DNA from: Vulcanimicrobiota bacterium
GTDB taxonomy: Bacteria > Vulcanimicrobiota > Vulcanimicrobiia > Vulcanimicrobiales > Vulcanimicrobiaceae
Length of the DNA: 64,000 nt
NCBI GenBank assembly: GCA_963714015.1
Contig: OY970223.1
Coordinates: forward strand, 3,072,001-3,136,000
Reading direction: 5' to 3'
Both the position numbers and the translations under genes were made by a program. Below, piece after piece: positions 1-64,000 of the stretch. Position 1 is the stretch's first letter. Each line of letters opens with the position of its first letter. The notes below the pieces were generated by a model. The model saw only the letters and a list, made by a program, of their open reading frames with translations. It was not told where the DNA came from and searched no databases.

Positions 1-670
1 CTAATTGCCGCTTCCAGCGATGCGGCTCTTTGACGAGCCGGTACAGCCATTCCAGACCAAGCCGCCGCCACTCCTCCGGCGCCCGCTCCACTTTGCCGCT
101 GATGACGTCGAACGATCCCCCCACGCCGATTCCGGCGCCGCATCCGGTCAACGGCAGGTATTGCGCCAGCCAGTACTCCTGTCGCGGAAACCCCATGCCG
201 GCGAAGAGCAATCGCGCACCGCTTGCGCGAATCTGCGCCGCAACCTCCGCAGATTCAGCTTCGTTGAAATAGCCGTCGCGAGCGCCGGCCAGCAATAAAC
301 CGGGATAGCGCTGCTGCAGCGTCCGAGCCGCCGCTTCGGCAACGCCGGGCGAACCGCCGAGCAAGTACACCGCAATCCCATCGCGTGCCGCGCGCCCGCA
401 AAGATGTTCGATCAGCTCCACGCCGGTAACGCGTTCGCGCAGTGTCGCCCCCCGCGAGCGAGCCACTGCGAGAAGGCCCACTGTATCGCAAAGCGAGAGC
501 GCGCAGGCGTTGATAATGTCCCGATACCCCCTATCGCGCTGCGCATGCACGACCATTTCCGTGCCCAACGTAACGATCTGCGCCCCGGCACCGCTGCGCG
601 CAAAACGCAGAATCGCGTCGGCGGCCGCGTCGGCATCGATCGGATCTAGGCGACAGCCGAGAATTTCCAC
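1..670 (-). CDS. WecB/TagA/CpsF family glycosyltransferase (3' end runs off the window)
   Basis: Hand translation from GTG at 670: MEILGCRLDP...ERVTGVEL...GARDGYF...LFAGMGFPRQEYW...IGVGGSFDVISGKVERAP..WRRLGLEWLYRL..EPHRWKRQ, the typical TagA motifs. Missing from the ORF track because there is no stop in the window. Confidence 0.88.
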   Translation of the reverse strand, partial: MEILGCRLDPIDADAAADAILRFARSGAGAQIVTLGTEMVVHAQRDRGYRDIINACALSLCDTVGLLAVARSRGATLRERVTGVELIEHLCGRAARDGIAVYLLGGSPGVAEAAARTLQQRYPGLLLAGARDGYFNEAESAEVAAQIRASGARLLFAGMGFPRQEYWLAQYLPLTGCGAGIGVGGSFDVISGKVERAPEEWRRLGLEWLYRLVKEPHRWKRQL

Positions 671-1539
671 TTTTCGATGAGCGGACGCAGCCCTCTCGCC
701 ACTGCTTCAGGCATTGCATCCAATGGCAGACGGCATTGGCCGGCCGCGAAGCCGAGCTCACGCATCGCCCACTTAACCGCGATCGGATTCGTCACCGAGA
801 ACAGTCCGTCGATGAGCGGCAACAGCGAGAGATGAATGCGCGCAGCTTCGTCCATGCGGCCCGCGCGATATGCGTCGACCATTTCCGCGTACTCGATCGA
901 GCAAAGGTGTGATGCCACGCCGACCACGCCGTCCGCGCCCAGGGCCAAACACGGCAAGAATAAATGATCGTCACCCGCATACACGGTGAATCCCTCCCTG
1001 CGATCCTTGAGAATCATGCCGATCTGCTTGAGATCGCCGCTGGACTCTTTTACGCCGGCAATGTTGGCGTAGCGGCTCGCGAGATCCAGGAGTGTTTCGG
1101 GGAGCATGTTGGATCCGGTGCGGCCAGGGATGTTGTAGATGATGACGGGCAGCGACGTCGCTTGCGCAATTGCGCCAAAATGCGCGCGCATGCCGCTTTG
1201 CGGCGGCTTGTTATAGTAGGGCACGACGGCAAGAATCGCGTCGGCACCGGCCTTTTCCGCTGCGGCAACCGCCGCGACGGATTCGCGCGTATCGTTCGTT
1301 CCGGCATTCGCAATCAGCGTCGCGCGGCCGCCGACGGCGTCTTTCACCGCTCGAAACAGGGCGATCTGCTCGTCCGAGGTAAGCGTCTGCCCTTCGCCGG
1401 TCGAACCGGCGATCACCAGACCATCGTGGCGCCGATCCGCCAGCCAGATCGCCAGCCGCGCCGCTTCGCTGTAATTGACCTCGCCGCGTTCGTCGAACGG
1501 CGTAATCATCGCCGTCGCTATTCCGCCGAGCTTTTTCAT
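646..1539 (-). CDS. dapA: 4-hydroxy-tetrahydrodipicolinate synthase
   Basis: TAMITPF, GSTGE, PYYNKP, IYNIPGRT and GVKES motifs. Start taken at MKKLGG, overlapping the aspartokinase stop. Confidence 0.95.
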   Translation of the reverse strand: MKKLGGIATAMITPFDERGEVNYSEAARLAIWLADRRHDGLVIAGSTGEGQTLTSDEQIALFRAVKDAVGGRATLIANAGTNDTRESVAAVAAAEKAGADAILAVVPYYNKPPQSGMRAHFGAIAQATSLPVIIYNIPGRTGSNMLPETLLDLASRYANIAGVKESSGDLKQIGMILKDRREGFTVYAGDDHLFLPCLALGADGVVGVASHLCSIEYAEMVDAYRAGRMDEAARIHLSLLPLIDGLFSVTNPIAVKWAMRELGFAAGQCRLPLDAMPEAVARGLRPLIEKWKFSAVA

Positions 1540-2759
1540 ACCGGCTCCCTCACGTTTTGATTTTGCTCCAGATGGAATTCGTCGTGAACCGCCTGTTCGG
1601 CCCGCTGGGCATCCGTCGACGGCACCAGCACCGAGATCGTGATGCTGCTGTCCGTGGTGTGGATGATTTCTACGTTTGCAGCCGAGAGCGCGTTCACGAC
1701 GCGATAGATGACGCCGGGCGTGTAGCGCATGCCCGCACCGACTACCGAAAGTTTGGAGCAACCTTCTCGAACCCGCACCGCCAAGTTGAGATCGCCGAGC
1801 AAGTGGCGAATCTCGCTGCCCCGATCTCCTTCCACCACAAACATCACGCCGGCTTGATTGATCGTTACTTGATCGATCGATATGCCGGCGTCAGCCATGC
1901 GTTGGAACATCTGCAGCTCCACTTGCATGCGACGATTCCGATCCTCGATATCGCCGCGAATGACGCGAATCCACGTGACACGTCCCGAGGCCGTAACGCC
2001 CGTGACCGGTTTCTCTTCGTCGACGTGCTCGTCGACGACGGTCCCAACTCCCGTGCGCAGCCCCTTGATCGCATACCGCGTCCCGGTCTTCTGCGCATAA
2101 TCGGCGGCCTTATGGTGCATCACTTTGGCGCCGTGCTGAGCCAGTTCCGTCATCTCTTCTAAGCCGGCGCGTTCGATCATGTGCGCGCCTTCGATTCGCC
2201 GCGGATCGCCGGTCATGGCACCGCTTACGTCCGTATAAATGTCGACGCTCTCGGCACCGAGTGCGTGTCCCAAAGCAATCGCGGTGAGATCCGTACCGCC
2301 GCGTCCGAGTGTCGTGATCTCGCCGGTTTCGGTGATGCCTTGAAAACCCGCGACGACCGGAATCGCACCGCTTTCCAGTACTTCGCGCACGCGCGCCGGC
2401 TCGACGCGCACGATCTTTGCATCGCCGCTCTTCGCGTTCGTGATGATACCTGCTTGCGCGCCCGTCAGCGGAACCGAAGCTAAACCCGCTTCTTCGAGCG
2501 CGGCCGCAAACACGGCTGCAGAAATGATTTCGCCGCACGCCAGCAGCATGTCGCTTGCGCGCGTGCCCGAACGCCCGCCGATCAACGCCAGAAGCGAATC
2601 GGTCGCATATGCGTCAGGCTCGCGGCCCATGGCGGAAACGACCGCTACGGGGCTACGTCCGCGTTCGCGCTCTTCACGAAGCCGCTCTATCGCGACGCCG
2701 CGCAGCTCCGGTGTGGAGACGGACGTTCCGCCGAATTTTAAAACGACGAACGCAGTCAT
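1536..2759 (-). CDS. dapG: aspartate kinase (DapG/aspartokinase I-like) with C-terminal ACT domains
   Basis: LKFGGTSV, VVSAMGR, VAGFQG, TTLGRGGTD and YTDV motifs; lies between asd and dapA. Confidence 0.9.
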   Translation of the reverse strand: MTAFVVLKFGGTSVSTPELRGVAIERLREERERGRSPVAVVSAMGREPDAYATDSLLALIGGRSGTRASDMLLACGEIISAAVFAAALEEAGLASVPLTGAQAGIITNAKSGDAKIVRVEPARVREVLESGAIPVVAGFQGITETGEITTLGRGGTDLTAIALGHALGAESVDIYTDVSGAMTGDPRRIEGAHMIERAGLEEMTELAQHGAKVMHHKAADYAQKTGTRYAIKGLRTGVGTVVDEHVDEEKPVTGVTASGRVTWIRVIRGDIEDRNRRMQVELQMFQRMADAGISIDQVTINQAGVMFVVEGDRGSEIRHLLGDLNLAVRVREGCSKLSVVGAGMRYTPGVIYRVVNALSAANVEIIHTTDSSITISVLVPSTDAQRAEQAVHDEFHLEQNQNVREPV

Positions 2760-3664
2760 GAGGCGCGGCGAGACATCAGCAATTCGAGAATCTGCACGCC
2801 GTTCGTGGCCGCCCCTTTGCGCAGTTGATCGCCGACGATCCACATTTGGAAACGCCGCCCGTCGCAGGGGCGCAAACGGGCGACGTGCACCATATCGGTG
2901 CCTTCGACCTCGCGCGGGGTAACGATCCCGTGCGGATGAAACACGATTCCGGGCGCGCGCTGCAAGGCCGCGCTCAGTTCATCTACCGTCGTGTCACGCT
3001 CGGTCTCGAAAAACACCGCTTCGGAATGTGCCGTGCGAACCGGAACGCGCACCGTGGTCGCAAAGAGCGGCAGCTCCGGAAGCTCGAGCACTTTGCGAGT
3101 CTCCTCGCGCACCTTGTCCTCTTCGCTCGTATAGCCGTTGGGCTCCATCGTCCCGATCTGCGGCACGACGTTGCCAATGACGTTGCCTTCACCGCGTTCG
3201 AACTCTTCCAGCGCGGCCCGTCCCGCACCGCTTATTGCTTGGTACGTCGCGACATTGACGTGTGCCAGCCCCGCGGCGTCTCGAACCGGTGCAAGTGCAA
3301 CGCACAGGATGATCGCCGTGCAGTTGCCGATCGGAAAAAGGCGATCCTGAGGACGAACGGCGTGCGCGTTTACCTCGGGAACTATCAGCGGCACGTCGGG
3401 CGTCAGGCGAAACGTGGAGTCGTTGTCGATCACGATCGCGCCGCGGTCGATCAGCGCCGGCGCGTACTGCAAGCTCGCGTCCTCCGAGCTGGCGAAAAAC
3501 ACGGCGTCGAAATCGGCCAGCGCCTCGTGCGTCGTTGCCTGCACGTTATCGCGCGTGCGCGACGCGAACAATCCCAAACGATCCACGGGCACGCGCCGCT
3601 CCTCGAGCACACGAACGATGGTCTCACCGACGACGCCGGTCGCTCCGACGACGGCTATGTTCAC
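2756..3664 (-). CDS. asd: aspartate-semialdehyde dehydrogenase
   Basis: VGATGVVG, PLIVPEVN, catalytic NCT, YQAISGAG, RVPV..AHSE and DQLRKGAATN motifs. Confidence 0.93.
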   Translation of the reverse strand: MNIAVVGATGVVGETIVRVLEERRVPVDRLGLFASRTRDNVQATTHEALADFDAVFFASSEDASLQYAPALIDRGAIVIDNDSTFRLTPDVPLIVPEVNAHAVRPQDRLFPIGNCTAIILCVALAPVRDAAGLAHVNVATYQAISGAGRAALEEFERGEGNVIGNVVPQIGTMEPNGYTSEEDKVREETRKVLELPELPLFATTVRVPVRTAHSEAVFFETERDTTVDELSAALQRAPGIVFHPHGIVTPREVEGTDMVHVARLRPCDGRRFQMWIVGDQLRKGAATNGVQILELLMSRRAS

Positions 3665-4386
3665 TTGAAAAGGCGCTCCCCGGAGGCGCCGCTCAAAAAC
3701 ACGTCTAGCCCGACGTGCAGGCCGCGCAAATTACGGGCGTTGCGAACGGCGAGCAGAATGCCCGCTGCAAAAGACGCCGCCGAGAGCGAGTCGTGGCGAA
3801 TCGTGAGAAGCTCGCCGGTGTTTCCGCAGATGACTTCTTGGTGAGAGACGGCGCCTTGAAGCCGCACGCTGTGAATCGGAACGTTTGCCGGTCCGCCGGC
3901 CGCGCGAATCCGCTCCGCGGTCGCGGAAGCCGTTCCGCTGGGTTTGTCTCGTTTATCGTGACGATGCGTCTCGACGATCTCGATCGTCGGGAAATACCGC
4001 GCGGCTTCTTCGGCAAATCGCATCATCAAGACGGCTCCGATGGCAAAATTCGGCACGATCAGCGCGCCGAGATTGTGCTTCGACGCCAGGGCGTTAAGTT
4101 CGGCACGATCGTTCTCGTCCCACTCGCTCGAGCCAACAATCGGAAAAACCCCATGCTCGAGGCACGCCCGCGCAGCCTGCTGCGTGACGGGCCGCACCGT
4201 GAAGTCGACGAGCACGTCGGGCGTGGTCTCGCGCAGCAGCACTTCGAGATTGCCGTAAATGCGTTCCGCCGGATCGGCGCTGCGCGCGAAACCGCCCGCG
4301 AACTCCAAATCCGGCGCCGCGTCGATTACCTGCCGCGTGAGCCGCCCCATGCGGCCCGACGCGCCCGAAACGGCGACCTTCAGCAT
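3661..4386 (-). CDS. dapB: 4-hydroxy-tetrahydrodipicolinate reductase
   Basis: GASGRMG, VDFT, PNFAIG, ETHRHDKRDKPSGTA, HSVR and IRHD motifs. Confidence 0.93.
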   Translation of the reverse strand: MLKVAVSGASGRMGRLTRQVIDAAPDLEFAGGFARSADPAERIYGNLEVLLRETTPDVLVDFTVRPVTQQAARACLEHGVFPIVGSSEWDENDRAELNALASKHNLGALIVPNFAIGAVLMMRFAEEAARYFPTIEIVETHRHDKRDKPSGTASATAERIRAAGGPANVPIHSVRLQGAVSHQEVICGNTGELLTIRHDSLSAASFAAGILLAVRNARNLRGLHVGLDVFLSGASGERLFK

Positions 4387-4584
4387 CCGCTCCCCCAAGC
4401 CAGGGATATCGCTTCGTGTTTAGGGTATTCGGATTCTATTGTCGGTTCCTGCCAAGGACGACGCGGGTTGCACGCCTTAACAACCCGGGCCTGTGTTGAA
4501 TTGCTGTCTCATCGCCGGTTGCATTGTGACGGTCAAGCGTTGGTAGTAGATGTCCCGTCGCTTTGAAAGTTGCATGCCGAAAAA

Positions 4585-5279
4585 TTAGAACATGGCGTCG
4601 ATTTTTATGCGCCTTGCATCGCTAACGCCGGCCTGCCGCAATATTGCATCGAGGGCCGCGTTGTCTGGCGGAACTCCAGCCTGACGAAACATGCGAAGGT
4701 CTAACTCAATACCCTCCATCGCTGCGGGCTCGTAATTGTTGTGCAGCTGCGCTTGGTAGTTTGACCAAACGAGTTTAGCGTCGTTAGCCTTATTAGCCGC
4801 AATGTATTCCGCCCGGGCCTTCGGGTCCGAAATTTGGTCCGAGTTCGGGCATGAGCCAAGTCTACCCCAAGGCTCAGGCGGAGGTACGCAGCCCGCCGTG
4901 GGGAGGTCTTTGAGATCGTGCGGGTCATACGCTGGGTCGTAAACGCTTTCAATGTGTCGTAGTACCTGCGCCCAACCCTGAATTAGGTGGCGACGCCGCA
5001 ATATATATCCTTGAGCTTGACGATGGCGACAAGTCAACGGCGGCAGTAATATCCTCTATCGCAATATCGAGGTCATTGAGGGACCGGGATTGCTCAAAAC
5101 GTCGGAGCGCTTCCGTCGCTCGGGGAATAAACGCCTCGGCACGAGCGCCCATAGCAGTCTGTCATCGGGGTGTTAGTCGTCGACTGCGCTTCCGCAATTT
5201 CTTGTCTCGGCAGCATAAAACATAGGGCTACGCAGCAAGCGATTCTTAGGATACTTCCGTATCGAAACTCCGGTGACAT
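4585..5279 (-). pseudogene. hypothetical exported protein split over three frames (frameshifted, or assembly error)
   Basis: Overlapping ORFs 5094-5288 (signal-peptide-like ILRIACCVALCFML..AEA), 4949-5152 and 4585-5037 can be joined by two single-base shifts. AT-richer than the flanking genes. Confidence 0.45.
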
Positions 5280-5423
5280 CGTTCTCATAAGACGCTCCTT
5301 AAAATCCGTGTCGGGACATTAAGAAAACGCCCGGGAGCGGTCAACAACGTATTTCCGATTTGTATGTTAGAAGATCGGGGACGGCTTGCTGACCTCACCA
5401 ACAATGACATCCGAATCGTGTTT

Positions 5424-7579
5424 TTACAGCTTTCGAGGGGCGCGTATTTCAGCATCACCATCTTCTGCCCGACGTTCGGGAAGTCGATCGTCACCAAACC
5501 ATCGCCCCCCGCGCCGACGACGTCGCCGATGGTGCCTTCGCCCCACTTGGGATGCCGCACGCGGTCGCCTTTCTTCAGGTTCATGTTCATACCGGCGCCG
5601 GCAGTCTCATGAATGGAGACTTCACGCCAACGCCCGCCCGCCGGACGGGGAAGCACCACGCCGCCGAGCAGTTCGACATCCGGCATCTCTTCCAAGAAAC
5701 GCGACTTGGGATGCGCGAAGGTGTTGCCGAAGAGCGTGCGCCGCTCGGCATACGAGAGAAACAGGCGATCCATGGCGCGGGTGACGCCGACGTACGCAAG
5801 ACGGCGTTCTTCTTCGAGTTCGGTCATGTCGACGAGCGCCCGCGAGTGCGGGAATACACCCTCTTCGAGCCCGGTAAGAAAGACGTTCGAAAACTCCAGA
5901 CCCTTGGCGCCGTGCATCGTCATCAGCGTCACGTACGACGCTTCCGGATCGAGCGCGTCGAGATCGCTGATAAGCGCAATGTTCGCGAGGAAGGTCGAGA
6001 GTGACGACTCGGCGTCGTTTTGCTCGAATTCGCGCGCTACGCCGACGAGCTCTTGCAAATTTTCCAGGCGCGTGCGCGCATCTGCCGTGTCTTCATTGCG
6101 AAGTTCGCGCAAATAGCCGGATTCTTCCATCACCGCAACGAGCAGGTCCGCAATCGAGTAGTCCGACCGGCGCTCGCGCAAATTCTCGATGAGTTCCGCA
6201 AAGCGCTCGAGTTCCTTGGTCTTCTTCGGAACGGCTTTCTTCAGCAGATCTTTGTCGAAGATCGCTTGTCCGACGGAGACGCGCGCCTCGTTCGCGGCGG
6301 TTACCAGGCTCGCCAAGGTCTGCTGACCGATGCTGCGACGCGGCACGTTGACGATGCGCTTGAACGCCAGCGCGTCGGCCGGATTCTCGATGTAGCGAAG
6401 ATAGGCGATGATGTCTTTGATTTCGGCGCGCGCGTAGAAGCCGACGCCGCCGACGACGCGGTACGGAATGCCTTCGCCGATGAGCGCTTCTTCGAATACG
6501 CGCGACTGCGCGTTGGTGCGATAGAGGACCAGGAAATCGCGATAGGCGGAACCCTCACGAATCAATTCCTTGATCTTCTCGACGACGTAGCGCGCCTCGG
6601 CGCGTTCGGTTTCCGCCGAAAACGCCGTGATCTTCTCGCCTTCGTTGCGCCGCGTGAAGAGCTTCTTGGGCTGACGCGTCTTGTTGTTGGAGACCAGAGC
6701 GTTGGCGGCGTCCAGAATGCGCTGAGTGCTGCGGTAGTTTTCCTCGAGCGTGAAGACCTTGGCGCCCGCGAAATCGTGCTCGAACCGCAGGATCATCTTG
6801 TAATCGCTGCCGCGCCACGAGTAGATCGACTGGTCGTCGTCGCCGACGACAGTGACGTTTTTGTGTTTTTCGGCGAGGATCGCAATGAGCCGGTACTGCG
6901 CGAAGTTGACGTCCTGATACTCGTCGACGAGAACGTATTGGAACTTCTTCTGCCATTTCGTGCGCGTCGCTTCGTCTTTTTCGAACAGGTCAATCGTGCG
7001 CACGATCAAATCGTCGAAGTCTAAGCTGTTCGATTCGCTCAGGCGCCGCTGATACTCGGTGTAGACATTTGCATAGCGCTCACCCAAGAACGACGTGTTG
7101 CGCTGGTGATACTGCTCGGGCCATACCAAAGAATTCTTCGCTTTGCTGATCTCGGCAAGGCACGCACCCGGACTCAACTGGCGCTCGTCGTAATCGAGAT
7201 CGGCCAGGATGTCCTTGATGAGCGCTCGCTGATCGGCGTCGTCGATAATGGCAAAATTCGAAGCGATTCCGGCTTTGCCGCCATCGCGGCGCAGAATGCG
7301 CACGCACATCGAGTGGAACGTACCGACCCATAGATCGCGCGCAGCCGTGCCGACCATCCGCTCGAGACGCGTTTTCATTTCGCCGGCGGCTTTATTGGTG
7401 AACGTCACCGCGAGAATGCGATCCGGCGCAATGTTCAATTCGTCGAGCAAATACGCGATGCGGTTCGTGAGAACGCGCGTCTTGCCGCTGCCCGCACCCG
7501 CAAAAATAAGACACGGGCCGTTGGCGTGACGAACGGCAGCGGATTGTACGTCGTTAAGGGCTTCGGTCTCCAAGATCAT
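5424..7579 (-). CDS. pcrA: ATP-dependent DNA helicase PcrA/UvrD
   Basis: AGAGSGKT, TFTNKAA, VDEYQD, GDDDQSIY, ENYRS, LMTMHGAKGLEF, EERRLAYV and C-terminal RVRHPKWGEG...KYAPLE. As written the frame reads on to 5285; adding one A gives the usual ...APLEKL* ending at 5424. Confidence 0.95.
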
Positions 7580-7698
7580 CCCGAGTGCCTTCGACACGGG
7601 AGCCATTTTCGCCTCGATGGGCCTTCGATACCTCAAGACTGCGCGCTATCGCGCTTCAGATACGGAAGACCCGATCAGCGATATTTGTCGTATTTCGG

Positions 7699-8826
7699 CT
7701 AGCGTGCCACCGACAGCGTCGCTGCCGGACGCGCAGCGAGCGCGTATGCACCGGCTAAATGTGCGAGTGTGGATTCCGCTCCCATATTCATGTTGACCGA
7801 GTCTTCATTAAGGCCGTCGAGACAGCCGCCGTTTCGCGCCATCACGACCCCGCGCGAATTGCGGCCGTAGTACCAGTCGAGTGCAATCTGCGCGGTGGTG
7901 CGGTACGCGGGATCGCCCGTCGCATCGTATGCCACGAGCGCGGCATCAACCATCGCGACCGCTTCCAGAGGTTGTTGACAATAGCGCGGTTTGGTGCCGC
8001 CGCGCCTAAACCACCCTTCATTCCCTACCGGAACGTACACGCCGCCTTCCATCGAAACGCGTTCGTAGAATTGGAACGTGCGCAGACCGATGGCCAGCAC
8101 TTCGTCGTCGCGCAGGGAGAGGCCGGACCGCATCATCGCTTCGGGCAAACGGGCGTTATCGTACGTCAGTTCGTTCTCGAACCAGTGCCAATTAGCGTCG
8201 CGCGTCTCCAGAAACCGAGTCTTCGATTGGTCCGCCAGACCACGCAAATGCTCGCGATACCGGTCGGCATCCGCTCCAGCCACGCTCGCTTCGGCCGCGT
8301 GCGAAAGGCCGATCATGGCATACGCTTGAGAGCGCGTGTACTGAAGCCAATCGAGCGACTGCAGGCCCTTGTCGAAGATCTTCTTACACGTGCGGCGCCA
8401 CGAGCCGCGCGGCGCATAGCGCATCCCGTATCCCATCGACCAAAGCGCCCGGCCGACGGAGTCATGCGTTCCGACCGTGTCCAGCCAGGTGCGATCGTAA
8501 CCCATGAAATTATGGAACCGCCCGTCCGGCATCTGCGCGTTCTGCATGAAAGACAAGTACGTCGAAGCCAGACGTTCGGCGGCTAAGTCATGCGGATCGA
8601 TCTCGAGTTTGGCGATCGCGACCATCAATGCGCGCGAGACGTCGTCGGTACAGTATCCCGTCGAACGATTCGGAACGTCCTCGACCGCGTGCTGAATAAC
8701 GCCCACGTCGTCGCTGAGCGCCATCAGATGCTCCAGCGTCGGCAGCGATCGGACGTTGTTCGGTGCCTCGGGGCCGAATCTATGCAGAATGAATGAGCTC
8801 CATTTCTTGCGGCGCAAACTCCGCAA
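7699..8826 (-). CDS. glycosyltransferase-associated (alpha/alpha)6 glycosidase-like protein; start codon uncertain
   Basis: DDVGVIQHA...GYCTDDVSRAL, WFENELTYDNARLP, QQPLE and NMGAESTLA match the domain usually fused or adjacent to GT4 enzymes. Overlaps the GT4 stop. Confidence 0.7.
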   Translation of the reverse strand: MRSLRRKKWSSFILHRFGPEAPNNVRSLPTLEHLMALSDDVGVIQHAVEDVPNRSTGYCTDDVSRALMVAIAKLEIDPHDLAAERLASTYLSFMQNAQMPDGRFHNFMGYDRTWLDTVGTHDSVGRALWSMGYGMRYAPRGSWRRTCKKIFDKGLQSLDWLQYTRSQAYAMIGLSHAAEASVAGADADRYREHLRGLADQSKTRFLETRDANWHWFENELTYDNARLPEAMMRSGLSLRDDEVLAIGLRTFQFYERVSMEGGVYVPVGNEGWFRRGGTKPRYCQQPLEAVAMVDAALVAYDATGDPAYRTTAQIALDWYYGRNSRGVVMARNGGCLDGLNEDSVNMNMGAESTLAHLAGAYALAARPAATLSVAR

Positions 8827-9985
8827 ACAATTTTCCGTATTCCGCGGCCACGTGCGGCCAGGTCATCTGCCGGCCGAAACGATATGCGCGGCGTTCCGTC
8901 GCGCGACGCAGCGATGGATCGTCCAGCAGAGCGGTAACGATGTGCGCAATCGACTTCGCATCGCGGAACTCGCACAAGAACCCGCGATGATGCGAGAGCA
9001 CTTCTTCCGCATACAGATACGGCGTCGAAACGATCGCTTTGCCGCAGCCAACGGCATACGCAAGCGTGCCGCTGACGATCTGCGTCGGGTTGAGGTAGGG
9101 GGTCAGATAGATATCGGTCGCTTCGAGATAGCTGACCAGTTCGTCGAAGTCGAGATACTTGTCGACGAGCTGCACGTTGTTCTGCAAACCATAATCGTGC
9201 ACGCGCTGAATCAGCGACTCGCGATACGACTCACCTTCCTGCCGGCGCACGACCGGATGCGTCTCTCCCAAGATCAGGTAGAGCGTCTCCGGGTGACTCG
9301 CCACGACGCGACGCATCGCTTCGATTGCGTACTCCAAGCCTTTGCCGCGATTGATGAGCCCAAACGTCGAGATCACCATGCGCTGTCCGATGCCGAACGA
9401 CGCTTTCGCCGCGTCAGTACTCCGGAATGGAACATCCGGAACGCCGTGATGAATGACTCGGATGCGCTGGGGATCGATGCCGTAAACGCCGGTCAGCAAA
9501 TTGCTGCCGGTTTGCGACAGAACGACGACGCAGTCCGAATGCGCGCAAAGCTCGCGCGTGACGCGCAGCATCACTTCGTCCGGTTCCGGTAAAACCGTGT
9601 GCAGCGTAAGAGCAACCGGTTTCTCGATGGCTTTGAGCGCATCGACCAGCCACTCGCCGCGCTCTCCACCGAACAAGCCGTACTCGTGTTGGATGTTGAG
9701 CACTTCCGCGGGATGAGCATTAACGATAGCGGCGATGTCGTGATATGCCTCGCGGCGATCTTGTTGTAAGCGTGCCACGACTTCAGGCCCGTACTGGCGG
9801 ACTTCACCGCCCGGTTCATCGATGGCGATAATTTCGGAACTAGTATGGAACGCGCGGTCGAACGACTCCACGACGTCCTTGGTAAAGGTCGCTATTCCGC
9901 ACTCCCGGGGAGGAAAAGAACCCAGGAAAAGGGTGCGCGGAACAGAGACCACGGCCAGCGCGTCTGAGGGTCTGCCAAGCACCAA
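8780..9985 (-). CDS. glycosyltransferase family 4 protein
   Basis: PPRECGIATF, IQHEYGLFGG, TFGLINRGKGLE, SGTLAYA and STPYLYAEE motifs. Confidence 0.88.
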   Translation of the reverse strand: MVLGRPSDALAVVSVPRTLFLGSFPPRECGIATFTKDVVESFDRAFHTSSEIIAIDEPGGEVRQYGPEVVARLQQDRREAYHDIAAIVNAHPAEVLNIQHEYGLFGGERGEWLVDALKAIEKPVALTLHTVLPEPDEVMLRVTRELCAHSDCVVVLSQTGSNLLTGVYGIDPQRIRVIHHGVPDVPFRSTDAAKASFGIGQRMVISTFGLINRGKGLEYAIEAMRRVVASHPETLYLILGETHPVVRRQEGESYRESLIQRVHDYGLQNNVQLVDKYLDFDELVSYLEATDIYLTPYLNPTQIVSGTLAYAVGCGKAIVSTPYLYAEEVLSHHRGFLCEFRDAKSIAHIVTALLDDPSLRRATERRAYRFGRQMTWPHVAAEYGKLFAEFAPQEMELIHSA

Positions 9986-10069
9986 CGATCTCCAAACGCC
10001 AGCTTGGGGAAGAGTTGAACAGTGCAGGAGGGTAAGCTGGCGACGACCTCCTACGGCTTCGAAGGTGTT

Positions 10070-10096
10070 ATACCCGAGCCATTCCTACTATAAAAC
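10070..10096 (-). promoter_or_regulatory. SigF/SigB-type (general stress) promoter candidate for the GT4 gene
   Basis: Minus strand reads GTTT-N17-GGGTAT, about 85 nt upstream of the GT4 ORF. Confidence 0.55.
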
Positions 10097-10145
10097 TCCT
10101 CACGAGCAGCAAAGGTTTCACCCGCCCGCTTGCTATGGAGGCCGG

Positions 10146-11228
10146 CTAGCGCACGCCGATCGGTGCGCTTGGGCCGATACGAGAACCTTCCTTCGCCACC
10201 GTGCCCGGTTCGATTACCACGTCGTGACCGATGACGCTCCCGCGCCCGATCTTCGCGCCGGCTCCGACGCGCGAACCGCTCGCGATAATGGTTTCGTCGA
10301 TTTCCGCCCCTTCTTCGACCGTGACGTCTTCCCAGAAGACGCTTTCGGTGATGCGCGCGTTCGCTCCGATACGGCAGCCGGTTCCCAGAACCACGTTCGG
10401 ACCCACACGCGCCGAGGGATCTATCTGCACTCCTGCTTCGATATGAACCGGCGCGATGACGTTCTCACCGTGCACTTTCGACGCCCCCGGACCGTTCACA
10501 CCGGGCTGGAGTTTGAGCGGCATCGCGCCCGAAAGAATGTCACGGTGAGCGTTGAGGTAGTGCTCCGGCCGGCCGAGATCGATCCAGTAATCGCTCGTCG
10601 TAAATGCGTAGAGCGAGTTGCCTTCCGCAAGCAGCTTCGGAAACGTTTCGCGTTCGATGGAGACGTTGCGCCCGGGCGGAATGAGTTTCAAAACGCCGGG
10701 GTCCAGCAGGTATGTGCCGGCATTGATTTCGTCCGTCGGCTCGGTGCCTTTGGGCGGCTTCTCTACGAATTGCGAGATGCGGCCGGTCTCGTCGTGCACG
10801 ACGCAGCCGAATGCGGATGGATCTTCTACTTTAATGAGGTGCAGCGCACCCAGACCGCCCTTCTGCTCGTGGTAGTCGATCATCGCTTGCAGATCGAGAC
10901 TGGTCAGGACGTCGCCGTTCAGCACGAAAAACGGTCCGTGAATGTGCTGCTCGACGTTCTTGATCGCGCCGGCCGTACCGAGCGGCTCGTCCTCGATGAC
11001 GTACGTGATGTTCATTCCGAGGCGTGAGCCGTCGCCGAAGTACTCCGTGATGGCCTGCGGCATATACCCGGCCGGCAGAATCACGTCCCTGATGCCGACG
11101 TCGTACAGGCGCTCGAGCGTCCGCGCCAGGAACGGCACGTTCATGATCGGGACCATCGGCTTGGGCGTTCCGAACGTCAGAGGACGCAGCCGCGTTCCCT
11201 CGCCGCCGACCAGCACGATTGCCTGCAC
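10146..11228 (-). CDS. NDP-sugar synthase (mannose-1-phosphate guanylyltransferase-like) with C-terminal left-handed beta-helix
   Basis: LVGGEGTRLRPLT..PKPMVP, EPLGTAGA, LNGD, FVEKP and WIDLG motifs, plus hexapeptide repeats. Confidence 0.88.
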   Translation of the reverse strand: MQAIVLVGGEGTRLRPLTFGTPKPMVPIMNVPFLARTLERLYDVGIRDVILPAGYMPQAITEYFGDGSRLGMNITYVIEDEPLGTAGAIKNVEQHIHGPFFVLNGDVLTSLDLQAMIDYHEQKGGLGALHLIKVEDPSAFGCVVHDETGRISQFVEKPPKGTEPTDEINAGTYLLDPGVLKLIPPGRNVSIERETFPKLLAEGNSLYAFTTSDYWIDLGRPEHYLNAHRDILSGAMPLKLQPGVNGPGASKVHGENVIAPVHIEAGVQIDPSARVGPNVVLGTGCRIGANARITESVFWEDVTVEEGAEIDETIIASGSRVGAGAKIGRGSVIGHDVVIEPGTVAKEGSRIGPSAPIGVR

Positions 11229-11412
11229 CTTAAACCTCCACAGTAATCACAGTAAGCAGGAAGGCACAAAGCTGCGCCTTTTAGGGGGCCTATTCCCTGC
11301 TGATCTTCGGCAGTAACGAAATTTTCCAGGCCGCAATACTTCGACGACAGCCGAACACTTGTTCGCGTATAGAGGAGGGATCCGTTCGCCGGACGAGAGC
11401 CCGTCCGGAAAA

Positions 11413-12780
11413 CTACTGTATCCCGATCCCGGCCACCAGGCCGCTTCCCTTGTCAAAAACGGCGATGAACGTCGCCGTGCCGTTGGCAAACTCAACGCGG
11501 TAGGTGTATGCGGTTCCGCGCTCGTCGATGCGCTTGCCTTTGAAGATAATGCTTTTCGGTGCTCCAAGCGGGGCGAGCTGCGCAGCAATCTGCTTTTGCG
11601 TTTGCGGAGTCGCCATCTTAGCGAAGCGTGGATCCAGTTCGCTCGCCTGCAACGTTCCGTGGAGCACTTCATCCAGAAGGTGAAGGATCCGCGGACGCAT
11701 GCTCACATCCTCGCCCGGAGCCGCCGTGCGCGCGGCCAGTGCAGCATCGGGGAACATCGATTCGACGACGGCCGTTTCTACCGCACCCGGATCGCCGGAC
11801 GTACTGTTCTCGAAAACGATGATGTTCACGCGGTCGTTCGGATAATACGAATTCATCGTGAACGAACCAAGCGAACCGCCGTTATGCCAAATGCGCGCAT
11901 GCCCGTCCAGGGGATCGACGCCCAAGCCCATGCCGTACGTGTCGGGAGCGCTGCCTGGAAGCTTCGGCGGTGTGATCATCATTTCGTAGTCGTGCGGGGT
12001 CACGATCTTACCGGAATGAAGTGCCGTGTCCCACGCCGCCATGTCGGCTAGGGTTGAAACGATCGCGCCCGCGCCGCCTGCCCAGCCCTCCTGGATTTCC
12101 GGCGCAGGTTGCAACGGGAGATTGTCGTGCATTCCGTTCCAGTATCCGACTGCGAAATCACTCATGGTAGGCTCATCGGACATGAATCCGGAGTGCGTCA
12201 TTCCGGCGGGTCCGAAGAGATGCTCGCGTACGTACGATTCGTACGACTCACCGGAGACTTTCTCGACCACCTTGCCGAGCACGTAGTAGTTGGTGTTGCT
12301 ATACTCCCACTTCGTGCCCGGCGTAAAGTGGAGCGGAACGTCGACGAGCTTCGCGACCGCTTCCAGACTGCCGCCGGTGGCCAGCTGCGCGGGAGACACG
12401 CGTTGAAGATAATCCGCCAGTCCGCTGACCTGGTTGAGTAACTGCCGTAAGGTGATTTCATTCGCGTGCGGGAACGCCGGCTCGTATTGCGCAAGCTTGT
12501 GGTCGATCGAGAGTTTACCTTGCTCCTGCAACTGCAAAATCGCCGCGGCCGTGAATTGTTTGGTTACCGAACCGATGTTGAAACCGGTGTCTGCGTCGAC
12601 CGGTTCATTTTTCGCGACGTTTCTGCGTCCATAGACTTTAGTATAGACCAGTGCGCCGTCTTTCACGATAGCCACCGCCGCTCCAACGGGCTTTTGCGAC
12701 GTTATGATCTTGTCGACGGCGGCGTTTACCGGGCTCAGCTGTACACTTACGGCTGCCGCTAAAAGAACAAATGAAAACAT
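11413..12780 (-). CDS. secreted serine hydrolase (beta-lactamase/PBP fold)
   Basis: Signal peptide; SVTK (SxxK), YSN and WHNGG motifs. Confidence 0.85.
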   Translation of the reverse strand: MFSFVLLAAAVSVQLSPVNAAVDKIITSQKPVGAAVAIVKDGALVYTKVYGRRNVAKNEPVDADTGFNIGSVTKQFTAAAILQLQEQGKLSIDHKLAQYEPAFPHANEITLRQLLNQVSGLADYLQRVSPAQLATGGSLEAVAKLVDVPLHFTPGTKWEYSNTNYYVLGKVVEKVSGESYESYVREHLFGPAGMTHSGFMSDEPTMSDFAVGYWNGMHDNLPLQPAPEIQEGWAGGAGAIVSTLADMAAWDTALHSGKIVTPHDYEMMITPPKLPGSAPDTYGMGLGVDPLDGHARIWHNGGSLGSFTMNSYYPNDRVNIIVFENSTSGDPGAVETAVVESMFPDAALAARTAAPGEDVSMRPRILHLLDEVLHGTLQASELDPRFAKMATPQTQKQIAAQLAPLGAPKSIIFKGKRIDERGTAYTYRVEFANGTATFIAVFDKGSGLVAGIGIQ

Positions 12781-12781
12781 A

Positions 12782-13495
12782 CTAGCGCATCGAGCGCTCG
12801 ATGAGCGCCGTCTGTTGGCTTGTCAGTATTCCCGGCGGGGACGCGAGCACGATCGTCGTTCCCTCGACGCTCCAGGCGGTGGGGTGAATCGTCCGGATGA
12901 TGCCGCCACGGGTGCGGAAGTACGCTTGCATCCCGCGGCTCGGGATCGGCGGAAGTCCGGGCATTGCACCGGGCGCGCCTGCGGGCCTCGAAATGAACAT
13001 CTTATCATCGCCCGGCGAGCCGGGTTCGACGCCGCGGCTCTCGCTAATCGTTAGCGGCCCTTGCGGCGTGTCGTACCGGAAGATGAGACTACGCCCGACG
13101 GTTGCGCCGTTCGGCGGCACGACTTCCGTGATCTCGCCCTGCAGTCCCGATGGGAGGCCGGCGGGTGCGATGACCGTGAACGGCATGTCGCGACGCGCTT
13201 GATCTAACGTTACGGCAGTGGTATTCGCGCTCACCATTTTCCCGTTCACGCTGACAAACACGCGGAACATATGAGCGACTTGCGCCAGCACGTTGCGATC
13301 GCCGAGCACCAGAAACGTCAGAGCCGCTGCGGCCGCGATTGCTACGGCCGGTCTGCGCCACCGCACCTGGACGTCGCGCGGCTGAAGGCGTGCGAGGACC
13401 GCGCGCTCATCATACGCCGGAACAGCAATATCCTCGGCGTACGCGCGCACCACGTTGCCCACGTTATTGGTTGTTGACGATTGATTCATTGACAT
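12782..13495 (-). CDS. single-pass membrane protein, probable anti-sigma factor
   Basis: Directly downstream of and overlapping the ECF sigma gene; short N-terminal domain, one TM (AVAIAAAAALTFLVLG), extracytoplasmic C-terminus. Confidence 0.6.
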   Translation of the reverse strand: MSMNQSSTTNNVGNVVRAYAEDIAVPAYDERAVLARLQPRDVQVRWRRPAVAIAAAAALTFLVLGDRNVLAQVAHMFRVFVSVNGKMVSANTTAVTLDQARRDMPFTVIAPAGLPSGLQGEITEVVPPNGATVGRSLIFRYDTPQGPLTISESRGVEPGSPGDDKMFISRPAGAPGAMPGLPPIPSRGMQAYFRTRGGIIRTIHPTAWSVEGTTIVLASPPGILTSQQTALIERSMR

Positions 13496-14045
13496 ATAAA
13501 ACTCCTGACGATGAGGGAGCCACGGGAAGGGACGCGTCCTCTGCCAGCAGGCCGCGCAATCGGCGATGCGCGATCATCAGCCGCCACCGGATGGTTACCG
13601 GGGAAATCGCGAGGACGTACGCGATCTCCGCGCTCGTCAAATTGTAGTAGTAGCGCAAGAGCACGACGATCCGCAGCGAGGCATCGAGCGATGCAATCGC
13701 GCGCCGGACGTCGATTCGATCGTCCTCGTCGTGTTCGTGCGGCAAGGTGTGCGGGTCGGCGTGCGCGCCGTAATTATCATCGCGCCGTTTCAGGCGCCGG
13801 CACTCATTGCTGACGATACGGTAAAGCCACACTTTGAAGTGCTCGGGGGACCGCAGCTGCTCGATTCGCGACCACGCGCGGGCACAGGCTTCCTGTGCGG
13901 CATCTTGCGCCGCGTGAGGGTCCTGCAGCATCGAATAGGCGATGCGGTAGACGTCGGCCCAGGTCGCTTCGGCGAGCTCGGCGCGCGCCGCAGCGTCACC
14001 GGATACGGCGCGTGCTACGACTTCCCGGAGGTTCTCCATATGCAA
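13464..14045 (-). CDS. ECF RNA polymerase sigma factor
   Basis: Region 2 (AQDAAQEA..AW...F..WLYRIVSN) and region 4 (LRYYYNLTSAEIA..L.IS..TIRWRL). Confidence 0.88.
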   Translation of the reverse strand: MHMENLREVVARAVSGDAAARAELAEATWADVYRIAYSMLQDPHAAQDAAQEACARAWSRIEQLRSPEHFKVWLYRIVSNECRRLKRRDDNYGAHADPHTLPHEHDEDDRIDVRRAIASLDASLRIVVLLRYYYNLTSAEIAYVLAISPVTIRWRLMIAHRRLRGLLAEDASLPVAPSSSGVLYVNESIVNNQ

Positions 14046-14087
14046 TAGACCCGCTCGAACGCCAAAGTGTTGGTCTAAAGTTCTAAA

Positions 14088-15855
14088 TTACGATGTCAAC
14101 GAGGGCCGCTGCAAGCCGCTTAGCGAGCGTTCGAGCATTGTGGCGCGTTCGCGCCATTGACGAGCCTCGACGGCGCCGTACGCCGTTTCAGCGGCCGAGC
14201 AGAGTTTTGCAAGTAGCGCGATCTCTTCGGGATCGGGCAGGGTGCCCTCGCAGTGATTGCCGTAAAGCGCGAAGCCTTGAAGCTCGTGCTGCGCGACGAT
14301 GGGAATCGCGATCATCGGCCGGTCGTTCCCGTGCGGCCCTCCGTCCAGATGAATGGCGACGTCATCCAGAACGATCGGCCGCTCGAGCGAGAGCAGCGTA
14401 CGCACGAGCAGCGAATCGTCGTCGAATACGCGCAGCGATGCATTCTCCCATCCGGTGGAAGCCTTGCATGAGAACGGTTCGCTTGAACCCAGCCGAGTAA
14501 AGACTGCCGCTGAGGCGAGCGCAAGGATATGGGCGGCCTCAACACCGAGTACATCGTCAACCGCCGACGTCGACGACGCAAATGCGAGTGCCCCAATGCG
14601 ATACTCGATGCGCTTCTCCGCGATATGCCTTGCCCGGAAAACAACGCGATCGATGAGCCGTTCGGTCTTGCCGTGCAGCGAGTTCAGGATGAAGCCAAGC
14701 CCGATAGTGACGACAGACTTCGATTGCCAGCGCAAGGCGCTGTTCGCTCAGCATACGGCTCGTGAGCCAATCAACCAGACTAACGACCACCACAATGAGG
14801 GCCGTCATCGCGCCGTAAACCAAGGTGCGGTTGAGCGCGAAGTTGATGTCCAGGACGCGATGGCGCAACACGGCATACGCGAGCGCGATGGGCAACGCAC
14901 ATGACAAGAGTTGAGAGACGTCGCTAAGCATCGTCGTCAGCGTTGTGTTTCCCCCCAACAACACCAGCATGTTGAATCCCGCATACGCCAGAGCGCTGAC
15001 AACCACGCCTGCGATGACCCAAGAGACACGCCGGCGCGCCTCACCGGCGATGTCGTGATACACCAGCGCGGCAAAGAGCAACGCCAGAATCAACAGCACG
15101 AAGGGTCCCAAGATACCGAACGTGGTCCAAGAGCTGAAAATGAGGGGCTCGTACAGGATTTGCGCGAGACACGCAATCGCGGAGAGCCCGAAGATCGCGT
15201 CGGCGCTGCGAACGCGCAATCGCCCCTTGGCGGTAGCCGGAACCTCCGGAAAACGCGCGATAAAAGGCAGCAGTGCTGCAGCCGGGAGCGTCGAGAACGC
15301 CGCTAAGATGAAAACGGCTATCGCTGTATACCATGCGCCGGGCAACCACGAGAACAGTGCCGCAACATCGCCGGAGATAACGACGCCCGTACCATAAAAT
15401 ACCAACGCCGCCGTTGCAACGGACGGCTTGCGCAGCGCGATGACCGCGACGATGAGCAGCGTTATTATGGCGTTGAGAAGAAAGGGCCAGCTATACTTGA
15501 CGGACGGGATTGCTTCGCCTATGGAGGCGCGAATGCTCACAATGCGCCGCGCACCGTTGTGGATGACGGGAACGGTCAGTGTCGTGCCGGGCGGGCTATG
15601 GCGCAGCTCCAAGCGGAGGCGATCGTCGAGCGGCATCGCCGCGACGTCCACCAAGTCGCCGTTCCGAATGCCTTGCTTGTAGGCTTCGCCGCCGGCCGCG
15701 AGGCCCGTGACCTGTGCTGCGGCTCCCGGTGCGCTCGACTTGGCGACGACAAAGCCAAAACTGGTCCGCTCGATAGGCGCGTAAACCTCGGCGAACGCCA
15801 AAACCAACATAGCGATCGCGAGCGCTGCAAGGAGCCAGCCCCACACGGTTTTCAT
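14088..15855 (-). CDS. multi-pass membrane protein (PDZ-like loop, several TMs, C-terminal GAF-like domain); one frameshift near 14720
   Basis: ORF 14557-15855 (AYAVLRHRVLDINFALNRTLVY) continues in ORF 14088-14735 after an extra base at LAIE/VVTIG. Same architecture as 47963-49573. Confidence 0.7.
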
Positions 15856-15976
15856 CGTCGGGCATCTTCAACGGCGGGCCGGGAGCCTGCCTGTCTAGGG
15901 CGCTCGGTCGGCACCGCGAAGTGCCACGCCTGGACCCGGTTTACGCCGCCGCAACGTAAAGCGTCGATCAGCACCC

Positions 15977-16006
15977 TTGCAAGGCGGTGACGGCGCGGTG
16001 TAGTAT
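15977..16006 (+). promoter_or_regulatory. sigma70-type promoter candidate for the tRNA operon
   Basis: TTGCAA-N18-TAGTAT followed by a GC-rich stretch, 18 nt before tRNA-Gln. Confidence 0.45.
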
Positions 16007-16024
16007 AACCGTCGCTGCCCGCGA

Positions 16025-16095
16025 TCCCGGGTGATGAAATGGTATCATGACAGGCTCTGAACCTGTTCTTCCTCGTTCGAGTCGAGGCCCGGGAG
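16025..16095 (+). tRNA. tRNA-Gln(CTG)
   Basis: Acceptor TCCCGGG/CCCGGGA, anticodon arm ACAGG-CT-CTG-AA-CCTGT, T arm CCTCG-TTCGAGT-CGAGG; no encoded CCA. Confidence 0.9.
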
Positions 16096-16101
16096 CGTAG
16101 C

Positions 16102-16174
16102 GGCCCTATCGTCTAGAGGCCTAGGACGCCGCCCTCTCACGGCGGTAACGCGGGTTCGAATCCCGCTGGGGCTA
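16102..16174 (+). tRNA. tRNA-Glu(CTC)
   Basis: Acceptor GGCCCTA/TGGGGCT, anticodon arm CCGCC-CT-CTC-AC-GGCGG, T arm GCGGG-TTCGAAT-CCCGC. Confidence 0.93.
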
Positions 16175-16189
16175 AATTTTCGGGAGAGA

Positions 16190-16215
16190 AAAACGCCAGC
16201 ATTTGTTGGCGTTTT
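16190..16215. terminator. intrinsic terminator, possibly bidirectional, after tRNA-Glu
   Basis: AAAACGCCAGC-ATTT-GTTGGCGTTTT hairpin with A and T tracts on either side. Confidence 0.7.
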
Positions 16216-16284
16216 GTAATTTCCCGAGTTCCCAGATCACTCTGCGGTTGCCATTTGGTTGCCGCGAGCGGCATAACCGCTCCT

Positions 16285-19200
16285 CTATCGCAAGTAGCGT
16301 TCGACGATTTGGTCCACTGAACCAAGCCATGCTTCGTTGGACGTGCCGCCATCGAGCCCTTGACGAATGGCGGAAAGTTGAGCGGCGCGGAGGTCGCTCA
16401 TTAGATATTCCAGCCATTCAGGCTTTCCAGAAGATGCCTCGACGGCCGCACGCATGGCGTCGTCCAGCATTCGCAGAAAGATACGCTCATCGCTTGGCCC
16501 CGTAACGACGAGGTGAATTCCCGGTTGTCGCAATGCACCACCCAGGTACCTACGGAGCGCTATGAGTCGAGCAGTTTCCTGGACATGACCATCAGAGATT
16601 GGAGCGTTCGTCAAATGATGCAAAATCTCATCAACCTCCACTGGAATAAACAGCAGCCCAGAACGGCGGCCGACGTGCAGGACGCGATAATATTCGTCGT
16701 CCTGAATTGCGCCGTTTGAGCGAAGCGTAGCAGTGACATCGAAGCTCGACAGCACAGCGGCACCCTTCTCCGTTCGTTCAAAGCGATTGCAATATCTGTC
16801 ATCAACGAAAAGCTTCTCTCCAACTTGTGCCTCTTCGAGTAACGCGGAGATAGCGTCGGCGTTTGCTCCCAACTCAGAGGACCTGCCTGTACCGCGAAAA
16901 TGAAACAGTCCGCGATCCACGCCATCGCGAATAACATCCATAAGGCCAGCCAGTTTTGAAGCCGCCTGATCGCGTTTTTCGGCCTCGTCCACCTGCCACT
17001 GTACGAAGCGCCTTGACGGTTCCGAAATGTACAGCTCGAAATTACCGATGATTAGTGGTTGCAAGAGCTGTGCTTCCTGCATTAAGCCAACGTGGGCAGA
17101 GTCGAACAACAACTTCGCGGGCCGCGTGATCGTCGGCCCGGCCGGCGCGACTGCTCCCTCCGTCCCCAAAATTCGCAGCGCGTCTTCCCGTTGCCACGAC
17201 GTGAGCAAGCCAAGTGCTACCAATGAATCGATCAGTCGCCGGAGATTAACCGTTACCTCGCTCATCGTCTCACTTAGCGGCACGATCTCATGCGTCTTGA
17301 AGTCCACTGACGGCACTGACGTCACAAAGAACCCGGCGCTAGCAGTGGCCCAAGTGTAGGGATCTTGTGTTGGAACAACCGCTATAACTCGGCCCCTAAT
17401 GGCCGATAGCACTTGCTTCAAATAGCGAATTCGTTCTGGCTGCGCCGTCTCGATTCGCTCACTCATCCCGTGAAGCATCGCGGATGCCTGGACCGGCAGG
17501 ATTACTTTCGAGAATAGTTTTGGCATCAGCATCAGCAACCCGAGATAATGCAGTGTCACGAGGGCCGTCATGTCCACAAGCGCCGTACCGGCAACCCCAT
17601 CCACGAGCGGCCCGCGTCCGCCATGCCTCACATAAGTCGGATTCCACTCTTCGGGTTTACGAGATTGGTTGAGCTCCGACTCGACGAGGTGTGTAACCGC
17701 CAGGGGAAGCCGTTCCGCGTCGGCGATGAGATGAATCGGAACGTCACCATTGCGATACATTGCAGAAAGTCTCTGCAGGCGCTCCCGTGACTCTTTGACC
17801 AGCTGCAGAAGCTGCTCATAGTTTGCTTGCCGAACGCCGGACGCTGCATCCGTAGAAGAGCTGCGGCATACGCTTGATCAGCGATTCTGTTTGCCGCTCG
17901 CGGCCCACGCGATAGGCTAAGTCAAGTGCGTCGACTACTGAGTCGTCAGGAACGCCCAGATCCATCGCCTTGTCCCACATTTCCCCGGCTTCGTGGCGAT
18001 GTGATGCCCCAGCGCTCTCGCAAAGTTTAGAGCAATTCCCGGAGTGATGTCTGCCGCATCGCGGATCTTTGGGACTAATAACGCAATGGCGTCTGTATTT
18101 CCGATTTTAAAAAGAAGGGATGCATACATTTCACTAATTCGGCACTCGGGGCCTCGTCAAAGAATTTCTCACACTCCTTCAGTGCCCGTGTACGGTCGCC
18201 AAGGTTCCATAGCGACATCACGTGAGCATGCCGTACATTGCGTTCGAGCCCTAAACCAGTCCACGCAACAGCGTCTTCGTATAAGCTTTCAGAACATCCT
18301 CATATCGCTTTGTATTGAAGAAGCCGGCCAAGGCTAGTCGAACAGCAGCCGGAACGTATAAGTCGCGAAGAAGCCTGGGTGCATTTGAAGCGACCTTTTG
18401 CCAGTCACCCTTTCTCGCTGCTGACGTACATTCGTCGAGCAGGACAACCGCATTTAACGCCTCTTCGCTTCGTACGGGCCTCTCGTTTTCATCTCGCCGG
18501 ATGGTATCAACCACGCGCTGTACGTCGACGCCTGACTCGCCTTCGAGCGCTTGAATAGCAGCTTTAAACTCCCGCTGTTCAAGCAAGGCGCGCGATAGCA
18601 GCATTTTGCGCTGAAGGCGCTCATTATCAGTTTCATCCGGCGAGGCGTTCATCAAGAGTTTGGCCGCGGCATCGTGGTTTCTGTCTTCAAGCATCAACCA
18701 GCCCGTGAGGAACCGTTGTGCCGGCCGGTCAGTCCCAGCCTCTATGGCCACCTTAGCGCCGGCCAACCATTCCAAGTGAATGTTCAATCCGTACATCCTC
18801 GACCATTGGACGACATAGTCTATTGGCTCGGTGCGCCGCAGCAAGTCGCCGCCGACTACTCTACTATCATCTCGACGGTCCGGATTGATGGCCAAAGAGA
18901 CGAAATGCCAAAATTCGTGGATTTCGACACTGGCGCAGGGACCGTCCAACGCGTCTAGCGCCTTGCGGAAATGCCCCGCAGATTCGTCCAGGTAACGGCG
19001 ACGTTCAGTATCCAAGGTCAGCAGATCCCGCGTGACGGGCTCACCTGGCGCCAGCAGTTGACGAGGGAGTATTGCCGCCGGATAGCACGTAAAAAACTTT
19101 ACAACCCCCGCGGTGTGCTGAACGAGGAGGTTCTTCTCGTCGAGCTCCAGCGCTCGCTTGATCGCCTTAAGTGCCGCTTCGTGCTGACCATGGGCAAGCC

Positions 19201-19653
19201 ACACGAGCGACAAAATCCGATGCATCTCTGCATCGTTACGATTTTCGTCATAGACTGCCTCGATCGCCTTAAGAGCCTCTCTGTGCTGTTGAACGTACAA
19301 CAGATACAAAGCGCGCGTTCTCGCAGAACGAACGCCTTCATGACTTAGCAGTTTGAGCGCGCTTTCTACGCCATTCTTGCTAAATTCAATGTCTGCATCG
19401 ATGACGCTGATTCCTCGTTATCTGGCACAAGCGCTCGACTTTCTCTGGCGAACTGCTCCCCCAAGGGCATGTCGAGGCTCGACGACAATAGCCACCCGGG
19501 CACGCAGTCGTAGCACAGCGGCACGCACTTCAGTTGGAGCTTCCGAAAATTCGTTCGATGCGAGAAGCGTGCTAAGATTTTTTCGTACTTCAACGTAGCG
19601 CCCTTCAGCGAGTCTGCCGTCGCAACGTTTCAATATACAAGCTGATCTAGCAT
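16285..19653 (-). pseudogene. large TPR-repeat protein with C-terminal tandem PIN-like domains (TPR-GreAB-C-PIN-like), multiply disrupted
   Basis: Consecutive minus-strand ORFs 19418-19633, 18251-19309 (TPRs: AALKAIKRALELDEKN), 17935-18129 and 16285-17760 (YRNGDVPIH, ALVDMTALVTLHYLGLL, LLFDS, LFVDDR). Several stops and shifts at the junctions. Confidence 0.65.
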
Positions 19654-19663
19654 GCTGGGCGGC

Positions 19664-20400
19664 TCATATCAGCAGGTCGTCATCGAGATCCGACCGCCTC
19701 AGCCGGTCATTCGCAAATGGAAGGTCCATTGAATCGAACTGGGCCTTTACTATGTTTAATATGCTCGTGAACATAGTAGGGTGCATCCCTGGCGCTGCAA
19801 TCAGCTGCGCAAGCAAATTGTTCATTTGCTCTGCTGTCACTGGGGCCATCGGGAAACGCTCAATTACAGGCGCTGGAAAAACCTGAATGGTTCTTACTTC
19901 TCGCTCGTCGCTATACTCCGTTCGTTTATGAAAAAACAAGGTGTGGATATCGTCTACAATGGGCGGCAGATGGTCATATGAGATAGGTCCGATGCGGACC
20001 GCCGGACTGTCCTCGAATACGGCCCGAACGGCACCGTACGTCGTAGAAATTGCGATAGCAAAGGGGTCGCGGCCGTAAATCCTCCACATCGCGAACGATT
20101 CGCGCCCAGGGTGCCGAAACCAGCATGTTACCGCCGTGCAAGCGCGCGCAGCACGTATTATTTCTTCGTTGGTCGGCGGCGAGCTCATCGTGAGCCCGTA
20201 TCGTCCACAAAGCTTCTTGGCTCGACACCGAGGTAACGCCCGAGACCCGGCGATATTTTGATGTTTCTAAAACCAAATGCACCCTCAGAGGCGTCCTCAA
20301 ACGTGTCGACGCGGGTTTGAAACAGGCCACGACTCGTCAGCATAACGAGAAATGGGCCGAGACTCATATATCGCCAAAGTTCTGTGCTATCAGATAGGAG
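19664..20400 (-). CDS. DUF2971-like protein, one frameshift near 20190; start uncertain
   Basis: LWRYMSL..F.......F..RVDTFEDASEG (20185-20382) continues into CW.....ESFAMWRIY and FHKRTEYSDEREVR (19664-20188). Confidence 0.6.
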
Positions 20401-20435
20401 AGTGCTTCACACATCTTTTGAGTTACGTGCGCCTT

Positions 20436-20810
20436 TTACGCACGCCGCGCCTGCCCTAAACGACGGTCAATTGCCGAGACTGCTGCAGAGTCACCTGACG
20501 GAAGCGCATGCGCATAAATACCGAGCGTCGTACTTGGAGTCGTGTGGCCCAAGATTCGAGTACGGTAGCGATATCCACCCCGCCGGCTAACATCCACGTT
20601 GCAGCAGTGTGTCGCAGATCGTGCAAGGTAGCATTTATCTTCGTTCTCCTTCGAATCATGCGAAACGCGTCTGTTGCCAAGAATGGCGCCAGTGGCGAAC
20701 CGATCTCGTTCTGAAAAACGTAGCCCGAGTCACAATAAGCCGGTCCAGCCGCAAGCCGGTCCTGCGCCTGCAACAATATCCCGCGTCATGAGCATGAAGC
20801 ACCGGCTTGA
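20436..20810 (-). pseudogene. tyrosine recombinase/integrase C-terminal remnant
   Basis: QAQDRLAAG..YCDSGYVF..EIGSP...TLHDLRHTAATWMLAGGVD, then after a shift at ~20561 RILGHTTPSTTLGIYAHA (HxLRH, LGH, catalytic Tyr). N-terminal two-thirds absent. Confidence 0.85.
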
Positions 20811-20861
20811 AGACCTTGCGTCGACAATCGGGCCTGCGCTCCTGTTTTAGCGTTCCTGTAT

Positions 20862-21119
20862 TTGGTCGGACTCTCGGCCCACTCGAAGGTCGCGGAGTGG
20901 TTAGCGTGGGCGTTGTTTTGGGCCGGAATCGTCGCTGTGACCGTCGTCGGAATGGCACTTTTTCGGCTTCTTACTGTTCTGGAACGTCGCCATGATGCCG
21001 TTGCTCTTAAGGGTCTTTGGAGCCTGGTCTCGGGGAACGGCCGTTATCGGTTCGTGAGCGCTTGGAGGATCGTGGACACAAAGCCTTGGTCGTCGGACAA
21101 GAGCCAAACCCGAGAATAG
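20862..21119 (+). CDS. small hypothetical membrane protein or fragment
   Basis: Hydrophobic stretch WLAWALFWAGIVAVTVVGMALF; no clear start codon. Confidence 0.3.
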   Translation: MVGLSAHSKVAEWLAWALFWAGIVAVTVVGMALFRLLTVLERRHDAVALKGLWSLVSGNGRYRFVSAWRIVDTKPWSSDKSQTRE

Positions 21120-21257
21120 CGCCGTGCAGCATATGCAGCAAACTGGTTCGAATTGGGCCGTACGGTCACAATTGGGTCGGCGCGAAAACGCTTGATTTAC
21201 CGATAATTTCGAATCCTCGCGGCCGGCCCAGGACCATTCAGTAACGCGCTGCGAGTC

Positions 21258-21280
21258 TTCGAATCCCGCTGGGGCTACCA
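21258..21280 (+). repeat. att-site copy of the tRNA-Glu 3' end, followed by CCA
   Basis: TTCGAATCCCGCTGGGGCTA-CCA; first 20 nt identical to 16155-16174. Confidence 0.92.
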
Positions 21281-21292
21281 AAACTTTCCTTA

Positions 21293-21495
21293 TTTCACCA
21301 TATACACATCGAGGTACGGCTCAGCGGTGATCTCGATGCTGGAATGTCGAGACGTTTGCTCGTGAGCTCCCGCCCGAACGCCGGCCTTGGACGCAAGCTC
21401 GCATGGTGTCGCATAAACCATGCAGAGTAATGGGTGATGCCGGCACACCTCATCCTGACGCGCTCCGGTGTACGGCCGCAAGGCGACGGCATCAT
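21293..21495 (-). pseudogene. second, heavily decayed tyrosine integrase remnant
   Basis: Across frameshifts: YTGARQDEV, ITLHGL-RH-HASL-SKAGV, ELTSKRL-HSSIEITAEPYLDVY, i.e. Arg-I, HxLRH, (G)H and Tyr boxes joined by an internal deletion. Confidence 0.7.
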
Positions 21496-21624
21496 CGCTT
21501 CGCACTCCGCAAGAATCGCTTGAGGGGGCTTTATGACTGCCGCGGATTGGGAAGAAGCGTAAGGGTTCGCTTGTCTTTGGCGTAGTTTCCGCGTGAGGCG
21601 GTGGGCCCAATACAGGAGCAAACG

Positions 21625-23557
21625 ATGAGTCGTTACGCTAAGTTCGCGTTCGCAGCAATTTTTTTGCTGGCCGGCTGCGGAAAACATCTGAACTCAATGG
21701 TGCCGGTTGAAGATCGATCGTTGTCTACATCGGTCCACACGTCCATCGCGGCTCCGTCCTTTTCATATAAGGAATATCCGATTCCAACGCTAGCGAGCCA
21801 TCCTCAGGGAATCGCTGTGGGCTCGGACGGGAATCTGTGGTTCGTCGAGAGCTCGGGAAACAACATCGGGCGGATTACGCCTGCGGGTGCCGTGACCGAG
21901 TTCCCTATTCCGACCGCAAATAGCGAACCTGTGGACATCACGCCTGGGCAGCCGGGCTATCTGTGGTTCACCGAATACGCCGGTAATAAACTCGGGCGCA
22001 TTTCCACCTCCGGGACGATCACCGAATATACGATCCCGACCGCATCGAGCCACCCGTTCGGTGTGGTTCAGGGACCCGACGACGCGCCGTGGTTTACCGA
22101 ATCGGCAGCGAACAAGGTCGGCACCTTACGCTCGGGCGGAATCGTCGAATTCACGGTTCCCGGGGCGAACGTTTCCCCACTCGGCATTACGGTTGCAACG
22201 TACGGCGATAATCTGATGTTTGCCGAGAGCAGCGGCTCAGGCATCGGAACGATTACGACGTCGGGCAAGATCACGCAATTGAACACCGGCTTCACATCGC
22301 GTTTTGTCACGACGATCCCCGGTGAAGACCTTTTTTGGACGGACGCTAAAAACAATGCTGTCGGAATTTATGGCTTTAACGGGAACCCGGAAGAGTTTCC
22401 ACTCACTTCGGGTTCCTCGCCGTCGTTCTCCACCGCAGGTCCGTACGGAATGCCGTGGTGGACCGATTTTTCGAGCAGCGACCTCCGCTACTTCGACCTA
22501 AACACGAATGCGCCGTCGGCGCCGATTCAGGTGACAGCGTCCTCCGAACCGGACGGCATTACGTCGCTCAAGGGCAGTCTCTGGTTTACCGAATACAACG
22601 CGAATAAGATCGGCGAGGTCCATCCCGCGCCGACGCCCACGCCGTTCGGCGGCAGCGGTTTATTGTACACAGACGCTGGTTCCAGCGGCTCCGGGCCGGT
22701 CCTCATCTATAAATTGGGCAACGTCAACCCGTCTCGATATATCCTCTCCCCGCCTGTCGGCCTCATTGCCGTATCACAACGAGGCTACATCTACGGCGTG
22801 GGGTCTGATGCGGAAGGCAATCCGCTGATCGACGTTTTTGCTCCCGATGCCAAAGGCCGCGCGAAACCGGTGCGTCAAATCGCAGGGAGCAATACCCAGC
22901 TTAACGGCTTCCAGATCTCTTCGCTGGCCCCTGATGGAAACGATGATCTCTTCGTCGCGGTGTTCAACCCGAATTGCAACGAGAACTGCGGGACGACCAT
23001 TCTGGTCTTTGGTCCGAACGCAAACGGCAACGTTGCGCCGGCTCGAATTCTTACCTACCTGCGCGATCACTCCATCGGGAAGAATGAGACAGGCGTTACC
23101 ATCGCGCCGGACGGCACGTTGTACGCGGCAGCATACATCACCAACCCTGAAAGGGATCCGGCATTATATGCATTCAGGGCAGGCGCCGGCGGCCCCACTG
23201 CTCCCTCGCGAATCATTGCCGGCTCCAATACATTACTGGACTGCGATTCCGGCTACGGACAGGCTTTGTTCGGTTGGGACAGATTCGTCCGGAGACGTCT
23301 TTGCCTTCGGAGTAAACAGCATCGTTGAATTTCCCGGCTCCGCGAACGGCAACGTAAGCCCGATCACCGATTCGAGCTTAGGCCTGCCCAGAGTTCCCAA
23401 TTTTGCGATCGGATCGAACGGGACAATCTACTACTTCGGAGGCGATCAAGAATCCGATTGCGGATTCTTTACGCAACTGCCGGGCGGAAGCCCCCAAGAC
23501 CAAGAGATGTTGTGTCGCCACCGGGGCGGATACGTTGCCGTTCGGGACATCCCATGA
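21625..23557 (+). CDS. lipoprotein with Vgb-lyase-like and NHL-like beta-propeller repeats; frameshift near 23268
   Basis: Lipobox LLAGC; repeats P.GI..G.DGNLWF.E...N.IGRIT..G..TE(F/Y).IPT; continues in ORF 22838-23557. Confidence 0.8.
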
Positions 23558-23712
23558 AACGCTTCGACGATTGCGCACTCGGAGTGGACACCATTCCGCT
23601 TTGGAAATCCAAGTGCAGCGGCATGGACGTCCCCAGCTCGTTCACTTAAAAGGAACTCGAAGCAAGAACAGGCAGAAACAGAAACCCGTCCTGCTGAAAG
23701 AGCGCGGCCGCG

Positions 23713-24693
23713 TTACGTCCTGCGGTAGAAAAATGCGCTGAGCGCTAAATTCGCCGCGAAAATTGCCATGATCGCATAGCCGACGCTCGAGAAGGAGAGC
23801 CAGTCGCCGAGGCGCGCCAACGGTTGCGAGCCGACGTGGGTACCTATTGCCGCGGCCGCTTCGGCGCCGCCGACGAAAAGCGCGATGACGATCGACAACA
23901 AGGTCATGTTGACGTTGTAGAGCAGCTTTCGTGCGGGCTGCAAATATGCCCAGCCGTACGCGCCGAGCATTGCAACGCCTTCGGCTGTGTCGACAAGCGA
24001 CATGCCCGCGGCAAAAAGCAGCGGCAGCAGTAAGATGTACGCAAGCGGCATGCCACCGGCACCCGATGCGGCGGAGATGCCGAGCAGCGCGACTTCCGTT
24101 GCCGTATCGAAGCCCAGGCCGAACAAAACCCCGATCGGATACATGTGTGCGCTGCACTTGACCATGTCAAGTGCCGGGCGAAGCACGCGCGTCAGCATAC
24201 CTCCCGGGAGCTCGGCATCCACTGAATCGTGCCGCGACCCGCGCAGGATTTCCAAGAGCACGACCACGTTTGCGCCCGCAATCGCGAGCAAGAACAGCGC
24301 CGAGACCCACGTTCCGATTGCCGCACCCAGATGCTCCAATTCCGGGAAGTGCGCTTTTATCACGGTTCCGAACAGGGCGACGATCGCGCTCAAGACGAAA
24401 ACGATCGTCGAGTGGCCGAGCGAAAAATAGAATCCCACCGTAACGGGGCGCTGCCCGTCACGCATCAATTTACGTGTCGTTCCATCGATCGCGGCAATGT
24501 GGTCGGGATCGACCGCATGGCGCAGTCCAAACAAGAACGCGGCGACGCCCAGCGGCAGCAGCAGCGGATACGCATGCGCTGCCCCAAGCAAGGCAATCCA
24601 TCCGATTACCGTCGCCGCGGAAAGAACGGCGAAAACGCCGGCTACACGAGCGCGAGTTTCGCCGCGATCCGCGAATCCAAGAAGTCGATCCAT
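23713..24693 (-). CDS. HoxN/HupN/NixA family high-affinity nickel/cobalt permease (NiCoT)
   Basis: GLRHAVDPDHIAAID, FSLGHSTIV and LGFDTATEV signature motifs. Confidence 0.92.
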   Translation of the reverse strand: MDRLLGFADRGETRARVAGVFAVLSAATVIGWIALLGAAHAYPLLLPLGVAAFLFGLRHAVDPDHIAAIDGTTRKLMRDGQRPVTVGFYFSLGHSTIVFVLSAIVALFGTVIKAHFPELEHLGAAIGTWVSALFLLAIAGANVVVLLEILRGSRHDSVDAELPGGMLTRVLRPALDMVKCSAHMYPIGVLFGLGFDTATEVALLGISAASGAGGMPLAYILLLPLLFAAGMSLVDTAEGVAMLGAYGWAYLQPARKLLYNVNMTLLSIVIALFVGGAEAAAAIGTHVGSQPLARLGDWLSFSSVGYAIMAIFAANLALSAFFYRRT

Positions 24694-25313
24694 TCTTCCA
24701 TCCCCTCGCCGGTTCGCGCGGAAAGTTCGAGCACGGCAAGACCGGGATGCACCCGCTCGATGTTTTCCAGCGCTGCGCTCCGGTCGAAATCCGTTGCTCC
24801 CGCGAGATCGATTTTCGTAACCAGCGCGACGTGCGCGGTCGTGAATGCTAGCGGATATTTGAGCGGCTTATCTTCGCCCTCCGTCACGGAGAACAACACC
24901 ACCCGCAGATCCTCGCCGAGATCGTACTCGGCCGGGCAAATCAGGTTGCCGACGTTCTCGATGGCAAGCACTTCCGCGTCGGCCGCCTCGAACGCCGAGA
25001 GCGCCGACACGATCATTTGCGCGTCCAAACGGCACTCCGCGCCGGTGGCGATCTGCAAGACCGGTGCGCCGCTGCGTTGCAGCCGCCGAGCATCGTTGTC
25101 GGTCGCTTGATCTCCCACCAAGGCAGCGACCTGGTACCGCGCCTTCAGGCGCCGCAGCGTCTCTTCGAGGAGCGTCGTCTTGCCTGCACCCGGGCTCGAG
25201 AGCAAATTGAAAACGAACGTTCCCGAACGTTTAAAGCGTTCGCGCAGGGCCGCCGCCAGCGTAGCGTTCTTCCGCAAAATGCTCTGCTGGACTTGGACCA
25301 GCCGCAGCGTCAT
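24642..25313 (-). CDS. hypB: hydrogenase nickel-incorporation GTPase
   Basis: SSPGAGKT, ENVGNLICPAEYDLGE, EGEDKPLKYP and TKIDL motifs. Confidence 0.95.
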   Translation of the reverse strand: MTLRLVQVQQSILRKNATLAAALRERFKRSGTFVFNLLSSPGAGKTTLLEETLRRLKARYQVAALVGDQATDNDARRLQRSGAPVLQIATGAECRLDAQMIVSALSAFEAADAEVLAIENVGNLICPAEYDLGEDLRVVLFSVTEGEDKPLKYPLAFTTAHVALVTKIDLAGATDFDRSAALENIERVHPGLAVLELSARTGEGMEEWIDFLDSRIAAKLALV

Positions 25314-25656
25314 AGATCACCTCCATTGCGGTAACCAGCAGCTCTTGCCCGCCGCGAATATCCGTCGACGACGTTCCGCACACGGGACAAACCGGCAAAC
25401 TGCCGTGTTCGATCACTCGTTCGCACGCGCACTCCTCGCACTTTATCGCAAGCGGCACGCGTTCGATGCGCAAGCGCGATCCGAAAGCGACCGTGCCTTC
25501 CGTTGCCGCTTCCCATGCAAACTCAAGCGCGTCGGGCACAATGCTGGTCAGCACACCGATACGTAAGTTGACACAAACTATCTTTTCAATGCGCTGATCC
25601 GCGGCTCGCTCGCACAACTCGTCGACAATCGCAAGCGCGATCGAAGCTTCGTGCAC
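25231..25656 (-). CDS. hypA: hydrogenase maturation nickel metallochaperone
   Basis: GTG start giving MHEASIA; CEEC and CPVC zinc motifs; GGQEL. Confidence 0.93.
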   Translation of the reverse strand: MHEASIALAIVDELCERAADQRIEKIVCVNLRIGVLTSIVPDALEFAWEAATEGTVAFGSRLRIERVPLAIKCEECACERVIEHGSLPVCPVCGTSSTDIRGGQELLVTAMEVIYDAAAGPSPAEHFAEERYAGGGPARTL

Positions 25657-25661
25657 GACGT

Positions 25662-25688
25662 GGTTATTCCCAAATAGCTTCTGGGTAC
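25662..25688 (+). promoter_or_regulatory. SigF/SigB-like promoter candidate for the hemerythrin-hhySL operon
   Basis: GGTTA-N16-GGGTAC in the 48-bp divergent intergenic region, followed by a GAGGGGG RBS. Confidence 0.4.
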
Positions 25689-25704
25689 TCGGACAGAGGG
25701 GGAC

Positions 25705-26241
25705 ATGATTATGTCCGACGCGGTTCAGATGCTTGAGGAGCAGCATGCCGAGGTCACGGCGCTGTTTATGAAGCTCGAGCGCCTCAGCGATCCGGTTACG
25801 TGCGAGCATCTGTTCCGCACGATCGACCTCAAATTGCGCGACCACACGGTTATAGAGGAAGAAATATTCTATCCGGCAGTACGGGAGCGCGCCGGTAAAG
25901 GCGGCGATGAACGTGTCCGCGACGCTGTCCACGATCACGACGACGTCAAGAAGGCCTTGGCGGAGGCAGAGGCGGTCAGCCCGACCGACTATACCTTCAA
26001 GAGTAAGGTTTCCGAGGTAAAGCGCCTCGTCGAGCATCACGTGCGCGAAGAAAAGGAAGAGATCTTACCGCTCGCCCGACGCCTGTTCACCGAACCGGAG
26101 CTGGACGAAATGGCTCTGAGAATGCAACAACTCATGTCGATTCACGCTCCGATCTATCAGATAGGCGGAAGCAAGCTTCAAACCGCGGCGCGCGATACGC
26201 TGCGGAACATCGGCGACTTCGTCAGCAAAATCGGCGGCTAA
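25705..26241 (+). CDS. hemerythrin (HHE cation-binding) domain protein
   Basis: QH...H..IEEEIFYP...DH...HHVREEKEEILP di-iron ligand pattern. Confidence 0.85.
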   Translation: MIMSDAVQMLEEQHAEVTALFMKLERLSDPVTCEHLFRTIDLKLRDHTVIEEEIFYPAVRERAGKGGDERVRDAVHDHDDVKKALAEAEAVSPTDYTFKSKVSEVKRLVEHHVREEKEEILPLARRLFTEPELDEMALRMQQLMSIHAPIYQIGGSKLQTAARDTLRNIGDFVSKIGG

Positions 26242-26256
26242 TGAAAGGAGGGTCAC

Positions 26257-27294
26257 ATGGGTCCTAAACCTCCCGTGCTCCCCGAAATCAATCTTCTGTG
26301 GATCAACGCCGGCTTGAGCTGCGACGGCGATTCGGTCTCGCTCACGAACGCCCAGCGGCCAAGCGTCGAGGATATCGTGATGGGCGGCATCCCGGGCTTG
26401 CCGAAGGTGAACGTCTGGTGGCCGCTCATTGCATACGAGGTCGGCGATGACTTTATGAAGGCGTACTTCAAAGCCGAACGCGGCGAGCTCGAACCGTTCG
26501 TTTTAGTGATTGAAGGGTCAATCGCTAATGAAAAGGTCAAGAAAGAAGGCTACTGGACCGGATTCGGAAACGATCCCGCAACGGGACAGCCGCGCACGCT
26601 TACAGAGTGGATCGACGCGCTTGCGCCCAAAGCGGTCGCGGTTATCGCGGCCGGCACGTGCGCCACTTACGGCGGCATCCACGCGATGTACGGAAATCCG
26701 ACCGGAGCGATGGGCCTGGCGGATTATCTCGGCTGGAATTGGCGTTCCAAACTCGGTTTGCCGATCATCAACGTTCCGGGTTGTCCGGTGCAGCCCGACA
26801 ACCTGTCCGAGACCTTGACCCAGTTACTGCTGTTCGCCGCCGGCAAAGCGCCGCCGCCGGCGCTCGACGAGATGCTTCGTCCCAAATGGCTGTTCGAACG
26901 CACGGTGCACGAGAACTGCGACCGCGCCGGATATTACGAGGAAGGCAACTTCGCAAAACAATACGGCGATCACCGCTGCCTGGTCAAAATCGGCTGTTGG
27001 GGACCGGTCGTCAAATGCAACGTTCCCAAACGCGGCTGGATGGACGGCATCGGCGGCTGTCCGAATGTCGGCGGAATCTGCATGGCATGCACCATGCCGG
27101 GATTCCCGGACAAATACATGCCGTTCATGGACGAGCCTCCGGGCGCGACGCTTTCCACGACGCTCGTTACCGGCTACGGGCGCTTCATTCGCACGATGCG
27201 CGCGTCCACGATCCATACCGGCGACAAAGAACCCAAGTGGCGCCACCCGGGCGAATCGCTGACGACGGGCTACACGCCGCACACGAAATACTAA
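26257..27294 (+). CDS. hhyS: group 1h [NiFe]-hydrogenase small subunit
   Basis: GLSCDGDS, GTCATYGG, PGCP, HENCDRAGYY, GCWGP and GGICMACTMPGFPDKYMPF motifs; no Tat leader. Confidence 0.93.
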   Translation: MGPKPPVLPEINLLWINAGLSCDGDSVSLTNAQRPSVEDIVMGGIPGLPKVNVWWPLIAYEVGDDFMKAYFKAERGELEPFVLVIEGSIANEKVKKEGYWTGFGNDPATGQPRTLTEWIDALAPKAVAVIAAGTCATYGGIHAMYGNPTGAMGLADYLGWNWRSKLGLPIINVPGCPVQPDNLSETLTQLLLFAAGKAPPPALDEMLRPKWLFERTVHENCDRAGYYEEGNFAKQYGDHRCLVKIGCWGPVVKCNVPKRGWMDGIGGCPNVGGICMACTMPGFPDKYMPFMDEPPGATLSTTLVTGYGRFIRTMRASTIHTGDKEPKWRHPGESLTTGYTPHTKY

Positions 27295-27304
27295 GGAAAA
27301 GACA

Positions 27305-29101
27305 ATGACGACGAGAGATATTCCAATCAGCGGCGGCGAGGCGGATCGTTCGCAGCTCGTCGAGATGGCATGGGACCCGATAACCAGGATCGTCGGAAGC
27401 CTCGGCATCTATACTAAGATCGACTTCAAACAGAAACGCGTCGCCGAATGTCACAGCACCTCATCGATCTTTCGCGGCTACAGCGTTTTCATGCGCGGCA
27501 AAGATCCGCGCGACGCGCATTTCATAACGAGCCGCATCTGCGGAATCTGCGGTGATAATCACGCCGCATGCTCCGTCTACGCCCAGAACATGGCTTACGG
27601 CATCGAGAACCCGCCGATGGGCGAGGTGATCATGAATCTCGGCGAGGCGGCCGAGTACATGTTCGACCACAACATTTTCCAAGAGAACCTCGTCGCCGTC
27701 GACTTCTGCGAACGTATGATGCGGGAAACCAATCCGAGCGTGTGGGAGAAGGCGAAACAGACGCCTGCGCCGCATGCGGGGGATCACGGATACCGCACGA
27801 TCGCCGACATTATGAGCGCGTGCAATCCGTTCGAGGGCGAGATCACGCGCCGAGGCCTGGAACTGAGCCGCCTCACGCGCGAGATGTTCTGCCTGATGGA
27901 AGGCCGGCACGTTCACCCTTCCACGCTTTATCCCGGCGGCGTGGGAACGGTCGCCACCATGCAGCTCTTCACCGATTACCTTTCGCGCCTGGTCAAATAC
28001 ATCGAGTGGATGAAGGTCTGCGTCCCGCTGCACGACGACCTTTTCGATTTCTTCTACGACGCGATTCCGGGATACGAACACGTCGGCGAGCGCCGCGTGC
28101 TCCTCGGCTGCTGGGGATCGCTTTATCACGAAGGCGAGGCCGACTTCAAATACAAGAACATGAACCGGTGGGGCAAATCGATGTACGTCACGCCGGGCAT
28201 CGTGGTCGACGGAAAACTCGTCACGAACGAGCTCGTCGACATCAATCTGGGTCTGCGGATCCTGCTGGGCTCATCATATTACGCAGACTGGGAGCAGCAA
28301 GGCAAACTCGTCGACAAAGATCCGCTCGGTAACCCGGTCGATATCCGGCATCCCTGGAACGCGCGACAAATTCCCGAGCCGCAGAAGCGCGACTTCGGCG
28401 GCCGTTACAGCTGGGTCATGTCGCCGCGCTGGTTCGACGGACAGAACTATCTCGCGCTCGATACGGGCGGCGGTCCGCTCGCGCGCCTCTGGTCAACCGC
28501 GCTTTCCGGCCTTGTCGACACCCCGTACGTCAAGGCTTCGCACAATACGGTAAAGATAACGCTGCCCAAGACGTCCCTCAAGCCGGAAGTAACCTTCGAG
28601 TGGAAGATTCCGCGGTGGAGCAACGCGATCGAACGCGACCGCGCGCGAACGTACTTCCAAGCGTACTCCGCGGCGTTGGCGATGCATTTCGTCGAGCTGG
28701 GCATCGCGTTCGTGGGCAAAGGGGAGACGAAAACGTGGAACGACTTCAAAGTACCGCGCGAAGCGATTAGCGTCGGATTTACCGAAGCAGTGCGCGGAGT
28801 GCTTTCACATCATATGGTAATCCGGGACGGAAAGATCGAAAATTATCAGCCGTGGCCGCCGACGCCGTGGAATGGAAGCCCGCGCGATTCATACGGTACG
28901 CCCGGTCCCTACGAAGACGCAGTGCAGAATACGCCTATCTTTGAAGAAAACGGACCCGATTCATTCAAGGGCATCGACATCATGCGCGCGGTGCGCAGCT
29001 TCGATCCGTGTCTGCCGTGCGGCGTGCACATGTACGTCGGCGGAGGGAAGACCGTGGAACGCATTCATACGCCGTTCGGCATCCCGGAACCGCCGGCTTG
29101 A
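27305..29101 (+). CDS. hhyL: group 1h [NiFe]-hydrogenase large subunit
   Basis: L1 motif TSRICGICGDNH and L2 motif SFDPCLPCGVH, typical of group 1h; N-terminal WDPITRIVGSLG. Confidence 0.95.
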   Translation: MTTRDIPISGGEADRSQLVEMAWDPITRIVGSLGIYTKIDFKQKRVAECHSTSSIFRGYSVFMRGKDPRDAHFITSRICGICGDNHAACSVYAQNMAYGIENPPMGEVIMNLGEAAEYMFDHNIFQENLVAVDFCERMMRETNPSVWEKAKQTPAPHAGDHGYRTIADIMSACNPFEGEITRRGLELSRLTREMFCLMEGRHVHPSTLYPGGVGTVATMQLFTDYLSRLVKYIEWMKVCVPLHDDLFDFFYDAIPGYEHVGERRVLLGCWGSLYHEGEADFKYKNMNRWGKSMYVTPGIVVDGKLVTNELVDINLGLRILLGSSYYADWEQQGKLVDKDPLGNPVDIRHPWNARQIPEPQKRDFGGRYSWVMSPRWFDGQNYLALDTGGGPLARLWSTALSGLVDTPYVKASHNTVKITLPKTSLKPEVTFEWKIPRWSNAIERDRARTYFQAYSAALAMHFVELGIAFVGKGETKTWNDFKVPREAISVGFTEAVRGVLSHHMVIRDGKIENYQPWPPTPWNGSPRDSYGTPGPYEDAVQNTPIFEENGPDSFKGIDIMRAVRSFDPCLPCGVHMYVGGGKTVERIHTPFGIPEPPA

Positions 29102-29586
29102 GCCGCGACGTTCTGGACGCCGGCAGCCGGCGCGTGGAGACGATCCTCGAGCGGTTTAGCGCATTTCCGGCCGATACCGGCGCGCGCGCCGACGCCGAAG
29201 AATTGATCCGCATCGTCTCGTCGCTCCACGGCCAATGTCTGCGCGCTCTCGTGCAAGCGATGCGCGAAGAACTCGGCGATCGCGCGAACGAGACCCTGGA
29301 GCGCAGCTGCGCCGATCCGCTCGTCGCAAGCTTGCTCGTCACGCACGGCCTGCATCCGCTTTCCATCGAAGAGCGCGTGCGCCGCGCGATCGAAATCGTA
29401 CGTCCGGAGCTGCAGACGAATCACGCGGACGCGCGACTTGAAAGCGTCACCGAAGACGTCGTAACGCTCCGCGTCGATGGGGACGCGAACGTCGTTCCGC
29501 TTCTCGAAGGAGCCGTCTACGCAGCCGCCCCCGAGGTGTTGGACGTACGCTGCACCGGTCAAACGATCTCGCTTCTGAGCGTATGA
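29098..29586 (+). CDS. NifU-like hydrogenase accessory protein (HhyE-like)
   Basis: TTG start overlapping the hhyL stop; AEELIR....LHG..L, DPLVASLLVTHGLHP...EERV..A, AAPEV. Confidence 0.75.
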   Translation: MSRDVLDAGSRRVETILERFSAFPADTGARADAEELIRIVSSLHGQCLRALVQAMREELGDRANETLERSCADPLVASLLVTHGLHPLSIEERVRRAIEIVRPELQTNHADARLESVTEDVVTLRVDGDANVVPLLEGAVYAAAPEVLDVRCTGQTISLLSV

Positions 29587-30186
29587 TGGGGTTCTCGCTT
29601 ACACGGCTCCTACGCGAACCCGCTCCGCAGATACGCTTGCAGTGTGAGATGTGCGCCCTGCCGATCGCCGAAGGGCACGGTCATGTCGTCGACACGTCCG
29701 ATCGGCGGCTGCTATGCACGTGCTACGCGTGCAGCCTTGCTGTTCGTCGGGTCCGGCACTGCGCGCGGACGGTTCAAAGGCGTTCCGAAACGCTACGCCG
29801 CGATTCCGGCGCCGTTATTCAGCGAGGCGCAATGGGAGGCGCTGGGCATTCCAATCGGGCTGGCGTTTTTCTTTGAGAACGGTCAAAGCGGCCATGTCGC
29901 GGCCTTCTACCCCGGTCCCGCCGGTTCTACCGAATCGCAACTGCCGCTCGATGCGTGGACCGAGCTGCGCGAGCGCGAACCGCTGATCGCGCAGATGGAG
30001 CACGACGTCGAAGCGGTGCTCGTTTACCGCCCGCGCGGCGGGCCGGCGCAGTCATACCTGGTGCCGATCGACGCATGCTACGAGCTCGCCGGAATCGTCC
30101 GATCGAAATGGACGGGGATCCACGGCGGCGACGAGCTCCATCAGGCGATCGAACAGTTTTTCGCGCGGATTGCGGAGCGAACCTAA
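29583..30186 (+). CDS. DUF5947-like hydrogenase-associated protein; frameshift near 29737
   Basis: CEMC...H.H.....RRLLCTCYAC, then (other frame) LFV...IPIGLAFFF......AFYPGPAGSTES..VPIDACYELAG. Confidence 0.78.
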
Positions 30187-30809
30187 TGAGCGAGCCGCAG
30201 TTCGAAGTTACCGGCGCGCGAGCGCGTGCGCATGCGGCATTACCCGGGATTGCGTTCCAACTCGGCGTGAGCGCCGCGGAACCGGTTGAAGCGATGATCT
30301 TGCGCGTTCAAGTCCGCATCGAACCGCAGTGGCGCAGCTATACCACGGAAGAAAAACCGCTGCTCAACGATCTTTTCGGCACGCCGGACCGCTGGGAGAC
30401 GACGCTCCGGCCGCTTTCATGGGCCGACGTTCCCCTCGCCGTAACCGCATTCGAACGCGAAACGTCGGTTGAACTAACAGTGCACTGCACCTACGATTTC
30501 GACGTAACTGCGACGCGTTACATGAACGCCTTGAATGATGACGAGATTCCCTTGCGGTTCTTGTTCAGCGGCGCCGTATTCCGCCATGGCAGCCGGGGAC
30601 TCTCGACCGTGCGCGTGCCGTGGAGCAGCGAGTGCGCGTATCGGATGAAGCTGCACGTATGGCGCGATGCGATGCGCGCTTTCTACGGCGACGACGCGCT
30701 CATCAAGGTGAGCCGTGAAACGCTCGATCGGCTTCAGCGCTATCGCGCTCTAACTGGCGCGACCAGCTGGGACACGTTTTTCGAACGCGTCCTGGGCGCC
30801 CCGACATGA
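30186..30809 (+). CDS. DUF6084-like hydrogenase-associated protein
   Basis: QVRIEP..RSY...E...L.DLFG..DRW..TL, CTYDFDV, PLRFLFSG and VPW..E motifs. Confidence 0.78.
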   Translation: MSEPQFEVTGARARAHAALPGIAFQLGVSAAEPVEAMILRVQVRIEPQWRSYTTEEKPLLNDLFGTPDRWETTLRPLSWADVPLAVTAFERETSVELTVHCTYDFDVTATRYMNALNDDEIPLRFLFSGAVFRHGSRGLSTVRVPWSSECAYRMKLHVWRDAMRAFYGDDALIKVSRETLDRLQRYRALTGATSWDTFFERVLGAPT

Positions 30810-31906
30810 TCGATCGCGCGCGCGCCGTTGCAGACGCGGTCCTCTACGAAGGCTTTCTTCTCTTTCCGTACGCCAAGAGCGCGCTGAAAAACCACATGCC
30901 GTTTCAGTTCGGCGTGCTGATGCCGCAAGGCTATGCGGACCCGAGCGAACCGCCGCAAGGGCACTGCGAAGCTGTGCTCTGCGACGTGCGTGACGGCGCC
31001 CGAATCGACGGAGTTCTTCGCTTCCTGCAAGCCGATCCGGATCCCGAAGAGCGCGAAGTGCCGTTCGAATTCCGGGTCGACGGCGAGAGCTCGCCCGTTG
31101 CATTCACAATGGGCCGTCTGCGCGGCGAGATTTCTCTGTCCGTAACCGCAGAAGGCTCGCTGTTCCGCCTTGCCGTCGACGTGCGCAACCTCACGCCCGC
31201 ATCGGCGCCGGCGTCGCGGAACGCCGCGCTTCCGGGCGCCCTCATAAGCGTCAATCTGTTGCTTCAGGCGCAGGGGGCGCGATTTGTTTCGATGCTCGAT
31301 CCGCCGGCGCAGGCGAAGGACGCTGCGTTGCGCTCTCGTAACGACCGGTTTTTCCCGGTGCTTGCGGGCGCCGAAGACGGCGACGTGCATACCTCGGATG
31401 TTTTGCTGATATCGCCCATCATTTTGTACGACTTTCCACGCATTGCCCCCCACAGCCAAACGCGAACCTTCGACGGCACCGAAGTCGACGAGCTGCTGAT
31501 GCTCAGCGTCGCATCTCTCACGGACGAAGAGAAACGCGAAGCGCGCTCCGCACACCCGTTCGTTCGCGAGCTGGTGGAACGGGCCGAAGCGCTCGATGCC
31601 GATACGCAGCAGCTCCTGCACGGCGAACTCACCGGCGGAAGCGGCAAACCGGGGGACGAGCGCGTTATCGTTTCCGGAACGACCATCGGCCCGGGCTCGC
31701 ACGTGCGGGTTCACCCCAAGCGGCGTGCCGACGTATGGGACGACATCGTTCGCGGCATGAGCGCACGTGTAAAGGCCGTGCACACCGACTTCGACGGCAA
31801 CCGCTACGTCGGTGTCGTGTTCGATGCGGATCCTGCAAGCGGCGAGCACGAATGGTACGGCCGCTCGTTTTTCTATGGCGCTGACGAAATCGAGCCGATC
31901 GCATGA
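30806..31906 (+). CDS. conserved group 1h hydrogenase-associated protein
   Basis: ADAVLYEGFLLFPY, SPIILYDFP.IAP.S..FDGTEVDELL.L....LTDEEKREAR; in the operon. Confidence 0.75.
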   Translation: MIDRARAVADAVLYEGFLLFPYAKSALKNHMPFQFGVLMPQGYADPSEPPQGHCEAVLCDVRDGARIDGVLRFLQADPDPEEREVPFEFRVDGESSPVAFTMGRLRGEISLSVTAEGSLFRLAVDVRNLTPASAPASRNAALPGALISVNLLLQAQGARFVSMLDPPAQAKDAALRSRNDRFFPVLAGAEDGDVHTSDVLLISPIILYDFPRIAPHSQTRTFDGTEVDELLMLSVASLTDEEKREARSAHPFVRELVERAEALDADTQQLLHGELTGGSGKPGDERVIVSGTTIGPGSHVRVHPKRRADVWDDIVRGMSARVKAVHTDFDGNRYVGVVFDADPASGEHEWYGRSFFYGADEIEPIA

Positions 31907-32403
31907 CGACGCTCGTCGCCGGCTTTGGGAACATCTTCTTCTCCGACGATGGTTTCGGACCGGCGGTCATTCGCGCGCTGAAGCCGGACGAGTTTCCCTC
32001 CGGCGTGCGCGTTCGTGATTTTGGTACAGGCGGCATGTACCTCGCGCTCGAGCTGCTCTCGGGATACCATCTGGCAATCATCGTCGACGCGATCGCGCGT
32101 GACGATCCGCCGGGCACGGTGTTCGCCATCGAGCCGCAAGAAGCGTTGGCGAACTTGACGCCGTCCGCCGATCCGCATGCGATGGACGTGCGCAGCGTGC
32201 TGACGCTCTACGAGCAAATGTGCGCGCATAGTCCGGACGTGACGAGGCCGAAAGTCCTGATAGCCGGATGTGTTCCGCAGACGCTCGATCCCGGCATGGA
32301 CCTGAGCGAACCGGTACGCGCCGCCGTTCCGACTTGTACGGATCTGATTTCCCGGCTCGCGCACGAAGCATCCGGGTTCCCTAGTACTGGAGTCGAAGTA
32401 TGA
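31903..32403 (+). CDS. hydrogenase maturation endopeptidase (HybD/HupD family)
   Basis: AGFGNIFFSDDGFG, DFGTGG, VDA and DPHAM motifs. Confidence 0.9.
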   Translation: MTTLVAGFGNIFFSDDGFGPAVIRALKPDEFPSGVRVRDFGTGGMYLALELLSGYHLAIIVDAIARDDPPGTVFAIEPQEALANLTPSADPHAMDVRSVLTLYEQMCAHSPDVTRPKVLIAGCVPQTLDPGMDLSEPVRAAVPTCTDLISRLAHEASGFPSTGVEV

Positions 32404-32660
32404 AAAAACGCAAGGTCTTGGGCGCCATTGCAGCTCTCGCCGCCCTTTACGCGGTGCGTATGACGCTTAAATTAGCCGGAGAGTTCCGCCGTTACAACCG
32501 CATCCTTTCGATGTCGAACGAAGGGACAGTTCAACAGGAGTTTCCCGAATTGATGCTCCAAGTCATGACGCAGGAACGGCAAACCGCCAAGGAATGGAAG
32601 ACGTTCCTGAAATCGGCGCCTAAAGATTTAGCGCGGTACATGAAGATCGAGTCGATGTAA
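32400..32660 (+). CDS. small membrane-anchored protein (DUF6893-like C-terminus)
   Basis: N-terminal hydrophobic helix; ends KDLARYMKIESM, like small genes upstream of hypC in group 1h clusters. Confidence 0.6.
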   Translation: MKKRKVLGAIAALAALYAVRMTLKLAGEFRRYNRILSMSNEGTVQQEFPELMLQVMTQERQTAKEWKTFLKSAPKDLARYMKIESM

Positions 32661-32661
32661 C

Positions 32662-32934
32662 ATGTGCTTGGCGATTCCAGGCAAGATCGTAGAGTTTTCG
32701 GCGGACCAGCCGCTGCTTGCAAAGATTGACGTCGCCGGCGTCCGGCGCTCCGTAAACATCGGACTGCTCGCGGACGAGCCGCTCGAGCTTGGGGACTGGG
32801 TGCTGATCCACGTCGGTTTCGCGATGAGCAAGATCGGCGAACGTGAAGCGCAGGATCAGCTTACGATGATCGCGGCGCTCGGCGAAGACCAGCAGGCAAT
32901 GGACGAAGTACGGGGTTACACGTTCGCGCCGTGA
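32662..32934 (+). CDS. hypC: hydrogenase maturation chaperone
   Basis: MCLAIPG and GDWVLIHVGFAM motifs. Confidence 0.96.
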   Translation: MCLAIPGKIVEFSADQPLLAKIDVAGVRRSVNIGLLADEPLELGDWVLIHVGFAMSKIGEREAQDQLTMIAALGEDQQAMDEVRGYTFAP

Positions 32935-34037
32935 GATACGTCGACGAATTCCGCGACGCCGGTCTGATCGCAAAGCTCGCCCGCGAGATCGCAAAGACCG
33001 TCGAGCCCGGCTACCACTATCGGATTATGGAAGTCTGCGGGGGTCACACGCACTCGATCTACCGCCACGGACTGCGCGACGTTCTTCCCGCAAATATCCA
33101 GCTCGTCCATGGCCCCGGCTGTCCGGTTTGTGTGCTTCCCATGGGGCGTGTCGACGATGGACTTTCCGTCGCGGAGCGGCCGAATAGCGTGCTCGCCGCG
33201 TTCGGCGACATGATGCGAGTTCCGGGTACTAAAGGTACGCCGCTGGAGTACAAAGCGCGCGGCTGCGACGTGCGAATGGTATATTCGCCGCTCGACGCCT
33301 TACGAGTCGCCCAAAACGAACCGGATAAGCACATCTGCTTTTTTGCGATCGGATTCGAAACGACGGCACCCTCGACGGCTCTGACGATTCTGCGCGCCAA
33401 GGCGCTCGAAGTGAGCAATTTCAGCGTTTTCTGCAATCACGTGACCATTCTGCCTGCGATTCGCGCCATACTCGATTCGCCGGACATGCGCATCGACGGC
33501 TTCATCGGCCCGGGACACGTGTCGACGATTACGGGCTGCCGTCCGTATGAATTCATCGCGCAGCATTATCGTAAGCCCGTCGTCATCTCGGGCTTTGAGC
33601 CGGTCGATTTGCTGGAGGGGATTCTCATGGTGCTGCGGCAACTGCGCGCACGCGAAGCGAGAGTCGAAAACCAGTACCGCCGGATCGTGCCCTGGAATGG
33701 AAATGGCGCTGCCATGCGGGCAATGTCGGACGTTTTCGAGTTGCGGCCGTATTTCGAGTGGCGCGGTCTCGGTTTCATTTCGCAGTCGGCACTGAAGATC
33801 AAGAACGCATACGCTCAATACGATAGTGAAGCGCGATTCGAGCTGCCGGGCATCCGCGTCACGGATCCCAAAGCGGCGCAATGCGGCGAAGTGCTCAAGG
33901 GCGTGCTTTCACCGCCGCAGTGCAAACTGTTCGGCGCTGCCTGCACGCCCGAGCATCCGATCGGGGCGCTCATGGTGTCGAGCGAAGGCGCGTGTGCGGC
34001 GTATTATCGTTACGTCGCCAAGCCGGTCGAAGCATGA
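32931..34037 (+). CDS. hypD: hydrogenase formation protein
   Basis: MEVCGGHT, HGPGCPVC, GFETT, PGHVS and MVSSEGACAAYY motifs. Confidence 0.96.
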   Translation: MRYVDEFRDAGLIAKLAREIAKTVEPGYHYRIMEVCGGHTHSIYRHGLRDVLPANIQLVHGPGCPVCVLPMGRVDDGLSVAERPNSVLAAFGDMMRVPGTKGTPLEYKARGCDVRMVYSPLDALRVAQNEPDKHICFFAIGFETTAPSTALTILRAKALEVSNFSVFCNHVTILPAIRAILDSPDMRIDGFIGPGHVSTITGCRPYEFIAQHYRKPVVISGFEPVDLLEGILMVLRQLRAREARVENQYRRIVPWNGNGAAMRAMSDVFELRPYFEWRGLGFISQSALKIKNAYAQYDSEARFELPGIRVTDPKAAQCGEVLKGVLSPPQCKLFGAACTPEHPIGALMVSSEGACAAYYRYVAKPVEA

Positions 34038-35059
34038 AAACGCGAGTACATATTCCGCAGATAGAAATGGCGCACGGCGCGGGCGGAAAGGCGACTCGTC
34101 GCCTTATCGAAGGCATCATCGCGCCGGCGTTTTCGAATCCGGCGCTTGACGCGCTCTCCGATGCGGCGATGCTGACGATCGCCGGTACGCGGGTAGCGAC
34201 GACCGCCGACGGATTCGTCGTCAAGCCTCTGGCGTTTGCCGGCGGATCGATCGGATCGCTCGCCGTGCACGGGACGATTAATGACTTGGCCGTTTCGGGT
34301 GCGCGCCCCATCGCGTTGATGGCGACGCTTATTCTCGAAGCCGGTTTGCCGGGCGAAACGCTGGAGCGTGAAATCGACGCGATGGCGCAAGCGGCGCGAC
34401 GTTGCGGAGTCGACGTGATCGGCGGCGACACGAAGGTCGTCGAACACGGTATGGCCGACGGAATGTATGTCTCGACATTCGGGATCGGAATCGTGGACGA
34501 GCGATTGACGCTGGGACCGCAACAGGTGCGCACGGGCGATCGGGTTCTGCTCTCCGGCCCCATTGGAGATCACGGCATTACGATTTTGCTCGCGCGCGGC
34601 GAATTGGAGCTGGAAGCCGAGATTCAATCCGATACGCGTGCCGTGACGCCGTTCGTCGAAGCGCTCTGCGCGGCGGCGCCGGCGGGACTGCGCTGGATGC
34701 GGGATCCGACGCGCGGCGGCGTTGCAACTGCGCTGAACGAGCTCGCGCGGGATTCGCATTTGGGAGTCGTGCTCGATGAAGAAGCGATTCCGATGCGCGA
34801 CGCGGTTCGAGGCGCCTGCGAAATACTCGGGCTGGATCCGCTCCACATTGCCAACGAAGGGCAATTCCTTGCAGTCGTTGCACCCGAGCACGCCGATGCA
34901 GCGCTGAGCGCCGTTCGCTCCGTCAAGGGCGGCGAAGAGGCGGCACTCATCGGCGAAATTGCATCCGATAAGGCCGCAACGGTCATCACGCGCACGCAAT
35001 ATGGCGGGACGCGCGTCGTCGACATGCTCGTCGGCGATCCGTTGCCGCGCATCTGCTGA
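34034..35059 (+). CDS. hypE: carbamoyl dehydratase
   Basis: HGAGG, GTINDLA, GDTKVV, RDPTRGG, ANEG and C-terminal LPRIC. Confidence 0.96.
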   Translation: MKTRVHIPQIEMAHGAGGKATRRLIEGIIAPAFSNPALDALSDAAMLTIAGTRVATTADGFVVKPLAFAGGSIGSLAVHGTINDLAVSGARPIALMATLILEAGLPGETLEREIDAMAQAARRCGVDVIGGDTKVVEHGMADGMYVSTFGIGIVDERLTLGPQQVRTGDRVLLSGPIGDHGITILLARGELELEAEIQSDTRAVTPFVEALCAAAPAGLRWMRDPTRGGVATALNELARDSHLGVVLDEEAIPMRDAVRGACEILGLDPLHIANEGQFLAVVAPEHADAALSAVRSVKGGEEAALIGEIASDKAATVITRTQYGGTRVVDMLVGDPLPRIC

Positions 35060-35061
35060 CA

Positions 35062-36253
35062 ATGCTGCACGCGCCGGCGGAAGCGTTCGTTCGCGACCGC
35101 GTTCTCGCGCGAAACGTCCCCTGCCGGCTTTTCTTCGAACGCGAGGCGGAGCGTCTGGCGCGTGCATGCGCCGAAATGGCGTCACGGTTTGCGCGCGGCG
35201 GCAGGCTGCTCGCATTCGGGCACGGCGCCTACGCCACCGATGCAATGCACCTTTCCGTTGAGTTCATTCACCCGGTGATTGTCGGTAAACGCGCACTCCC
35301 CGCGCTCGACGTAAGCATGGCTCCGGAGGCGTTCGTTGCCGCGCTGGCCGGCGAAGACGACATGGTCTTAGCGCTCGGGCCCCCCGGCGGCGATCCGGCA
35401 TGCATGGAGTCAATCACCCGCGCATCGCGCCGCAACGCGATGACCATCGCCTGGCCCGGCGGCATGCACGATGCCGACTACGCCGTAGAGGCGCCCAGCG
35501 CGGACGTCCATCTGCACCAGGAACTTTTTGAATTGCTCGGCCACACGATGTACGAATCGGTGCACGTTTTCCTCGAACATCTTTCGGCAGATTATGCTGC
35601 CGATAGCATCTCTAGCGGCGGCGATTTCGATTTTCTCTATCCATTCTTAGAACAAAGGAGTACTTCTCCCGATGCACTCGCCGAAGAAGTTTGCGCATCG
35701 ATTCGCATGAAATGCGCCGACGCAAACGAACTGCGCGAGCGCGTTGCGCGGGAAGAATGCGAGGCAATAGCCGCCGCCGTGCGGGCGATTCAAGGTCGAC
35801 TGCGGGAAGGTGGGCGCATTTTGGCGTTCGGTAACGGCGGCTCCGCGACGGATGCGACCGATTTCGTCATGGATTGCGTCATGCCGGAATGCGCGTGGGA
35901 CCCGATCCCTGCGATTTCTCTCGCACTCGAACCGGCGGTGCTTACCGCAACGGCTAACGACGTCGGAGTCGACGTCATGTTCTTACGCCAGCTGATAGCG
36001 CAATCGTCGCCCAAGGACGTCGCGTTTGCGTTTTCCACCAGCGGCGGTTCCCGTAACGTGGTCGCTGCTTTGGAAGAAGCGCGAAAGCGCGGCCTGCTCA
36101 CGATCGCACTGCTCGGCTACGACGGAGGCGAGATCGTGCGCCGGCACCTTGCGGACGTCGCGATCGTCGTACGTTCCGATTACGTTCCGCGCATTCAAGA
36201 AGCGCAAGGCGACGGTCTATCATGTGCTGCGCGAGGCGCTTGCGCGTGCTTGA
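35062..36253 (+). CDS. tandem SIS-domain GmhA-like protein; frameshift near 36208
   Basis: Two GGR(L/I)LAFG boxes, EFIHPVIVGKRALPA, GNGGSATDA, STSGGS and PRIQEAQ; C-terminus TVYHVL...* lies in another frame. Confidence 0.8.
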
Positions 36254-36477
36254 ACTATTCGGAACTTCAACATGCCCGTACACGGCGCAGATGCGCGAGG
36301 ATCTCCAGTGGCGGCGAGAAGCATTCATCGAATACGACGTGGAGCGCGACGCCGCGGCCTTGAGGCGAATGCTGGACATCTCCGGCGGCGACCGTACGGT
36401 TCCGCTTCTCAGCTCGAGATGGACGCCTGCTGCAGATAGGCTTCGAGGGGCGCGGCTGTTATGCAGGCGGCACCTAA
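36246..36477 (+). CDS. glutaredoxin-like protein (Uxx-star-like, Cys form); frameshift near 36411
   Basis: MLELFGTSTCPYT...EYDVERD...RTVPLL, then RDGRLLQIGFEGRGCYAGGT*. Confidence 0.7.
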
Positions 36478-38695
36478 GCACGCGCGCCGGTTGCGAATCG
36501 CCGGTGTGGTGCAGGGTGTGGGCTTTCGACCGTTCGTCTATCGTGAAGCGGTCCAGCGCGGCTTGACCGGCTGGGTCTTGAACGGCGAATCGGGCGTGGA
36601 GATTTACGCGGAAGGCACGCGGGACGCGCTTGAAGCGTTCGAGCAGGTACTTCGCACGCGCGCACCGGCAGCGGCGTCTATCGCTTCGTTCGATTCGTCA
36701 ACCGTGCTGCCGGAAGGCTTTGCCGCCTTCGAGATTCGCGAAAGCGAACGGGCCGGCGCGCCGACGGTCCGGGTTTGCGGCGACCTTGCGATTTGTGAAG
36801 AGTGCTTGCGCGAATTGTTCGATCCGGCGGATCGCCGGTACCGTTATCCGTACATCAATTGCACGGACTGCGGACCGCGGTATTCGATTTTGCGCGCCCT
36901 CCCTTACGATCGCCCGCAGACGACGATGCGTGAGTGGCCGATGTGCGCTCAGTGCCGCGACGAATACGAAGACCCTTTCGATCGCCGTTTTCATGCTCAG
37001 CCTGTGGCGTGTCCGAAATGCGGCCCCACGACGATTCTGGAGCAGAAGGATGCATCGCTGCGCGGCTATAGCGCCATCGCTCGAGCCGCGCTGCTTTTGC
37101 GCGAGGGCGCGATCGTTGCAGTCAAAGGCCTTGGGGGATATCACCTGGCGTGCGACGCGCACAATGCCGGCGCGGTGGAGGCACTTCGCGAGCGCAAGTA
37201 TCGCAAAGAACGTCCGTTTGCCCTCATGGTTCGCGACGCGGCATGCGCTAAAAAACTGGTCGCGCTCGATCCGCAGTCCGAGCGCATTCTGGCATCGGCC
37301 GTTCGGCCGATCGTGCTCGCGCCGGCAAAGGCGCAACTCGCGGGTGTTGCACCGGATAATGCCGACCTGGGCGTGATGATTGCGTACACGCCAGTACACC
37401 ATTTGCTGTTCGAAGCCGGTGCCCCGCCGGTTTTGGTGATGACCAGTGCAAACCGGTCGAGCGAACCGATTGCCTATCTCGACGAGGACGCTCGAGACTC
37501 GCTTGCGGGGATCGCCGACGCGCTGCTTATCGGCGAACGAGAGATTGCACGCCGCATGGACGACAGCGTCGTTTCTTCTATCGGCGTCGTTCGTCACGCT
37601 CGCGGCTTGGCGCCGCAGGCAGTTGCGGCACTGCCGTCCGATCGCCCAATCATTGCCGTGGGCGCAGATCTGAAGAATTCCGTGGCACTTGCGGTCGGCG
37701 GCCAACTCTTCATGAGCCAGTACGTCGGCGATTTGGAATACTTCGAAGCGTTCGAGTCTTTCACAGCGACGATCGATGACCTCAGCGCGCTCTACGAGCT
37801 GGCGATCGAGGACGCGCTCATCGCGCACGACGCGCATCCCGAGTATCGCTCCAGCTCGCATGCCGCGCAACTCGGCGGCAGATGCTGCGCCGTGCAGCAC
37901 CATCGCGCGCATGTCGCAAGCGTTCTAGCCGAACGTCAATCTTTCGATGAACCCGTACTTGGGTTTGCGTTTGACGGAACCGGTTACGGTGAAGACGGAA
38001 CCATTTGGGGCGGCGAGGTGTTCACCGGCGATCTCACGCGCGGATTCGTTCGCAGCTCGCATTTACGGCCGGCGCTTCTCCCGGGCGGTGATGCAGCCGC
38101 ACGGTTTCCGGCCCAGGCCGCCGCTGGTTTCTTGTCTTGCTGCGAAAGTTTACTCGACGTGGACTTCACGCGAGCGCCGTTCGATTTTCCGCCACGCTAT
38201 CGCGACGCGTGCAAGATGCTGGAACGCAACGTGCGCATCTTCGAGACGACTTCGATGGGCCGCCTGTTCGATACCGTGGCCGCGCTCCTCGGGTTCACGC
38301 GCGAAATTACCTTCGAGGCGCAGGCCGCGATGTGGCTCGAACATCTGGCGCGATCGGCGCCGGCCGTTGCGCCCTATGCGTTCCCGTTCCAGAACGGCGA
38401 GCTCGATTACCGCCCGCTGCTCGCGCAGATCGTCGCGGATCGGCGGCGCGGCAGAGACGTATCGGAATGTGCTCGGGCCTTCCACGCGGCAATCGTGCAG
38501 GGGATACTTGCGATCGTGCGCGAGTTTACGTACGAGCACGTCGTCATTTCCGGCGGCGTTTTTCAAAACGTGCTGCTCGTGAACGGCCTGCAAGACGAGC
38601 TCGGCGAACGCTTATGGACCAATCGGATCGTTCCGGCTAACGACGGAGGAATTTGCGTCGGCCAAGCCGCCATCGCGGCAATGTCCTGCTCCTAA
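36461..38695 (+). CDS. hypF: carbamoyltransferase
   Basis: GVVQGVGFRPFVY, CEEC/CTDCGPRY zinc fingers, RRFHAQP, KGLGGYHL, QHHRAH, DGTGYG and NDGG motifs. Confidence 0.96.
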   Translation: MQAAPKHARRLRIAGVVQGVGFRPFVYREAVQRGLTGWVLNGESGVEIYAEGTRDALEAFEQVLRTRAPAAASIASFDSSTVLPEGFAAFEIRESERAGAPTVRVCGDLAICEECLRELFDPADRRYRYPYINCTDCGPRYSILRALPYDRPQTTMREWPMCAQCRDEYEDPFDRRFHAQPVACPKCGPTTILEQKDASLRGYSAIARAALLLREGAIVAVKGLGGYHLACDAHNAGAVEALRERKYRKERPFALMVRDAACAKKLVALDPQSERILASAVRPIVLAPAKAQLAGVAPDNADLGVMIAYTPVHHLLFEAGAPPVLVMTSANRSSEPIAYLDEDARDSLAGIADALLIGEREIARRMDDSVVSSIGVVRHARGLAPQAVAALPSDRPIIAVGADLKNSVALAVGGQLFMSQYVGDLEYFEAFESFTATIDDLSALYELAIEDALIAHDAHPEYRSSSHAAQLGGRCCAVQHHRAHVASVLAERQSFDEPVLGFAFDGTGYGEDGTIWGGEVFTGDLTRGFVRSSHLRPALLPGGDAAARFPAQAAAGFLSCCESLLDVDFTRAPFDFPPRYRDACKMLERNVRIFETTSMGRLFDTVAALLGFTREITFEAQAAMWLEHLARSAPAVAPYAFPFQNGELDYRPLLAQIVADRRRGRDVSECARAFHAAIVQGILAIVREFTYEHVVISGGVFQNVLLVNGLQDELGERLWTNRIVPANDGGICVGQAAIAAMSCS

Positions 38696-38786
38696 TGCGC
38701 TAAGTAGGCAACCGGTGGAGAGCGACGAATGAAGGCTTCCCTCTTATGTTCGCCGACGTGACGAGCGCTTTGAAATGGAGAAGACC

Positions 38787-39110
38787 ATGGTCAAGACACT
38801 TTCGATTTTCGTCGTTGGTTTTTTGGTGCTGGGCCAATCGCAGAGCTGGGCCGGCACCGCGGGCAACGGCTCCGCGACCAGCGGCATGCCGGGAGTCAGC
38901 CTTCAGCAATTTCGCTATCGATCGGATGCGAAGAAGCATTGCCCGAGCGATACGGTTGTTTGGGGCAGCAGCGCGAATCGCGGGATCTTTTACACTAACG
39001 GCGCGGGCCCTTATTCTCTTAGCGCCGGAAAACGGGTACGGATCGCCGGCTTCTACGCCTGTACGGCTGATGTCAAGAAGGCTCGGTTAAAAATCGATTC
39101 CGGCGGCTGA
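38787..39110 (+). CDS. small secreted hypothetical protein
   Basis: GGAG RBS, signal peptide, HCPSDTVVW...G.YAC Cys pair. Confidence 0.6.
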   Translation: MVKTLSIFVVGFLVLGQSQSWAGTAGNGSATSGMPGVSLQQFRYRSDAKKHCPSDTVVWGSSANRGIFYTNGAGPYSLSAGKRVRIAGFYACTADVKKARLKIDSGG

Positions 39111-39179
39111 TCCCGTGTAGCGATTTCGCGCTCGCAGTAAGCCCTCGCGCGGAATGAACGGCAATGGCAACCTATTCAA

Positions 39180-39839
39180 GTGGAACCTAAATCCCGCATT
39201 ACAGCGGTTTCAATTCCGTCGGGCGAGATCGTGCTCGATGGCGATTTGACCAGGGCCGAAAATCCGCAAGGTTTGATTATTTTCGTGCACGGCAGCGGTA
39301 GCAGCCGCTTCAGCGCCCGAAATCGATACGTCGCGAGCATGCTCAACGGCGCCGGCTTTGCGACGCTGCTTGCCGACCTTCTCACGCCTGCAGAAGAGGC
39401 GATCGACGCCAAAACCGCAAGGCTGCGCTTCGATATTCCGATGCTCGCAGAACGCACCATACACATGATCGACTGGGCGCGTTCGGACGAATCCATTGGG
39501 TATCTTCCGGTCGGATTATTCGGCGCGAGCACGGGGGCCGCAGCAGCGATCATTGCGGCATCGCGGCGCCGGGAGGAAATCTGCGCCGTGGTCTCCCGCG
39601 GCGGCCGAGTGGATCTCGCGGACTCCGCGCTGGAACAACTGCATTCGCCGCTGCTCATGATTGCCGGCGGCTTGGACCTCGCCGTCTTGGATCTGCATGA
39701 GAAAGTCTTACCGCGGCTGAGATGCCGGCACCGCTATGAAATCGTGCCGCAAGCAGCGCATCTTTTTGAAGAGCCGGGAGCGCTGAACGCGGTTGCGTCC
39801 CTTGCCGCCGGCTGGTTTCAACGTTATCTAGAGATCTAA
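39180..39839 (+). CDS. dienelactone hydrolase family alpha/beta hydrolase
   Basis: HGSGSSRFSARN, GLFGASTG (GxSxG), VSRGGR and HLFEEPG motifs. Confidence 0.85.
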   Translation: MEPKSRITAVSIPSGEIVLDGDLTRAENPQGLIIFVHGSGSSRFSARNRYVASMLNGAGFATLLADLLTPAEEAIDAKTARLRFDIPMLAERTIHMIDWARSDESIGYLPVGLFGASTGAAAAIIAASRRREEICAVVSRGGRVDLADSALEQLHSPLLMIAGGLDLAVLDLHEKVLPRLRCRHRYEIVPQAAHLFEEPGALNAVASLAAGWFQRYLEI

Positions 39840-39865
39840 ACCGGCATCCACCGGATGTTAGCCGC

Positions 39866-40447
39866 TCAATGCGGCTTTCGCCGCTCGAATAAGTCCAGAC
39901 GATACGTTTCCTTTGAGAAGCCGCACAAACGCCGGACCGCGGGACTAGACGCAAACATTTCGTGAACGTGTTCCGCCGAACACGCGTGTCCTTCGACCGG
40001 CGGCGTCCAGTGGACCAAAATGATGTGACCGCCGGAAGCCGCATGCAACACGACATTGTTTATCAGCGCGCGAAGATCGTCTTCTGAGAAGTAGTAACCC
40101 ACTTCGCATATTGTGGTGAGATCGAAATTTTCGCCCGGGTATTCCCGCGGCATGGTGCGCTGCTCGAAACGCACCTGCTGATGTTGCGCGCACCGCTGGG
40201 AGGCGTCCGCCAGCGCTTCAGGTGACACGTCGATAGCCAGCAGTTTCGCGCAGCGAGGTGCGAGCATATTCGTGAACACGCCTATCGAGCAGCCGATCTC
40301 CAGCGCGTTATCGTAGCGCTCTCGCGGCAGTGAAGCCAGCGTTGCTTCGTACTTGTGTTTTTCGTAAGGGCTTGCGATGAAGTTCCACGGGTCCGCTTCC
40401 CGTTTGTACAGATCGATGAAGTACTGCGGCGGCACGCTGTGGGACAC
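39866..40447 (-). CDS. NodS-like SAM-dependent methyltransferase
   Basis: F..LY..EADPWNF..S.YE..KY, LEIGCSIG, EVGYY and VHW motifs; GTG start at 40447. Confidence 0.82.
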   Translation of the reverse strand: MSHSVPPQYFIDLYKREADPWNFIASPYEKHKYEATLASLPRERYDNALEIGCSIGVFTNMLAPRCAKLLAIDVSPEALADASQRCAQHQQVRFEQRTMPREYPGENFDLTTICEVGYYFSEDDLRALINNVVLHAASGGHIILVHWTPPVEGHACSAEHVHEMFASSPAVRRLCGFSKETYRLDLFERRKPH

Positions 40448-40491
40448 GCGAATTTGAACCCGAATCTTGCCGTAGAGCTCGGTTGCGTACC

Positions 40492-40979
40492 CTAGAGTTG
40501 CTTGAGCTTCCGAGCTCTGAACTGATTGCGGAGCTCCGTTTTGCCGCGTAGGCCTTGAGCGTCGCGTTTTGTCCGTGCTTGGCCTCTTGATTCTGCGTGT
40601 ATTGATTCTCGTTATCTGCAATGCGCAGTTCTCGCGCGAATGCATGGTCGAGTGTGGCGCCGCTCAGCCCTTGAATATTCGCGTAATGCAGCTGATCTTG
40701 GAGCTGCAAGCCCTTGGCAGGCTTGACGCCGTAGCGCTTTGCAATACCGCCCAGCATGCGCGAGTCGTGGGTCGCTTGCGAGGCAACGCTCTTTGCAAAC
40801 GATCGCGCGGCCGCAGAGCCATGCTGCGCTTCGTACGCCGCCATCGCATATCGCCCCAACTGAATCTGTATTGCCGTTTGAAGATACTTGGCGTCGGTGC
40901 CGTTCAACGAGGCCGCACTAGCGGCCGCCCCGAGCGAAAGCACGACGATCGCCACTAGAGAAAAGAACTTCACCGTCAC
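40492..40979 (-). CDS. secreted DUF4142-like protein
   Basis: Signal peptide; D..YLQTA, RSFA, LSGATLDHAF, LKAYA. One missing A near 40509 would give ...GKLKQL* at 40492; as written the frame runs to 40308. Confidence 0.65.
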
Positions 40980-41245
40980 GATGCGAAGCGCTTTACAGCT
41001 CGTTCGCGCGCGCGAGCAGCCACGAGTTCGCGATCGCGGGGTGCTGCACTGGTGGAAAGCGAGGTAAGCAACGTCAAGGCAGAGGCGGCGATTTCGTCGA
41101 CGGCGCGGTTGAAAGCTTCCTCATTGGAATGGGAGGGCCGCGTAAAGCCGGATATCTTGCGCACGAACTGCAATGATGCTTCGCGGACTTCTTCCTTCGT
41201 AGCCTGCGGCTCGAAATTGAAAAGCGGTCGAATATTACGGCACAT
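40976..41245 (-). CDS. DUF2277 family protein
   Basis: MCRNIRPLFNFEPQAT.EEV..ASLQFVRKISGF. Confidence 0.85.
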   Translation of the reverse strand: MCRNIRPLFNFEPQATKEEVREASLQFVRKISGFTRPSHSNEEAFNRAVDEIAASALTLLTSLSTSAAPRDRELVAARARERAVKRFAS

Positions 41246-41449
41246 GCCGTCATAACACGAGGCGGAGCCGGATAAGTTCCGCGCATCCGTCGCGGCGAGC
41301 CTTCTTGCTCCCTTCCTAAGGCAAGCATGACGCTCGGGCGTTCACGAGGGCCTTAGTGACGTTCGATTCGCATCGCCCGGCAAGGAGACAAGCGTCGTTT
41401 ACGTTAACAACGACGCACTGCTCATACCAACAGATGATCGGAGTCTTTG

Positions 41450-42548
41450 ATGCGCAATAAAGTTTGCGTCGTATTGTTGGCAGCCGCTCTTTCGGCGTGT
41501 TCCAGCGGCTCTACGACGACGAATAGCGGTCTGCTTCCCAGCGCCAAGGGGTCCGCGGCCTCATCCCAGACGCTGAGATCGATCGCACGCACTTTGAGCG
41601 GCGCGAAAACACCGGTGTACGTCGGAACTAATTTTCGGACGCCTTTTTTCAATGTTTTCACCGACGCTGGTACCGCCGCGCCGTTTCCGCCGAAGGGCGC
41701 CCCGATTCGGACGCCGTTCAAGATGGGATTGTCTCTAGTCGGGCTGGATGGAAACATGTACGTCAGCTCGGAGAATCCGTCGCCGCCCCAGATCGTCGAG
41801 TACGGGCCATGGGGGCATAAGCTCATAAGGACTATCGACATCTCCGGCCTCGTTGATTCTTTCGCCGCCTCCAAGGTCGGGCGTCTGTACGTCGAGGAAA
41901 CGGTCAATGATGCTAAACACGTCAAAGTTTTCGAGTATCCTCCGGCTGCAACGACTCCGAGCCGCAGGCTTCGACGTCGGCACGTCCGGTGGAGTCGTCA
42001 GCGTCAGTCCTGCCGGCGACATCTACGCTGCCTCCGAGAATTTCAACACGAATATCGAAACCGTAAAGGTATTCAAGCCCAATACGAACGTGCCGGCGTA
42101 CTCGTTCTCTTTCCCCGCGCTGCTTCCAAGTTTCCAGTTCGACGGCGCGAGCAACCTTTACGTGGACACGATGGATTCATATGGCAATAATCGCGGCATT
42201 CTGGTGTACCCGCCGGGCTCGTCATCGCCCTCGTATGAAATCACGAACGGCGTAAGTAAGGTTAACGGCCTCTGCGTAAATCTGACGACCGGTACGCTCT
42301 ACGCCACCAATTATGACAGCACCATCGCCGTTTTCGCTCCGGGAGCCGCTTCGCCGTCCTACGTTATCGCGTCGCCTCCGAGCGGCACGAACGCCGGAGC
42401 GATCGCGGTGGATCGCTGGGATAATCTCTACGTGAACTATCAAAGCGGCAGCACGCCGTACGTTGCAATCTATGCGCCCGGATCGAGCACCATCGCGTCG
42501 CAGCTTTCAGTGCCGAACTCTTGGGGAGTCGCCATCAATTCGCGCTAG
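41450..42548 (+). CDS. NHL-like beta-propeller lipoprotein; frameshift near 41969
   Basis: Lipobox ALSAC; repeats D..GNLYV.....(V/I).VY.PG...PSY; ORFs 41447-42190 and 41853-42548 join. Confidence 0.72.
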
Positions 42549-42567
42549 TAAACGTAAGCCGTAGATA

Positions 42568-42602
42568 AGAAGCCCGCGCAGCAAAACGCGGGCTTCTCTT
42601 TT
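42568..42602 (+). terminator. intrinsic terminator between convergent genes
   Basis: AGAAGCCCGCG-CAGCAAAA-CGCGGGCTTCT followed by CTTTT. Confidence 0.75.
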
Positions 42603-42619
42603 ACTATCCCGCTTGTGTG

Positions 42620-44188
42620 CTAAGCGGTGAGCGCTTCCCCGAGCTCGCGCAATGCTTTGCGCGATCGCGGGTTTCCCGTTAGTTTGGCGTTCAAGTCCAA
42701 GGCCCGCATCTGCAGCGGAATCCCGCCCGTACCGCGAGAGAGTTCTACCGCTTCTTCACTATAGACGCAGGCTTCGCGCTGGTGACCCGTGGCAGCCAGC
42801 ACGGCGGCGCGAGCGACTTTCGCGCGTCCCTGCAAACGCTGCCAGTCGTCGATATCTCTATCGAGTTCGCGTGACAATGACGCAGCGCGATCCGTCTCCT
42901 TTGCCAGCACGAGTGCCTCGGTTTCCGAAATGTCGAGCGCTTTGCGCATCACCGGAACGTCACATCCGACGTCGCGCGCCAGCCGGATCCAGTCCAACGC
43001 CGCTTTTCCGTCGCCGCGATGTACCTCAATCCGCGCGAGATTGGAAAGCACGATAATGCGATCCAGATCGCTGCCGAACAACTCGATCAGTGCATGACTT
43101 TCCGCGGCGTGCGCTCGAGCTTCGTCGAGCCGTCCGAGCGAGAACAGGTGCGCAGCCATCATCTGCATCCCGACACGAAGCGTTCGGGCATCCGAGAACC
43201 GCCGGCCCATTTCTGCGATCTCGCCACTCTGATTGAATTCAGTCGCGACGCGATGCGGATCGAGCGCCCGAATGCCGGACGCCCTGATGCGCACGTCCAC
43301 TGCCAGGCGGCGGTCCGCGTGCTCTACGGCCGTTACCAGCGCGCAGGCTTCCTCAATCGCCGCACTCGCCCGGCGAACCATGTCGTGTCCAAAGTAGATG
43401 GACGCGTCCTGTACCAGGGCTTTGACCAGTAGCGTCAACCGCCTGGGACTCGCGACTTCGCCGTTACGTCGAAGTCCCTGAATCAGCAGCGACCGGCGTC
43501 GCGATTCGTCCATGCCTGCACCACTCTGCCGGGCTTCCATCTCGACGAGGGCGCACTCGACGCCCAGCAATTCCCGAATCTCTTCGTCATCGACATGCGC
43601 GAGCAAAGATCTCGCGGAGTGTGCCGTCTCGACGGCGCTCCCAAACGCGCCCACCTCGTTCTCGATCTCTGCCCGCAGGCACAGGGCTTGCACGGCGCCG
43701 GCCGCATCCAAATCGCGCGACAGGCTGCTTGCGACATCCCGAGCTTCGCGAAAGCGTCCGCCGGAGCGGAGCGTGTCGATTGCCGTAATGCGGTACTCTT
43801 TTGCAAAGCGATCGGAAAGAGTCGCGCTTGAGGCAGTGAGCCGATTTTCGAGCGCCTCCGCGAATTCGGCTCGAGCGGTCTGCAGATCGCGGTAAAATTG
43901 GCTGCGCGATAGTCCCAGATCGCCCGCAATCGCCGAATGCTTCTCGCATGCCACGTCGCTCCGCCGCAATATCGTGAAGCGCCTTCGGCCCGCTCCGCTC
44001 GCGGCCAATTCGTCGAGCAATCCCTCGACCACGGCCGGAATATGTCCCGCAAGATCGTTGAACAGCGGCCCTTTGGCCGATCCGAGGGAGCGCTGCACGA
44101 TCGCGTTGCCGGCCAATGCGCGATGACTACGAATGCTGCGCAGCAGCGTGAGTACCGCGTGGTCTCGAGTGCCGAGCCGTTTTTGCAT
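42620..44188 (-). CDS. putative regulator: N-terminal HTH plus TPR-like helical repeats
   Basis: IAGDLGLSRSQFYRD HTH; repeats such as LGRLDEARAHA and NLARIEVHRGDGKAALDW. Confidence 0.65.
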   Translation of the reverse strand: MQKRLGTRDHAVLTLLRSIRSHRALAGNAIVQRSLGSAKGPLFNDLAGHIPAVVEGLLDELAASGAGRRRFTILRRSDVACEKHSAIAGDLGLSRSQFYRDLQTARAEFAEALENRLTASSATLSDRFAKEYRITAIDTLRSGGRFREARDVASSLSRDLDAAGAVQALCLRAEIENEVGAFGSAVETAHSARSLLAHVDDEEIRELLGVECALVEMEARQSGAGMDESRRRSLLIQGLRRNGEVASPRRLTLLVKALVQDASIYFGHDMVRRASAAIEEACALVTAVEHADRRLAVDVRIRASGIRALDPHRVATEFNQSGEIAEMGRRFSDARTLRVGMQMMAAHLFSLGRLDEARAHAAESHALIELFGSDLDRIIVLSNLARIEVHRGDGKAALDWIRLARDVGCDVPVMRKALDISETEALVLAKETDRAASLSRELDRDIDDWQRLQGRAKVARAAVLAATGHQREACVYSEEAVELSRGTGGIPLQMRALDLNAKLTGNPRSRKALRELGEALTA

Positions 44189-44337
44189 GGGCCGCCTCAA
44201 TTCGCGCGTTCGTCGCTGCGAGCCTGTGCCTAAAAGACTAGTCTCATGCCGCGAAAATGGGACTTCGGTTAGACGGAAATCGACGCCGCGGTTCCAAAAC
44301 GTAGCATTCCGTCATTCGATCTTTTTGGAGAACGTGA

Positions 44338-45390
44338 ATGTTGTCCCAAGCTTCTATACGCGGTAAGTTCTGGGCCCTTGCGCCGATTGCGCTGCTGGCC
44401 GCTTGCTCTACCGGCAACCCTTCCGTCACGACGGCCTTCTCTTCAATCCCGTCGGCGCCCAAGCAGCTGAGTACAAACGGCCGCGCGCCCTCAACCCCGG
44501 GAAGCGCCGCCATGTTGATGTTTCCGCGAAACTTTTCGCCGAACGCGCGGCGCCCGCAATGGATGAAATCGCCTCCGCCGGGCACAGTCGCAAAGCTGGC
44601 CGCAGCCCAGTTCGGCGCCGCTGAGGTGCTCTGGTTCAAGGAACTCGACCGCAACAATGCACCGCCCGAGAACTGCGAACCGGCGACTGCCGCCAATGGC
44701 ATCGGCATCGATCGCGACGGAAACCTGTGGATTCCGAACGGGCAAGGGGATACGACGACGGAATATGCGCCGAACTGCGGTGCCGCAAAACTAACGATTG
44801 CCGACGCGACGGGCGAACCCGCCGACGTCGCGTTCGACAAGTCCGGCCACGTCTACATTCTGAATCTCAACGACAAGAACGGGCCGGCGACGGTCAATGT
44901 TTACGACTACTCGGGTAAGCATTTGCGAACGCTCGCCGATCCGTCGTTCGACGTGCTGTTCGGCGTACGTTCGGATACGAACGGCAACGTCTTCGTCTCT
45001 AACCTTACCTCGGCGAATGTCGGCAACGTGGTCGAATTCAAAGGCGGGAAAATGCCCGGAACGCAGCTTAAAGGACCGCAACTTGGACTGCCGGGCGCCC
45101 CCGCACTCGACACCGCCGGCAATTTGATCATCGCGGATTGGCTCAACATGACGATCGACGTGTTCCCGCCGCCGTACAAGAGTTCGCCGAAGACGTTCAC
45201 GCTCATGGGACAATCCATTTGGTGTCCGCTCGGCCGAGACGAGCGCCGGCTCTTCTGCGGCGATGCGCAAAACGGCGCGATCGACGTCTACGATTACCCC
45301 AGCGGAAAATATCTCTACAGCTACACGTCAGGCCTTTCGGCAAACAACCTGGTTACCGGCGTCGCTCCTTATCCTACGGCCCCGTACTGA
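44338..45390 (+). CDS. NHL-like beta-propeller lipoprotein
   Basis: Lipobox LLAAC; repeats GIGIDRDGNLWI, DVAFDKSGHVYI and ALDTAGNLII. Confidence 0.8.
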   Translation: MLSQASIRGKFWALAPIALLAACSTGNPSVTTAFSSIPSAPKQLSTNGRAPSTPGSAAMLMFPRNFSPNARRPQWMKSPPPGTVAKLAAAQFGAAEVLWFKELDRNNAPPENCEPATAANGIGIDRDGNLWIPNGQGDTTTEYAPNCGAAKLTIADATGEPADVAFDKSGHVYILNLNDKNGPATVNVYDYSGKHLRTLADPSFDVLFGVRSDTNGNVFVSNLTSANVGNVVEFKGGKMPGTQLKGPQLGLPGAPALDTAGNLIIADWLNMTIDVFPPPYKSSPKTFTLMGQSIWCPLGRDERRLFCGDAQNGAIDVYDYPSGKYLYSYTSGLSANNLVTGVAPYPTAPY

Positions 45391-45488
45391 CTTTCCCGGT
45401 GCAGCAAGGCCGGCGCGCGGAGCTTCGGGAGACAGTTCCGCGCGTCCGCGCCAGGGAGCGCTAAACAGGACCGCCAATTCGCGAGAAC

Positions 45489-47576
45489 ATGAACGTCTCG
45501 CTTCTGCTCGGCGCGATTTTGACTGTCAACGACATCGTCGCGCAGCATCCGGTCACCGGCAATCCTCCTTCCAATTTTGCTTGGGCTCCGAACGGGTCGG
45601 CTTACGTCTACAGCGTCGCCGCGCAGAAGGAGTCTCAGCCTCCCATCGTGCGGATCTACGATCTTCGGACGAACACCGATCGCGAACTATTTCACGCCGC
45701 TTCCGAGCAGCGTGGTTCGCGTTCACGCGCGATCGCAGAGGTTGTCTGGTCGCACGACAGCCGCCGGATTGCGCTGATCAATGCGGGCGCCCTCGAGGTG
45801 GTGGACCCGGCGAGCGGACGAGAGACGAAACTGGCGCAAGACGCAGACGATCCGCAATGGTCTTCGGACGACTCCCGGATCGCGTACGTACACGCCAACG
45901 ACATCTATACGGTCGATCCCCGCACCAAACGCACTCTGCGGCTAACTGCCAACGGCAGCGCCACGCGAATCAACGGCGATCCGGATTGGCTGTACAGCGA
46001 AGAAATGAACGTCGAACATGCATTCGGCTGGTCCCCCGACGGTTCGCGTATCGCGTTCCTCTCTTTCGACGAGCGTCCCATTACGCCGTTCCCAATCGAA
46101 AATTATCTCCCCCGAATCAGCGCCATCGAAGAGCAGAGCTACCCGCTTGCAGGCGACAAGAATGCGCGCGTCACGCTGAACGTCGTCGACACGCACACGG
46201 CCCGTTCGACGGTGCTGTACGACGGCGGACCGAAGGACGAGTACGTGCTCTCATTCGCATGGTCGCCCGACAGCCGCACCGTTCTCGATCAAATCATGGA
46301 CCGCGCACAGAAGCATCTGCGCTGGGTCGCTTTCAATCTAAACGGCAGTTCCCGGGCCGTTACGCAAGAGTCGGATCCGCAGTTCGTCGACGTCCAGCCC
46401 GTTCCGGACTATTCGCGCGACGGACGAGTGTTGTATCTGCTCTCGCAGCGGGGCGGACGCCAATCGCTCTGGCAGATCGATGCGCGCAGCGGCGCCGGTC
46501 GCCGGATCACCGGCGATTATACCGTATTGTCCACGCAGCGAATCGACGATGCAAACCACGTCGCATACGTCGACGCCATGTATCCGACGCGCCGCGACGT
46601 CTCTTTCTTGCGCGTCGATTTGCGCACGGGAGCGGTGCAGAATCTTACGCCCGGCGGCGGAATGCACAACGTCGTGCTCGCGCAAAAAGCGTCCAACTTC
46701 ATCGAGACGGTGAATTCTCATGACGCGCCGCCTGCGATCTATCGCCGCAGCTTGAACGGCACGTCGAGTTCCCTCGTCTTTCGCACGCCGGACCTCTCCC
46801 GTTTCAATCTCGGCACGGTCCGGCTGCTCGAAATCCCCTCCAAATGGGGTAATCTCGACGCGACGCTCGTCGTGCCGAAAGACTTCGACCCCAACAAGCG
46901 CTATCCGATCGTCTTCACGCCCTACGGCGGTCCTTTGGGCGTTTCACCGAACCAGACGATGAACGCGTGGCCGGGTCTTTACTCGTTCTTGTTGGCGCAA
47001 CACGGCTTCTTGGTCTTCACGATTGACGGACCCGCGTCTTACAGCGATCGGGCGTCGTCGGAGCGCATGTTCTATCATCGAATGGGTCTCATTGCGATGG
47101 CGGGGCAACTGGCCGGAGTGGACTGGATCGAGAAGCAATCGTTTGCAGATCCATCCCGTCTCGGATTGTTCGGCTGGAGCTATGGCGGCTATCTTACCGC
47201 CTTCACGATGACGCACGCTCCGGGCGTTTTCCGGGCCGGCGTCGCGGGCGCTCCACCGGCAGATTGGCGCTTCTACGACACGGCGTACACCGAGCGTTAT
47301 ATGAGCAAACCGCAGGAAGCAAAAAGCGCGTATGATGCAACCTCAGTTCTGCCGGCTGCCGCAAAATTCGAAGGCTCGCTGCTGATTCTCCAAGGCACGT
47401 CCGACGACAACGTCCACTTGATGAACTCCATTTCACTGCTCAATGCGTTTATGAAAGCCGGCAAGCAGGTCGACTACTTCGTTTATCCGGGAGAGCGGCA
47501 CGGTCCGCGCCTTATCTCGCACCGCCGCGATATCGATTCACGGATGCTCGACTGGTGGACGAAAACGCTAAAGTAA
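45489..47576 (+). CDS. S9B family dipeptidyl peptidase IV
   Basis: NGDPDWLYSEE, YPLAG, GWSYGG nucleophile, DDNVH, H near the C-terminus. Confidence 0.92.
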   Translation: MNVSLLLGAILTVNDIVAQHPVTGNPPSNFAWAPNGSAYVYSVAAQKESQPPIVRIYDLRTNTDRELFHAASEQRGSRSRAIAEVVWSHDSRRIALINAGALEVVDPASGRETKLAQDADDPQWSSDDSRIAYVHANDIYTVDPRTKRTLRLTANGSATRINGDPDWLYSEEMNVEHAFGWSPDGSRIAFLSFDERPITPFPIENYLPRISAIEEQSYPLAGDKNARVTLNVVDTHTARSTVLYDGGPKDEYVLSFAWSPDSRTVLDQIMDRAQKHLRWVAFNLNGSSRAVTQESDPQFVDVQPVPDYSRDGRVLYLLSQRGGRQSLWQIDARSGAGRRITGDYTVLSTQRIDDANHVAYVDAMYPTRRDVSFLRVDLRTGAVQNLTPGGGMHNVVLAQKASNFIETVNSHDAPPAIYRRSLNGTSSSLVFRTPDLSRFNLGTVRLLEIPSKWGNLDATLVVPKDFDPNKRYPIVFTPYGGPLGVSPNQTMNAWPGLYSFLLAQHGFLVFTIDGPASYSDRASSERMFYHRMGLIAMAGQLAGVDWIEKQSFADPSRLGLFGWSYGGYLTAFTMTHAPGVFRAGVAGAPPADWRFYDTAYTERYMSKPQEAKSAYDATSVLPAAAKFEGSLLILQGTSDDNVHLMNSISLLNAFMKAGKQVDYFVYPGERHGPRLISHRRDIDSRMLDWWTKTLK

Positions 47577-47598
47577 CCGGCACAGCGCACTTGCTCGG

Positions 47599-47931
47599 CT
47601 AGCCGCCGCCGCCCGAAGGGTATCCGCCGCCGCCGCAGCTGTAGTCGAGTGTCGTGCTGCACGCTCGCAGATTGACGTGGGCCTGGGAGCCTTCGATTCG
47701 CACCTGAAAGTCCTGAGCCGGAACGTCATGCGATGACAGATGCAGCGTATACTTTCCGTCCGCAAGACCGCGCAACGTGAAACGGCCGTTGGAATCACTG
47801 CGAGCAGTAAACGTATTCGGCCCTTGTCGTGTCGTTACGGTGACGCCGGTAAGCGGTTGTCCCGTCGTCTTGTCGTGAATGGTTCCGGTCAGTACCGCAA
47901 ACGCGACCATGATTGCGCTCAGATTCCTCAT
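47599..47931 (-). CDS. secreted carboxypeptidase-regulatory-like domain protein
   Basis: LTGTIHD..TGQPL.GVTV....SDSNGRFTL.GL.DGKYTL. Confidence 0.75.
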   Translation of the reverse strand: MRNLSAIMVAFAVLTGTIHDKTTGQPLTGVTVTTRQGPNTFTARSDSNGRFTLRGLADGKYTLHLSSHDVPAQDFQVRIEGSQAHVNLRACSTTLDYSCGGGGYPSGGGG

Positions 47932-47962
47932 GTTTGCGTCTTGAGCGCGCGGGCCGAAAATC

Positions 47963-49573
47963 CTAGCGCGCCTCCAGCGATCCAAGCCGTTCCGCGAGCC
48001 GTTCCGGCAGCGTCTGCAGCAGATTTTCGATCCGTGCCAACGCCGAATCGCTCTGTGCATCCATAACGTCCAGCGAGCCCGCGACGCTTTGCGCGATCTG
48101 TAGGACCGCGTCCGATTCGTCCGGAGCATACGTTTCGCACGAGCGCTTGGGACCGAGCACCAGCGCACCGACGAGCCGGCCTCGCGCAACCATCGGATAG
48201 GCCCAATCGCCTTGCAGTTCGCTCCGAGTGGTGCTCAAATCAAGCGGCTTGTGCCATGCCCGCAGAGCTACGAGCGCGGGGTCGTTTTCGTCAACCCGGC
48301 CCGATGTCGCAATGGTTACAAACGATGCGCCGGCATGCTGCTCGAGAGCCTCCGCCGTGCGCAGCAGCAGCGTCCCTCTGTCGGTGATGTACGCCGCTTC
48401 CTGTGCGAAACGGCGGAGCGCCTGTTCGTCTTCGTGCCGCTTGCGGAAGAGGAGCAGGTCGATGGCCCGGTCGACGTAACCGTGCAGCACACGCGCGCTC
48501 ACGATGACGATCATGGCAATGCCGAATTCGATCAGGACGTCTTCTTCGTGCGTGAGCGACGACAGATAGCGTTCCAGAACAAATTCTAACGCCGCTAATA
48601 TCACGACCGCGACTGCCGTGGTCGCGGCATAGACGAGCGCGCGATTCAGCACGAAGGCAAAATCGAAGATCCGGTGCTTCAGAATCGCGTACGCGACGGC
48701 CAATGCGACGACCGCGACGGAGGCCACGAAGTAGATCGTTCCGTAATCGAAATCCACGCCGAGCTGCATCTCCAAAACGCCCACAATCGCGTATCCTACC
48801 GCGCCCAGCACGATCGCCGCAAACACGAGACCGACCCTGCCCCGATCTCCGCGTTTCGCAAAAATCAGCGAACACACGCTCGCAATGAGCGTTAGGAGTG
48901 CCGCCGCCGAAAGGTAAAACGTCGCATACGCTTTGTTGGCCGACGCTTGCGGCCAAATGACGTTGGAATTATGCAGCAGTTCGACCAAGAATGCCGTGGC
49001 CACGACGACGTCGACCGAGCGGATCGCAAGGCGCTGCGCCCGCGAGGGCGTGTTTCCCGGAAACCGTATGGCGAACGAAGCCAAAGCAAAAGTGGGGAAG
49101 ATCGCGCAAAGCGAAACGGGGATGAACGCTAGGAGTGTACGCCCCGGCTGCGGCATCGACGCAACACAAGCGTAGATGCCCGTTATCGAGCACACGCCGA
49201 TAAGGAAGCCGACGAAGGCGCCGACCATGACACCACTACGCCGATAGCCGAGATACGCACCAAGCATGAGAGCAAAGGTCGAAAGCAGTGCGTTCAAAAC
49301 GAGCAGCGCGGGCTTGTATGCCCGAATAGGCACGATTGCGCGTTCGGTTACAGTGCCGCCGCCTTTGACGGGAAGCGTGATAGACGAGCCTCGCAGTGAA
49401 CCTGCCCAAACGGCGTACCATTGAGTCGTCGACATGCGCGACGTGTCGACGAGTTCCGGATGATTAGCAAACGTGGGCGGCAAGTAGACCGGCGTCAACG
49501 CGCCCAAATAATACAGCGCTCCAAAAATCAAGACCACTGCAGGTAAAATCCACCGGTTGAAAGCGAGCCGCAT
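47963..49573 (-). CDS. multi-pass membrane protein with C-terminal GAF-like domain (paralog of 14088-15855)
   Basis: FAIRFP, AYAILKHRIFDFAFVLNRALVY and PMVARGRLVGALVLGPKR..Y.PDE motifs. Confidence 0.75.
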   Translation of the reverse strand: MRLAFNRWILPAVVLIFGALYYLGALTPVYLPPTFANHPELVDTSRMSTTQWYAVWAGSLRGSSITLPVKGGGTVTERAIVPIRAYKPALLVLNALLSTFALMLGAYLGYRRSGVMVGAFVGFLIGVCSITGIYACVASMPQPGRTLLAFIPVSLCAIFPTFALASFAIRFPGNTPSRAQRLAIRSVDVVVATAFLVELLHNSNVIWPQASANKAYATFYLSAAALLTLIASVCSLIFAKRGDRGRVGLVFAAIVLGAVGYAIVGVLEMQLGVDFDYGTIYFVASVAVVALAVAYAILKHRIFDFAFVLNRALVYAATTAVAVVILAALEFVLERYLSSLTHEEDVLIEFGIAMIVIVSARVLHGYVDRAIDLLLFRKRHEDEQALRRFAQEAAYITDRGTLLLRTAEALEQHAGASFVTIATSGRVDENDPALVALRAWHKPLDLSTTRSELQGDWAYPMVARGRLVGALVLGPKRSCETYAPDESDAVLQIAQSVAGSLDVMDAQSDSALARIENLLQTLPERLAERLGSLEAR

Positions 49574-49664
49574 GCGGCTTCATTCGACACGCTTGGCCTA
49601 AGCGCTCTAGCCCTCTTTAGCGGCGGCCGCGACCCCTACGCCCGGCGCAAGGGCGCCCGGACAC

Positions 49665-50669
49665 TCAGTTGACGGCGATGCCCAGCGGCTCGGCCATTTT
49701 CTGAATACCGTTGTTGAAACTAAACAGATACGTACCTTGCGGGTATGCGTACACGTCCACCGCGGCGTTGCCGTAGTCCATGCAGTAGATTCGGCGGTTG
49801 CTTCGCATCATCGCACAGCGGAGCGTGGCGCCTTGCAGCGGAATCGTCGCGAAGGGTGCCTTGTCGTAGGGCGGTGCAAAGACGTCGACCTGGTTCTTCG
49901 TGCTGTCAACCATCAGCAGGTTGTTCTTTGCATCGACCATCACACTGCCGGGCATGTCTTGACCGAGCTGCGTCGCCTTCAAAATCTTTCCGGGCATGTT
50001 GCCGCGCGCGAATTCGATTACTTGTCCAACGCCGGTCTTCTCGTTGACGGTCGACCAAAAGACGTTGTCCGTTGAATCCAGCGCTATGCCGATGCTCTCG
50101 CCGGCGGCCCAGTTCTCGAGCTGCCGTACCGGTTTGAACTGCCCCCCTTGCGAGTGCACGTCGAAGACGGCGATGTTCGCCGCGTTCCCTTTTTCGTTCA
50201 TGAAATTGGATACGTACAGCGTCTTGCCGGTCACCGCTAAGTCCGACGGACTGCCGATGGTATCCACGTACGTCTGCGCGAGCTGCTTTCCGCAGTCCGC
50301 GCCGAATGTTTCGACGACGTTGTTTCCGCTGAAGGTGGAGACGTACAGCGTATTGGCGCCGTCGGTATTGACTGCTCCCGAGCGGTTAATCGGCCCGATC
50401 TGACAGAGCGGCGGATCGTTCTCTTTGTTGTAAGCGTTATACTGATCGACGGCACTGGAAAAACTGAACGTGATATAGACATACGGCGTCTTTTTGCCGT
50501 CCGCCGTTCTGAGGATCGATGATTGTGCGCCGCGCTGTTCGCTTGCGAAGGCGCCGGGCGACGCCCCGAAGTCGGACGACCGGCCCGCACAAGACGCAAG
50601 CAGGACGGCGGCACAGACGGCGAGCGCACCGCGTATGGCAACGCGTTCAGCCGGCAAGGATCTCCCCAT
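49665..50669 (-). CDS. NHL-like beta-propeller lipoprotein (paralog of 44338-45390)
   Basis: AAGGAGG RBS; lipobox LLASC; shares IDVF.PPY and DVY.YP.G.YL.S segments with 44338-45390. Confidence 0.8.
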   Translation of the reverse strand: MGRSLPAERVAIRGALAVCAAVLLASCAGRSSDFGASPGAFASEQRGAQSSILRTADGKKTPYVYITFSFSSAVDQYNAYNKENDPPLCQIGPINRSGAVNTDGANTLYVSTFSGNNVVETFGADCGKQLAQTYVDTIGSPSDLAVTGKTLYVSNFMNEKGNAANIAVFDVHSQGGQFKPVRQLENWAAGESIGIALDSTDNVFWSTVNEKTGVGQVIEFARGNMPGKILKATQLGQDMPGSVMVDAKNNLLMVDSTKNQVDVFAPPYDKAPFATIPLQGATLRCAMMRSNRRIYCMDYGNAAVDVYAYPQGTYLFSFNNGIQKMAEPLGIAVN

Positions 50670-50689
50670 CTCGACCTCCTTATTTCGTA

Positions 50690-51303
50690 CTACGACTGGA
50701 GCTGCGAAAGTGCCTCGCTGCGGCAGCGAAGCCGAACGAGCGCTTCGTGCGCCTGACCGAGCGCCTCCTCACGCGCAGCGCCTGAGGCGCTGAGCGCGAG
50801 CATCAACTCATGCGCGGAGATCGCCGCGCGCGAGGCTACGCTCTCGGCGCGAGCTGTGCGCCGGCGCACGCGGAGTGCCTCCAATCTAAGCGCGAGCTCT
50901 TCGCTGACCGCTTCGAGTTGCTTGCGCTGCGCGCAAATCGAAGCCGAGCTGCATTCCACTTCCGTACGATGATCTCGAGCGCACGCTGCCCGAGCGGCGA
51001 AAACGTGAGCGGCCGGGTCGTCGCCGCCGGTCAGCATCTCGCCGGCCAGGCTTTCAAAGGTGCTCTCCTGGCCTTGCAGGCGCAGGAGCTCCATCTGCAG
51101 GCGCTTTTCCTCGGCCATCACCGCGGCGATTTGTCTGCGCATTTTTCGAAGGTCCGTCGCGTATTCCAGGTCGAGAAGATCGAGTGCTTGCACCGGGTCT
51201 TCAGCGCGCTGCAGCAGTGAATTCACTTTTTGCTTGAGCAGGCGAACGAATCGCCACCAAAAACCTATCATGCGCATTTGAACGAGTGCCCGGCGCAGCA
51301 TGT
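50690..51303 (-). CDS. PspA/IM30 family coiled-coil protein
   Basis: RF.RL....VN.LL.RAEDP.Q.LD, A.VMA.EKRL and long coiled coil; start uncertain. Confidence 0.75.
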
Positions 51304-51430
51304 GACGATTAAAAACGAATGAAAAAGGCGCCGCGCTGTGGAGGCGTCGCTCCCCGGAGCCTTCGGCAAAAGCAACGATTTTTGCGGTGTTCCCAAGCAC
51401 CTCTCAGCAAGGATATGCTACTGTACGCTC

Positions 51431-52120
51431 ATGGATACCGCTCCGGCCAGGGTGGCCGTCATCGACGACGAGCCGGCCATTCGTTCGTTGCTGCAAATGG
51501 AGCTCGGAGACGCCGGTTTCGACGTTCGAACCGCAAAGGACGCGCTGGCCGGATTGGACCTGGTGCGTCAATGGGATCCGGACGTGATTCTACTCGACAT
51601 CATGATGCCGAAAGTCGACGGCATCTCGATTCTTCCGCGATTCCGCACCGAGACGCAGACTCCAATCATCATTTTGAGTGCGAAGGGCGGAACGGGCGAC
51701 AAGGTGCTCGGTCTGGAACGCGGGGCGGATCAATATATTGCCAAGCCGTTCGAGATGCCCGAGTTGGTTGCTCGTCTTCGTTCGGCGCTGCGCCGGCCTC
51801 GATTGGAGGAACCCGACCGTCTGACGTTCCGCGATCTGACGATCGATTTCCGGATGCGCACGGTCACCCGCGCCGGCAAGGACATCGTCCTCACGGCGCG
51901 TGAATTCGACTTGCTCGCGACCTTCATGCGCCAGCCGCGCCGCGTCTTTACGCGCGACCAGTTGATCTCGATCGTTTGGGGAATCGACGCCGACGTCACG
52001 ACGAACGCCGTCGAGACGTATATCTCGTACCTGCGCAGCAAGATCGACGCACCGTTCGACGAACCGCTGCTCCACACGATTCGTGGAGCGGGATACTCGC
52101 TGCGCGATAAAAGGGTGTGA
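51431..52120 (+). CDS. OmpR/PhoB family response regulator (MprA-like)
   Basis: VIDDE, LLDIMMP, KPF, LTAREFDLL, VETYISYLRSKID and TIRGAGY motifs. Confidence 0.93.
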   Translation: MDTAPARVAVIDDEPAIRSLLQMELGDAGFDVRTAKDALAGLDLVRQWDPDVILLDIMMPKVDGISILPRFRTETQTPIIILSAKGGTGDKVLGLERGADQYIAKPFEMPELVARLRSALRRPRLEEPDRLTFRDLTIDFRMRTVTRAGKDIVLTAREFDLLATFMRQPRRVFTRDQLISIVWGIDADVTTNAVETYISYLRSKIDAPFDEPLLHTIRGAGYSLRDKRV

Positions 52121-53514
52121 CCTCCCTTCGCTCTCGGCTCATTACTTGGTATGTGGGCGTTGCAGCCGTAGTCGTTCTCTGCATCGCAGTGCTCGCGACC
52201 GTTGCATCCGCGAGCCTAGCAGCGTATGGCGCGCGCGAAGCCATGGAGACGGCGGCAACCCGTATCGTGCCGCTGATGAACGACTACTCCAGACTGCCCG
52301 AACCGCGTCCCAATCCGCAAGTCTACTTGCAGAGGCGCCTAGCGGCATTTAGCGTCTTCGTTCTCCTTGGCCCACACGAAGGGGGAGGCAAGCCGGCTTA
52401 TGATTTCGGTCCGAGACCCTTTGGCCAAGCGCCGTTGCGGCCGCCTCCCGACGGTGCCGGATTCGGCCCCATGCCAATCCTTGTCCGTCTGCTTGCAATC
52501 GAGCAGCATCCGATAACGGTTGCTTATATCGGCGGAAACGCAACGCTTTTCATCAATCCCATCCGCCTGCGCTCCGTGCTCACGCAGCTGTGGATCATCT
52601 TGGGAATCTTTGCGATTTTCATGATGGCCGCGGCTTGGCGCATTGCCGTCGTCGTTTCCGACAACACGCTGGAACCGCTGCTGCGAACGACGCGGGCGCT
52701 GAACCGGTTTGGTGACGGCGACTTTACACCCGAAGCGGTGAGTACGTCCGATCGCAGCGAGCTTGGAGAACTGGCGCGTGCGTACAATCGCGCCGTCGAA
52801 CAGATCACGCGCGCATTCGGAGAGCGGTCGCGCACTGAAGCCGAGATGCGGCAGTTCGTCGCGGATGCGGGGCATCAACTTCGTACGCCGCTCACCGTGA
52901 TCATGGGCTATCTGAGCGCAATGGCGGCGCGACCGGATACCCCGCACCGCCCCGGCGTCTTCGGCACGATGCTCGCGCAGAGCCGCCGCATGAAATCGCT
53001 GATCGACGATCTGATCACCCTTGCCCGGCTGGAGCATCCCGAAGCGGCACCGCCTCAAATCGTCGACGTGGGCCAATTACTTTCGCGCATCACGGAGTGT
53101 TTCGAGGAAGACTTACGCGATCGAATTCGCATCGGCGCACCATCTGGGCCGTTGTTCGTCCAAGCCAATGGGGAGGATCTGCTTGGTGCGGTCTGCGCCT
53201 TAGTAGACAACGCGCTCAAGTACGGATTGCGCCGCCCGGTGGAAGTAACGGCCGGCCATCGTCTTGGCGACTGCATCATTACCGTAGCGGACCGCGGACC
53301 CGGCATGACCGAGGACGATCTCGCGCACGCGTTCGATCGTTTTTATCGCGGCGCTTCCGGCGAAGGATCTTCCGGAGCGGGCCTGGGCCTTGCGATCATT
53401 CGCAAGAGCGTCGAACGCGCGGGCGGTTCGATCCTGCTGCGCAACCGGGAGGGGGGCGGATTGGAGTGTACGCTGACGTTTCCGATGCAGTCCCAAGCGC
53501 GGCGCGTATCGTGA
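52117..53514 (+). CDS. HAMP-domain sensor histidine kinase
   Basis: Two TMs, HAMP domain, ADAGHQLRTPL (H box), DNALKY, DRGPG and GLGLAI. Confidence 0.92.
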   Translation: MTSLRSRLITWYVGVAAVVVLCIAVLATVASASLAAYGAREAMETAATRIVPLMNDYSRLPEPRPNPQVYLQRRLAAFSVFVLLGPHEGGGKPAYDFGPRPFGQAPLRPPPDGAGFGPMPILVRLLAIEQHPITVAYIGGNATLFINPIRLRSVLTQLWIILGIFAIFMMAAAWRIAVVVSDNTLEPLLRTTRALNRFGDGDFTPEAVSTSDRSELGELARAYNRAVEQITRAFGERSRTEAEMRQFVADAGHQLRTPLTVIMGYLSAMAARPDTPHRPGVFGTMLAQSRRMKSLIDDLITLARLEHPEAAPPQIVDVGQLLSRITECFEEDLRDRIRIGAPSGPLFVQANGEDLLGAVCALVDNALKYGLRRPVEVTAGHRLGDCIITVADRGPGMTEDDLAHAFDRFYRGASGEGSSGAGLGLAIIRKSVERAGGSILLRNREGGGLECTLTFPMQSQARRVS

Positions 53515-53696
53515 CCGCTATTCCGCGGGCGCACGTTCGCCGGCGGAGGCTCGGCCGGATGGCAATAGACTCGCGCGCCTCGGGGCCACGACTCCTTGGA
53601 CTTGAACCATAGGCCGCCGTCCAGCGGCACGTGGATCAGGTATGGAAGTTTGCTCTCCGGATCGGGATTTCGGGCGACGATGAATTCGCTCGACAT
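53515..53696 (-). pseudogene. N-terminal fragment of an ERCC4-domain (Rv2529-like) protein
   Basis: FIVARNPDPESKLPYLIHVPL..GLWFKSKESWPRGARVYCH resembles, from memory, the N-terminus of that family; the frame runs into the antisense of the kinase after about 60 codons. Confidence 0.6.
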
Positions 53697-53731
53697 ATCT
53701 CGACGTTCTTCCGCGGCAACCCGCCGTTACT

Positions 53732-55402
53732 TCAAGGCGTAACGGTAATTTCCGTAGGCGCACCAAGGCCGGCGTTAGAACCGCCAATCGTGCGGATCGG
53801 CGTTGTGTTATCGAGATTGAATTCCTCGATGTCGAAAGTGTTTTGCACCGGAATCTCGGCATAAACACGATCGCCGGAATCCAAAGCAAACGACATCATC
53901 GAAACGCCCGGCAACCTTTGCTGCGGCGACGTGCTGCCGACCGCGTACGAAGTAAACGCGCCATTGACGATCGCGTACAGCACGCCCGAATTGTCCGTCA
54001 AGAGGTTGCTAATCTGAGCGACTCCATAATTCAATGGAGCGACCGTAATGGTTCTGGTAGGGGTTAAAACACCGCTGCCTGAGGGACCGTATTCAACGAT
54101 ATTTGAGTTGCCCCCCGTTATTTGATTGGGCTCCTCTGCAACGAAGACGTCTCCGGAAGAATCCGCCGCCAGCGACGAAATCCAACATTGATTCTGCAGT
54201 GCGATCTGCCGGATGAGCGGAGGATTGACGTACGAATTCGCAGGGAATTTGTCGACGTACACAGGGTCTGGAACGTTACATCCTAATTCGAAGTTGTTTT
54301 CGCCGGCCAGCGCGTAAACGTTCTGGGAAGCATCTACTGCACCAACCCAATCGGGAATCGTACCAATGGGGCTTCCCGAACTCATATAGCGGGCCGAAGA
54401 AGTTGAAATGTTCGGCGCCGGCACAAAGCTTGACCAAAAATCTCCCGAACTGTCCGCGCCGAGCGGTCCCATGACGGCAATGGACCGCAGCGGCGCCACG
54501 TTGCCGTCATCGGTTGAAGTGAATTCGGAGACGTAATTCAGCTCCCGCGGCGAGTCGATTTGGGAACCGGCAAAGATTTGCGCGGTACCTACCGGACCGG
54601 GGCCGATGGCGTACGTGGTTTTGGCATTTGGAAAGTCCGTTGCCGTGACGCTGAATACGAGCGGGCCGGTTGCCGAGCCGTCGTAGGTCCACGTAGTCGA
54701 GAAATCGTTTGCGAATGAGCTGCCCCCTCCGATCATCGACGTTCCTTCGCTGTCTTGCTCGTACGTGTCGATGTAGAAGACCTTCCACGAGGTCTCCGTC
54801 ATGGGAGGGGCCGGAATTATCCCGCCGCTTGCATCGACCCCGACGACGGTCACCGTGGTGTTCATCCACTTGCCCTGCGCAAACGTGTTGGGACTCGCCG
54901 AAATTTGGAGCGACTCTGCCGCGCCGTACAAGGGCAGCGAAAAATAGTTTTGTTGGCCGGCAACGACGTTGACATGCGTATCCGCGCGAATCGCAAGCGG
55001 CGTTCCGGTCCCGTCATTCGTTTCGTAGGTGTACGCTTTTATCGATTCATTCTGCCCTACTGCAGCCTGAACCGTGATGGTGCAGTCGATGTATCCGCCG
55101 CTCGCGACGGTGCAGCCGGGCGTGGAGGCCGAAAGCGGCAGCGGTCCGATCTGGAAGCCGCCCACATATAAGACGAGCGATTTCGTGGCGGGTGAAAGAC
55201 CAGGCGCATCCGGTTCGCTGAACGTGATGACGAGCGCAGCGGTTTGCGATGGGGTCGGTGGGGTTGTGGGCGACGAACTTGCGCTGGGCGAAGGATGGCC
55301 CGACGAAGATGGATTCGGAACGGGCGATGAGCCGCCTCCGCCGCATCCGGCGAACGCCGCAGCGGCGAAGAAAAGGACGGCGCCCAAGGCACGCTTGCGC
55401 AT
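53732..55402 (-). CDS. lipoprotein with Pro/Ser/Thr linker, Ig-like region and C-terminal NHL-like propeller
   Basis: Lipobox AFAGC-GGGG; GNVAPLRSI, LAADSSGDVFV and TPIRTIGGSNAGL segments. Confidence 0.75.
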   Translation of the reverse strand: MRKRALGAVLFFAAAAFAGCGGGGSSPVPNPSSSGHPSPSASSSPTTPPTPSQTAALVITFSEPDAPGLSPATKSLVLYVGGFQIGPLPLSASTPGCTVASGGYIDCTITVQAAVGQNESIKAYTYETNDGTGTPLAIRADTHVNVVAGQQNYFSLPLYGAAESLQISASPNTFAQGKWMNTTVTVVGVDASGGIIPAPPMTETSWKVFYIDTYEQDSEGTSMIGGGSSFANDFSTTWTYDGSATGPLVFSVTATDFPNAKTTYAIGPGPVGTAQIFAGSQIDSPRELNYVSEFTSTDDGNVAPLRSIAVMGPLGADSSGDFWSSFVPAPNISTSSARYMSSGSPIGTIPDWVGAVDASQNVYALAGENNFELGCNVPDPVYVDKFPANSYVNPPLIRQIALQNQCWISSLAADSSGDVFVAEEPNQITGGNSNIVEYGPSGSGVLTPTRTITVAPLNYGVAQISNLLTDNSGVLYAIVNGAFTSYAVGSTSPQQRLPGVSMMSFALDSGDRVYAEIPVQNTFDIEEFNLDNTTPIRTIGGSNAGLGAPTEITVTP

Positions 55403-55521
55403 CAAGAATATAGTTTCGGATTCGTCGAATGAACGCCCTAGCGCGAACCTTCCCGGCGGCCGGTTCTGAGCATCGTGCTGCTTCAGAGGACAGCTCCGCA
55501 TCGGTCATAAATCCCAGCACT

Positions 55522-55872
55522 ATGGTCAAAGACATGGCGTTCATCGCTTATTCGGTTCGCGACGTTCCTGCGGCCACCGCGTTCTATCGTGACGTCGTCG
55601 GCCTCGAGCCGGGAGAGAGCTTCGGCGAGCATTGGGTGGAGTTCAACGTGGGATCCACCGCATTTGGTATAGGCAACGGCGAACCGCTGGGATTCGAGCC
55701 GGGCAAGTCGACCGGAGCATCGTTTGAAGTGGATAACATCAAGGAAATGCGCGAACGGCTCGCCTCGAGCGGCATCCAGGTAACCGAAGTGCATGACTTT
55801 CCGAATTGCGCGGCTTGCTTCGTTACGGACCCGGAAGGCAACAAGTTCGCCCTCCATCAGAAAAAAGCCTAA
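55522..55872 (+). CDS. VOC/glyoxalase family protein
   Basis: VRDVPAATAFYRDVVGL, FEVDNI and TDPEGN..ALHQ motifs. Confidence 0.88.
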   Translation: MVKDMAFIAYSVRDVPAATAFYRDVVGLEPGESFGEHWVEFNVGSTAFGIGNGEPLGFEPGKSTGASFEVDNIKEMRERLASSGIQVTEVHDFPNCAACFVTDPEGNKFALHQKKA

Positions 55873-55915
55873 ACCGGCGTGCGGGAGGACTGGCCAAAGG
55901 TTTTGACGGTGTAGG

Positions 55916-56068
55916 TTAAGCGGCGCGCGCCGGGCGCATCAAAACGACAGCAAAACCCCAGCCGCTTGCCAAACGAGTCCGGACCACGTATCCGCCGGAG
56001 ATTTTTTCATAGACATGGTAGCCTTCACGTAAGGCTTCCGATAGATTCGAAAAAACGACTATTCCCAT
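55916..56068 (-). CDS. small hypothetical protein (50 aa)
   Basis: MGIVVFSNLSEALREGYHVYEKISGGYVVRTRLASGWGFAVV: protein-like beta-rich pattern; fills the gap. Confidence 0.55.
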   Translation of the reverse strand: MGIVVFSNLSEALREGYHVYEKISGGYVVRTRLASGWGFAVVLMRPARAA

Positions 56069-58409
56069 GACTAAACGATATCGCGGGCGAGCCGAGGCCG
56101 GCACTTACACTGCGACAGTTACTCACACACTGCGAGCACGCAAGGCTTTCGGAGACGTCTTTGAGGACCGCATCCGCTATGCGGACGGCGTCTTCCATTT
56201 GCAGGCCGTTCCCCTCGTTCCAGATGGCCTCGCAGGTTTCGCGCGACAGCAGCGCCGTCGCGGCGGCCACAATCTGCGTGCGCTCCAGTTCCTGAGTGCG
56301 ACCTAGCGGCATACGCATCACTTTGCACGCCGACACCGCGGCCCCGCAAAGCTCCACGGCTTGCTTCGGCCGGTTCGCGTTCAGGCACAAGTGTGCGGCG
56401 GTGAGCAGCATCTGAGCCGTCAGCGGGCGCGCGCCCATCGCGTGGGCCAGCAGCAGCGATTCCTTGAGTGTCCCTGCGCATTCGCAAAGATCGCCTTGCG
56501 CGAGCCGTACTTCCGCGATCCCCTGCAACGCCCGTTGAATGCCGAGCGGGTGGCCGGTCTCGCGCGCCGTTTGCAGCGAACGCGCAAGCAGTTCGATCGC
56601 ATGCGGGAGCTCGCCCAATTCCAGGCGGCAGCGCGCTATGTTCGCGGCGATTAGACACTCGCTCCAAACGTCGCCTACTGCGCGCGCGCGGTTCAACGCC
56701 GGTTCAAAGTGCGCAAGTGCTTCCCGCGCCTTCCCTTCGCGCAGCAGCATTTCGCCGGAGTCAATTTCAGGCTGCGCCTGGGCTTCGTCGAAGCACCGGC
56801 GCGCAGCGTCAAAGTCACCCTCCGCTGCAGCAACCCGCCCGCACGCGACGAGCGCCGCGCGGCTCTCTTCGGGAAAGGACGGCCCGCAAGCTTGTGCCAA
56901 ACCGAGCGCCGTTTCCAATCGTGTCCGCGCTTCCCCGTAGGCGCCGGCGCGGTAGTAATACTCGAACAAATCGGAAGCTAGCAAGAGCGCCGTGCGGACG
57001 TCGCGCTTTTCGACGGTCCACGAAAACGCGCAGCGAAGATTCGTCATGTTCTCGCGTAACCGGCGCAGCCACGTCCGCTGCCCGCTGCCGCCCAGATGCG
57101 CGACCGCCTCCGCCGCGTATGCGGCGTACCAGCACGTATGCCGATCCCGCGCGAGCTGTGCGATTTGCGGATCCGCCACGACCCGCGATCCGAAGTCGCG
57201 AATGACGCCCAGCATTTCGAGCCGCGGTTCGCCTTCGCTCGAGAAAGCGCGCTTGAGCAGATTTTTGTCGGCGAGCGCTTCGAGGATGCCTTCCGTCTCG
57301 GCGCCGTCGCAGCCGCTGTCGGTACACGCCGCCAGCACTGCTTCGGCATGACACCCCGCCGGAAGCGACGCTACGCGTAAGAACGCCCGCCGTTCCTCCT
57401 CGCTGAGCGCATCGTAGCTCCACGCGATCGCCGCTTCCATGGTCGAATGGCGTTGTGCGCCGTCGCGATAGCCGTTCGTAAGGACCGTCAGCGGCGCACG
57501 CATACGGTCGCGCAGTTCCGAAAGCGAGATCTTTCCTAGACGCGCCGCTGCAAGCTCGATGGCGAGCGGCAACCCCTCGAGGCAATCCAAAACTTCGGCG
57601 AGCGCGGTTTGATTCTGCTCCGTGACCGAAAAGGTCCGATCGACGCGCTGCGCCGTCTGGACGAATAGCGCTTGTCCATCCGCGGCGGACAGCGGATCGA
57701 GTTGAAACAGCATCTCGCCGCGGACGTGCAGCGGTTCGCGGCTGGTAATGAGCACACTCAAATCGGGGCAGCGCAGGAGCAGATCGACGATGCGCGGGGC
57801 GGCCGCCAGCACGCGTTCAAAGTTGTCCAGCACCAAGAGCATGCGGCGCGGCTCGAGCGACTCCATTACCGCCGTCATCGCGTCGGGGACGGTGGAAACG
57901 TTGAGCGCGGCCGCTATGGCGGCCGGCAGATGTTCGGGCGCAACGACGTGCTCGAGTTCGATAAACTTGTGGCCATCGCAGCGGCGGCAATGCAGCTGCG
58001 TGCTTACCGCACGCGCCAGCGCGGTCTTTCCCACGCCGCCGGGCCCGACGATTGAGATTAAACGTTCGCCCGAAACCAGCGCATCGCACAGATCGCGCAC
58101 TTCGTCGTCCCGGCCGATCAGAGGACGCAGTTCCGCAACGCCGTTATGCACGCTCGCCAGCGACGCCAAACCGCGAACCCGCGGTTTTCCTTGTGCGGCA
58201 ATCTCAAACTCAGCGCGTTCGTCATCCGAGAGACCGAGCGCCGATGCTAAGCGCAAAACGGTGTCCTTGTAAGGACGCGAGCGAGCGCCGCGCTCGAGTG
58301 CGCTGATGGCCTGCACGCTCATGGCGGCGAGCTCCGCAAGCGCTTCCTGCGAGAGCCCCGCTCTAATCCGCCGTTCCTTGAGCAGCTCGGCGAACGTCGG
58401 AGAATGCAT
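56025..58409 (-). CDS. XRE-HTH / NB-ARC-like ATPase / TPR transcriptional regulator
   Basis: RAGLSQEALAE..ISALERG, GPGGVGKT, LLVLDNFE, TSRE, GLPLAIELAAAR and WSY motifs; TPR tail. Confidence 0.88.
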   Translation of the reverse strand: MHSPTFAELLKERRIRAGLSQEALAELAAMSVQAISALERGARSRPYKDTVLRLASALGLSDDERAEFEIAAQGKPRVRGLASLASVHNGVAELRPLIGRDDEVRDLCDALVSGERLISIVGPGGVGKTALARAVSTQLHCRRCDGHKFIELEHVVAPEHLPAAIAAALNVSTVPDAMTAVMESLEPRRMLLVLDNFERVLAAAPRIVDLLLRCPDLSVLITSREPLHVRGEMLFQLDPLSAADGQALFVQTAQRVDRTFSVTEQNQTALAEVLDCLEGLPLAIELAAARLGKISLSELRDRMRAPLTVLTNGYRDGAQRHSTMEAAIAWSYDALSEEERRAFLRVASLPAGCHAEAVLAACTDSGCDGAETEGILEALADKNLLKRAFSSEGEPRLEMLGVIRDFGSRVVADPQIAQLARDRHTCWYAAYAAEAVAHLGGSGQRTWLRRLRENMTNLRCAFSWTVEKRDVRTALLLASDLFEYYYRAGAYGEARTRLETALGLAQACGPSFPEESRAALVACGRVAAAEGDFDAARRCFDEAQAQPEIDSGEMLLREGKAREALAHFEPALNRARAVGDVWSECLIAANIARCRLELGELPHAIELLARSLQTARETGHPLGIQRALQGIAEVRLAQGDLCECAGTLKESLLLAHAMGARPLTAQMLLTAAHLCLNANRPKQAVELCGAAVSACKVMRMPLGRTQELERTQIVAAATALLSRETCEAIWNEGNGLQMEDAVRIADAVLKDVSESLACSQCVSNCRSVSAGLGSPAISFSHGNSRFFESIGSLT

Positions 58410-58975
58410 CAGCAAGCGTACGCGCGTAGGCGTTCGCGCGCAAAGTAGTGCTGATGATATTCCTCTGCCCGGTAGAAGGTCGCGGCCGGTTCGATCTCAG
58501 TCACGATCGGTCTACGGTACGTGCCCCCGGCGACCAGACGATCGCGTGAACTGACGGCGGCCCGGCGCTGCTCGGGCGAATGGATGAAGATGCGTGAGCG
58601 GTATTGCGGCCCGACGTCGTAGCCCTGGCGGTTTGCCGATGTCGGATCGTGGAGACGCCAGAAGCGTTCCAGCAGGTCGCCGTACGTCGTAACGAGCGGA
58701 TCGTACGTCAGCCGTACCACCTCGGCATGCCCGGTGTCTCCGGCACAGATGTCGCGGAAGGTCGGGTTCTCGAGTGAGCCGCCGCAGTAACCGACGGCCG
58801 TTTCGACGACACCCGGCAGAGCCGCGAATGCGGCCTCCAGCGTCCAAAAACAACCGCCGGCAAAGGTCGCCGTGGCCAAGTTCGCCGTGCCGAGATAAGC
58901 CCGTGAGGGGGGCGCCGTCCGCAGTTTTTCCGCCGCCCAAGCTACGTCGTCTTCAGTGATAGGCAGTGTGAGCAT
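58409..58975 (-). CDS. msrA: peptide-methionine (S)-S-oxide reductase
   Basis: [27 protein letters not shown] and FYRAEEYHQ motifs. Confidence 0.93.
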
Positions 58976-59149
58976 GCTCTAACGGTACTGCGGCGGGCGA
59001 TTCCGGAACAGGAAATTTCTCACATTTTGGTATCTGCCGGGTCCCTACACGCCAATGTGTGGGTGAAGTGTGCGGGTGTCGATGTTTGCCGAACCGCCGT
59101 TGTCCTAGGATGCCGTCATAACCCATCCTCCGCGAAAGGCAAAAGTTCA

Positions 59150-60259
59150 GTGAATCATCGTCTCCTGGCCGCAGCGACGGCCTCAGTTCTGGCGGCGCTC
59201 TCGATGGCCGCCTGCGGCGGCGGCTCTTCGGTTCCGGTCGTGAAGACGACCGCGGTTCCGACCACCACTCCCACCACCGCTCCCAAAGTCAACACTCAGG
59301 CATTGTGGGTCGCAAACGGCGCAAACGTCGTTGAGTTCGGCCCTTCACAGCTGACCGCCACGGTCGGCGATCCCATCCCGCAAGCCGCGATTAACAGCAC
59401 CGTCTTCGGCGCGCCTCAGGGCGTCCAATTCGATGCCAAGGGCGACCTGTGGGTCATAGACGGCGGCACAGTGGCAGCCGGAGGAACCATCGCCCCGGCG
59501 CTGTTCGAGTTCACCCCGCAGCAGCTTGCCCAGTTGCACACGAACGCCACGCCCGCTCCGGCCGCGACGATCCGTTTCAACGGCTTCGTCTTTCCGCAGC
59601 AAGGCGTGTTCGACAAGAACGGCAACTTTTGGGTGACGGATAACGGTGCGAATGCCGTCGACGTGTTCTCCCCCTCGGAACTGGCTGCGGGCGGCGCGAA
59701 CGTCGCGCCGATTGCATCCATCTCGGCCGGCTTTACCGGACCGCTCGGCATCGCCTTCGACGCGATGGGCGATCTGTTCGTCGCCAACAACGGCACGACC
59801 ACGATCTTCGGCTTCAAAGCGAGCAAGCTGCCCGCGAGCGGCAACGCGACGCTGACGCCGGACGTCACGCTCTCGGACGACGGGGCGGGTTCCATTCAGG
59901 GGCCGTGGGCATTGGTCTTCGATCAACGCGGCGATCTCTGGTCCAGCAACGCCAACGCGCCGTTCACACTCGTCGAGTTCAGCTCCTCACAGATCGCCGC
60001 ATCGGGTTCGCCGAGGCCGATCGTGACGCTCAGCCCGACCACCGTTCAAGCCAACTCAACGCTGAACGCGCCGAACGGCATCGCGTTCGACAGCATCGGC
60101 GACCTCGCCGCCATCAGCTCCGCAACGCCTTTCGGCGTCGCAGACTTCGGCTTCGCTCAACTCACCAGCAGCGCGGCGGTGCCTCCCACTGCGTTCATGG
60201 TTGGAACGACGACGACGCTCAACGCTCCGGCCGGCGACGTCTTCGGCGCGAGCTTCTAA
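59150..60259 (+). CDS. NHL-repeat lipoprotein
   Basis: Lipobox SMAAC-GGG; five or more P.G..FD..GDLW(V) repeats. Confidence 0.85.
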   Translation: MNHRLLAAATASVLAALSMAACGGGSSVPVVKTTAVPTTTPTTAPKVNTQALWVANGANVVEFGPSQLTATVGDPIPQAAINSTVFGAPQGVQFDAKGDLWVIDGGTVAAGGTIAPALFEFTPQQLAQLHTNATPAPAATIRFNGFVFPQQGVFDKNGNFWVTDNGANAVDVFSPSELAAGGANVAPIASISAGFTGPLGIAFDAMGDLFVANNGTTTIFGFKASKLPASGNATLTPDVTLSDDGAGSIQGPWALVFDQRGDLWSSNANAPFTLVEFSSSQIAASGSPRPIVTLSPTTVQANSTLNAPNGIAFDSIGDLAAISSATPFGVADFGFAQLTSSAAVPPTAFMVGTTTTLNAPAGDVFGASF

Positions 60260-60444
60260 GCCGCACCGACAATGTTCGGCGATCGCGGGACCCACGTTTC
60301 AGCTAAAAGGAAACGGTGGGCCCCGAGATCCCGACGCTTTGCGAGATCGCGCTCGCAACCGCAGAGGGCGCGATCTCGCAAAAGAACGTCATCTTGGTGA
60401 CGTCGCGTATCGTCCGGTTCGTCGACTCAGCGATGCTGATTGGC

Positions 60445-62541
60445 TCACTTATGGGAAGCAATGATCTCCGCGTACGTTTTGCTGGCCTCCGTCGGAACGC
60501 GAGTCAGGTTCGGATCGCGATCGAGATCGATATGATAGAGTCCGAAATCGCTGCTGTCGTCGAACGGCAAGCCCCACTCGCGGTTGGAGGTGATGCTCCA
60601 GCAAAGATAGGCGACTACCGGAGAGCCGCGCTGCACCGCGCGATCGACTTGTGCGATGTGCGCCTCCAAGTAACGCGCGCGGGAAAAACCGTCCGCATTC
60701 GTGACGCAGCCGTTTTCGATTACGATGATCGGTTTGCCCGGAAACAACTCTTCCGTTTCACGCAGAATGTCGTCCAGAACGCTGGGCCACACCGGAGCCA
60801 TCGCATAGTGACATTCGGCGGCAGCTGAAAGCCGGTGCAATTCGTTCGGCCAGAACGAGGGGATTCCCCAGTAATAATCGACACCGGCAAAGTCGAGCGC
60901 GCCTACGCACTCCCGCGGACACAGAAACTCCGGCAGCCGGCCGGCCATGCCGAGGTTCCACCAATTCGTGCCCACCAGTGTCCCGAACATTCCAATCGAC
61001 TTGCGCAGTCCGTCGAAGACGTGCAGGGGCGAGCGCGTCGCGTTCAGCCGGCGGTTCCCCGTAACGGGAACGAATCGCACCGGCGCATGCTCCGATCCGA
61101 AGATCTCTGCGGCAATGCAGCGCGCCAAATCGGGTTCCATGCCGGAGTAGTTTCCGCGATCGTCGCACGCGCACAGTCCTTCGACGCCGGGGCGGACTCC
61201 GACGCGCAGAATACCCCGCTTGCGGATCGCTTCCAACGATCGATCCGGTTCGGGTCCGGCGAGGTCAGTGCTCGCCAGCGTGTTGCGGTTGTGTCCCTCG
61301 GGCAGCTCGGGATGACTCTTTTTGTACTTGCGCAGCGCGCGGTCTACGGCATCCAGCAGCGAGCGGCTACCCAGCGCGACGGCCACGCCGTAGGCATGCG
61401 GATGCGCCGGAATCAGCGAGATCGCGAACGGATCGGCTGAATATTGCCGCAGCATCACGTCGTCGTGAAACACGGCGTCGATCGTTCCCTCGCGCAGGGC
61501 CTGAACCGCCGCGTCGGTTTGCGCGTAATAGCGGACGTCAGCGGCGGTAAATATACCGCCGGACATCTCGGCCGCCGGCGTATCCTCCACAACGCCGGCG
61601 CGGCCTTTCCACTCCAGAAGATCCGCAGGCAGCGATGCTGCGGCGCGATGAAGCACCGCTAAGTGCACCAGCAGGTACGGCTCCGAAAAAAAGACTCGAT
61701 GCATCCGCTTCTGGGTCATGGTCAGCTGCGCGATGGAAATGTCCACTTGGCCGCTGTCGACGAAGCCGTGTTCCGCAAGCAGCTTTCCGCGCCGGCGAGC
61801 TTGCTCCGGCGACTTCAGATGCGTGGCATTGCGGTCGACCAGCCGCTGAAGCCAGCGCGGAAGACCGAGGACCAGCGGATTCGAGCCGACCAGTGCTTGC
61901 GGCTGTACGGCGCGGATCGCCTCACGCGCCCGCGCGTGCGCTCGGAACAGGTTCGGAATGAGCTGCAAAACGGCGTCCATCTGACGCTCGCCGGAAGCGC
62001 CCGGTTCCAGCCCCGGCGGCATGGGATAGGCCCGCATCCAAAAACCTTTGATGAAGCCGTAAACGAGTTGGCTCGGCTCGTTGAGAGTGACGTAATAGTC
62101 GATCAGATCGCCGAGCCGGCTCGCCACTTGTGATGCATAGGCGGCCATGCGCGCCGGAAAATGCGAATCGAGCAATCCGGCTCCGTTTCCCGCCGCCTGC
62201 ACGTGCAGCGGCCATGTATTGTGGTGCAGGGTGACGACAGTCATCATCTGCGCGTCGCGCATGTACTGAAGTACCTCGCGGTAATGCGCGAAAACGGATT
62301 CATCCCAGATGCCGGCTTCGGGCTCGAGCCGTGCCCAGGACAATGAAAGCCGGAAGGCCGAACAGCCTAGCCCCCTGGCGAGATCGACGTCTTCACGGTA
62401 GCGGTTCCAAAAATCGGTTGCCTTACCGCGCGGCGTGAGTCCGCGTACGCGTTCCCAAACGTCGCGCACGTCGTCTTGTCCGTTATAGGCTTCGCATTGG
62501 TGATCGGCGGTGGCCACGCCGAAGCGGTAGCGTTTCTGCAT
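60445..62541 (-). CDS. glycoside hydrolase family 1 with an inserted, circularly permuted family-3 solute-binding domain
   Basis: FGVATADHQCE, RYREDV, FRLSLSWARLEP, TLHH, TLNEP, IENG and WS..N.EW..FGL; ~240-aa SBP-like insert at about 61035-61760. Confidence 0.88.
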   Translation of the reverse strand: MQKRYRFGVATADHQCEAYNGQDDVRDVWERVRGLTPRGKATDFWNRYREDVDLARGLGCSAFRLSLSWARLEPEAGIWDESVFAHYREVLQYMRDAQMMTVVTLHHNTWPLHVQAAGNGAGLLDSHFPARMAAYASQVASRLGDLIDYYVTLNEPSQLVYGFIKGFWMRAYPMPPGLEPGASGERQMDAVLQLIPNLFRAHARAREAIRAVQPQALVGSNPLVLGLPRWLQRLVDRNATHLKSPEQARRRGKLLAEHGFVDSGQVDISIAQLTMTQKRMHRVFFSEPYLLVHLAVLHRAAASLPADLLEWKGRAGVVEDTPAAEMSGGIFTAADVRYYAQTDAAVQALREGTIDAVFHDDVMLRQYSADPFAISLIPAHPHAYGVAVALGSRSLLDAVDRALRKYKKSHPELPEGHNRNTLASTDLAGPEPDRSLEAIRKRGILRVGVRPGVEGLCACDDRGNYSGMEPDLARCIAAEIFGSEHAPVRFVPVTGNRRLNATRSPLHVFDGLRKSIGMFGTLVGTNWWNLGMAGRLPEFLCPRECVGALDFAGVDYYWGIPSFWPNELHRLSAAAECHYAMAPVWPSVLDDILRETEELFPGKPIIVIENGCVTNADGFSRARYLEAHIAQVDRAVQRGSPVVAYLCWSITSNREWGLPFDDSSDFGLYHIDLDRDPNLTRVPTEASKTYAEIIASHK

Positions 62542-62584
62542 GCGCAACGGATGTTCGCCGCCGAGCGCGAACCCCTCCGGCGCA

Positions 62585-63317
62585 ATGAGATTCAGCAACA
62601 AAACTTGCTTGGTAACGGGAGGCGGTTCCGGAATCGGTCGCGCAACGTGCGTGCGCATGGCTGCCGAAGGCGGAAACGTCGTTGTGGCCGACCTGCACCA
62701 ACAGGCGGCACAGGCAACCGCGGATCAGATTGGAGCCGCGGGCGGGCGCGCGATCGCGGTGGAGCTCGACGTAGGCAACTCCGCGCAGGTCCAAGCGGGC
62801 ATAGCGAAAGCGCTCGAGTCGTTCGGCTCGCTTGACGTCATCGTGAACGACGCCGCGATGATGACCTTTCAGCCGATCGTCGATCTGCCCGAAGCCGATT
62901 TTTTCCGCGTGATTACCACAAACTTAGGGTCGGTATTCTTCTTCGCCAAGTACGGTGTGCCGCATATGCCGCCCGGCTCCTCGATCGTCAACATCAGACT
63001 CCGTGCATGCCCACGAGACGACGGAGAACGTCGTTCCTTACGCGGCTTCAAAAGGCGCGATCGAGTCTTTTACTCGCGGCTTCAGCATCGAGATGGAGTC
63101 GCGGAAGATCCGCGTGAACAGCGTCGCTCCCGGAGCCGTCGATACGCCGATGCTCTGGAACAATCCCAACGTCAAGAGCGGCGCCGAGAAGATCGAAGGT
63201 GCAATCGGAAAACCCGAGGACCTCGCCGCGGCAATCTGCTTCATCGCCTCGGACGAAGCGCGCTTCGTCAATGGAACGACGCTGGTGGTCGACGGCGGCC
63301 GCCTGGATATTCTTTAG
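62585..63317 (+). CDS. SDR family oxidoreductase; frameshift near 62998
   Basis: TGGGSGIG, NDAA and IVNI, then (other frame) SVH...YAASK, IRVNSVAPG and VDGG. Confidence 0.88.
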
Positions 63318-63346
63318 ATCCTTGCTTTCGGGGAAAGATGCAAGTC

Positions 63347-63517
63347 ATGACTGAGGAACACAAGCGCGAAGGCCTTTTTGAAGACGACGATTTGGACGAC
63401 GCAATCATCAGCGCGGACGATACCGGCATGATCGCGCAGCAGCACGTGATCGCGGAGGAGGAAATCGCCGCGGGCGGAGATTCGGCAGACGAAGACGAGG
63501 ACACGAACCAACCTTGA
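63347..63517 (+). CDS. small, highly acidic hypothetical protein
   Basis: MTEEHKREGLFEDDDLDD...DEDEDTNQP; fills the gap, and its stop overlaps the next start. Confidence 0.55.
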   Translation: MTEEHKREGLFEDDDLDDAIISADDTGMIAQQHVIAEEEIAAGGDSADEDEDTNQP

Positions 63518-64000
63518 ACTGACCTGCGTGATTTTGGCTGCCGGAACGTCGAGCCGTTTCGGCGGCCGTAATAAGTTGCTCGTGCACGAAGCGGGCCAAA
63601 CGCCGCTCATCGCTCGCGCCATCCGCGCGTGCGCCGGCTTTCCGGTCGTCGCCGTTTGCTCGCTCGAGACCGCGCCGCCCGCTGAAGCTCTGGGCGCCGT
63701 CGTCGTCATGAACGACGCTCCGCAATACGGCATGGCGCACTCGTTGCAACTCGCCGATGCGGCCGTCGCGCCGGAACGGGCGATTGCAATATTGCCCGCC
63801 GATCTCGCCGAGATCGAGCCGCAGCACTTACGCCTGCTCGCGGAGCGCTTCCGCGGCGTCGACGTACTCTATCCGCGTCGCCGTGACGGAACACCCGGGC
63901 ATCCCGTTCTTTTCTCGGCGCAGGCGCGCCGCGGAATTGCGGCCTTACCGCGCGGGGACACCATTCGCATGCTGCGTGCCGCTCCGCGCTTGCGGCGTCT
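63514..64000 (+). CDS. MocA/MobA-like nucleotidyltransferase (partial, runs off the window)
   Basis: Hand translation: CVILAAGTSSRFGGRNKLL...GMAHSL...LPADL...GHPVLF. Start is uncertain (TTG 63514 plus one missing base, or GTG 63528). Confidence 0.82.

Follow-up and report, generated by a model that had tools for sequence, protein, structure and literature searches.

Binding proteins have been placed inside enzymes by engineers, often in circularly permuted form, to yield ligand-controlled catalysts. Published constructs include a chimera of a GH11 xylanase and a xylose-binding protein that is stimulated by xylose (PMC4896006) and a set of PBP domain-insertion biosensors (PMC6335823). Their design is single-chain coupling by domain insertion, with or without circular permutation, and the products are man-made, most of them with a reporter put into the PBP; the protein described here shares the design, but is natural and anciently conserved, places a permuted PBP within an enzyme, and is coupled only putatively.

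Two natural systems approach this arrangement from different sides. The membrane-bound lytic transglycosylase MltF also joins an SBP_bac_3-like module to a glycan-cleaving domain, but does so by end-to-end fusion, with an unpermuted module, in the periplasm and with a different catalytic fold; its profile makes a weak match to residues 261-321 of our protein. In ionotropic glutamate receptors and the GluR0 core, a flytrap of SBP_bac_3 type is interrupted by another module and mechanically coupled to it (GluR0, 1iiw, reaches Z 12.5 against our model of the insert). There the channel lies inside the flytrap, whereas here a permuted flytrap lies inside an enzyme. The preliminary description of this locus knew of no described example of such a protein, and a full-text literature search likewise found no account of a natural GH1-SBP architecture; the one paper that names both Pfam families has them as separate entries within a table.

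A GH1 enzyme with a permuted flytrap in helix alpha5

The gene (Table 1) lies in a window of 64,000 nucleotides, the whole stretch of DNA that was analysed, from a genome assembled as one 3.56-Mb contig. The ORF listing gives an open frame at 60445..62658 on the minus strand, 737 aa counted from its first ATG. The start at 62541 is where the GH1 domain begins in 43 aligned homologues, which supports the uninterrupted 698-aa reading first proposed; translation from the in-frame ATG at 62658 would lengthen the product by 39 aa. No clear ribosome-binding site precedes either start codon, and a scan for promoters and terminators gave no signal above shuffled expectation. Read from the sequence, the N-terminus has no signal-peptide-like stretch, as the preliminary description had noted, and in the model strand 1 of the GH1 domain starts at residue 5. 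The coordinates given in that description for all parts were correct within a few bases.

Table 1. Features of the gene and its product, in positions of the window
Feature	Residues	Position	Strand	Remarks
Whole gene	1-698	60445..62541	-	698 codons plus stop (60445-60447)
GH1 N-terminal part	1-244	61810..62541	-	strands 1-5 and first half of helix alpha5
Acid/base Glu	E155	62077-62079	-	within TLNEP, residues 152-156, nt 62074-62088
Outgoing connector helix	245-258	61768..61809	-	helix 245-256 in whole-protein model
SBP piece A	259-410	61312..61767	-	corresponds to SBP positions ~80-237
Arg of TxTxxR	R279	61705-61707	-	in AQLTMTQKR, piece A
Asp of DAVFHD	D360	61462-61464	-	in DAVFHD motif, piece A
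Variable linker	411-432	61246..61311	-	bridges former SBP C- and N-termini
SBP piece B	433-497	61051..61245	-	lobe-1 strand 1, helix 1, strand 2; SBP positions ~12-92
Return connector	498-522	60976..61050	-	near-invariant R498, T502, R503, S504, T521
GH1 C-terminal part	523-698	60448..60975	-	second half of alpha5 (TNWWNLG), strands 6-8
Nucleophile Glu	E609	60715-60717	-	within IENG, residues 608-611, nt 60709-60720

The Pfam profile Glyco_hydro_1 (PF00232) matches in two stretches (139 bits, cut-off 22.6), the better of which pairs residues 4-220 with profile positions 8-218; in the genome profile search, positions 7-218 and 336-452 of 453 are covered, the latter forming the second half. Both catalytic motifs are intact, as had been claimed: in the alignment, TLNEP and IENG fall on the corresponding motifs of a solved GH1 structure, 4r27; the acid/base Glu lies in NEP, behind strand 4, and the nucleophile Glu in ENG, behind strand 7. 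The residues N154, E155, P156, E609, N610 and G611 are invariant in 44/44 sequences; with SBP-less sisters and classical GH1s added to the set, N154, E155, E609, N610 and G611 stay invariant, together with Q15, H107, Y557, W648 and E655. An AlphaFold2 model of the whole protein (pLDDT 81, pTM 0.78) contains the (beta/alpha)8 barrel, and its top Foldseek matches are all GH1 (probability 1.00, target-normalised TM 0.56-0.66). On these features the protein is a predicted cytoplasmic, retaining GH1 beta-glycosidase whose catalytic apparatus is complete. It should not be called an ordinary beta-glucosidase, as its score against the NCBIfam model TIGR03356 (BGL) is 156.7 bits, far below the equivalog cut-off of 478.5.

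With classical GH1s (4r27, 8znv/8znw and Thermotoga maritima BglA, 1od0) the protein shares the fold, the NEP and ENG motifs, the glycone-binding Gln, His, Trp and Glu and the absence of a signal peptide, but its identity to these beta-glucosidases and beta-galactosidases is only ~30-35%, and it falls into a subfamily of its own, marked by DHQCEA, NWWxLGMAGxLPxFLCPxEC and CWSITSNREWG. The last of these, and the LCPxEC motif of the subfamily, lie in the C-terminal GH1 part. Unlike the classical enzymes, it carries an SBP domain inside helix alpha5.

That domain comprises ~240 aa of SBP_bac_3 between the two catalytic motifs (PF00497 in two stretches, 46.5 bits, cut-off 26.4), and its segments do not follow the canonical N-to-C order: the domain is circularly permuted. 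The swapped order, already noticed in the preliminary description, is evident in the coordinates of two kinds of search. Among NCBIfam profiles, positions 80-237 of LAO and GlnH match residues 262-408, and positions 27-92 of PEB1 match residues 432-497; in a phmmer search of the PDB, residues 261-405 pair with SocA 88-234 (E 1.7e-11) and residues 436-501 with 4z9n 12-76 (E 1.3e-7). Piece A contains lobe-1 strand 3 with the AQLTMTQKR motif, lobe 2 (~residues 300-385), the DAVFHD motif and the C-terminal helix. The linker that follows falls below pLDDT 50 at residues 420-430 of the whole-protein model, varies from ~10 to ~80 aa across homologues and has the lowest conservation of all regions (0.47).

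Folded alone, the insert is predicted as a two-lobed type II periplasmic-binding-protein domain (pLDDT 82.4, pTM 0.78, with pieces A and B each above 90), and the outgoing connector has low pLDDT in that setting. This model superposes on SocA with a VIA Z of 14.3 (rmsd 2.2 over 153 aa), and on many SBPs with Z 14.3-12 and rmsd 1.9-3.4 over ~150 aa (Foldseek probability 1.00). Single SBPs align to the insert over ~150-190 columns in Foldseek; tandem SBPs, namely BvgS (4q0c) and GlnPQ SBD1-SBD2 (6h30), align over 264-268, and alignment of the whole insert to tandem SBPs only is what circular permutation leads one to expect. The insert splits helix alpha5, between strands 5 and 6, by way of a two-helix stalk that bears an entire SBP_bac_3 (Venus-flytrap) domain in circularly permuted form. 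A reading with the SBP as host and GH1 as guest was rejected, as both protein termini are GH1; so was one of two unrelated half-SBPs that form no single domain, given the pLDDT and pTM of the insert model. A look-up of the insert in the ESM Atlas returned only generic SBP_bac_3 clusters, with a score of 0.85 that lies below the level that counts.

Periplasmic members of the family (GlnH 1wdn, AncQR 4zv1, PEB1a 2v25, SocA 5lom/5l9o and 4z9n) share with the insert the two-lobed type II flytrap, the carboxylate-binding Arg of TxTxxR, the Asp after DAVxx and an FSxPY motif. They differ in arrangement and in setting. The SBP of our protein begins close to helix 2 / strand 3 and has strand 2 as its last element; it is embedded in an enzyme; it has no signal peptide; and its lobe-2 contact residues and the equivalents of D10 and F13 are not conserved in its family. 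Nor does it look like a binding protein that is exported, or anchored as a lipoprotein, to serve an ABC importer: the N-terminus of the whole protein enters GH1 strand 1 directly, and transporter genes were found neither beside the window gene nor among the conserved neighbours in 80 loci.

Distribution and history of the insert

The architecture is not peculiar to one genome. At least 120 homologues among the matches listed, at 57-80% identity, all carry both PF00232 and PF00497; 17 further full-length clusters, at 35-52% identity, span every segment; and the layout recurs in more than 130 full-length homologues. Relatives number 376 in one-genome-per-species contigs. Within the phylum a match was found in 102/301 genomes sampled, and members outside it are named Verrucomicrobiota, Thermoflexales and Binatia. 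The preliminary description had asked whether homologues keep the arrangement; they do, in a large multi-phylum family. Public records call these proteins just ‘family 1 glycosylhydrolase’, a label that hides the architecture.

One might suspect an artefact, in which a chimeric assembly or wrongly joined genes mimic a protein that the cell does not make. A frameshift in the adjacent SDR gene means that the assembly or the genome is not error-free, and the junction between the N-terminal GH1 part and the SBP is spanned by none of the soil-metagenome contigs that match the gene. These public contigs, short and of low depth, come from three soil-metagenome runs of one study, the only runs found with parts of the gene: one covers 61214-61678 (piece A, linker and piece B), another 61028-61308 (linker, piece B and return connector). 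As the runs may be the source sample itself, they are not counted as independent support; no RNA data set containing the gene was listed. Against an artefact stand the recurrence of this uninterrupted architecture in over 130 independent assemblies, produced by many studies and drawn from several phyla; in-frame purifying selection on both domains; and a confident one-chain model. The artefact reading is for practical purposes already refuted, and the reality of architecture, permutation and conservation is near certain.

Selection on the insert is weaker than on the enzyme around it. Across 25 independent pairs the NG86 omega stands at 0.158 in lobe 1, 0.181 in lobe 2 and 0.077 in GH1; the insert as a whole is under purifying selection at an omega of ~0.17, against 0.08 for GH1. 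Lobe 2 has been lost at least twice, and the whole SBP domain several times, in otherwise intact enzymes. Lobe-2-less forms are found across whole genera; such forms are unable to close, and the clamshell is therefore dispensable in those genera. SBP-less and lobe-2-less relatives keep their GH1 parts intact, which favours the SBP as an accessory module.

The most likely history is a single insertion at the root of this separate GH1 subfamily, followed by trimming or loss in several lineages. The captured stretch may have run from the last two-thirds of one SBP through the linker into the first third of the next; permuted order is the outcome expected from capture of a stretch that spans the junction within a tandem SBP gene.

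What the flytrap may do

The preliminary description proposed that the domain senses an amino acid and gates the enzyme. The ligand Arg and Asp on which that proposal leaned are retained: R279 aligns with GlnH R75, and D360 with GlnH D157. These belong to a set of GlnH residues (R75, T70, D157, T118/G119, D10, F13 and F50) that we take to be the contacts of the alpha-amino acid. Counted over 134 aligned sequences, conservation within the insert peaks at the cleft positions of lobe 1 (R279 in 132, T276 in 131, A271 in 130, Q272 in 122, T274 in 113), and R498 is kept in 132. The other positions are less constant. D360 is Asp in 101/134 and replaced in 33/134; in 29 of these replacements the residue is Q, L, I, A or G. 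The residue aligned to GlnH T118, T321, is Thr in 36/134, and V318 is Val in 78/134; P322, at the place of GlnH G119, is Pro in 52/134 and Leu in 39/134, a substitution that argues against a GlnH-like binding mode. The lobe-1 positions that match D10 and F13 hold Pro and a variable residue, within a family-specific H/R-P-G-V-x-G-L-C motif. In the ungapped motif register, the chain leaves the SBP at the equivalent of GlnH F50.

Selection on both lobes and the near-invariance of R279 suggest that the SBP is a functional module, and probably a ligand-binding one. The flytrap may still bind a small molecule that bears a carboxylate, for example an amino acid or an amino-acid conjugate, and would do so mainly through lobe 1, by R279 and T274/T276, with the help of D360 in most members. 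Both chain connections appear to exit the SBP through the loop between strand 2 and helix 2, which lines the cleft, and to enter GH1 helix alpha5 directly. With such connections, ligand occupancy or closure could reach the barrel and tune its activity, and the SBP would be a regulatory sensor outside the catalytic core. We put the probability of such modulation at roughly 0.3: plausible, and short of an even chance. In its full form, equally tentative, the proposal is of a natural, anciently conserved allosteric switch in which a permuted flytrap in a TIM-barrel glycosidase, on binding an amino-acid-like metabolite in its cleft, gates sugar release via the two-helix stalk and helix alpha5; in that case, relatives without lobe 2 or without the SBP would represent natural ‘constitutive’ forms of the enzyme. 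Strict gating is weakened by the unconserved lobe-2 contacts, the replacements of D360, the repeated loss of lobe 2 or of the SBP, and uninformative neighbours. Glutamine or glutamate as the ligand, and a role in nitrogen status, are pure conjecture.

Two other perspectives are comparable rivals to ligand gating. The conserved face of lobe 1 could instead be an interface with the GH1 body, and the domain as a whole might be a scaffold that binds no small molecule and serves oligomerisation, stability or protein docking, its conserved ‘pocket’ residues lying at an interface. The lobe-2-less lineages retain lobe 1 alone under selection, the ligand positions of lobe 2 are not conserved, the canonical D10/F13 positions have been altered to the family motif, and non-transport SBP-like domains are known, such as the non-catalytic module of MltF. 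We rate such a role slightly below ligand gating. Against it, the canonical amino-acid triad is made up by R279 with T274/T276 and, for the most part, D360, all kept far better than the rest of the insert; lobe 2, where present, is under a purifying selection (omega 0.18) that a pure spacer does not need; and the closest superpositions of the insert model are with SBP structures in closed, liganded form (rmsd 1.9-2.2).

The other perspective would place the cleft near the +1/+2 subsites, where it would bind the aglycone, or a second moiety, of the enzyme's real substrate, on this view a beta-glycoside with an amino-acid or carboxylate part; the domain would set specificity, not regulation. The aglycone site of GH1 enzymes is built by barrel loops at the C-terminal ends of the strands, and the insert comes after strand 5. 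Of the solved relatives, SocA is closest in sequence as well as in structure, and it binds the sugar-amino-acid conjugates deoxyfructosyl-glutamine and glucopine; the near-invariant R279 would suit a substrate carboxylate; and lineages that lost the SBP would simply have switched substrate. The lead of SocA over other amino-acid SBPs is marginal (Z 14.3 against 14.0-13.0; E 1.7e-11 against 9e-11), though, the alignment puts the insertion halfway along alpha5, at the flank of the barrel and not in a loop of the catalytic face, and the neighbourhood in 80 loci offers no pathway. We rate aglycone recognition close to the scaffold role and somewhat below ligand gating.

If ligand modulation by the flytrap is correct, evolution reached the engineers' solution, and the family is a natural, widespread example of it; the enzymes would offer a ready scaffold for work on the coupling of flytrap closure to a TIM barrel, in which deletion variants found in nature could serve as controls, and would hint at new regulatory or substrate logic in the Eremiobacterota, an abundant and almost uncultured soil phylum. 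Even without gating, the family supplies a cytoplasmic SBP_bac_3 domain and a clean natural circular permutation, apparently obtained by capture across a tandem-domain junction.

The surroundings of the gene vary. Among 565 ORFs from 80 loci there was no conserved operon or functional hint, and none of the neighbours suggested a link with amino-acid or nitrogen metabolism. Even the most frequent neighbour families are present in no more than 11/80 loci: SDR in 11, an unnamed family in 8 and NHL-repeat proteins in 7. The SDR gene that adjoins the window gene is the frameshifted one.

Architecture of the enzyme and its insert

The preliminary description proposed a single 698-aa reading frame with both GH1 catalytic motifs intact and, between them, a solute-binding protein (SBP) with its parts in swapped order. 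The frame is confirmed by the ORF listing, by Pfam and by alignment with the solved GH1 4r27, in which both motifs have counterparts: it is uninterrupted, Glyco_hydro_1 matches it in two stretches (139 bits, above the curated cut-off), and a GH1 profile search of the genome places both halves (profile positions 7-218 and 336-452) inside it. The start adopted for P0001, the window protein, is the N-terminus of most rows shown in an alignment with 43 homologues; an in-frame ATG upstream may serve instead, and neither start has an obvious ribosome-binding site. The catalytic motifs are invariant across the family alignments; the score against the NCBIfam beta-glucosidase equivalog is far under its cut-off (156.7 versus 478.5 bits). 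Judged by sequence, P0001 has a complete catalytic apparatus and belongs to a separate GH1 subfamily.

Six conserved cysteines are kept in this subfamily with or without the SBP and are absent from classical GH1s; three subfamily cysteines adjoin active-site motifs (DHQ-C-EA, ENG-C, L-C-WS), and a conserved LCPxEC pair lies in the extra segment preceding strand 6. They could form a redox or metal site. A second GH1 gene of the same genome (locus L002, G000:C1:846015-847043, plus strand; 482-aa open frame) appears to be without an SBP insert, because its match over Pfam profile positions 50-419 is continuous.

The swapped order is borne out by profile coordinates, solved structures and structure prediction alike. 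SBP_bac_3 matches in two stretches (46.5 bits, above the curated cut-off) with profile order reversed; residues 261-405 match residues 88-234 of SocA, a solved SBP for sugar-amino-acid conjugates (E 1.7e-11), and residues 436-501 match N-terminal residues 12-76 of the SBP 4z9n (E 1.3e-7). In the AlphaFold2 model of the complete protein, pLDDT averages 81 and pTM is 0.78, and only the linker at 420-430 and some loops of GH1 fall below pLDDT 50; folded alone (residues 243-524, alignment of 45 homologous inserts), the insert reaches 82.4, with both SBP pieces above 90. VIA-align matches the insert model to amino-acid-type SBPs at Z 14.3-12 (top, SocA 5lom, 153 aa at rmsd 2.2); each alignment takes in only model residues ~20-175/220 and always falls on the SBP C-terminal two-thirds. 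In Foldseek, single SBPs align over only about 150-190 columns, and tandem SBPs (the periplasmic domain of BvgS, 4q0c, and GlnPQ SBD1-SBD2, 6h30) give the longest matches, at 264-268 columns. Co-linearity with a tandem-domain junction is the expected signature of circular permutation, and it points, tentatively, to capture of the insert from a tandem SBP gene. The linker, which would then be the former inter-domain or terminal connection, has the lowest conservation of any region (0.47) and poor model confidence, and its length in homologues ranges from about 10 to about 80 aa.

Alignment with SBP-less sisters of the same subfamily and short classical GH1s places the insert between strands 5 and 6 of the barrel, in the middle of classical helix alpha5. 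In the AlphaFold2 model two connector helices, the stalk, lead out and back; they probably pack on GH1, since they are modelled with less confidence once the barrel is left out. Within the SBP, the chain's entry lies immediately ahead of lobe-1 strand 3 and its exit immediately behind strand 2, at a loop that in sequence register bears F50 of GlnH, the reference SBP for ligand contacts. In GlnH, F50 lines the ligand pocket, so the enzyme is attached next to the SBP cleft.

Features of the glycosidase gene, its product and neighbouring genes
Feature	Window (strand)	P0001 residues	Remark
Open frame	60445..62658 (-)		alternative ATG at 62658
Adopted start	62541 (-)	1-698
TLNEP		152-156
Strand 5		217-225
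Outgoing helix		245-256
SBP, first piece		262-408	LAO and GlnH profile 80-237
Linker		411-432
SBP, second piece		432-497	PEB1 profile 27-92
Returning helix		505-520
Strand 6		552-557
IENG		608-611
Cysteines	about 60601-62496 (-)	16, 60, 541, 545, 612, 647
STAND-type regulator	56025-58415 (-)		796 aa
msrA	58409-58975
NHL-repeat lipoprotein	59027-60259
SDR	62540-63317 (+)		frames from 62540 and 62955

Distribution and descent

The gene is not a chimeric-assembly artefact. Its source genome is a single 3.56-Mb contig; public contigs compared with the gene added nothing decisive on this question. The architecture recurs in the best 120 homologues listed, which come from many different sources, measure 622-772 aa, show 57-80% identity over the aligned stretch and without exception have both Pfam domains, and in 17 further full-length clusters at 35-52% identity, every segment covered, among 1.84 billion cluster representatives scanned. 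Among one-genome-per-species contigs there are 376 relatives, and nearly all of the 80 best bear the label Eremiobacterota or Vulcanimicrobiota. When the phylum was sampled evenly, 102 of 301 genomes matched (E <= 1e-50), with 96/206 in one family and 51/59 in one genus; these tallies take in three unpublished genomes (G230, G178, G275). Deeper clusters bear the names Verrucomicrobiota (MES2983220.1) and Thermoflexales (CAG0936838.1), and one close homologue is named Binatia.

Some Eremiobacterota genomes carry two or three copies at 54-63% identity to the query (L031 and L083, on two contigs of one MAG; G125, G182, G173, G174), so the family has been duplicated within genomes. The distant full-architecture homologue P0124 (771 aa) has a hydrophobic N-terminal segment with a stretch of basic residues behind it, which may be a membrane anchor that holds the enzyme at the cytoplasmic face.

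A tree on GH1 columns alone (410 columns, 45 rows; IQ-TREE quick, LG+C20) separates the subfamily from classical GH1s at SH-aLRT 99; it leaves out 12 near-duplicate close-clade rows (P0003, 6, 11, 17, 24, 26, 31, 64, 88, 96, 97, 120), and a FastTree version uses all 57. The best tree requires three changes between SBP presence and absence; rather than one clade, the six rows without the SBP form at least two groups, set apart by well-supported branches. One of them, P0141, has a vestige of SBP strand 2 left at the junction, which points to secondary loss. Deletions of lobe 2 only, removing exactly the segment between both hinge crossings, have at least two origins (P0140 and P0096/P0104/P0113). 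Genome matches split as 4-291 and 383-696 occur in 5 of 7 matching genomes of genus g25 (G122, G152, the unpublished G178, G181, G242), in both matching genomes of g59 (G055, G151) and in G235. The tree does not resolve the basal branching; with site and permutation identical, one gain with several losses is the parsimonious reading of the order of events.

The openly accessible full-text literature searched gave no description of a natural GH1-SBP protein; the matches concern only engineered PBP-enzyme or PBP-reporter chimeras (e.g. PMC4896006, PMC6335823). The sequences are already public, since automatic annotation records both domains: IMG names pair 'beta-glucosidase...' with 'ABC-type amino acid transport substrate-binding', and NCBI calls homologues 'family 1 glycosylhydrolase'. 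The permuted-insertion architecture appears undescribed, and the novelty is the accessory-domain arrangement within a GH1 enzyme. The family gives engineered switches a counterpart in nature that can be tested, its deletion variants serving as ready controls.

Selection, ligand positions and possible roles

The window gene and 60 loci, 61 orthologues in all, supplied 25 non-overlapping pairs (79-98% identity) for Nei-Gojobori dN/dS; median omega is 0.077 for GH1, 0.105 for the stalk, 0.158 for lobe 1 and 0.181 for lobe 2. The insert is clearly under purifying selection, though about twice as relaxed as the enzyme. GlnH contacts were mapped onto the family before residues were counted in 134 full-length homologues (137 candidates less three without lobe 2; 660-800 aa).

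GlnH ligand contacts and their family counterparts
GlnH	P0001	Family (n=134)
D10	P451	P 118
F13	E454	variable
G68	Q272	Q 122
T70	T274	T 113, S 8
R75	R279	R 132
K115	V318	V 78
T118	T321	T 36
G119	P322	P 52, L 39
H156	H359	D 114, H 2
D157	D360	D 101, Q 16, L 8

These counts indicate that the lobe-1 half of the putative amino-acid or carboxylate site is kept very well and the lobe-2 half is not. The Arg and Asp that the preliminary description named as retained are indeed present in P0001, and most of the family keeps them, the Arg almost without exception; the DAVFHD motif around the Asp is peculiar to P0001, the consensus being DAVFDDD. A family-specific H/R-P-G-V-x-G-L-C motif replaces parts of lobe 1, with C457 in 122/134.

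The flytrap is permuted, predicted to fold, under selection and attached by its cleft edge to GH1. Tentatively, at a probability of roughly 0.3, the SBP module would bind a carboxylate-bearing small molecule and modulate the glycosidase. Nearly as probable is that the module recognises an aglycone bearing an amino acid: the solved relative closest to the insert, SocA, has sugar-amino-acid conjugates as ligands, but it leads other SBPs only marginally. A role in structure or docking, with no ligand, stands close to both. The first proposal, that the enzyme senses Gln or Glu and is tied to nitrogen status, is supported by nothing beyond family resemblance.

Gene surroundings

The GH1-SBP gene stands alone, with a divergent SDR gene upstream and a convergent NHL-repeat lipoprotein gene downstream; no conserved neighbourhood was found across 80 loci. 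About 2 kb downstream, beyond the lipoprotein gene and msrA, lies a large STAND-type regulator (HTH_31/XRE, NB-ARC/AAA_16, TPR_12), with no evidence for a link to the GH1 gene. The SDR gene is split by a frameshift between its N-terminal (adh_short 1-134) and C-terminal (136-190) parts; relative to the second frame, the sequence seems to carry one base too many near 62998, outside a homopolymer. Either a pseudogene or a sequencing error may account for this; relatives carry an intact 259-aa SDR at the same place (e.g. L034:3207-3986).
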